DNA from: Gammaproteobacteria bacterium
GTDB taxonomy: Bacteria > Pseudomonadota > Gammaproteobacteria > QNFN01
Assembly (NCBI GenBank): GCA_009937385.1
Contig: JAACFL010000021.1
Location: forward strand, 1-39,686
Reading direction: 5' to 3'
Length of the DNA stretch: 39,686 bases
Positions within the stretch are counted from its first letter, which is position 1; every line of letters starts with the position of its first letter. A program made the position numbers and the translations under genes. Under the pieces are notes generated by a model, which searched no databases, was not told the origin of the DNA, and saw only the letters and a list, made by a program, of their open reading frames with translations. Positions 1 through 39,686 of this stretch are shown here, in pieces.

Positions 1-279
1 GGCGAGGCGCTGCCGCTGGCGGTGGCCGCGGAACTCAACGGGCTCGAGCCCGGGGACCTGGTGGTGGAGTGCCTGAGCGGGCGCGAGAACGGCGCAGGGC
101 TCGAGATCGAGCAACGCACCGCGCTCAAGGCGACCGACGAGCGCGACGGGAATGCGGTGATCTACCGCGCCGAGATGCTACCCCCGCTGAGCGGGCTTCA
201 GCAGTTCCAGCTGCGCGCCTACCCCTACCATCCCGATCTCGGGCACCCGTTCGAGACCGGCTGCATGCTCTGGGTGTGA
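1..279 (+). CDS. alpha-glucan phosphorylase family protein, C-terminal fragment (5' end outside window)
   Basis: Frame 1 is open from base 1 to the TGA at 277-279. The tail ...QFQLRAYPYHPDLGHPFETGCMLWV resembles the C-terminus of GlgP-like alpha-glucan phosphorylases. This is recalled from memory, not searched. Confidence 0.5.
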   Translation, partial: GEALPLAVAAELNGLEPGDLVVECLSGRENGAGLEIEQRTALKATDERDGNAVIYRAEMLPPLSGLQQFQLRAYPYHPDLGHPFETGCMLWV

Positions 280-342
280 GCCCTCGGAGCCGGGGAAGAG
301 ATCGTAGCGGGCGGAACGCGTAGCAGAGTTCTCCCGAGGCTC

Positions 343-1692
343 TCAGCCGACCTTGGGCAGGTGCTCCAGCGCCGCGTTGATCGCCGCCTCGGGGTAGGCG
401 AAGTCCTCGAGCCGACCGGCGAAGTAGCTGTCGTAGGCGGCCATGTCGAAATGGCCGTGGCCCGACAGGTTGAACAGGATGGTCTGCGGCTCACCGCGTT
501 CCTTGCACGCCAGCGCCTCGTCGAGCGCCGCGCGGATCGCGTGGCACGACTCGGGCGCCGGGATGATCCCCTCGCAGCGCGCGAACTGGACACCGGCCTC
601 GAAGGTCGCCAGCTGCGGGACGGCGACCGCCTCGATGATCCCCTCCTGGTGCAGCTGCGAGACCAGCGGCGAATCGCCGTGGTAGCGCAGGCCACCGGCG
701 TGGATGCCCGGCGGCATGAAGTCATGGCCGAGGGTGTACATCTTCATCAGCGGGGTCAGGCCGACGGTATCGCCGAAGTCGTAGGCGTAGTGGCCGCGGG
801 TCAGCGTCGGGCACGAGGCCGGCTCGGCGGCGACCAGGCGCACCGCCTTGCCGGCCGCCTTGTCGGCGAGGAACGGAAAGGCCACGCCGGCGAAGTTGGA
901 ACCGCCACCGCAGCAGCCGATCACCACGTCGGGGTAGTCGCCGATCTTCTCGAGCTGCGCCTTCGCCTCCTGGCCGATCACGGTCTGATGGTGACAGACG
1001 TGGTTCAGCACCGATCCCAGGGCGTAGTTGGTGCCGTCGTGGGTCGCCGCCTCCTCCACCGCCTCGGAGATGGCGATACCGAGCGAGCCCTGCGATGCGG
1101 GGTCCTCGGCGAGGATCTTGCGACCCGACTCGGTCAGCCCGGTCGGGCTGGCCAGCACCTCGGCACCCCAGGTCTCCATCATCGAGCGCCGGAACGGCTT
1201 CTGCTCGTAGCTGACCTTGACCATGTAGACGCGCACGTCGATGCCGAACATCTGCCCGGCGAGCGCCAGCGACGAGCCCCACTGCCCGGCACCGGTCTCG
1301 GTCGCGAGCCGGCGGATGCCCGCCTGCTGGTTGTAATAGGCCTGGGCGACAGCACTGTTCGGCTTGTGCGATCCGGCCGGGCTGACACCCTCGTACTTGT
1401 AATAGATCTTCGCCGGCGTGCCGAGCGCCTGCTCCAGGCGGTGGGCGCGGAACAGCGGCGACGGGCGCCACAGCTTCAGCGCCTCGCGCACGGCATCGGG
1501 AATCGGGATCCAGCGCTCGGCCGAGACCTCCTGCTCGATCAGCGCCATCGGGAAGATCGGCACCAGCGCCTCGGGACCGATCGGCTGGCCGTCCGGCCCG
1601 AGCGGCGGCGCCGGCGGGTTGGGCATGTCGGCGACGACGTTGTACCAGTGGGTCGGGATGTCCGATTCGGTGAGCTGGATCTTGGTCTGCAT
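343..1692 (-). CDS. TrpB-like pyridoxal-phosphate-dependent enzyme (tryptophan synthase beta chain 2 type)
   Basis: 449-aa ORF. The N-terminus ([17 protein letters not shown]...) and the [18 protein letters not shown] lysine motif are typical of the TrpB2 clade. A GGGGGAA Shine-Dalgarno precedes the ATG. Confidence 0.85.
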
Positions 1693-1786
1693 GATTCCCC
1701 CTGCGGCAGTGCTTTGCGGCCGTTTTCGGTCGGGTTCGGCGGCACCGGATGGTAGCAGCAGAATCGACCGCCCGGCGAGCAGCGGG

Positions 1787-3018
1787 CTATTCGCGACGCC
1801 AGTCCGGGTAGATCCGCGCCATCTTCACCGCGTTGCCCTTGGTCTGCACGACCTCGACCGGGTAACCGGCAAGCTTCACCGTGGTCCCCACCTCGGGAAT
1901 GCTCTCGAGGTAATCGATCAGCAGGCCGTTGAGGGTCTTCGGCCCGTCGGTCGGGAAATGCCAGCCCATGCTGCGGTTGAGTTCACGGATGGTCACCGAG
2001 CCGTCGACCAGGAAGCTGCCATCGTATCGGTGGTGAACTCGCCGACGATCTCCTCGAGCAGGTCGTCCATGGTGACCAGGCCGAGGATGTCGCCGTACTC
2101 GTTGACCACCAGGCCGAAGCGCTGCCGGGTGCGCTGGAAATTCGCCATCTGGCGGTTCAGCGTGGTGCTGGCCGGGATGAAATAAGGGTCGCGGATCGCC
2201 TGTTCGAGGTCCGAACGGGTGAACGACTCCTGCAGCAACAGATGCGGCATCTTGCGCAGGTGCACGTAGCCGACCACGTGGTCGAGGCTCTCGCGGAACA
2301 CCGGCAGTCGCGCGTACTGGCTGCTGGCGAGCTGCTGGAGGATGTCGTCCCAGTCGTCGTCGAGATCGACGCCGATCACCTCGTTGCGCGGCACCATGAT
2401 GTCCTCGACGGTGACCGCCTCGAGGTCGAGCACGCTGAGCAGCATGCGCCGGTAGCGTTTTGGCAGGGGGCCATGCGACTCGACCACCACCGAGCGCAAC
2501 TCTTCCTGGGTCAGCGGCTTCTCGCCATGGCTGTCGGGATCGACACCGAGCAACCGCAGCAGCGAATTGGACATCCAGTTGACCACCCAGACCAGGGGGT
2601 AGAGCAGCTTCAGGAGCGGCTCGTAGACCCACGAGGCCGGGAATGCGATGCGTTCCGGATGCAGCGCGGCCAGGGTCTTCGGCGTCACCTCGGCGAAGAT
2701 CAGGATCACCAGGGTCAGCGTGCCGGTGGCGATGGCGATACCGATCTCACCGAACAGGCGCAACGCGATCACCGTGGCGATCGCCGAGGCGAGGATGTTG
2801 ACGAAGTTGTTGCCGATCAGGATCAGGCCGATCAGCCGATCGGGGCGCTGCAGCAGCCGTCGCGCGCGCGCCGCACCGAGGTGCCCCTCGCGCGCCAGGT
2901 GGCGCATGCGGTAGCGGTTCAGCGACATCAGGCCCGTCTCCGAGCCCGAGAAGAACGCGGACAGGACGATCAGCACGGCCAGCGTCAGGAACAGGACGCT
3001 TAGGGGAACATCGTCCAA
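1787..3018 (-). pseudogene. HlyC/CorC (CNNM) family transporter, DUF21-CBS-CorC_HlyC architecture, reading frame interrupted near 2021-2028
   Basis: ORF 1993..3018 encodes DUF21 TM helices plus CBS domains and ends ...EEIVGEFTTDTMAAS*. ORF 1787..2632 in another frame supplies the CorC_HlyC C-terminal domain (DGSFLVDGSVTIRELNRSMGW...). The span of 1232 nt is 2 mod 3. Confidence 0.8.
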
Positions 3019-3111
3019 GGGGTGGGGGGCCTCGCAGCGTGGGGTGGTGGTTTCTTTCTACGGACGCCCGCGAGGGCTGTCAACGCCGATCCGGACCGGC
3101 CTGGGTGCGAC

Positions 3112-3921
3112 TCAGACGCGCTGCAGGACCAGCTCGAGCACGAACTTGCTACCAAAGTAGGCGAGCATCAGCGTGGCGAAGCCGGCCAGCGTCCAGCGGA
3201 TCGCCACGCGTCCGCGCCAGCCGAGCTTCCAGCGCCCCCACAACAGCACCCCGAACACGCCCCAGGCAGCGATCGACAGCACCGTCTTGTGGATCAGGTG
3301 CTGGGCGAACAGGTCCTCGAGGAACACCAGGCCGCTGAGCAGCGAGATACTGAGCAGCACGAAGCCGACCGCGATCATGCGGAACAGCAGCCGCTCCATG
3401 GTCTGCAGCGGCGGCAGCGCACGGATGATGCCGCCGGGCTGGCGGTTGTGCAGGTGGCGGTCCTGGACCGCGAGCAACACCGCCTGGAACGCCGCGATGG
3501 TCAGCAGGCTGTAGGCGAGGATCGAGCTGACGATGTGCAGGTCGAGACCGCGTGAGCTGCCGCTGATCACCGTCCCGCCACCCGGGGCGAGCGCACTGGC
3601 CAGAGCGAACAGGCCGGCGATCGGAAAGATGGCGATGCCGAGGTTCTCGACCGGCATGCGCCACGCGGCCACCACCAGCAGCAGCGCCACGGCCCAGGCG
3701 GCCAGCGAGCCGGCGTTGAACAGGCCAAGACGCAGCCCGCCGTCGACCATGGTGGTTGCCAGCACCAGGTAGCCGTGCAGCAGCACGCCGGCCAGCGCAA
3801 GCGCCAGTGACGCTCGGCTCGATACCGTGGCGGCTTCGGCACCGCGCAGCATGCGGCGGCCGAGCAGAACCGCGGCGACAGCGTAGAAAAGGCAGGCGAC
3901 GGCGGCGGCGATGAGGAGCAT
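3112..3921 (-). CDS. cytochrome c assembly family inner membrane protein (YpjD/CcsA-like)
   Basis: The internal ATG at 3921 gives a 269-aa polytopic membrane protein (MLLIAAAVACLFY...). Its neighbourhood with ffh and a CorC-like gene matches the E. coli ffh-ypjD-yfjD arrangement. The longer ORF to 4218 is a low-complexity extension. Confidence 0.7.
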   Translation of the reverse strand: MLLIAAAVACLFYAVAAVLLGRRMLRGAEAATVSSRASLALALAGVLLHGYLVLATTMVDGGLRLGLFNAGSLAAWAVALLLVVAAWRMPVENLGIAIFPIAGLFALASALAPGGGTVISGSSRGLDLHIVSSILAYSLLTIAAFQAVLLAVQDRHLHNRQPGGIIRALPPLQTMERLLFRMIAVGFVLLSISLLSGLVFLEDLFAQHLIHKTVLSIAAWGVFGVLLWGRWKLGWRGRVAIRWTLAGFATLMLAYFGSKFVLELVLQRV

Positions 3922-4042
3922 AGACGATGAAAAAACGTTGGAAAATAAGGCCGAGGCATCTTCGCACAGTTGCGTTCGGCATTGGAAGCGTGGCACCTTG
4001 CACGCATCGGTAGCGCACGAGCCAGGCAAACGGATCCCAGCC

Positions 4043-4807
4043 ATGCGATTGCAAGTTCTCGGTTGCAGCGGAGGCATCGCCGCGCGCCACTGGACCACGG
4101 CGCTGCTGCTCGACGACGACGTGCTGATCGATGCCGGCACCGGGGTTAACGAGCTCTCGCTCGAGGCAATGGCCCGGCTGCAGCACGTGGTGCTGACCCA
4201 CTCGCACCTCGACCACATCGCCTGCCTGCCGCTGCTGATCGACAGCGTGTTCGACCGGCTCGCTCAGCCGCTCACGGTGCACGGCCTGCCCGAGACCCTG
4301 CGCGCACTGCGCCAGCACATCTTCAACGACGTCATTTGGCCCGACTTCTCGCGCCTGCCCGACCCGGCACGGCCGGTGCTGCGCTACGCCGAGCTGCAAC
4401 CCGGCACGCCGCTCGAGCTCGGTGAACGGACTCTGACCCCGATCCGCGTCAACCACTCGGTGCCGGCGGTCGGCTACCGCATCGACGGCCCCTCGGGCAG
4501 CCTGGTGTTCAGCGGCGACACGACCACCAACGACGGGTTGTGGAACGTGCTCAACAGCCAGCCGCCGTTCCAGACCCTGATCGTCGAGGCGGCGTTCAGC
4601 GATGCCGACCGCGAGCTCAGCATCGCGTCGCGCCACTACTGCCCCGAGCTGCTCGCCGCCGACCTGCGCAAGCTGGCGCACCGGCCAAAGGTCTACCTGA
4701 CGCACCCGAAACCGGGCGACGAGGACATCATCTTCAGCGAGTGCCGCAAGCACCTCACCGGCTACGACCTGCACCGGCTGTGTGAGGGCGACACCTTCCA
4801 CCTATAA
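4043..4807 (+). CDS. class II 3',5'-cyclic-nucleotide phosphodiesterase (metallo-beta-lactamase fold)
   Basis: The ATG at 4043 gives MRLQVLGCSGG... with the THSHLDHIACLPLL signature (HxHLDH). Length 254 aa. Confidence 0.7.
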   Translation: MRLQVLGCSGGIAARHWTTALLLDDDVLIDAGTGVNELSLEAMARLQHVVLTHSHLDHIACLPLLIDSVFDRLAQPLTVHGLPETLRALRQHIFNDVIWPDFSRLPDPARPVLRYAELQPGTPLELGERTLTPIRVNHSVPAVGYRIDGPSGSLVFSGDTTTNDGLWNVLNSQPPFQTLIVEAAFSDADRELSIASRHYCPELLAADLRKLAHRPKVYLTHPKPGDEDIIFSECRKHLTGYDLHRLCEGDTFHL

Positions 4808-4858
4808 TCCGCCCCCCCGGCCGGTGTCACCCGGCCGCATCATGAGTCTCACGGATCC

Positions 4859-6217
4859 ATGTTCGAGAATCTGAGCCAGCGACTGGGCGGCGTGATCCGC
4901 AACCTGCGCGGACAGGCACGCCTGACCGAGGAGAACATCAAGGACGCCCTGCGCGAGGTGCGCATGGCGCTGCTCGAGGCCGACGTCGCACTGCCCGTGG
5001 TGCGCGGCTTCATCGATCGGGTTCGCGAGCGCGCCGTCGGCCAGGAGGTGCTCAAGAGCCTCAGCCCGGGCCAGGCGCTGGTCAAGGTGGTGCACGACGA
5101 GCTCGTGACCACGATGGGCGAGGCCAACGACGCCCTCGACCTGGCCGCGCAGCCGCCGGCCGTGATCCTGATGGCCGGCCTGCAGGGCTCAGGCAAGACC
5201 ACCACCAGCGCCAAGCTGGCGCGCTGGCTGCAGGAGCGCCTGGGCAAGAAGGTGCTGCTGGTCAGCTGCGACGTCTACCGCCCGGCCGCGATCGACCAGC
5301 TGCAGACCCTGGCCGGCGAAGTCGGTGCCGAGTTCTTCCCGAGCAATCCAGACCAGCAGCCGGTAGCGATCGCTGGCGCCGCGCTCGAGGAGGCACGACG
5401 CAGGTTCCTCGACGTGGTGATCGTCGATACCGCCGGCCGGCTGCATGTCGATACGGGGATGATGGACGAGATCCGCGCGCTCAATGCCGCGGTCGAACCG
5501 GTCGAGACCCTGTTCGTGGTCGACGCGATGACCGGCCAGGACGCCGCCAACACCGCGCGTGCCTTCAGCGACGCGCTGCCGCTGACCGGCGTGATCCTGA
5601 CCAAGGCCGACGGCGACGCGCGCGGCGGCGCGGCGCTGTCGGTGCGCGAGCTGACCGGCAAGCCGATCAAGTTCCTCGGCACCGGCGAGAAGAGCGAAGC
5701 ACTCGAGCCGTTCCACCCCGACCGCATGGCCTCGCGCATCCTCGGCATGGGCGACGTCGTCAGCCTGGTCGAGGAGGTCCAGCACAAGGTCGACCGCGAC
5801 CAGGCCGAGAAGCTCGCGCACAAGATCAAGAAGGGCAAGGGCTTCACCCTCGAGGACTTCCGCGACCAGCTCGGCCAGATGGAGAAGATGGGCGGCCTCG
5901 AGAGCCTGATGGACAAGCTGCCCGGCATGGGCGAACTGCCGAGCGCGGTGCGCAACCAGGTCGACAACCGCGAGATGCGGCGCACGGTCGCGATCATCAA
6001 CTCGATGACCCCGCAGGAGCGGCGTCACGTGCAGATCATCAAGGGTTCACGCAAGCGGCGCATCGCGGCCGGCTCCGGGGTCCAGGTGCAGGACGTCAAC
6101 CGCATGCTCAAGCAGTTCACCCAGATGCAGAAGATGATGAAAAAGGCCTCCAAGGGCGGCATGGCCAAGATGATGCGCGGCATGCAGGGCCGGTTGCCGC
6201 CCGGCATGCGCTTCTGA
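4859..6217 (+). CDS. ffh: signal recognition particle protein Ffh
   Basis: 452 aa. GTPase motifs GLQGSGKTT, DTAGR and TKADGD are present, followed by a Met-rich M domain at the C-terminus. Confidence 0.97.
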   Translation: MFENLSQRLGGVIRNLRGQARLTEENIKDALREVRMALLEADVALPVVRGFIDRVRERAVGQEVLKSLSPGQALVKVVHDELVTTMGEANDALDLAAQPPAVILMAGLQGSGKTTTSAKLARWLQERLGKKVLLVSCDVYRPAAIDQLQTLAGEVGAEFFPSNPDQQPVAIAGAALEEARRRFLDVVIVDTAGRLHVDTGMMDEIRALNAAVEPVETLFVVDAMTGQDAANTARAFSDALPLTGVILTKADGDARGGAALSVRELTGKPIKFLGTGEKSEALEPFHPDRMASRILGMGDVVSLVEEVQHKVDRDQAEKLAHKIKKGKGFTLEDFRDQLGQMEKMGGLESLMDKLPGMGELPSAVRNQVDNREMRRTVAIINSMTPQERRHVQIIKGSRKRRIAAGSGVQVQDVNRMLKQFTQMQKMMKKASKGGMAKMMRGMQGRLPPGMRF

Positions 6218-6253
6218 GGGCGGCGCGCCCCTTCCATTGGGGCGCAGGGCAGA

Positions 6254-6259
6254 TATAAT
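6254..6259 (+). promoter_or_regulatory. candidate -10 hexamer (TATAAT) for the rpsP operon
   Basis: A perfect TATAAT lies about 70 nt upstream of rpsP, with a weak -35 (TTCCAT) 16 nt upstream. A GC hairpin (accgcccc-gct-ggggcggt) follows in the leader. Confidence 0.3.
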
Positions 6260-6328
6260 AGGCTGTTTCGTGGACCGCCCCGCTGGGGCGGTTGCTTTAC
6301 TAGAGAGCACAAAAGGACAGTACCAAGC

Positions 6329-6568
6329 ATGGTCACCATTCGCCTCGCCCGGGGCGGCGCCAAGAAGCGGCCGTTCTACAACATCGTGGTCACCGACCGC
6401 CGTAACCGCCGTGACGGCCGTTACATCGAGCGCATCGGTTACTTCAACCCGATCGCGTCAGGGCAGGCCGAGCGCCTGGTCGTCGACCGCGAGCGGGTCG
6501 ACTACTGGCTGGGCCAGGGGGCGCAGGCCTCCGAGCGGGTCGCGCACCTGCTCAAGGCCAGCGCCTGA
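6329..6568 (+). CDS. rpsP: 30S ribosomal protein S16
   Basis: [21 protein letters not shown]... is canonical S16, in rpsP-rimM-trmD-rplS operon context. Confidence 0.97.
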
Positions 6569-6608
6569 CCGGGCGCGTTCCGGGCAACCGGGACGCAGGT
6601 TCGAGGTG

Positions 6609-7118
6609 ATGACCGGCCCGGGCACGCGCGTGCCGCTGGGCAGGGTCGGCGGACCCTACGGGGTGCGCGGTTGGGTCCGGGTGAGTTCCGGCACGGAACC
6701 GCCGGAGCGGATCCTGGAGTACCGCCCCTGGCTCATCGAGCGTGGGGGCACATGGCAGCCGTTCGAGGTGCTCTCGGGACGGCTGCACGGCAAGGGCCTG
6801 GTGGTGCAGCTCGCCGGCTGCGATGATCGCGACCAGGCCGCGACGTTCGCTGGCGCCGAGATCGCGGTTCCGCGCTCCGCGCTGGCCGAGCTGGAGGCCG
6901 ACGAATACTACTGGGCCGACCTGGTCGGCCTGGAGGTGGTGACCACGGTGGGCGAGGAGCTCGGCACGGTCGACCACCTGATCGAGACCGGCGCGAACGA
7001 CGTGCTCGTGGTTCGCGGCGACAGGGAACGGCTGATCCCGTTCACCCCGGGCCACGCGGTGGTCGAGGTGGACATGGAGCGGCGGCGGTTGACAGTGGCA
7101 TGGGACCCGGCGTTCTGA
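6609..7118 (+). CDS. rimM: 16S rRNA processing protein RimM
   Basis: The ATG at 6609 gives [25 protein letters not shown]..., a typical RimM N-terminus. The position between rpsP and trmD fits. Confidence 0.9.
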
Positions 7119-7864
7119 GGCGCATCGACGTCGTCACGCTGTTCCCGGAGCTGGTCCGGGCCGTGACCGGCAGTGGCGTCACCGGGCGCGCGGCCCAGGC
7201 CGGGCTGCTCGAGCTGGTGACCTGGAACCCGCGCGATTACGCGCAGGACCGGCACCGGACGGTCGACGACCGGCCCTACGGCGGCGGCCCGGGCATGGTC
7301 ATGATGCTCGCGCCGTTGCGAGACGCGATCCACGCGGCACGGGCCGCGGCCCCGGCGGGCAGCCGGGTCGCCTACCTGTCACCGCAGGGGAGGCGGCTCG
7401 ACCAGGCCGGGATCGAGACGTTGGCAGGCCGACCGGGGCTGATCCTGGTGGCCGGCCGCTACGAGGGCATCGACGAACGGCTCGTCGATGCCGAGATCGA
7501 CGAGGAGTGGTCGCTCGGCGACTTCGTCCTCAGCGGTGGCGAGCTGGCGGCGATGGCGATCGTCGACGCCGTGACCCGGCTGATCCCGGGCGCGCTCGGC
7601 GACGCGGACTCGGCCGAGCAGGACTCCTTCGTGGATGGCCTGCTCGACTGCCCGCACTACACGCGACCGGAGGTCGCGGACGGGCGCACGGTGCCGGCGG
7701 TGCTGCTCAGCGGCGACCACGCGGCGATCGCGCGCTGGCGGCGCAAGCAGGCGCTGGGACGCACCTGGGAACGGCGGCCCGACCTGCTGGAGCAGGTCGA
7801 GCTGGACGAGGAGCAGCAACGGCTGCTCGATGAATACATCGCCGAACAGGCCAACGAGGCGTGA
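7100..7864 (+). CDS. trmD: tRNA (guanine37-N1)-methyltransferase TrmD
   Basis: 254 aa, starting ...[12 protein letters not shown]... and containing [10 protein letters not shown]. It overlaps the rimM 3' end by 19 nt. Confidence 0.95.
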
Positions 7865-7893
7865 CGGCAGGCAACTGGGTACGGAGAAGCACG

Positions 7894-8238
7894 ATGAGCA
7901 ACATCATTCAGGAGCTGGAAGCGGAGCAGATGACCCGCGAGGTGCCGGAGTTCGGCCCCGGCGACACCGTGGTCGTCCAGGTCAAGGTCCGCGAAGGCAA
8001 CAACGAGCGCCTGCAGGCCTTCGAGGGCGTTGTCATCGCCAAGCGCAACCGCGGCCTCAACTCGTCGTTCACGGTGCGCAAGATCTCGCACGGCGAAGGC
8101 GTCGAGCGCGTGTTCCAGACCTTCAGCCCGCTGATCGGCGACATCAAGGTCAAGCGCCGCGGCGACGTGCGTCGCGCGAAGCTCTACTACCTGCGCGACC
8201 GGCGCGGCAAGTCGGCGCGGATCAAGGAAAAGATCTGA
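7894..8238 (+). CDS. rplS: 50S ribosomal protein L19
   Basis: The ATG at 7894 (GGAGAA 6 nt upstream) gives [13 protein letters not shown]...[16 protein letters not shown], canonical L19. Confidence 0.97.
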
Positions 8239-8330
8239 TCCACCGCGGCGCCACCCTGCTGGCGCCGCCCGGGGAGGCCGACGGTCTCCCCGGAGTCCCG
8301 CTGCCGACCCCCACACGCACTCCCCTGCCC

Positions 8331-10082
8331 TTGCTTGGGCGGTCGCGTGCCGTGTTGCTGGCCTGCCTGCTCTGCCTGGCGCCCCACGCTGCGTACGCCG
8401 CCAGCTCGGAGCTGGATGCGCTGCGCAAGGCCGGGACCCCGCGCCTCGCGCTCAGCGTCATCGACGCCGAGCAACCCGCCCTGGCGACCGACCGCACCGG
8501 ATGGCTGGAGTGGGAACGGGCTCGCCTCGAACTGCTCCGTGAACTGGAGGAGTGGACCGCGATCGAGGCGCGCGTCGCCAACCACCCGACCGGGCTGCCA
8601 CGTCGCTTCACCGACCTCAGCCGCACCCTCCAGGCCGAGGCCGCGCTTGCCAACGGCAACGCGGCCATCACCCAAGCCCGGCTGCGCAGCCTCGTCTGGC
8701 AAGGCCAGCCCGCGGCTCCCGAGACGCTCCAGCGCTGGCGCGAGCTGCTGATCCACGCCTACCTGCGCGATGACCTGACCGAGGACGCCCACCTGGCAAT
8801 GCTGCGTTACCGCCAGGACTACGGCGACAGCGATCCGGCACTGCGTGTGCTTGGAGCACGTATCCTGCTGCGCGCCGGACGCCCCACAGCGGCACTCGCC
8901 GCGCTCGGCGATGCCGCCGACCCGGTCGCCGACGCACTGCGCCTGCTCGCCGAACTGCGTGCCGGGCGCACGCAGGCCGACCAGGTCGGCGAAGCCGCCA
9001 TGAAACAGGCTGGCGTGCTCGCGGACGACCCGCTCGGAGCGACCCGCTACTGGGCCGTCGCCGTGGCCGCGGCCACGCTCGGCGAGCAGGGCGCCGCGAG
9101 GATCACCGCCCTGGAAACCGGGCTGCCGATCACCGATCTGCCAGCCAGCGAGGCACCGTTCACGCTGACGCCGGACGACCTCTGGCAAGCCTACCGGGTC
9201 CATGGCGAGACCCTCGCGAACCGCGCACAGCTGCTGGTTGGCCAGGACATGGCATGGTTCGAACTCGCCGAGGCGCGCGCCGCGGAGGAGCCGCTCGTCG
9301 CCCGCGCCCTGTTCGCCACGCTGGCCCAGCGCGCACGCGATGCGGAACGGCGCGCCGCGAGCCATGCCGCGTTCGCCACCCTGCTCGCCGCCACGCCGCG
9401 CGGTGCGATGCTGATCGGGCGCCTCTACCTCGAGGACGGCGCCCCGGCCGGCCGTGTCGACGACCTGCCGCCCAGCCTGCGCCTGCAGCTCGCCGACGCG
9501 GCCCTGGACTCCGGTGACACGGCCACCGCAGCCCTGCTCTACCGCGCCATCGACACCCCGCCGCAGGAGGCCGACGCGTTCGCCTGGCGACTGCGCCGCG
9601 CACGCCTGTTGAGCGAGGCCGATGCCATCGATGCCGGTGGCGAGGCGCTGCTGGCCCTGGTGCGCACGCAGCCCGAGCGCGCGGCGGCCGAAATCGAGGC
9701 ACTGCTGCCGGCAGTCGTCGACCTGCAGCAGGCGGGAGCGCACGCCGCTGCCGACGAGGTGTTGAAGGCGCTGCTCGCCGACCCGCAGGACGACCCTGCG
9801 ACGCACCGCGCCCTGCTGCTCGCCCTCGCCACCAGCCGGGAGGCCCTGGGCCAGCCCCTGAGCGCGGCACGCCTCTACCTTCACGGCGCGCTGCTGCCGG
9901 GCACCGATGCCGACGACACCATGGGGCGGAAGGCTCGGCACGACGCCGTCGGTGCACTGGTCGCGGCCGGGCTCCAGGAGGACGCGATCGCGCTCCTCGA
10001 GGGGCTGGTGACCGTCACGCCCAAGAAGGCACGCGGCCCCCTCGAGGCGGAACTCGCGCAGCTGCGCGAGGCGCGCAGGTGA
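8331..10082 (+). CDS. hypothetical secreted Ala/Leu-rich helical-repeat (TPR-like) protein
   Basis: The frame is open and GC3-biased. No ATG lies downstream of rplS; candidate starts are TTG 8331 or GTG 8352. The signal-peptide-like N-terminus is LLACLLCLAPHAAYA/ASSE. No family recognised. Confidence 0.5.
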   Translation: MLGRSRAVLLACLLCLAPHAAYAASSELDALRKAGTPRLALSVIDAEQPALATDRTGWLEWERARLELLRELEEWTAIEARVANHPTGLPRRFTDLSRTLQAEAALANGNAAITQARLRSLVWQGQPAAPETLQRWRELLIHAYLRDDLTEDAHLAMLRYRQDYGDSDPALRVLGARILLRAGRPTAALAALGDAADPVADALRLLAELRAGRTQADQVGEAAMKQAGVLADDPLGATRYWAVAVAAATLGEQGAARITALETGLPITDLPASEAPFTLTPDDLWQAYRVHGETLANRAQLLVGQDMAWFELAEARAAEEPLVARALFATLAQRARDAERRAASHAAFATLLAATPRGAMLIGRLYLEDGAPAGRVDDLPPSLRLQLADAALDSGDTATAALLYRAIDTPPQEADAFAWRLRRARLLSEADAIDAGGEALLALVRTQPERAAAEIEALLPAVVDLQQAGAHAAADEVLKALLADPQDDPATHRALLLALATSREALGQPLSAARLYLHGALLPGTDADDTMGRKARHDAVGALVAAGLQEDAIALLEGLVTVTPKKARGPLEAELAQLREARR

Positions 10083-10558
10083 GCCGGGCGGTCCACTACG
10101 ACGCGGTGATCGCGAGCCCGGTCGGCCCGCTCGGCCTGGCGCAGGACGGCGACGCGCTGGCCCGGGTCGCCTTCCTCTCCTCGCGCCATCGGCTGCGCCC
10201 CCCGGCCACGCCACTGCTCCGCGAGGCGGCCGCCCAGCTCGACCGTTACTTCACCGACCCCGACTGGCGCTTCGACCTGCCGCTCGGCGAGCACGGCACG
10301 CCGTTCCAGCGCCGGCTCTGGGCCGAACTGCGCGGCATCCCGCGCGGCGAGACGCGCAGCTACGGGGCGCTGGCCACGCAGCTCGACTCGGGCCCGCGCG
10401 CGGTCGGCGGCGCATGCCGCGTGAATCCGCTGGTGATCGTCACGCCGTGCCACCGGGTGGTCGCCGCGCGCGGCGGGCTCGGTGGCTTTGCCGGCGCGAC
10501 TGCGGGCCGGCCGCTGCAGACCAAGCGGTGGCTGCTCGACCACGAGGCTCCACGGTGA
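10079..10558 (+). CDS. ogt: methylated-DNA--protein-cysteine methyltransferase
   Basis: 159 aa with the active-site motif PCHRVV and a GETRSYGALA helix-turn-helix region. The GTG start overlaps the upstream stop (GTGA). Confidence 0.9.
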   Translation: MSRAVHYDAVIASPVGPLGLAQDGDALARVAFLSSRHRLRPPATPLLREAAAQLDRYFTDPDWRFDLPLGEHGTPFQRRLWAELRGIPRGETRSYGALATQLDSGPRAVGGACRVNPLVIVTPCHRVVAARGGLGGFAGATAGRPLQTKRWLLDHEAPR

Positions 10559-11454
10559 CCGCCGAGGGTGACCGCGCACTGATCGATGCCTTTCTCGATG
10601 CGCTGTGGATGGAGCGTGGCCTGAGCGCGAACACCCTCAACGCCTACCGCACCGACCTGGCCGGTTTCGCCAAGTGGCTCGGGGAGCACGGCGGAGGGCT
10701 GGCCTCGGCGCGACGCGACCAGCTGCAGGGCTACCTCGCCTGGCGTGTCGGCCAGGGCGCGCGACCACGGACCACCGCGCGGCTGCTCTCCTCGCTGCGC
10801 CGTTTCTACCGCCACCTGGTGCGCGAGGGCCGTCGCAACGACGACCCCAGCGCACGCATCGACGCCCCACGCCTCGGACGCCCGCTGCCGAAGACGCTGA
10901 CCGAGGCCGAGGTCGAGGCGCTGCTCGCAGCACCCACCGTCGCCACCCGGCTCGGCCTCCGCGACCGCGCAATGCTGGAGCTGCTCTACGCGACCGGGCT
11001 GCGTGTTTCGGAGCTGGTCGGCCTGCGCGTCGAGCAGGTCAACCGCCAGCACGGCGTGCTGCGCGTGGTCGGCAAGGGCAACAAGGAGCGCCTGGTGCCG
11101 CTCGGCGAGGAGGCGCTCGCCTGGCTCGATCGTTACCTGGCCGAGGCGCGTGGCGACCTCAACCGCGGCCATGCCGACCCACACCTGTTCCTGACCGCAC
11201 GCGGTGGCCCCCTGACCCGCCAGGCCTTCTGGCACCTGATCCGCCGCCACGCGAAGCAGGCCGACATCCGCCATCCACTCTCCCCACACACGCTGCGCCA
11301 CGCCTTCGCGACCCACCTGCTCAACCACGGCGCCGACCTGCGCGTCGTCCAGCTGCTGCTGGGTCACAGCGACCTCTCCACGACCCAGATCTACACCCAC
11401 GTCGCGCGCGAGCGCCTCAAGCAGCTGCACGCCGAGCACCATCCCCGGGGCTGA
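10555..11454 (+). CDS. xerD: site-specific tyrosine recombinase XerD
   Basis: The GTG at 10555 overlaps the ogt stop. The sequence includes LIDAFLDALWMERGLSANTLNAYRTDL..., catalytic HTLRHAFATHLL and LLGHSDLSTTQIYTH. Confidence 0.92.
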   Translation: MTAEGDRALIDAFLDALWMERGLSANTLNAYRTDLAGFAKWLGEHGGGLASARRDQLQGYLAWRVGQGARPRTTARLLSSLRRFYRHLVREGRRNDDPSARIDAPRLGRPLPKTLTEAEVEALLAAPTVATRLGLRDRAMLELLYATGLRVSELVGLRVEQVNRQHGVLRVVGKGNKERLVPLGEEALAWLDRYLAEARGDLNRGHADPHLFLTARGGPLTRQAFWHLIRRHAKQADIRHPLSPHTLRHAFATHLLNHGADLRVVQLLLGHSDLSTTQIYTHVARERLKQLHAEHHPRG

Positions 11455-11586
11455 ACTTGTCGCGGTCTGCACCACGGGCGCTGTAGGCCGTGGCTGAATT
11501 TCCTGTCGCACAGATCACCACGCCGACGGATTTGGAACCGCCGAAATGAATGCCGAAACGGCTTTATCTTGCTGTTTATATTCGAA

Positions 11587-11615
11587 TTAAATGTTGAATC
11601 GACGTTCTGTTAAAG
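11587..11615 (+). promoter_or_regulatory. candidate sigma70 promoter for the GGA-rich sRNA (TTAAAT-17-TTAAAG)
   Basis: AT-rich patch in an otherwise GC-rich region, with -35 at 11587-11592 and -10 at 11610-11615. The hexamers are weak, so the placement is tentative. Confidence 0.3.
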
Positions 11616-11621
11616 CGCTTG

Positions 11622-11857
11622 CTCGTGCCATTTATCAGGATTGCAGGATCCTCGCCGGGGGGCCACATTCAGCGCCCCGGAGCCATGCCGGGACCGCCAA
11701 GGAAGGCGGTGCCACGCCAGGGAGGGCGCGGCAGGGCGGCAGGACGCCGCCGGACTCGCCAGGGGTGATCCTGGGCATCGGCCGCAAGGACGCGGGAGAT
11801 GCTGGCCAAGGGAGGACCAGGCGAACGCGGGCGACCTACGGGTCGCCCGTTTTTTTT
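11622..11857 (+). ncRNA. CsrB/RsmZ-class CsrA-sequestering sRNA candidate
   Basis: About 13 GGA trinucleotides occur in roughly 235 nt. Five GC stems carry A(N)GGA loops (11694-11709, 11715-11728, 11735-11751, 11782-11795, 11802-11820). Two CAGGAT motifs sit at the 5' end and an intrinsic terminator at the 3' end. The 5' end is approximate. Confidence 0.65.
11828..11857 (+). terminator. rho-independent terminator
   Basis: 9-bp GC stem cgggcgacc / ggtcgcccg with loop TACG, followed by T8 (11850-11857). Confidence 0.85.
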
Positions 11858-11899
11858 GGAGTTCAGCTGCTTGAGCTGGCACCAGCCGATAGAATTTTA

Positions 11900-11915
11900 G
11901 TATCGTTATTGATAC
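11900..11915 (+). promoter_or_regulatory. inverted repeat GTATC-N6-GATAC, candidate HicB operator
   Basis: Seen directly upstream of the hicA ATG in an AT-rich promoter-like stretch. HicB-type antitoxins commonly autoregulate through such palindromes. Confidence 0.3.
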
Positions 11916-11923
11916 CATTATAG

Positions 11924-12172
11924 ATGCGCACAATTGCCGACATCGTCGAGGCAATGAAGGCCAATCCGCGAGGGATCAAGTTCAAGGATCTTGCGAGGGT
12001 GTGCGATGCCTGCTTCGGTGAACCGAGGCAACGAGGAACCAGCCACCATGTCTACAAGACGCCGTGGGCTGGCGATCCCAGGGTCAATATCCAGTCCGAC
12101 AAGGGAATGGCCAAGGCATACCAGGTCAAGCAGGTTCTCAAGGCGATCGAAAAGCTGGAGGCAACGAGATGA
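11924..12172 (+). CDS. hicA: type II toxin-antitoxin system HicA family toxin
   Basis: 82 aa. The ...RGTSHHVYKTPWAGDPRVNIQSDKGMAKAYQVKQVLKAI core matches the HicA (YcfA-like) GSHH/KxP pattern. An alternative start at 11954 has a GAGG Shine-Dalgarno. The stop overlaps the hicB start (ATGA). Confidence 0.75.
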   Translation: MRTIADIVEAMKANPRGIKFKDLARVCDACFGEPRQRGTSHHVYKTPWAGDPRVNIQSDKGMAKAYQVKQVLKAIEKLEATR

Positions 12173-12492
12173 GTGACCGTTACAGCTATCGTGTCATCTG
12201 GTCGGAAGCCGACCAGGAACACGTCGGGCTATGCACTGAATTCCCTTCGCTCTCCTGGCTGGCAGAGACACCAGAAAAAGCTCTGCGAGGCATCCGAAAG
12301 GTGGTCTCTGGCGTGGTCGAGGATATGCGTGCAAATGGTGAGACGCCGCCCGAACCGCTCTCGACCCGCAAGTTCAGCGGAAAATTCCAGGTTCGGGTGA
12401 CACCGGATATCCACCGTCACCTGGTCATGGAAGCAGCCGAGGAAGGGGTGAGCCTCAACCGGCTGGTAAGCGCACGCCTGGCGCTTGGTTGA
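12169..12492 (+). CDS. hicB: type II toxin-antitoxin system HicB family antitoxin
   Basis: 107 aa. It has an N-terminal HicB fold (YSYRVIWSEADQEHVGLCTEFPSLSWLAETPEKAL) and a C-terminal ribbon-helix-helix-like segment (SGKFQVRVTPDIHRHLVMEAAEEGVSLNRLVSARLA). Confidence 0.8.
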   Translation: MSDRYSYRVIWSEADQEHVGLCTEFPSLSWLAETPEKALRGIRKVVSGVVEDMRANGETPPEPLSTRKFSGKFQVRVTPDIHRHLVMEAAEEGVSLNRLVSARLALG

Positions 12493-12688
12493 GTCGCATA
12501 TCCGCCGATGACCGGAGGCCAGCATCGGCATCCCCGATGCCCACCCCGCGCATTCGAGTCTGGGCTTGTCGCGGTCATGAGGCCGCGCCTACGACGCCAG
12601 TGCATCTCCAGCAGGAGCGTCGTCCACGACGCGAAACAGTCCCGGCGGAGACCCATCCAGCCTCGGACGGCCTCACCATACGAAGCCA

Positions 12689-15268
12689 TCAGGAATCTTC
12701 AGTCAATCGCCTGAGTTCGTAGAGCGCCTCGAGCGCCTCGCGTGGCGACAACGCGTCGGGATCGAGCGCACGCAACGCGTTCTGCAGGCGGTCGTCTCGC
12801 GCGTCGAACAGCCCCATCTGCTGGACGTCGCGGGGCTGCTCGGCCACCACCTCGGCGTGGCTGCGCGCCTCGAGTTCGGCGAGGCGCCGGCGCGCGGCAT
12901 CGATGACCTCGCGCGGCACGCCGGCCAGGGCCGCGACCTGCAGGCCGTAGCTCTGGTTGGCCGGCCCCTCGCGTACCGCGTGCAGGAACACGATGCGCTC
13001 ACCGTGCTCGACCGCGTCGAGGTGCACGTTGGCGACGGCGTCGATCTCCTCGGCCAGCGCGGTCAGCTCGAAGTAGTGGGTCGCGAACAGCGTGAAGGCA
13101 CGCACGTCGCGCGCCAGCCGCTCGGCGCTCGCCCACGCCAGCGACAGGCCGTCGAAGGTGCTGGTGCCGCGTCCGACCTCGTCCATCAGCACCAGCGAGC
13201 GGTCGGTCGCGTTGTTGAGGATGTTGGCGGTCTCGGTCATCTCGACCATGAAGGTCGAACGGCCGCCGGCCAGGTCGTCGGAGGCGCCGATGCGGGTGAA
13301 GATGCGGTCCAGCGGGCCGAGTTCGGCGCTCTGGGCCGGGACGTAGCTTCCCGCGTGGGCGAGCAGCGCGATCAGCGCGACCTGGCGCATGTAGGTCGAC
13401 TTGCCGCCCATGTTCGGCCCGGTGATCACCAGCATGCGGCGCGCGTCGCCGAGTTCCAGGTCGTTGGCGACGAACGGCTCCTGCTGCACCGCCTCGACGA
13501 CCGGGTGACGGCCGGCGACGACACGCAGGCCGGGCGTGGTGACCAGTTGCGGGCGGCAGAGGTCGAGCGCCTCGGCACGCTCGGCGAGGGTGGCCAGCAC
13601 GTCGAGCTCGGCGAGCGCCGAAGCCACGACCTGCAGCGGGCCGAGCTGTTCGGCGATGGCGTCGAGCAGGCCTTCATAGAGCTGCTTTTCGCGCGCCAGG
13701 GCCCGCTCGCGGGCGCTCAGCACGCGATCCTCGAAGCCCTTCAGCTCGGGCGTGATGTAGCGCTCGGCGTTCTTCAGCGTCTGGCGCCGCTGGTAGTCGA
13801 CCGGCACCTTGTCGGCGTGGCTGCGACCGAGCTCGATGTAGTAGCCATGCACCCGGTTGTAGCTGACCTTCAGCGTCGCCACGCCGGTGCGCTCGCGTTC
13901 GCGCAGCTCGAGCTCGGCGAGGAAGCCGTCGGCATTGCGGCTCAGGCCGCGCAGCTCGTCGAGCTCCGCATCGTAGCCCTCGGCGATCACACCGCCGTCG
14001 CGCAGCACCACCGGCGGCTGCTCGATCAGCGCCCTGCAGAGCAGGTCGTGCATCGCTGGTTGTTCGACCAGCGCGCCGGCGATGGCATAGAGCAGTGACG
14101 CCTCGAGGCTGCCGAGCCCCTCGTGCAGTGCCGGCAGGCGGCCGAGGGCGTCGCGTAGGCCGACCAGGTCGCGCGGTCGGGCGCTGCGCAGCGCGACGCG
14201 GCTGAGGATGCGCTCGACGTCGGCCGTGCCGCGCAGCACCTCGCGCAGTCCGGCATGGGCGCCGTTCTCCAGCAGCACCGCGATCGCCCCGTGGCGCAGG
14301 CCGAGCGCGGCCTGGTCGCGCAGCGGCCGCTGCAGCCAGCGTCGCAGGCAGCGTCCGCCCATGCTGGTCACGGTGCGGTCGAACACGCCGACCAGGGTCT
14401 GCTGGTCGCGGCCACCGAGGTTGCGGTCGATCTCGAGGTTGCGCCGGCTCGCCGCGTCGAGCACCAGGGCCTCGTCGTGGTGTTCGACCGCGAGGCCGCG
14501 CAGGTGTGGCAGCGCGCCACGCTGGGTGTCGCGCACGTACTGCAGCAGGCCGCCGGCCGCGCCGACCGCCAGCTCCAGCCCCTCGCAGCCGAAGCCTGCG
14601 AGGTCGCGGGTGCCGAACTGGGTGCACAACGCACGGTGGGCAGCCGCGGGGTCGAAGTGCCAGGGCGGCAGGCGGCGCCGCGCCGCGTCGGGCAGTTCGG
14701 GCAGCGGCACGTCGTCGTCGGGCACCAGCAGTTCCGCCGGCTCGAGGCGCACCAGCTCGCCGCGCAGCGCGTCGTCACCGTCCACCTCGAGCAGAGTGAA
14801 ACGGCCGCTGCTGAGATCCAGCGCGGCGAGGCCGTAGCGCGCATCCCGCCCGAGCAGCGCCACGATCAGGTTGTCGCGCCGGTCGTCCAGCAGCGCGTCC
14901 TCGGTGAGCGTGCCCGGGGTGACCACGCGCACCACCTCACGCGCCACCGGCCCCTTGCTCGCCGCCGGGTCGCCGACCTGCTCGCAGATCGCCACCGACT
15001 CGCCGAGGCGCACCAGTTTCGCCAGGTAGCCGTCGACCGCGTGCACCGGCACGCCGGCCATCGGGATCGGGTTGCCGGCCGACTTGCCGCGGGCGGTCAG
15101 CGTGATGTCGAGCAGTTCCGCGGCGCGCCTGGCGTCGTCGTAGAACAGCTCGTAGAAATCCCCCATCCGGTAGAACAGCAGGATGTCGGGATGCTCGGCC
15201 TTGATCGCCAGGTACTGCTGCATCATCGGCGTATGGCTGGCGGCGGCGGACTTGGCTGGGCTGGGCAT
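12689..15268 (-). CDS. mutS: DNA mismatch repair protein MutS
   Basis: 859 aa, with [31 protein letters not shown] at the N-terminus and Walker [14 protein letters not shown]. Confidence 0.98.
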
Positions 15269-15352
15269 CGCGGCAGTGTAGCGAAGGCGCCGCTCGAGCG
15301 GCCAGCCGTCGGGGTTGCTCCGCGCCGCGTCGCTCGCCTAGGCTGACCGACG

Positions 15353-15835
15353 ATGGACGATCTCGACTCCCTCGCGCACGCGGTCGCCGAACGCATGCTC
15401 ACCGATGGCCTGTGGCTGGCCACCGCCGAGTCGTGCACCGGCGGCTGGGTCGCCAAGGTGCTGACCGACATCGCCGGCAGCAGCGGCTGGTTCGAACGCG
15501 GTCTGGTCACCTACTCCAACCGCGCCAAGCAGGAGCTGCTCGGCGTGCCCACGGCGCTGCTCGAAGCGCACGGCGCGGTCAGCGGTGAGGTCGTCGCGGC
15601 GATGGCCAGCGGCCTGCGCTCGCGGGCGGCGGTCGACGTCGCGCTGGCGATCAGCGGGGTCGCCGGCCCGGGCGGCGGCACGCCGGACAAGCCGGTCGGC
15701 ACGGTCTGGTTCGCCTGGGACGCCGGCATGCCGCGCACCGCCTGCCTGCACTTCGCCGGCGACCGCGAGGCGGTGCGTCGCCAGGCGGTCGCGCACGCGC
15801 TGCGGGGCCTGCTCGATGCCCTCCCCTCGCGCTAG
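15353..15835 (+). CDS. pncC: nicotinamide-nucleotide amidohydrolase (CinA C-terminal domain type)
   Basis: 160 aa containing ATAESCTGGWVAKVLTDIAGSS...GAVS.EVVAAMA...SGVAGPGGG. The position upstream of recA is typical. Confidence 0.85.
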   Translation: MDDLDSLAHAVAERMLTDGLWLATAESCTGGWVAKVLTDIAGSSGWFERGLVTYSNRAKQELLGVPTALLEAHGAVSGEVVAAMASGLRSRAAVDVALAISGVAGPGGGTPDKPVGTVWFAWDAGMPRTACLHFAGDREAVRRQAVAHALRGLLDALPSR

Positions 15836-16361
15836 GAGCTACCGACTCTTCTTCGCCCTGTGGCCGTCGGCGGAGCTGCGCGACACCCTCGCGGCCTGGT
15901 CACGGCAACACGCCCCGCAAGGCGCCCGGCCGGTGCGTCCGGACAACCTCCACCTCACCCTCGCGTTCCTCGGCAGCCTGCCCGAGGAGCGTCTCGACGC
16001 GGTGCACGCGGCAGGCGCGGCCCTGCGCGCGGCGCCGGTACGGCTGGAGCTGGCCCGCGTCGAGCACTGGCCGCGCCCACGCCTGCTGTGCGCGCTGCCT
16101 GCCCCCGGACCCGACCCGCTCGCCGGCCTCGCCACGGCCCTGCGTGAACAGCTCACCACTCACCGCCTGCCGGTCGAGACACGACCGTTCCGCAGCCATG
16201 TGACGCTGGTGCGCAAGGTGTCGGGAACCTGGTCGGGTGCCACGTTCGACCCGCCGCTCACCTGGGTCGGCAAGCGATTCGCGCTGGTGGTCTCCGAGAG
16301 CACGCGCGAGGGTGTCCGCTACCGCGAACTGGCCGGCTGGCCGCTGCGCGACGTGGGTTGA
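15816..16361 (+). CDS. thpR: RNA 2',3'-cyclic phosphodiesterase (2'-5' RNA ligase family)
   Basis: Two HxTx motifs (HLTLAFLG and HVTLVR) are present. The ATG at 15816 overlaps the pncC 3' end by 20 nt. Confidence 0.8.
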
Positions 16362-16641
16362 CCAGGCTCACCTGGCGAGCCTGTGCGGTGCCATCCTTGG
16401 CGCCAGGCCACGATTAACGTGCCCCTTGGAATACCGGCCAGGACAAGCACACGCCATGACCAGCCAGCCCGATGGAACGACCACGGCCGAAGCCAGCCCG
16501 AACGACCTGCGCCAGGTCAGCTGTCGTACCGATCCGACAGCCGATCGCGCCGTTTCGCCATGGCCGCTACCAGGGGGCTGTGAAATAATCGAGGCCTCGC
16601 CGAAACCCAAACGCACACCCCTGCCAGGACCCAAAAAGACT

Positions 16642-17676
16642 ATGGATGACAATCGACAGAAGGCCCTCAACGCCGCGCTCGGCCAGATCGAGCGCCAGTT
16701 CGGCAAGGGCGCGATCATGCGCATGGGCGACAGCACCGTACGCGACGTGGAAGTGGTCTCGACCGGCTCGCTCGGCCTCGACGTCGCGCTCGGCGTCGGT
16801 GGCCTGCCCTACGGGCGCGTGGTCGAGGTCTACGGCCCGGAGTCGTCCGGCAAGACCACGCTGACGCTGCAGGTGGTGGCCGAGGTGCAGCGCCAGGGCG
16901 GCACCGCGGCGTTCATCGACGCCGAGCACGCCCTCGACCCGAGCTACGCCGAAAAGATCGGCGTCAACGTCGACGACCTGCTGGTCTCGCAGCCCGACAA
17001 CGGCGAGCAGGCGCTGGAGATCGCCGACATGCTGGTGCGCTCCGGCGCGGTCAACCTGGTGGTGGTCGACTCGGTCGCCGCGCTGACGCCCAAGGCCGAG
17101 ATCGACGGCGACATGGGCGACTCCCACGTCGGCCTGCACGCGCGCCTGATGTCGCAGGCGCTGCGCAAGCTGACCGCCAACATCAAGCGCTCCAACACCC
17201 TGGTGATCTTCATCAACCAGATTCGCATGAAGATCGGCGTCATGTTCGGCAGCCCGGAGACCACAACCGGCGGCAACGCGCTCAAGTTCTACTCCTCGGT
17301 ACGCCTCGACATCCGCCGCATCGGCGCCATCAAGAAGGGCGACGAGGTGGTCGGCAACGAGACCCGGGTCAAGGTGGTCAAGAACAAGGTCGCGCCGCCG
17401 TTCAAGAAGGTTGAGTTCGAGATCCTCTACGGCGAGGGCATCTCCCGCGAGGGCGAGTTGATCGACATGGGCGTGGAACAGAGCCTGGTCGACAAGGCCG
17501 GTGCCTGGTACAGCTACAACGGCGAGCGCATCGGCCAGGGCAAGGAGAACGTCCGCCAGTTTCTGCGCGAGCACCCAGAGATGGCCGCCGAGATCGACAC
17601 CGCGCTGCGCACCAAGCTGCTGCCACAGCGGGCCGCCCCGGCCGAGGCCGGTGAGCCCGCCGAAGCCGAGGCCTGA
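16642..17676 (+). CDS. recA: recombinase RecA
   Basis: [30 protein letters not shown]..., Walker [10 protein letters not shown]. 344 aa. Confidence 0.98.
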
Positions 17677-18124
17677 GGGTCTCGCCGCGCTGCGCGATCG
17701 CGCCTTGGGCCTGCTCGCCCGGCGCGAACACAGCCGCTTCGAGCTGCGCCGCAAGCTGAGCGATGCGGCTCCGGAGCCCGGCGAGCTCGATGCCGTGCTC
17801 GACGACCTCGCCGCGGCCGGCCTGCAGTCCGACCGGCGCTACGCGGAGAGCTTCGTGCGCAGTCGCATCGAGCGCGGCCAGGGTCCGTTACGCATCCGCA
17901 AGGAGCTGCGCCAACGCGGCGTCGAGGCCGCGCTCGCCGAGCAGGCCCTGGCCGAGGCGGAGGTCGACTGGGACGCCCGCCTGCGCGACGTGCACCGCAA
18001 GCGCTTCGGCAACACACCGCCTGCCGACCGCCGCGAGCAGGCACGCCAAGCCCGTTTCCTCGCCCAGCGTGGCTTCCCCGACGCGGCGATCCGCGACCTG
18101 TTGACAGACCCCGGCGAAGCGTGA
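17651..18124 (+). CDS. recX: recombination regulator RecX
   Basis: The GTG at 17651 overlaps the recA 3' end. It is a helical-repeat protein ([16 protein letters not shown]...[11 protein letters not shown]...) in the conserved position after recA. Confidence 0.8.
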
Positions 18125-18191
18125 ACCCTTGGCGATTTGCGCGCCCGCCCCGATGGCGGCGCGCGCCCCTGCCCCACCCAGGCGAAAGAGC

Positions 18192-20767
<2,576 letters not shown>

Positions 20768-20830
20768 CCAAAGCCTTTATTTGCCGGGGCGATTAGTGAA
20801 TAATTCGCGCCTTTTCAGGCGGCACCACCC

Positions 20831-22051
20831 ATGGCCCTGATTGTCCAGAAGTACGGCGGCACCTCGGTCGGCACGACCGAGCGCATCGAGAACGTGGCGC
20901 AGCGCGTCGCGCAGTCTCACGCGCGCGGCGACCGGATCTGCGTGACCGTTTCCGCGATGAGCGGCGAGACCAATCGCCTGGTCGACCTCGGCAATGCCAT
21001 CGATCCTGGCGCCGACCGCCGCGAAGCCGACGTGCTGCTGTCGACCGGCGAGCAGGTCACCATCGCCCTGCTCAGCATGGCGCTGCAGAAGCTCGGCTGC
21101 CCGGCACGCTCGTTCACCGGCGGCCAGGCTGGCATCCTCACCGACTCGGCGCACAGCAAGGCGCGCATCCTCGACATCGACGCCACGCGCCTGCACGCCC
21201 AGCTCGACGACGGGCGGGTCTGCGTCGTCGCCGGTTTCCAGGGCCGCGACGGTGACGGCAACATCACCACCCTAGGCCGCGGCGGCTCCGACACCACCGC
21301 CGTCGCGCTGGCCGCCGCGCTCAAGGCCGACGAGTGCCAGATCTACACCGACGTCGACGGCGTCTACACCACCGACCCCCGGGTCGAGCCACGTGCCCGG
21401 CGACTCGAGCGCATCACCTTCGAGGAGATGCTCGAGATGGCCAGCCTCGGCTCCAAGGTGCTGCAGATCCGCGCGGTCGAAATGGCCGGCAAGTACAACG
21501 TGCCGCTGCGCGTGCTCTCGAGCTTCGAGGACGGCCCGGGCACCCTGATCACCTACGAGGAAGATGGGATGGAACAACCGCTGATCTCCGGCATCGCGTT
21601 CAACCGCGACGAGGCCCAGCTGACCATGGCCGGCGTGCCCGACAAGCCCGGCATCGCCCACGCCGTGCTCGGCCCGATCGCCGACGCCAACATCGAGGTC
21701 GACATGATCGTGCAGAACGTCGGCGACGACGCCAGCACCGACCTGACGTTCACGGTGCACCGCAACGACTACGACCGGGCGCTCGAGATCATCCAGCGCG
21801 TCGGCCAGGAGATCGGTGCGACCGACGTCACCGGCGACAACACCATCGCCAAGCTGTCGTTGGTCGGCGTGGGCATGCGCTCGCATGCGGGCATTGCGAG
21901 CCAGATGTTCGAGGCACTGGCCAGTGTTGGCATCAACATCCGCATGATCTCCACCTCGGAGATCAAGATCTCGGTGGTGGTCGACGACAAGTTCCTGGAG
22001 CTCGGCGTGCGCACGCTGCACGAGGCGTTCGGCCTCGCCGCAGACGAGTGA
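20831..22051 (+). CDS. lysC: aspartate kinase
   Basis: MALIVQKYGGTSVGT... plus C-terminal ACT domains, 406 aa. The alaS-lysC-csrA order is the same as I recall for Pseudomonas. Confidence 0.95.
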   Translation: MALIVQKYGGTSVGTTERIENVAQRVAQSHARGDRICVTVSAMSGETNRLVDLGNAIDPGADRREADVLLSTGEQVTIALLSMALQKLGCPARSFTGGQAGILTDSAHSKARILDIDATRLHAQLDDGRVCVVAGFQGRDGDGNITTLGRGGSDTTAVALAAALKADECQIYTDVDGVYTTDPRVEPRARRLERITFEEMLEMASLGSKVLQIRAVEMAGKYNVPLRVLSSFEDGPGTLITYEEDGMEQPLISGIAFNRDEAQLTMAGVPDKPGIAHAVLGPIADANIEVDMIVQNVGDDASTDLTFTVHRNDYDRALEIIQRVGQEIGATDVTGDNTIAKLSLVGVGMRSHAGIASQMFEALASVGINIRMISTSEIKISVVVDDKFLELGVRTLHEAFGLAADE

Positions 22052-22076
22052 ACCGCACCGCCTGCTCACGGGCGGC

Positions 22077-22104
22077 TTTCAATCGGGAAAAATCGGTCTA
22101 GAAT
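22077..22104 (+). promoter_or_regulatory. candidate sigma70 promoter for csrA (TTTCAA-16-TAGAAT)
   Basis: The hexamers were read directly and sit about 100 nt upstream of the csrA ATG. Confidence 0.3.
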
Positions 22105-22202
22105 CAACCACTGACGGAATACAACGAGCGCACACCCGACCAAGGTGAATAGAAGTCGAGGGATCGCGCAGTGAAACACCAAGGAAATCGGAGACAGCCG
22201 CG

Positions 22203-22394
22203 ATGCTGATATTGACCCGCCGGGTTGGAGAAACCCTGATGATCGGCGACGAGGTGACGGTGACGGTGCTCGGGGTCAAGGGCAACCAGGTGCGCCTCGG
22301 TGTCAATGCACCCAAGGATATCGCCGTGCACCGCGAAGAGATCTACGAGCGGATCAAGCGCGAGCAGAGCGGCGAGGCGCCCCAGGAGAGCTGA
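22203..22394 (+). CDS. csrA: carbon storage regulator CsrA/RsmA
   Basis: [51 protein letters not shown] is essentially the family consensus. Confidence 0.98.
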
Positions 22395-22450
22395 ACCGGG
22401 CCTCTCGCCTTGTCCTGAACCCTACTGGCCGGTATCCTTCCTCACCCCAC

Positions 22451-22541
22451 GGAGAGATGGCCGAGTGGCTGAAGGCGCTCCCCTGCTAAGGGAGTATGGG
22501 TTAATCGCCCATCGAGGGTTCGAATCCCTCTCTCTCCGCCA
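22451..22541 (+). tRNA. tRNA-Ser (anticodon GCU)
   Basis: Acceptor stem GGAGAGA/TCTCTCC, anticodon loop CTGCTAA, long variable arm, T-arm GAGGGTTCGAATCCCTC, encoded CCA. The position after csrA matches E. coli serV. Confidence 0.95.
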
Positions 22542-22592
22542 ATATCAAGAACGTCGAGTCCAAGCCGGCTCGGCGTTTTTTTTCGCAAGTAG

Positions 22593-22723
22593 ATCAGAGG
22601 GATTTGAACCCGAAAAAGGGTTCGACAAGCCAACGCGCAGCGTTGACGCAGGACGCTGGCGCAGCCGGCGCCCCGAAGGGGTGAGCCGCGCAGCGGCGAA
22701 TCAATCCCTCTCTCTCCGCCAAT
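22593..22723 (+). repeat. tRNA-Ser-derived module with an inverted T-arm-like 5' end and a 21-nt direct copy of the tRNA 3' end
   Basis: 22595-22611 (cagagggatttgaaccc) is the reverse complement of the tRNA-Ser T-arm region with one mismatch. 22703-22723 is identical to 22523-22543 (aatccctctctctccgccaat). Confidence 0.8.
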
Positions 22724-22745
22724 GAAGAGCATAAGCTCATGAAAT

Positions 22746-22766
22746 AAAGCCCCTTCCCAGGGCTTT
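22746..22766 (-). terminator. hairpin downstream of the TpsA-like gene (possible bidirectional terminator)
   Basis: aaagccc-cttccca-gggcttt, a 7-bp stem flanked by A/T-rich runs on both sides. Confidence 0.45.
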
Positions 22767-22822
22767 ATCTCTTTTACCGACCAGTTCGACTGCACACCCC
22801 TTGGTGCTGCACCACTCATGTC

Positions 22823-25800
22823 CTAGCGGCAGGTCAACACCGTACCGTTGACCTCGACCTGCCCCTCTATCAGAGGCTGCTTCTCGAGCAGCGCGACCAT
22901 ATCGATAGGCTCGTCGATGGGCGGCGTGTCCGATGTGGTCGGCTCTTCACCCGGGGTTTGGGCCGTTTGCGTTTCATCGAGCGGCACGTTCGCCTCGACT
23001 GTCTCCTCGGTGATCGTCGTCGACGTCGGATCGGTCGGGTTCGTGGTGGTGGTCGACTGCTGGACCACGGTGCTCACCGTACCTATGGTCGTGGTCGTCG
23101 TTGGTGGTGGAGACGTCGGTGATGGAGACGTCGGTGGTGGTGACGTCGGTGGTGGAGATGGTGGCGGTGCAATCGTACCCGCCACACCCACCAGTCCGGT
23201 GGAGATGATGTTTCCGATCCCTGAGACCGAGGCCGTGGTCGCGGCGAGGAAGTTCTGCCCGCCGATGTTGAGACTTCCATTCTGGCCTATCGCGATCCCG
23301 CCGCCGAACGCGCTGCCGCCGACCATGATCGACGTGCCCGGGAAGCGGCTGAAGTGTCCACTCTTGGTGAAGTAGGTCGTACCGGCCAGCTGTGGCGAGG
23401 GGACGAGATTCTCCACCGCGATCGAGCGCAAGCCATCAAATGGCAGCATCTGCACGACCACGTTCGGGTTCACCGTCCCGGGCACCGGGTCAGTTGACGG
23501 AAGCCAGGTGCCGATCGACTGGTTGAGCGTCAGCGTGTCGGACCTGAGGTAGAGGTAGTCGCCAAAGAAATCGACAAAACCGAGTGAGATGCCGTTGGGC
23601 GCGACCAGTGCAAGGTTCGGGTCGAGCGATGACGACGGGATGGCACCCAGGGTGAACAACTCGGTGATCAGGGCCGAGTCGCCGATTCCCGGCCCACCGA
23701 CGACCGGTGTTGCGACACCGTTGTGAACGATCAGGTCGAGATTGCCGAAATCGATCGTGTCGCCAGCGAAGGCGCTTAGTGCCCCGGCATCGATCAGGCC
23801 GTTGCCCGCCGCGACGGAGCTCAGGATACGGCCTCCCGCACTGAGCTGCGTCTGGCCGGTGGAGACGAGGCTCACCGCGCCCAGGGAGCCGCCAAGTGTC
23901 ATGTCGGTACCCGCGTCGATGGTGAGAGTCGCTGCATCCATCGTCGCGCTGATGATGGACACCCTGTCGGGCGTTAGCACCGTTATATTCGTCGCGCTGA
24001 AGGTCGGTGGCGACGGGACACGTCCGAACTGAATCAAACCGCCTGCCTGGACGAAGAGGTCACCACTTGCGGTGAGGCTGTCCCGCATCGTCAGTTGACC
24101 ACCCACACGGAACTCGGCGTTTCCAGCGATTTGCATGGAAGCTGGATTGACCACGTTGAGGGCGCCATTAGTCTGGAAGAGGACATCGGATCCAAAACTC
24201 GATCCAGTGAAGCGTAAAGTCGCCGCAGAGGCGGTGTTGGTGACGTCGATGAGCCCCGGAGTCGATCCGATCTCGAAGCTCGCGGTCCGGGTGTTGCCGA
24301 GCACCGCCCCGCCCGCGGTGACGCGGATGCTGCCGTTCAAAGCGGTTGCGGACCGAAGGAAAAGGTCGCCCGGCGCCTCGATCGTCAGATCGCCGCTTCC
24401 CGCCGTAGCGGACATCGAACTGGCGGTGAAATTCCTCAGGATGGCGCTTCCACCAGGGGCATCTGCCAGAAGGCGGTTCGAGACGACCTGCGCACCCGAG
24501 CCGATAACAAGGCCCGTGTCGCCACGAAGCGACACGGTACTCGAACGACTGCCGACTGCGATCACATCATGATTAACGGCCAAGCCGGCTCGCGAGTAGA
24601 TCCGCACTTCGGCAGAACCCGAACTGCCGCCGTTCTTGGTGCTCGCCTCAATGTCACCGTTGATATTCACGGTGTCACCGAGAACGCTCACAATTGCTTT
24701 CTGGACATTCGTCAACACACCACCAGCCAAGTCGGTTCTCGCGATGAGTTCCGCCCCACTGGCGAGGAAAATGTCGCCTCCGGAGAAATTCCCGCCCGTC
24801 ACCTGCAGAATCGCCTCGTTGTCTCCCTCTGCTTGCGCTAATGCCGTTACGTATCGAGCCGCGCTCCCCTCGATCAGGGGCGTGAAGGGTTTGTTGAGTT
24901 GCAGTGCGCCTGTCGCATTGAGGAACACGTTGGCATTCCCGGTCCCATCCAGACCGGCATTAGCGAAAATCATTGGCAGGTTGAGGCTCCCCGAGCCTAC
25001 GATCAGGTCGCCACCCGTGGCGCGTATATCCACGCTGGCAAGGCGCCCACCAATGGCCCCGACAAACCCTACAGCACCGAATGCGTCGAAGAGCTGAGAG
25101 CGGAATGGTGACCTCAGCGTGACATCAGACCCACTTATCGTGATGCTTGCGCTACCGTTGCCGCTGGGGAAGGACGGAAACTCAAGACCGGTGATCGTTG
25201 CACTACCCGAGGCTATGGTGCGCTCGACGAAACAAAGCGGCCCACCGTAACTGCACCCTCCGAGCGGGATTGGAAAGTCACCCGCGACGATCCCGCCACC
25301 GTTCCAAAGGAACTGGCCATTCTGAGCATCGAGATTGATACTCGCGGAATTGCCACCTCCGGCAAACGCCGAGACATTACCCACATTGATCCCATTTGCG
25401 ACCGCTGAAACCGTGGCATCACCTGAGGTGGCTCGCGCAGAGATATTGAATGCCGAGATCGAGCCAGACAGGCCATCGAGCGTGACGGTGGCCATCGCGT
25501 TCGTGCCAAAAGCACTTGCAGAAGCGCCACCACTGGCCATTTGGATGTCATTGCCCTGGATATCGACGCTGGCATTGGCCCCGTTTCCCCAACTCCTAGC
25601 AGTAACGAGCCCATTTCCGCGATAGCTGCCCAGAGAGCCCGCATCAATCGAAATGCTCTTCGTGTCGACCACGCTGGGTGAAGAGAAAAAATCGCCAGTG
25701 GCCACACGGCCATTGACCTGGATTCCATTTCCACTGAGTGTGATATTCGTAGGGCCAAGGAAATTTTCTGCTTGAATGTTTCCATCCACAAACAGAAACC

Positions 25801-27520
25801 CCGACGTTGCGATCAGTGAGAAGTTATGGGCTGCCGTGGTAGCTACCTGGCTGAGTATGTTGCCATTGATCTGAATATCCGTACCACGCACCGAACCCAC
25901 GACCACGTCGCCATTGAATCCAGCGAGGATATTTACCAGCCCGTTGACGTCGATAGCAGCGGGCGCGCCACCTTCCTCAAAAAGTTGAATAATGCCGGAC
26001 ACATTTGGGTCGTAGTTAAAAATGTATGGTGATCCAACTCCCGTGCCACAGACACCACCAGAGCCACAGTTGACCGGTGAACCGCTGATGTCGAAGATGG
26101 GCTGCAAGAAGGGAAAGGTCGAACTGGTCGACACCGTCCCAATTCCGAGGATCAATGCCCCAGCACCGGTGGCGTCAAGTCCGTTGGTTAAATCGGTCCC
26201 GATGATGTCGTTATTGGCTACGAGCACGACGTCGGTGTTGTTGTTGAGATAGCCCTCAATCGTCTGCTCATAGACGTAGGAAATGCTCGCGCCGGTATCC
26301 AAGAACGACGAGCCGCACGAGGGACTGCAGGCTGCGTTCCCACGAATAATAATAGTTGTGGGATCGATCAGTAATGTGCCACCAGAGCCGACTTCTACCT
26401 CGCCTCGCATATTGAATTTCGTGTGACCACTGACCTCGACGAAGCCCCCCTGACCGGTCGAGCCACCCTCAGTCGTGATGCTGGCCAGCGATTCGATGTC
26501 GAGAACATCCTGCGCGACAAGCCGAATGGTGCCACCGTCGCCCGAGCCGCTGCCCTGTGCTGTGAGCTCGGCCCCATCACTGACCGTAATGTCGTTGGTC
26601 GACGTGACGAAGACCTTCCCACCATCCGCGTTTTGTTCCCCGGCATTGGCATCGACGTCACCCGCAAGCATCACGTTGCCGCCAGAGCCACCGAGGTAGA
26701 CGATGCCGTCCCTCTCCTCAACGGTCCTGGCCTGGATCAACCCCTCGTGGTTGACCGCCGTCGGCAGCAGGTCGCCCTGCACCTTCGCCGTCAGGAAGAT
26801 CCGTCCGCCGTCGGCATACAGCTCACCGGTGTTCTCGACTCCGGCGATCTCCGTCAGCGCCTCGCCGTCGATCGCGAAACTGATCAGGCCATCACCACCC
26901 AGATCGAGCGTCACCTGCTGGCCCGAGGCCATGACGATGTCGCCGAGGTGCGCCTCGATCAGGCCGTGGTTCGCGACGCCGTCACCGGCGAGGATCACGT
27001 AGCCGCCGTCGGCGTTGATGGTGCCGTCGTTGACGACGGTCGCCGGATCACGGCCCTCGACACGCGCGAAGGTATAGCGGCCCGTCATGAAGTCGTCGTT
27101 GGATATGCCGAACGTCGTGGCCAGAAGGCCCGCAACGTCGATCACCGCATTGGGGCCGAAATAGACCCCGTTCGGGTTGACCAGGAAGATCTGCCCGTTG
27201 GCACTCATCTGACCCAGCAACTGCGACGGGTCGTTGCCGACCACGCGGTTCAGTGTCACCGAGGTCGTGCCGGGCTGCACGAACTGCACGTACTCGTTGG
27301 TACCGATCGAGAAGCTCTGCCAGTCGATCGCGCTCTTCGCGGTCGACTGGGTGATCGTGGTCTTGGTGCCCTGCTGCGCGATCGACGCGCTGCCCGCCAC
27401 CACCTGGCCGCCCTGCGGTGCGGCCAGGGCCCAGCCGGGCACGGCCAGCGAGGTGATCGCCCACACCCCACGACGCACGGCCATGGTGAGTGGCGTCTCG
27501 TGCCTGCATGGTTTGCGCAT
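22823..27520 (-). CDS. filamentous hemagglutinin-like two-partner-secretion exoprotein (TpsA family)
   Basis: The ATG at 27520 (GGGGAG Shine-Dalgarno) gives 1565 aa. A signal peptide is followed by a TPS domain (LNRVVGNDPSQLLGQMSANGQIFLVNPNGVYFGPNA), a long Gly/Ala/Ser/Asn-rich beta-helix-type repeat region and a Pro/Thr/Ser-rich linker near the C-terminus. GC content is visibly lower than in the flanks. Confidence 0.85.
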   Translation of the reverse strand: MRKPCRHETPLTMAVRRGVWAITSLAVPGWALAAPQGGQVVAGSASIAQQGTKTTITQSTAKSAIDWQSFSIGTNEYVQFVQPGTTSVTLNRVVGNDPSQLLGQMSANGQIFLVNPNGVYFGPNAVIDVAGLLATTFGISNDDFMTGRYTFARVEGRDPATVVNDGTINADGGYVILAGDGVANHGLIEAHLGDIVMASGQQVTLDLGGDGLISFAIDGEALTEIAGVENTGELYADGGRIFLTAKVQGDLLPTAVNHEGLIQARTVEERDGIVYLGGSGGNVMLAGDVDANAGEQNADGGKVFVTSTNDITVSDGAELTAQGSGSGDGGTIRLVAQDVLDIESLASITTEGGSTGQGGFVEVSGHTKFNMRGEVEVGSGGTLLIDPTTIIIRGNAACSPSCGSSFLDTGASISYVYEQTIEGYLNNNTDVVLVANNDIIGTDLTNGLDATGAGALILGIGTVSTSSTFPFLQPIFDISGSPVNCGSGGVCGTGVGSPYIFNYDPNVSGIIQLFEEGGAPAAIDVNGLVNILAGFNGDVVVGSVRGTDIQINGNILSQVATTAAHNFSLIATSGFLFVDGNIQAENFLGPTNITLSGNGIQVNGRVATGDFFSSPSVVDTKSISIDAGSLGSYRGNGLVTARSWGNGANASVDIQGNDIQMASGGASASAFGTNAMATVTLDGLSGSISAFNISARATSGDATVSAVANGINVGNVSAFAGGGNSASINLDAQNGQFLWNGGGIVAGDFPIPLGGCSYGGPLCFVERTIASGSATITGLEFPSFPSGNGSASITISGSDVTLRSPFRSQLFDAFGAVGFVGAIGGRLASVDIRATGGDLIVGSGSLNLPMIFANAGLDGTGNANVFLNATGALQLNKPFTPLIEGSAARYVTALAQAEGDNEAILQVTGGNFSGGDIFLASGAELIARTDLAGGVLTNVQKAIVSVLGDTVNINGDIEASTKNGGSSGSAEVRIYSRAGLAVNHDVIAVGSRSSTVSLRGDTGLVIGSGAQVVSNRLLADAPGGSAILRNFTASSMSATAGSGDLTIEAPGDLFLRSATALNGSIRVTAGGAVLGNTRTASFEIGSTPGLIDVTNTASAATLRFTGSSFGSDVLFQTNGALNVVNPASMQIAGNAEFRVGGQLTMRDSLTASGDLFVQAGGLIQFGRVPSPPTFSATNITVLTPDRVSIISATMDAATLTIDAGTDMTLGGSLGAVSLVSTGQTQLSAGGRILSSVAAGNGLIDAGALSAFAGDTIDFGNLDLIVHNGVATPVVGGPGIGDSALITELFTLGAIPSSSLDPNLALVAPNGISLGFVDFFGDYLYLRSDTLTLNQSIGTWLPSTDPVPGTVNPNVVVQMLPFDGLRSIAVENLVPSPQLAGTTYFTKSGHFSRFPGTSIMVGGSAFGGGIAIGQNGSLNIGGQNFLAATTASVSGIGNIISTGLVGVAGTIAPPPSPPPTSPPPTSPSPTSPPPTTTTTIGTVSTVVQQSTTTTNPTDPTSTTITEETVEANVPLDETQTAQTPGEEPTTSDTPPIDEPIDMVALLEKQPLIEGQVEVNGTVLTCR
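23103..23162. repeat. four imperfect 15-bp tandem repeats inside the TpsA-like gene
   Basis: ggtggtggagacgtc / ggtgatggagacgtc / ggtggtggtgacgtc / ggtggtggagatggt. On the coding strand they encode the PPTSP-type linker. Confidence 0.85.
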
Positions 27521-27867
27521 GGTGCTCCCCGACTGAGCGGATGGTGTGAATCTTGCCTTGGCTTCGACAAGCGTGGGGCCATAGTTGGTGTAATCGATGC
27601 ACCCCAGGCAGGTGCTGATATGAGTCAACTCATGACCAGTTAAGCGGTCAAGCCCTCGTGAACTGTCTTGTTGCGACTTGCCCTGCGACGAGCGGCTCAA
27701 CCAATGCGTATCGGCGCGATCTGCCAACACGCTTTCTCCGCACGACACCAGCGCGGCTGACACTCCATCGAGTGTTACGCCGCGCAGTGGCGATCAGATC
27801 ACCGCGTTATGGATCATGGCCCGCAAGACAAGGGAGACCGGGGCAGCGGCGCCTTCAGGCAATCGGC

Positions 27868-28676
27868 TCAGTCGTAAAAGACCAGCGCCCGCGTCTCGAT
27901 GCTCTCGCGCGGCTTCGCGTCGTCCGGCGCGTCAGGCAAATGAATCGCGGTGTGAATGCTGCAGGGCCGCGTCCCGTCATCGATCGAGTCGAAGGTCCGG
28001 AACAGCAGCACCTCGGGTGGGCGCATCGCAGAGAAGTAGCACCAGCGCTGGGCCGGATCGTGTAGCGCGAGCTGGATCTCGCCGACGTGCGTTGGCGAGC
28101 GGCGCTCGGTGTCAACCAGCTGTTCGCGCACGAGGGTGCGCGAGTCGACCAGTGCCAGTGGGTAATCTTCCACCGGGTCGGAGAGTGGACGCCAGACGTT
28201 GAGGATCTGGAACCGCCTTTGCACCATCACCTCGGCCTCGTCACCAAGGCTCTCGCGCAGGCAGACAAAGCCCGAGTTGGAGGTGTAGTCGTTGTGCACC
28301 AGCGTCGCGGGCTCGCGCACCTGCTTGCGCGATGCACGCGGCGGGCACCCGTCACCTCGCGCAGGAACGCAGTCACCTCGGGTTCGTAGAGCGTCTCGAT
28401 CTGCCGGCGGTCGAGGAAGTCGTCCACGCGGGTCGGAAGCTCGAGCAGGTCGAAGCCCGACGGGTGCTGACCGTATTCACGCTCGGCGTCGCCTTCGGTC
28501 CGACCACGCGCGTCCTCGACGTCGACCGTGACCATGACCATCTCCTGATCGACGGTATAGCGGGCGTCGCGCCCGGCGCTGGAGGCAAAATAGACCGGGC
28601 GCGCGGTGCGCTTCGCCAGGAATTCGACGTCCGTCTGCAGGGTCACGTCCACCTCTCTGCGTCTCGATCGCTGCAT
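27868..28676 (-). pseudogene. CmcJ/NvfI family oxidoreductase-like gene, reading frame interrupted near 28320-28335
   Basis: The N-terminal part (ORF 28227..28676, ...FLDRRQIETLYEPEVTAFLREVTGARRV) and the C-terminal part (ORF 27868..28320, REPATLVHNDYT...RFQILNVWRPLS...WCYFSAMRPPEVLLFRTFDS) lie in different frames. The span of 809 nt is 2 mod 3. The family call is from memory. Confidence 0.6.
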
Positions 28677-28767
28677 GTCATTCGCGCCATGCCCGTCGAC
28701 GCGGGCACAGCGAAAGCGTAGCAGTGTCTGCGGTGCGACGAGCTCGGGATGCGTGTGTCGTGCGACG

Positions 28768-28995
28768 TCAGGAACGGCACCCCGGGATGAAGCATCCCGA
28801 GAGCAGGAAGTTGAGGGTGCTGCTGACGAAGACGATCGCGACGCTGACCGCGGTCAGGTCGAGCCACGCCGCCCAGTTCCGATCGAACAGCAGGACCAGG
28901 CCCGCGAACTCGGGCAGGACCGCGACGAGACACGAGAAGAAGAACGTGATCGTTCCGATCCGGATCGCGACGGTCGATGGCTGGCGGGTAGGCAT
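28768..28995 (-). CDS. hypothetical small membrane protein (two predicted TM helices)
   Basis: The ATG at 28995 has a GGGAGAG Shine-Dalgarno. The 75-aa product has strong GC3 bias and two hydrophobic stretches. No family recognised. Confidence 0.55.
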   Translation of the reverse strand: MPTRQPSTVAIRIGTITFFFSCLVAVLPEFAGLVLLFDRNWAAWLDLTAVSVAIVFVSSTLNFLLSGCFIPGCRS

Positions 28996-29077
28996 GGTCT
29001 CTCCCTGACTCTGGCGGGTCGTCATCCGTGACCCTGTTCTAACCCTACAACAAGTTCGCGCTCCAGACCGCAGCCCG

Positions 29078-29854
29078 CTATTGCTCGACGAACGCCCGTT
29101 CGACGACGAACTGGCCGGGCACGCCAATGTGTGGCGAGGCCTCAAAACCGCGCGCCTCGAGCAGCGCCGAGGTCTCGTCGAGCATGGCCATGCTGCCGCA
29201 GATCATCGCCCGGTCGATCTCCGGATCGAGCGGCGGCAGGCCGACGTCGGTAAACAGCTGACCGCTGGTGATCAGGTCGGTGATGCGCCCACGGTTACGG
29301 TAAGGCTCGCGGGTCACGGTCGGGTAGTAGACCAGCTTGTCGGCGACCTCCTCGCCGAAGTACTCGTTCTTCGGCAGCTCCTCGCGCAGGAAGTCGCCGT
29401 AGGCGAGCTCGCTGACGTGGCGCACGCCGTGCACCAGCACCACCTTCTCGAAGCGCTCGTAGACCTCCGGATCCTGGACGATGCTCAGGAACGGCGCGAG
29501 ACCGGTGCCGGTGGCAAACAGGTAGAGGTGCTTGCCGGGCAGCAGGTCGTGGGTCAGCAACGTGCCGGTCGGCTTGCGACTGATCAGGATCGAGTCGCCC
29601 TCGCGGATGTGCTGCAGCCGCGAGGTGAGCCGCCCCTCCGATACCTTGATGCTGAAGAACTCGAGGTGCTCGGCGTAGTTCGGGCTGGCGATGCTGTAGG
29701 CGCGCAGCAGCGGACGCCCCTCGACCTCCATGCCGATCATCACGAAGTGGCCGTTCTCGAAGCGGAGCCCGTCGTCGCGGGTGGTCCTGAAGCTGAACAG
29801 GCTGTCGTTCCAGTGGCGCACGTCAAGGACGCGCTCGGTTCCCAGGTTGGCCAT
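29078..29854 (-). CDS. fpr: ferredoxin--NADP(+) reductase
   Basis: 258 aa with the FAD motif RAYSIAS and the NADP motif GTGLAPF. The C-terminus FVVERAFVEQ is typical of bacterial Fpr. Confidence 0.92.
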   Translation of the reverse strand: MANLGTERVLDVRHWNDSLFSFRTTRDDGLRFENGHFVMIGMEVEGRPLLRAYSIASPNYAEHLEFFSIKVSEGRLTSRLQHIREGDSILISRKPTGTLLTHDLLPGKHLYLFATGTGLAPFLSIVQDPEVYERFEKVVLVHGVRHVSELAYGDFLREELPKNEYFGEEVADKLVYYPTVTREPYRNRGRITDLITSGQLFTDVGLPPLDPEIDRAMICGSMAMLDETSALLEARGFEASPHIGVPGQFVVERAFVEQ

Positions 29855-29996
29855 GATTTAGGTGGAGCTCCAACAATTTTTCAGTCTGGGTGCAGACCGT
29901 ATCATTCATGCCGCGCCGCGGCAAGATCGCTTGGTTCTATCGATAGAAAGTTATAAACGCCATAAATATTAAGCTTTTATGTTTACACAATGAAAT

Positions 29997-30033
29997 GCCG
30001 ATGGCGAGGCGGGCAGGCGCACCCGCCATCGGC
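29997..30033 (-). terminator. hairpin terminator downstream of hsp20
   Basis: 10-bp stem gccgatggcg / cgccatcggc, starting 14 nt after the stop codon, with an A/T-rich tail on the transcribed strand. Confidence 0.5.
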
Positions 30034-30046
30034 ACATGCTCGGCGT

Positions 30047-30574
30047 TCAGTCGACCTTGACCTTGCGTTTGCTCGGCTTGTCGAGCTTCGGCAGGGTCAG
30101 TTCGAGCAGGCCGTCGCGGAAGCTTGCCTTGGCGCCGTCGACATCGACCCCACTCGGCAGGCTCAGGCTGCGCGAAAATGCACCCTGCGAGATCTCGCAG
30201 CGGTGGTAGTCGCCCTGCTCGTTCTGCTTCTCCTGGCGCGTGGTCGCCTTGATGGTGACCGCGTCGTCGGTCACGGTGACGTCGAGGTCGTCCTTCTCGA
30301 CCCCGGGCAGCTCGGCACGCACCAGGACCTCGGTATCCCGGTCGATGACGTCGACGCGGGGCATGCGCCCGGCGAACGGCATCGCCATCTCGCCGATGGC
30401 CGGCCAGTCCCACTGCTGGGGCCGTAGCCAGCCGCGTGGAAAGAAGCTGTCGAACAGCTTCTCCATCTCCTCGAACGGGCTCGGCAGGTGATCCTGCGGC
30501 CTGGCGCGGCTCGCGACCGCCTGCTTGCCCTTGCGGATCTTCGGTTCCGATGCGTCTCTGGTCCTGGTTGTCAT
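30047..30574 (-). CDS. Hsp20/alpha-crystallin family small heat-shock protein
   Basis: The ATG at 30574 has a GGAGGAGAG Shine-Dalgarno. The alpha-crystallin domain reads PRVDVIDRDTEVLVRAELPGVEKDDLDVTV...GAFSRSLSLP...ASFRDGLLELTLPK. Confidence 0.9.
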   Translation of the reverse strand: MTTRTRDASEPKIRKGKQAVASRARPQDHLPSPFEEMEKLFDSFFPRGWLRPQQWDWPAIGEMAMPFAGRMPRVDVIDRDTEVLVRAELPGVEKDDLDVTVTDDAVTIKATTRQEKQNEQGDYHRCEISQGAFSRSLSLPSGVDVDGAKASFRDGLLELTLPKLDKPSKRKVKVD

Positions 30575-30818
30575 GGGGCTCTCCTCCATCGCCTCTTCGG
30601 GGCTCGAAGTCCTTGTTCCGGACACGGCCCAGGTTCTCCATGCACTCCGCACGGGATATCCTCGCGACGCCCCGTGCTTCCTCACTCAAGATAGGTCGTG
30701 CCGACGCGCGGGGTGATCCGTAGGATTACGTAACGCCGTTGCCGGAGAGGCGTGCCAGAATCCTTATCAAACGCAGTCCGCTGCGAGGCCGGCGGCCCCT
30801 TCGACAACCTGCTCAATC

Positions 30819-31043
30819 ATGGCTTCAACCTCACCGCAGAAGGGTCTGATCGCGGTCTCGGTACTGCTGTTCGTCGTGCCGATGGTCGCCTGGACGCGGG
30901 GCCTGCCCCTCGGCCTGCTGATGGTGATCGCGGGGTTTTTCGCGCTGCGTGCACTCGACGCCCGATCTCGCCGCATCGCGTTGTGGGCCATCGCCCTGAC
31001 CGGCTCCATCGCCGTGGCATTGAGCGTGGCGCTGGCCGGGTGA
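30819..31043 (+). CDS. hypothetical small membrane protein
   Basis: 74 aa, with two or three hydrophobic helices and GC3-biased codons. There is no clear Shine-Dalgarno and no family recognised. Confidence 0.4.
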   Translation: MASTSPQKGLIAVSVLLFVVPMVAWTRGLPLGLLMVIAGFFALRALDARSRRIALWAIALTGSIAVALSVALAG

Positions 31044-31135
31044 GGCGGTGCCGTCGCCGATTGCGCGACTAGAATGATTCAGAGAGGTTCGCGCGGTCCG
31101 GCACCGGATCGCGCCCCGGTGAAGAGCGGCGATTG

Positions 31136-32413
31136 ATGACACGGAGCGTCCACAATCGACCCTGCATGGTGATCGGCTGGCTGGTCGGACTGCTGCTGCT
31201 CGCCGTGGGCTCGGCACCCGCCGCGCCCACCTGGGTCGACCACGAGGGTGCCGACGCGCCGCGTGTCCACCTGCACTTCTTCTGGACGCAGGCCTGCGTC
31301 CACTGCCAGCGCGCCCTGCCCTTCGTGCGCGGCCTGGCACGGGAGCTCCCCTGGCTGGTGCTGCACGAGGGCCAGCTCGGCGCCGACCCGTCCGCGGCAC
31401 GTCGCTACGTCACCCTCGCCGCCGGGCTCGGCGAGCAGGCCCGCTCGGTGCCGGCGTTTATCGCCTGCGGCGAATTGCGCACCGGCTACGACGACGATGC
31501 GACCACGGGCGCGATGCTGAAGGCATGGCTCGAGGCGTGTCGCGAGGCGAACGACAGCAACGGGCAGACGGCTGCCGGCGAACCGGCTGCGCGCGGGGAC
31601 CTGCCACTGCTCGACGATGTCGAGATCGACGCACTGCCGCTGCCGGTGCTGACCCTGCTGCTCGCCGCGCTCGACGCCTTCAACCCGTGCGCCTTCTTCG
31701 TGCTGCTGGTGCTGCTCAGCCTGATGGTCCACTCCGGAAGCCGCGCCCGCATGCTGCTGGTCGGTGGCACCTTCGTGCTCTTCTCCGGGGGACTCTACTT
31801 CCTGTTCATGGCCGCGTGGCTGAACCTGTTCCTGGTGCTCGGAAGCCAGCGCTTCGTCACGCTCGCCGCGGGTGCGGTGGCACTGCTGTTCGGCCTGGTC
31901 AACACCCGCGACGCGCTACGCGATAACGGCGGTGCAACGCTGGCGATCCCGGAGCATGCCAAGCCGGGGCTCTACCGCCGGGTGCGCGCCCTGGTCGGCA
32001 CCGGCGCCCTGCCCGCGATGCTCGGTGGCACGGTGCTGCTGGCACTGGCAGCGAACAGCTACGAGCTGCTCTGCACCGCCGGTTTCCCGATGGTCTACAC
32101 CCGGCTGCTGACCCTGCACGATCTGGCCCCGGGCATGCACTACGCCTACCTCGCGCTCTACAACGTCATCTACGTGCTGCCGCTGCTGGGGATCGTGGTG
32201 CTGGTCGCGACCACCCTGGGCGCAAAACGGCTGAACACGCTCCAGGGACGCCGGCTCAAGCTGCTCTCGGGGCTGATGATGCTCGGACTCGGCGCGATCC
32301 TGCTGCTGGAACCGGCGTGGCTCGCCCAGCCACTGGTCGGCGCTGGACTGGTCGCCGGCGCACTGCTCGCGACCGGCCTGGCGATCCGCGGCAAGAAGCA
32401 GCAAGCGACCTGA
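31136..32413 (+). CDS. thioredoxin-fold domain fused to a CcdA/DsbD-like transmembrane thiol-disulfide transporter domain
   Basis: A signal/TM segment is followed by a periplasmic CxxC (WTQACVHCQ). A polytopic domain then carries LDAFNPCAFFVL and ELLCTAGFP, which resemble the two conserved Cys-containing helices of the DsbD/CcdA family. Confidence 0.65.
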   Translation: MTRSVHNRPCMVIGWLVGLLLLAVGSAPAAPTWVDHEGADAPRVHLHFFWTQACVHCQRALPFVRGLARELPWLVLHEGQLGADPSAARRYVTLAAGLGEQARSVPAFIACGELRTGYDDDATTGAMLKAWLEACREANDSNGQTAAGEPAARGDLPLLDDVEIDALPLPVLTLLLAALDAFNPCAFFVLLVLLSLMVHSGSRARMLLVGGTFVLFSGGLYFLFMAAWLNLFLVLGSQRFVTLAAGAVALLFGLVNTRDALRDNGGATLAIPEHAKPGLYRRVRALVGTGALPAMLGGTVLLALAANSYELLCTAGFPMVYTRLLTLHDLAPGMHYAYLALYNVIYVLPLLGIVVLVATTLGAKRLNTLQGRRLKLLSGLMMLGLGAILLLEPAWLAQPLVGAGLVAGALLATGLAIRGKKQQAT

Positions 32414-32521
32414 CATCGCACTCCCGGCGGCTCGGATTGTGCAATGCACTATCAAATGGAATAAAATGGTCCGCAACGCACGTCATCAGAACGTGCGGCA
32501 CATGCGACAGGGGATTCTGCC

Positions 32522-33474
32522 ATGCCGAGCGACCATGCCAAGCCACGCAGGCGCGTCGTGCTTGGTGTCGCGGTACTGCTTGCCGTGGCCGTGGTGCTGG
32601 TCGCCGCCCAGCGCATCGACGCCCTGCTGCGTGACTCGACCGTCGCCACCAACCAGGCCTACCTGAAGGTGGCGGTCGAGGACCGTCACGTGGTCATCGA
32701 GCAGTTCCTCGAAGAGCGCCTCAACATGCTGAAGGTGCTGGCGCGCGCGCCGGGCAACGCCCAATCGCTGGCCGCGGGCCAGGTCACGCCGCTGTTCGTC
32801 GAACTGTCCGCGGTCTATGCCGATTACCTGTCGTTCTCGGTCTACACCCAGAACGGCCAGCTGCTCGGACTCGCCGGCGAGGAGGCGATCGACAGCGACA
32901 CCGTGATCGACCAGGAGTGGTTCGCCACCACGCTCGACCTCGGAGAGTACGTCAGCCCCCTCTACCTCGGGCCCAACCAGATCCCGACGCTGGCCATGGC
33001 GGTGCGTGCGACGACCGAGGCCGGCGGCCTGGTGATGCGCGCCACCCTGTCACTGGCCACCCTCAACGCCCATCTCGCGGAGATGGTGGCCGGCGAGAGC
33101 GGCGGCACCTACATGGTCGACCCGATCTCCGGCAGCTACCTGTCGCACCCCTACTTCGGTGGCAGGCCGCTGCAGGAGCGCAGCCCCCGCTTCAGCTGGG
33201 GCGAGAAGCACTTCCACGTCGACTACGACGAGCACGGCATCGAAGAAGTCGACGCCTCGCTCGCCATACGCGCCGACGGCACGCCGGTCATCGAGGCGCA
33301 CTGCTGCACCCGCCAGGGGAACTGGCTGGTGGTCGTCGAACGCGAACTCGATGAACTCCTGTCGGCCGACCGCGCGCTGCGCAACCGGCTGAGCGCGACC
33401 TTTGCCATCGCCCTGCTGGTGCTCGGCGTGATCGCAGCCGCCGCCTGGCGCCTGGCACGAGACCCGGAGCGCAC

Positions 33475-33478
<4 letters not shown>
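32522..33478 (+). CDS. membrane-anchored periplasmic Cache-like sensor domain protein without an output domain
   Basis: 318 aa with a TM helix at each end and roughly 250 aa of mixed alpha/beta periplasmic region between them (Cache-like by eye). Its stop overlaps the GTG start of the downstream kinase (GTGA). Confidence 0.6.
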
Positions 33479-36039
<2,561 letters not shown>

Positions 36040-36122
36040 AAATGCTGGCCATGACGTCGTTCGACGCCCGCCCGCCCATTCCTTGACACTGCCTGACCGG
36101 GCCCGGGATAATGCCCGGCCTC

Positions 36123-36199
36123 GCGCCCGTAGCTCAGCTGGATAGAGTACCTGGCTACGAACCAGGTGGTCGGAGGTTCGAATCCTTCCGGGCGCGCCA
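36123..36199 (+). tRNA. tRNA-Arg (anticodon ACG)
   Basis: Acceptor stem GCGCCCG/CGGGCGC, D-arm AGCTCAGCTGGATAGAGT, anticodon loop CTACGAA, T-arm GGAGGTTCGAATCCTTC, encoded CCA. Confidence 0.95.
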
Positions 36200-36209
36200 T
36201 GCAACGGAT

Positions 36210-36239
36210 AAGGGGTCGCCATCAGGCGGCCCCTTTTTC
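36210..36239 (+). terminator. rho-independent terminator after tRNA-Arg
   Basis: 11-bp stem aaggggtcgcc / ggcggcccctt (one G-U pair), loop ATCA, T-rich tail. Confidence 0.75.
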
Positions 36240-36252
36240 GTTGCCATCACCC

Positions 36253-36498
36253 GTGAGATTCGAACCTCCGACATCAGACAGACCAGGTTTGACCAGCGCC
36301 GAAGGCGCGCAGGTCGACCGCAGGTCGACTCTCCTTCCGGGCGCGCCATACGAAGCCAAAGAGGTCACCACAGGTGGCCTCTTTTGCTTTGTTCGATACC
36401 CAGAGGGATTCGAACCTCCGACATCAGACAGACCAGGTTCGACCAGCGCCGGAGGCGCGCAGGTCGACCGCACGTCGACGCTCCTTCCGGGCGCGCCC
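36253..36498 (+). repeat. two tandem roughly 150-bp tRNA-Arg-derived modules
   Basis: The cores 36253-36348 and 36403-36498 are about 90 percent identical by eye. Each starts with the reverse complement of the tRNA-Arg T-arm (ggattcgaacctccgac) and ends with a direct copy of the tRNA 3' end. tccttccgggcgcgcca occurs at 36183-36199 and 36332-36348; a 16-nt copy lies at 36482-36497. Confidence 0.85.
36358..36393 (+). terminator. terminator-like hairpin after the first tRNA-derived module
   Basis: 12-bp stem aaagaggtcacc / ggtggcctcttt (one G-U pair) followed by TTGCTTTGTT. It sits in the same relative position as the terminator after the true tRNA-Arg. Confidence 0.6.
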
Positions 36499-36618
36499 CA
36501 ACTGCCCTGGAACCGGCAGCCTGCAAAACGCACCCGGCCCCTCTCGCTACCCTTCGCAGGACGGGCTTCAGCCCGACACCCCATCCCCACAGCTCAACGA
36601 ATCGCGGTCATGCCGCCG

Positions 36619-36636
36619 TGTCAGCTTTCGCTTACA
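36619..36636. promoter_or_regulatory. GacA/UvrY-box-like palindrome TGTCAG-N6-CTTACA
   Basis: It matches the published consensus TGTAAG-N6-CTTACA at 11 of 12 specified positions and lies 76 bp upstream of the first small ORF. Confidence 0.45.
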
Positions 36637-36711
36637 AGGATTTCATCCCACGCCGATGGCTGCCCCATCGTCGCTGGCGCACAATTCGATACAGACCAAC
36701 GGTGTGCGGCG

Positions 36712-36975
36712 ATGGGTACCAGCCTCAGCGACTACGTAAACATGAGCGACCAGGCGCTCACCGCCTACCTGTTCGGGCTTGCAGTCGGCTGCCCACTCGG
36801 ACTCGCGAAACACGAGTGCCCGCTGCTCGAACTGCAGCAGGAGAACCTGACGAAGGTCTATGATCATCTGGTGAGCCTCGATCGCGAAACGAAACTGCGT
36901 CTCGCCGCGCGCCACTACGGCTGCGCGGAATGGAAGGAAGGCCGGCTGCCCGCGTTCGCGACGGGACCGGGCTGA
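36712..36975 (+). CDS. hypothetical small Cys-Pro motif protein (paralog 1)
   Basis: 87 aa with GC3-biased codons. It shares the pattern Y-x2-M-x4-L-x-A-x-LFGL-x-V-x-CP-x-G-x4/5-CPL...KLRL-x-AR-x3-C with the next ORF. No family recognised. Confidence 0.6.
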   Translation: MGTSLSDYVNMSDQALTAYLFGLAVGCPLGLAKHECPLLELQQENLTKVYDHLVSLDRETKLRLAARHYGCAEWKEGRLPAFATGPG

Positions 36976-37000
36976 GCCCCTCGACATAAGGACGGACAGG

Positions 37001-37258
37001 ATGTCTGTTTGCCGCCTCGCCAACTACCGGCACATGGATGAGAACCAGCTCGATGCGATGCTGTTCGGGCTGTCGGTGGAGTGCCCTTTCGGCTGCAAGG
37101 GCGATTGCCCGCTGACCCCGCTGCGCAGCAAACCGCTGCGCGAACGCTTCCGGGAAATCAGTTCGATGAGCCACCCCGGCAAGTTGCGCCTGATGGCGCG
37201 GCTCGTGGCCTGCTACCAAAACTTCGAGGCGCAGAATATGGCACTGCAAAATACGTAG
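37001..37258 (+). CDS. hypothetical small Cys-Pro motif protein (paralog 2)
   Basis: 85 aa with GC3-biased codons, about one third identical to the upstream ORF by eye. The start region AAGGACGGACAGGATG carries three GGA motifs. Confidence 0.65.
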   Translation: MSVCRLANYRHMDENQLDAMLFGLSVECPFGCKGDCPLTPLRSKPLRERFREISSMSHPGKLRLMARLVACYQNFEAQNMALQNT

Positions 37259-37267
37259 ATTTACGAA

Positions 37268-37296
37268 TTGGCGCGCTGCAGCATCGAAGGTAGTAT
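37268..37296 (+). promoter_or_regulatory. candidate sigma70 promoter (TTGGCG-17-TAGTAT)
   Basis: The hexamers and 17-nt spacer were read directly. It lies immediately downstream of the paralog 2 stop codon and upstream of the GGA-hairpin region. Confidence 0.4.
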
Positions 37297-37302
37297 CGAG
37301 TA

Positions 37303-37382
37303 CAAGGTAAGGATACGCGGAACCCCGACAGGACGTCGGCACACAGGGAATAGCCCGGCAAGGATGCCGGGCTTCGTGTTTC
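37303..37382 (+). ncRNA. short RsmY/RsmZ-like GGA-hairpin sRNA candidate (or GGA-rich 3' UTR of the small-ORF transcript)
   Basis: Five GGA motifs occur in about 80 nt. Hairpin ccgac-AGGAC-gtcgg spans 37325-37339. Terminal hairpin agcccggc-AAGGAT-gccgggct spans 37352-37373 and is followed by TCGTGTTTCT. Confidence 0.5.
37352..37382 (+). terminator. terminator-like hairpin with an AAGGAU loop
   Basis: 8-bp stem with a U-rich but interrupted tail. Confidence 0.5.
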
Positions 37383-37452
37383 TGGCTCCCTGCGCATCTT
37401 CACGACCGCCCCCTCGCTGCTAAGCTCCCGGCAGGTCCTGCCCGAGCCGGCG

Positions 37453-38229
37453 ATGCCCGAATTCACCACCCTGCCCGTCGCGCTGCTGTTCCTGGCCTGT
37501 GCGATCGTGTTCCTGGCCGGCCTGGTGCACGGCACGCTCGGCTTCGGCTTCCCGATGGTCGCCACGCCGCTGCTGGCGCTGGTCACCGACGTGTACAGCG
37601 CGATCCTGCTGACACTGCTGCCGACCATCGCGGTCAACGTCCCGAGCATCCTGCACGGCGGTCGCTGGCGGGAAAGCCTCGGTGCCCACTGGCCACTCGT
37701 GCCCTACATCCTGCTCGGCACGGTGCTCGGCACGCAGGTGCTGATGGTGACCGACCCGAGTCCGTTCCGCCTGCTGCTCGCCGGCATGATCGTGCTTTAC
37801 CTGATGCCACGCCGGCCCGGCGGCCAGCGCCTCGAGCGGCTCGCCCGGCATCGACAGCTCGGCTACCTCGCGTTCGGGCTCGCGGCCGGGTTCTCGGCCG
37901 GGACGGTCAACGTCATGGTGCCGCTGCTGGTGATCTTCACGCTCGAACTCGGCCTCGCCGCGACCGCGATGGTGCAGCTGTTCAACCTCTGCTTCATGAG
38001 CGGCAAGGTCGCGCAGCTCGCCACGTTCGGTGTGGCGGGGATCATCGACAGCTCGCTGGTGGTCGGCACGCTGCCGCTGGTCGCCGCCGCGGCCCTCGCG
38101 CTGTGGCTCGGCATGCGCCTGCGCACGCGCATCGACGCCGCCACCTACCGCCGCCTGCTGCGCCACGCACTGGCCGTGGTCGCGGTGCTGCTGTGCGGGC
38201 AGTTCCTGGCCGACCTGTTCCTGGCCTGA
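37453..38229 (+). CDS. TauE/SafE (TSUP, DUF81) family anion permease
   Basis: 258-aa polytopic membrane protein with the GTLGFGFPMVATPLL motif in TM1 and an internal duplication (FSAGTVNVMVPLL). Confidence 0.8.
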   Translation: MPEFTTLPVALLFLACAIVFLAGLVHGTLGFGFPMVATPLLALVTDVYSAILLTLLPTIAVNVPSILHGGRWRESLGAHWPLVPYILLGTVLGTQVLMVTDPSPFRLLLAGMIVLYLMPRRPGGQRLERLARHRQLGYLAFGLAAGFSAGTVNVMVPLLVIFTLELGLAATAMVQLFNLCFMSGKVAQLATFGVAGIIDSSLVVGTLPLVAAAALALWLGMRLRTRIDAATYRRLLRHALAVVAVLLCGQFLADLFLA

Positions 38230-38233
38230 TCCG

Positions 38234-38707
38234 CTAGCGGTCGGTTCCCGCGACCCCGCGCAGGATGTCGAGCACCACCCCGGTGGCGGCCTCGACCAGC
38301 ACGACGTCGGAGTCGACGATCACCCGCTCGGTGCCGTCGTCGCGCTTCGGCAGGCGCCGGGTGAGGTCGGCGGGCAGGTCGCGCTTGGCGAGCCCCGGGG
38401 GCAGCGTGCCGTTCTTCTCCAGCTGCCTCTCCAGGCCGGGCGGCAGACTGTCGCGCTTGGCCAGGCCCTTGGGCATCTTCTTCGATTTGCCACCCTTGCC
38501 GCTCTTTGCTTCTTTCGCTTCCTTCGCCTCGCCGGATTCTTCATCGGTCGTGGCCGGCCGGCCGAAGAACTCCTCGATCACGCTCTTCTCCGCGGCGGTG
38601 AACGCCGCGGTGGCGACCCGCTCGGCAAGGTTCGCCTCTTCGCTCTTCGCCGCGGCAAGCGCGCCGGCAGGCAGGCCCAGGACGAGCAGCAGGATCAGGT
38701 AGCGCAT
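38234..38707 (-). CDS. secreted protein with LPPGLxKR repeats (RcnB/CigR-like)
   Basis: It has a signal peptide (MRYLILLLVLGLPAGALAA), a Lys/Glu-rich linker, LPPGLERQL and LPPGLAKRDLP repeats and a C-terminal VVLVEAATGVVLDIL. The family call is from memory. Confidence 0.6.
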   Translation of the reverse strand: MRYLILLLVLGLPAGALAAAKSEEANLAERVATAAFTAAEKSVIEEFFGRPATTDEESGEAKEAKEAKSGKGGKSKKMPKGLAKRDSLPPGLERQLEKNGTLPPGLAKRDLPADLTRRLPKRDDGTERVIVDSDVVLVEAATGVVLDILRGVAGTDR

Positions 38708-38824
38708 GCGGTTTCCCTCGTGGTCCGTGATGCCCCAAGTCTACCCGGGCGGCTCCGTCCGGGCGAACGGTGCGGCTTCCGGCCTCGGTTAGAATGCCCG
38801 GCACTCAAGCCACCGGATCGCGCC

Positions 38825-39439
38825 ATGTACTTCGACTTCGCCGAGTTCTCGCCGAACCAGGCCTACTTCACCATGACCCAGACCCTCGTGCCGCGCCCGA
38901 TCGCCTGGGTGCTGACGGAGAACGCCGCCGGCGACTACAACCTGGCGCCGTTCTCCTACTTCAACGCGGTGTGCAGCGATCCGCCACTGGTGATGCTGTC
39001 GATCGGCCGCAAGCCGGATGGCAGCCCCAAGGACACGCGCGTCAACATCGAGCAGCGCGGTCACTTCGTGGCCCATATCGCCCACCGCGAGCAGGCGAAG
39101 CCGATGACCGAGAGCTCGGCGACGCTGGACTACGGCGATTCGGAGCTGGCACGCCTCGGACTCGACACCGTGCCGTTCCAGGGCTTCGGGCTGCCGCGAC
39201 TCGCCGACTGCCGCGTCGCGTTCGCCTGCGAGCGCTACGAGATCCGCGAGATCGGCAACGCCCGGCAGACGCTGCTGCTCGGCCTGGTCAAGTCGGTCTA
39301 CGTCGACGACGCCGCGGTGACCACCGACGCCAAGGGGCGCACCAAGATCGACGCCGCGCGCATCGATCCGCTCGGCCGCCTCGGTGGCGGCGAGTACTCG
39401 ACCATGGAGGGGGTGGTCACGGTGCCGCGCCCCGCCTGA
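38825..39439 (+). CDS. flavin reductase family protein (FMN-binding split barrel)
   Basis: The ATG at 38825 gives 204 aa. It contains ...TLVPRPIAWVLTENAAGDYNLAPFSYFNAVCSDPPLVMLSIG...KDTRVNIEQRGHFVAHI..., typical of this family. Confidence 0.8.
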   Translation: MYFDFAEFSPNQAYFTMTQTLVPRPIAWVLTENAAGDYNLAPFSYFNAVCSDPPLVMLSIGRKPDGSPKDTRVNIEQRGHFVAHIAHREQAKPMTESSATLDYGDSELARLGLDTVPFQGFGLPRLADCRVAFACERYEIREIGNARQTLLLGLVKSVYVDDAAVTTDAKGRTKIDAARIDPLGRLGGGEYSTMEGVVTVPRPA

Positions 39440-39456
39440 GGCACGGGCATCCGCCG

Positions 39457-39686
39457 CTACAGCCGCTCGACGCGGCGACCATGCAGGGGCGAGAAGTAGC
39501 GCACGTCGGCGGGTGCGTGCGCGAACACCGATGACAGGGCGATCACCGCCACGAGCAACCACGGCATCGCCTCGGGCAGGTACGCCGCCAGTGCCAGCAG
39601 GCCCAGCTTGACGACCACCGCCAGGCCGCGCAGCTGCAGCAGCCACAGGCAGGTCGAGGCGAGCTCCAGCACCACCATCGCCAGGC
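39457..39686 (-). CDS. hypothetical membrane protein, possibly 5'-truncated by the window end
   Basis: The frame encodes hydrophobic helices (LELASTCLWLLQLRGLAVVVKLGLLALAAYL...) and stays open to the window edge. An ATG at 39678 is also possible. Confidence 0.35.
   Translation of the reverse strand, partial: LAMVVLELASTCLWLLQLRGLAVVVKLGLLALAAYLPEAMPWLLVAVIALSSVFAHAPADVRYFSPLHGRRVERL

Follow-up and report, generated by a model that had tools for sequence, protein, structure and literature searches.

A conserved multi-hairpin RNA gene between xerD and mutS as a candidate CsrA/RsmA decoy in an uncultured gammaproteobacterial lineage

The xerD-mutS Locus and Its Relatives

The window, meaning the whole stretch of DNA analyzed here, is a contig of 39,686 nt (JAACFL010000021.1, assembly GCA_009937385.1) from a gammaproteobacterium of the QNFN01 lineage. 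On its forward strand, xerD (10558-11454) is separated from a gene of 82 aa by a gap of 469 nt, read directly, and this gap holds the GGA-rich element that is described below. The 82-aa gene and then hicB lie downstream of the element (11924-12492, +). The hicB product matches the Pfam HicB family, and a Pfam search with the 82-aa gene, which occupies the hicA position, gave no match. The hicAB pair is on the same strand as the element and directly downstream of it.

Ortholog loci were collected as a graded series from a MutS homologue search and from a metagenome pattern scan. With or without hicAB, seven diverged relatives, whose MutS proteins are 83-98% identical, have the element at the corresponding position between xerD and mutS. 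The lineages that carry it are L112, L093, L098, L092, L094, L136 and L099. L093, found through the MutS homologue search (MutS 92% identical), has hicAB. The pair is lacking in L098 (92%, 3' half of the element only), L092 (85%), L094 (84%) and L099 (83%). The metagenome pattern scan returned 56 matches, and the only members among them are L112, which is close to the window sequence, and L136, which resembles L094; both lack hicAB. The rest are mostly Lys/Glu/Gly-rich coding repeats. About ten metagenome or MAG contigs of the same species (L081-L091), obtained by exact-protein look-ups, are 98-100% identical in the gap and are therefore of no use for covariation. The L100 contig stops before the region and gives no ortholog.

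More distant relatives do not carry the element at this position. In L096 (72% MutS identity) the distance between xerD and mutS is 10 nt, and in L095 (70% MutS identity) other genes follow mutS. The absence from relatives with 70-72% MutS identity confines the element, at this position, to a narrow clade. Among XerD relatives in 80 reference genomes (at most 73% identical), no element was found after xerD; dsbC, fdxA or other genes are located there, and the GGA peaks seen after xerD in these relatives are coding sequence, for example dsbC or fdxA. The nearest named MutS proteins, at 66-69% identity, come from Ectothiorhodospiraceae bacterium 2226, Endothiovibrio, Thiohalomonas, Thioalkalivibrio and Natronospira. 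A literature search found no paper connecting Csr/Rsm RNAs with this lineage.

A GGA-Rich Sequence Without Coding Character

The region 11622-11857 contains 12 GGA trinucleotides on the + strand as opposed to 2 on the - strand. The + strand count rises to 13 if the GGA at 11858-11860 is included, in agreement with the first-pass annotation of this DNA, which had estimated about 13 and several-fold more than expected. The mean across the window is 2.9 GGA per 236 nt (sd 2.0, sliding window), and the + strand count peaks at the element region. Shuffling this region with its dinucleotide composition preserved yielded 7.3 +/- 1.8 GGA, and 12 was reached in 0.85% of the shuffles. The enrichment is thus ~4-fold relative to the genome background and ~1.7-fold relative to local composition. 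The - strand has a stretch of equal GGA density (~30461-30720), which belongs to the leader and N-terminus of an Hsp20 gene and does not represent a second copy.

Open frames cross the element on both strands (11591-11923, +; 11610-11954, -), and the gene caller calls a 183-aa gene there in L092. The element could on this account be a small protein-coding gene, but open frames are expected at 70% G+C, and high G+C is also the best explanation of the call in L092, which would be an artefact. Indels of 20, 2, 38, 1 and 1 nt among the relatives break the reading frames. Variable columns are distributed over the three codon phases as 25/30/30, with no phase bias, so the third-codon-position periodicity that had been proposed as the sign of a coding sequence is not seen. 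A Pfam search with the ORFs overlapping the element gave no match. We consider a protein-coding gene extremely unlikely; judged by these patterns of sequence change, the element is non-coding.

Putative Promoter, Predicted RNA Ends and Terminator

The alignment of nine sequences reveals a putative promoter between xerD and the hairpins. Its -35 hexamer would be TTGCAG (11641-11646, +), of which TTGC is invariant in 9/9 sequences, and its -10 hexamer would be CACATT (11664-11669, +), with the family consensus CA[C/G]A[T/G]T and with CA-A-T invariant in 9/9. The two are separated by exactly 17 nt in all nine sequences, and the sequence of the spacer varies freely. TTGC-17 nt-CA-A-T is the signature expected of a sigma70-type -35/-10 pair. 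A consensus promoter scan of the region found nothing, which is attributable to the weakness of CACATT as compared with TATAAT.

From the invariant promoter signature, we infer that transcription starts near 11676 (+/- 3 nt) and produces a small RNA of ~182 nt (11676-11857, +) with its 3' end at the T8 run. This estimate replaces the ~235 nt of the first-pass annotation. Two CAGGAT motifs (11635-11640 and 11643-11648) that had been assigned to the RNA are not conserved, L093 having CAGCAT and CATGGC, and the second of them overlaps the putative -35 hexamer. Hence, the 5' 54 nt of the stretch as originally delimited are most likely promoter. The first hairpin drawn at that time spans the promoter spacer and the -10 hexamer and would hence be promoter DNA. 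The length of the RNA differs by lineage. Against ~182 nt in the window, it measures 248-250 nt in L092, L094 and L136, and ~232 nt in L099. The additional length in these four lineages is due to lineage-specific hairpin insertions.

The RNA ends in an intrinsic terminator (11827-11857, +) in which a stem-loop at 11827-11850, with a 10-bp stem (8 G-C) and a UACG loop, precedes U8. The strong terminator reported earlier had been given a 9-bp stem and T8, and the scan lengthens it to 10 pairs. This terminator is placed between the element and hicA. It is difficult to reconcile with a cis-acting leader or regulatory RNA of the hicAB toxin-antitoxin pair, a role that the location directly upstream of hicA on the same strand would otherwise suit. 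Such a role is contradicted by the presence of the intact element without hicAB in L112, L098, L092, L094, L136 and L099, and we give it practically no credence.

Hairpin Architecture

The fold energy of the RNA (11676-11857) is -102.5 kcal/mol, with a z of -4.4. Single-sequence folds of three diverged members have z values of -4.3 to -4.9 and follow the same plan: a 5' hairpin, SL1, SL2, SL3, a single-stranded GGA, a variable middle, SL4, a variable GGA hairpin and the terminator. Five hairpins with GGA loops had been listed in the first-pass annotation, and all five can be formed where they were placed. Four of them belong to the minimum free energy fold and are conserved; the fifth (11802-11820) lies outside that fold and is conserved only in type.

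The 5' hairpin, SL0 (CCCGG-AGCCAUG-CCGGG, 11676-11692, +), is replaced by two hairpins in L092, L094, L136 and L099. SL1 (11693-11710, +) has the stem CCGCC/GGCGG, with 100% of alignment cells paired, and the hexaloop AAGGAA. Its loop reads A[A/G]GGA[A/G] in all sequences, with a probability of being unpaired of 0.92-1.0. SL2 (11711-11732, +) consists of an 8-bp stem and the hexaloop AGGGAG; one of its pairs changes from G-C to A-U in three sequences, and an A.C mismatch in the window corresponds to a G-C pair in relatives. SL3 (GGCGGC-AGGAC-GCCGCC, 11735-11751, +) presents a pentaloop on an invariant stem, and the last base of the loop is C, A or G. The GGA that directly follows on the 3' side of SL3 (11752-11754, +) is single-stranded, with a probability of being unpaired of 0.7-0.9. 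It is kept in 5/7 lineages and lost in L094 and L099.

The variable middle of the window sequence contains SL5 (CCAGG-GGUGAU-CCUGG, 11759-11774, +), whose loop is without GGA. It is absent from L092-type sequences, and its middle pair varies among A-U (the window), G-C (L093) and U-A (L098). SL4 (11776-11801, +) has an inner stem CCGC/GCGG, outer CAUC/GAUG pairs and the hexaloop AAGGAC. One stem pair, C-G in L094, becomes U-A in L092, and the loop reads A[A/G/U]GGA[C/A/G] in all sequences, with a probability of being unpaired of ~1.0. The SL6 region (CUGG-CCAAGGGAGGA-CCAG, 11802-11820, +) is variable. Relatives have GGC-(A/C)GCAGGAA-GCC or CGC-GGGA-GCG at this position, so that a GGA is always there while the structure is not strictly conserved.

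Accessibility of GGA is common to the family. In 7/7 full-length orthologs the GGAs in the SL1-SL4 loops have a probability of being unpaired of ~1.0 and only the N positions vary; all seven have 1-3 further accessible GGAs beyond these loops. Overall, GGA trinucleotides are ~2x as accessible as the average base. The loop contexts C-AAGGAA-G, C-AGGGAG-G, C-AGGAC-G and C-AAGGAC-G fit the CA(N)GGA(N)G of the CsrA consensus.

Covariation and the Covariance Model

The comparative test used only ~7 independent sequences from a narrow clade, in which most stem pairs are invariant, and the structure tested was derived from these same sequences. Within this set, 91-94% of alignment cells are paired under the local-hairpin model versus 31-57% when the partners are slid by 1-3 columns, and 5-6 pairs are changed on both sides versus 0-2 in the slid controls. 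In 500 shuffles of the columns, neither the covariation score nor the number of double-sided cells ever came up to the observed value. In the terminator, 100% of cells are paired and two pairs have double-sided changes, for example A-U to G-C. At SL4 the alignment is out of register by one base, an error left in place by both MAFFT and the covariance model, and the 74-80% of cells scored as paired in this helix is therefore an underestimate. Long-range pairs proposed by RNAalifold were poorly supported, and the local hairpins were preferred. An alignment of orthologous xerD-mutS regions had been suggested as a check on the original description, and it shows GGA loops that are kept on stems with compensatory changes.

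A covariance model built from this alignment (R1) scores 124-224 bits in all relatives. A search of the window with R1 found no other copy, and searches of 565 kb of unselected related DNA and of the XerD relatives from the reference genomes gave nothing above 13 bits.

These observations bear on a simpler explanation of the hairpins. They could be the structured 3' UTR and terminator of xerD, or a cluster of terminators serving the convergent genes xerD and mutS. Such GC hairpins would only stop transcription and stabilise xerD mRNA, with no function in trans. The element is located between convergent genes and has a strong terminator at its end, and the promoter is read from the alignment and has a weak -10. 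Yet a terminator does not need four GGA loops that stay invariant while the stems change. The TTGC-17-CA.A.T signature with its fixed spacing lies between xerD and the hairpins, and the relative with 72% MutS identity, in which xerD and mutS are 10 nt apart, needs no such region. The 3' UTR or terminator explanation is for these reasons very unlikely. The element is a real, conserved, stand-alone non-coding RNA gene with a putative promoter of its own.

Relation to the Csr/Rsm Families

An Rfam scan at gathering thresholds identified nothing at the element and only two tRNAs. In a permissive scan, PrrB/RsmZ (RF00166) had the best E-value in the window, with 17.3 bits against a gathering threshold of 44 (E = 0.083 in a 471-nt search). 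The match was aligned over the whole model, with SL3 opposite the RsmZ hairpin UCGCAgGAaGCGA. The best Rfam match of the L092 ortholog was RsmY (RF00195), at 21.9 bits versus a gathering threshold of 57; the window element gave no match to the RsmY model in the permissive scan. CsrB, CsrC, RsmX and other models of clan CL00106 were not among the matches at E <= 10, where only the best of several overlapping matches from one clan is kept. By these model scores, the element resembles the Csr/Rsm clan and nothing else in Rfam, and it is below the threshold of every curated family. The earlier guess that it might be a lineage-specific family is in keeping with these sub-threshold matches. Our verdict is that the element is a new sequence family of a well-known kind of RNA.

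The likeness to RsmZ extends to several properties. The element is a multi-hairpin RNA with penta- and hexaloops of the AAGGAC/AGGAC type closed by C-G, some single-stranded GGA and a Rho-independent terminator, and, like rsmZ, it adjoins mutS. On the other hand, it measures 182-250 nt as compared with ~120-135 nt for RsmZ, and its stems are longer and much more G+C-rich. The rsmZ region of Pseudomonas holds rpoS, fdxA and mutS (PMC4353343). Of the Pseudomonas arrangement rpoS-rsmZ-fdxA(-mutS), the element shares only the adjacency to mutS. In the window, neither rpoS nor fdxA was found near the element, whose neighbors are xerD and hicAB, and the adjacency to mutS may therefore be a coincidence. 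An argument from fdxA synteny was considered and is weak, as fdxA is near xerD only in Steroidobacteraceae-type loci and there without mutS. The differences in score, length, stems, upstream box and neighbors make common descent with RsmZ uncertain.

RsmY and RsmX belong to the same clan (CL00106) and resemble the element in having repeated loop GGA and a terminator. In contrast to the element, RsmY is ~118 nt long and has its GacA box at -75 (PMC4950607, PMC4353343). With CsrB and CsrC, the element shares the principle of repeated GGA hairpin loops that sequester CsrA, and it has no sequence similarity to them. CsrB is larger, with many more repeated sites. The repeated CAGGA(U/A/C)G loops of CsrB/CsrC sequester CsrA, and their synthesis is activated by BarA-UvrY (PMC7652899). 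Binding sites of CsrA have the form CAGGA(U/A/C)G in hairpin loops, mostly hexaloops, or in single strands, and the SELEX consensus is RUACARGGAUGU (PMC7652899). SELEX favours hairpins of at most 4 pairs, and very stable stems may disfavour CsrA binding (PMC7652899). The stems of the element, with 5-8 G-C pairs, are more stable than these favoured hairpins.

Conservation and structure alone cannot name the ligand of an RNA, so a small RNA with a different action has to be weighed, either a base-pairing regulator or a decoy for another RNA-binding protein. Here, the conserved and accessible positions are CA(N)GGA(N)G loops in at least four repeats, which is the signature of CsrA (PMC7652899). 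A long conserved single-stranded seed is absent. The Csr/Rsm clan is also the sole Rfam resemblance. We regard such a different action as improbable.

The Upstream Block and Possible GacA-Type Control

A conserved block (11469-11501, +) is located 13-47 nt past the xerD stop codon and is kept in 9/9 aligned sequences, in which the flanking sequences diverge. It includes TGTAGG-CCGTGG-CTGAAT at 11482-11499, a sequence similar to a GacA/UvrY box, at approximately -194 to -177 from the inferred start. The equivalent box is TGTAAG-CCCTGG-CTGAAT in L093 and TGTAAT-CCCTGG-CTGAAA in L092 and L094. Relative to TGTAAG-N6-CTTACA, 8/12 positions match in the window, 9/12 in L092, L093, L094 and L136, and 7/12 in L099; agreement is good in the left half-site and poor in the right one. 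A GacA-box search of the window with at most 3 mismatches did not recover this copy. Between the block and the promoter lies an AT-rich linker (11540-11625) with a conserved TATCTTnCTGTTTwTA core. Despite free divergence of the sequence, the box and the -35 hexamer are 156-159 nt apart in five lineages; in L099 they are 135 nt apart.

Transcription of rsmX, rsmY and rsmZ in Pseudomonas requires an 18-bp GacA site, TGTAAG-N6-CTTACA, which is found at -75 for rsmY and at -196 for rsmZ (PMC4950607). An A+T-rich region between the GacA site and the promoter of rsmZ is bound by MvaT/MvaU or IHF (PMC4950607). The element is similar to rsmZ in having a conserved block at -194 to -177 followed by an AT-rich linker of constrained length. 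It differs from rsmZ in that the block is only a partial GacA box, matching at 7-9/12 positions. The poor palindrome, together with a much better box elsewhere in the window (see below), makes GacA control of the element uncertain, and the case for GacA-type control appears evenly poised.

Proposed Function

CsrA is a master post-transcriptional switch. The csrA gene of the window (22203-22394, +), already recognized in the first-pass annotation, is 10 kb from the element and encodes a canonical protein of 63 aa (Pfam CsrA, 90.5 bits) in which L4 and R44 are present. It is the presumed protein partner of the RNA.

In the proposed mechanism, the RNA would be transcribed from the weak sigma70-type promoter (-35 TTGCAG, 17 nt, -10 CACATT), which probably needs an activator at the conserved block near -185, of the GacA/UvrY type or other. 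The AT-rich linker may allow DNA bending between the activator block and the promoter. The loops of SL1-SL4, reading CA(N)GGA(N)G and closed by C-G, would offer CsrA sites, and one or two single-stranded GGAs and the variable 3' GGA hairpin would add to them. A total of ~5-7 sites per RNA could hold roughly 2-3 CsrA dimers. Accumulation of the RNA would then draw CsrA off mRNA leaders, and CsrA-dependent translational control would be relieved.

It is likely, as judged from sequence and predicted structure, that the independently transcribed RNA of ~182 nt works as a CsrA/RsmA decoy through predicted CsrA binding. This agrees with the original reading of the element as a candidate CsrA sponge, which is supported by the conserved GGA loops, the compensatory changes in stems, the non-coding character, and the likeness in Rfam to Csr/Rsm RNAs only.

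To our knowledge, CsrA decoy RNAs are not known in most lineages beyond the model genera, since their sequences change too quickly for the available models to follow, and current Rfam models miss a clear Csr/Rsm-like case here. The alignment and covariance model can serve to annotate CsrA antagonists in this uncultured clade of Gammaproteobacteria. The element itself is of the expected kind, and the understanding of the Csr system is unchanged by it.

A Second GGA RNA and a Canonical GacA Box

The GacA-box search of the window identified a near-perfect box, TGTCAGCTTTCGCTTACA, at 36619-36636. The box precedes two paralogous small ORFs by 77-94 nt, and tauE comes after them. The first ORF likely begins with an ATG near 36713 and ends at 36975, and the second spans 37001-37258. 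TauE relatives (88% and 76% identical) retain the small ORFs. The box is missing in L160 and is conserved in L157 and L158 (TGTCATCCCTGGCTTACA) and in L161 (TGTCAGATTTTGCTTACA).

A second GGA RNA of ~78 nt (~37303-37381) is found between the second small ORF and tauE and is conserved in relatives. It is nearer to RsmX/RsmY in size than the main element is, and its Rfam score is only 9.7 bits. The second conserved GGA RNA and the canonical box suggest that the lineage has a Gac/Rsm-type circuit, and they strengthen the decoy reading of the main element. At the same time, the presence of a canonical box elsewhere makes the degenerate box of the main element a weaker candidate for GacA binding. 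A long and a short CsrA decoy are thus probably both encoded in the window, and many Gammaproteobacteria have such a pair. That two sponges of different length occur within 40 kb, along with a conserved GacA-type box, leads to testable hypotheses about the wiring of the circuit.

A further reading, which we consider unlikely, is that the main element is a deeply diverged rsmZ orthologue that has retained an ancestral location on the mutS side and an ancestral promoter layout, with an activator site far upstream (about -190) and an AT-rich region for bending, and that is partnered by the RsmX/Y-sized sponge (~37303-37381) and by the GacA box before the small protein genes. If this were true, the Gac/Rsm circuit and the rsmZ promoter layout would predate the split between Pseudomonadales and this lineage, which is uncultured and related to sulfur oxidisers. 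GacA would directly drive a protein-coding operon in this lineage, and the main sponge would answer to a degenerate site or to a different activator.

The second GGA RNA has a conserved -35 TTGGCG, a 17-nt spacer and a -10 TAnnAT. It is composed of a single-stranded AAGGAUAC, a CCGAC-AGGAY-GUCGG hairpin, CAGGGAA and a terminator with the loop A(A/U)GGAU. In the 76% relative, the stem of this terminator changes from GCCCGGC/GCCGGGC to GCCCAAC/GUUGGGC.

A candidate second GGA-rich RNA and a near-canonical GacA/UvrY box near tauE

The gap separating a small ORF from tauE holds a second, short GGA-rich small RNA candidate, about 78 nt long. With its promoter, it takes up window positions 37268-37381 on the + strand. 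The predicted promoter consists of a -35 element, TTGGCG (37268-73, +), and a -10 element, TAGTAT (37291-96, +), separated by a spacer of 17 nt, and a terminator follows at 37352-37373 (+). The GGA elements comprise AAGGAUAC, a hairpin of the form CCGAC-AGGAC-GUCGG, a CAGGGAA motif, and an AAGGAU carried in the terminator loop. Relatives whose TauE proteins are 88% and 76% identical keep this RNA, and its terminator stem shows compensatory changes among them. RsmX and RsmY are similar to the candidate in size, but it scores only 9.7 bits against Rfam RsmY.

Within the window only one site comes close to a canonical GacA/UvrY box: TGTCAGCTTTCGCTTACA (36619-36636, +), which differs from the consensus TGTAAG-N6-CTTACA by one mismatch. 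The box is situated 77-94 nt upstream of a pair of paralogous small ORFs; the first (about 87 aa) ends at 36975 and the second (about 85 aa) spans 37001-37258, both on the + strand. Neither has a Pfam match. A GacA box preceding protein-coding genes would be unusual. Among the loci of the TauE relatives, the box and the small ORFs are both conserved in L157, L158 and L161, and a counterpart of the box is absent from L160.

Other GGA-rich sequences

An unrelated group of metagenome contigs, WBZ*, has an AGGGA-loop hairpin series of its own, located at 240-420 (+) of contig L104 and shared by contigs L150, L155 and L108. The hairpins are CGCC-AGGGAG-GGCG, GCGCC-AGGGAG-GGCGC and CCGUC-AGGGAA-GACGG, together with a CCAGGGAUGG. 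The series is preceded by a terminator-like hairpin, and the surrounding DNA is lower in G+C. Against R1, the covariance model built from the main small RNA, the element scores 26-28 bits, but at loci that had been picked by the search pattern. It may represent a further CsrA decoy that is not yet catalogued.

Within the window, an Hsp20 gene has a 5' leader and initial coding part (30575-30720, - strand) that equal the region of the main small RNA in GGA density, with 13 GGA in 236 nt on the - strand. The motifs there include GAGGAA, GAGGAU and GGAACAAGGAC, and a GGAGGAG stands immediately 5' of the ATG. This region could be a CsrA-controlled leader, or merely a purine-rich ribosome-binding region.

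Variation and annotation at the main small RNA locus

The hicAB pair, composed of HicB and a gene of 82 aa that matches nothing in Pfam, is an insertion polymorphism immediately 3' of the main small RNA terminator (window 11858-12492). It is found in the window and in the relative L093, and is missing from the close variant L112 as well as from L098, L092, L094, L136 and L099. In L092, public annotation places a 183-aa gene (12506-13057, - strand) over the small RNA orthologue. This gene overlaps the end of mutS and has no Pfam match; most likely the high G+C led to a spurious gene call here.

Large genes and tRNA-Arg repeats

The - strand at 22823-27763 encodes a TPS-domain protein of 1646 aa (two-partner-secretion exoprotein). 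At 32522-36039 (+), a gene for a dCache protein precedes one for a sensor kinase of 854 aa with the domain order HAMP-PAS-HisKA-HATPase. A domain search of the kinase found no receiver or Hpt domain, so the kinase does not appear to be of the GacS/BarA kind.

The tRNA-Arg gene at 36123-36196 (+) has a pair of direct repeats on its 3' side, each about 120 nt long (region 36123-36500, +). Each repeat follows a terminator hairpin, and its last part duplicates the 3' end of the tRNA (..CTCCTTCCGGGCGCGCC). The repeats have the look of attachment sites left behind in tandem by elements that had integrated at the tRNA gene.
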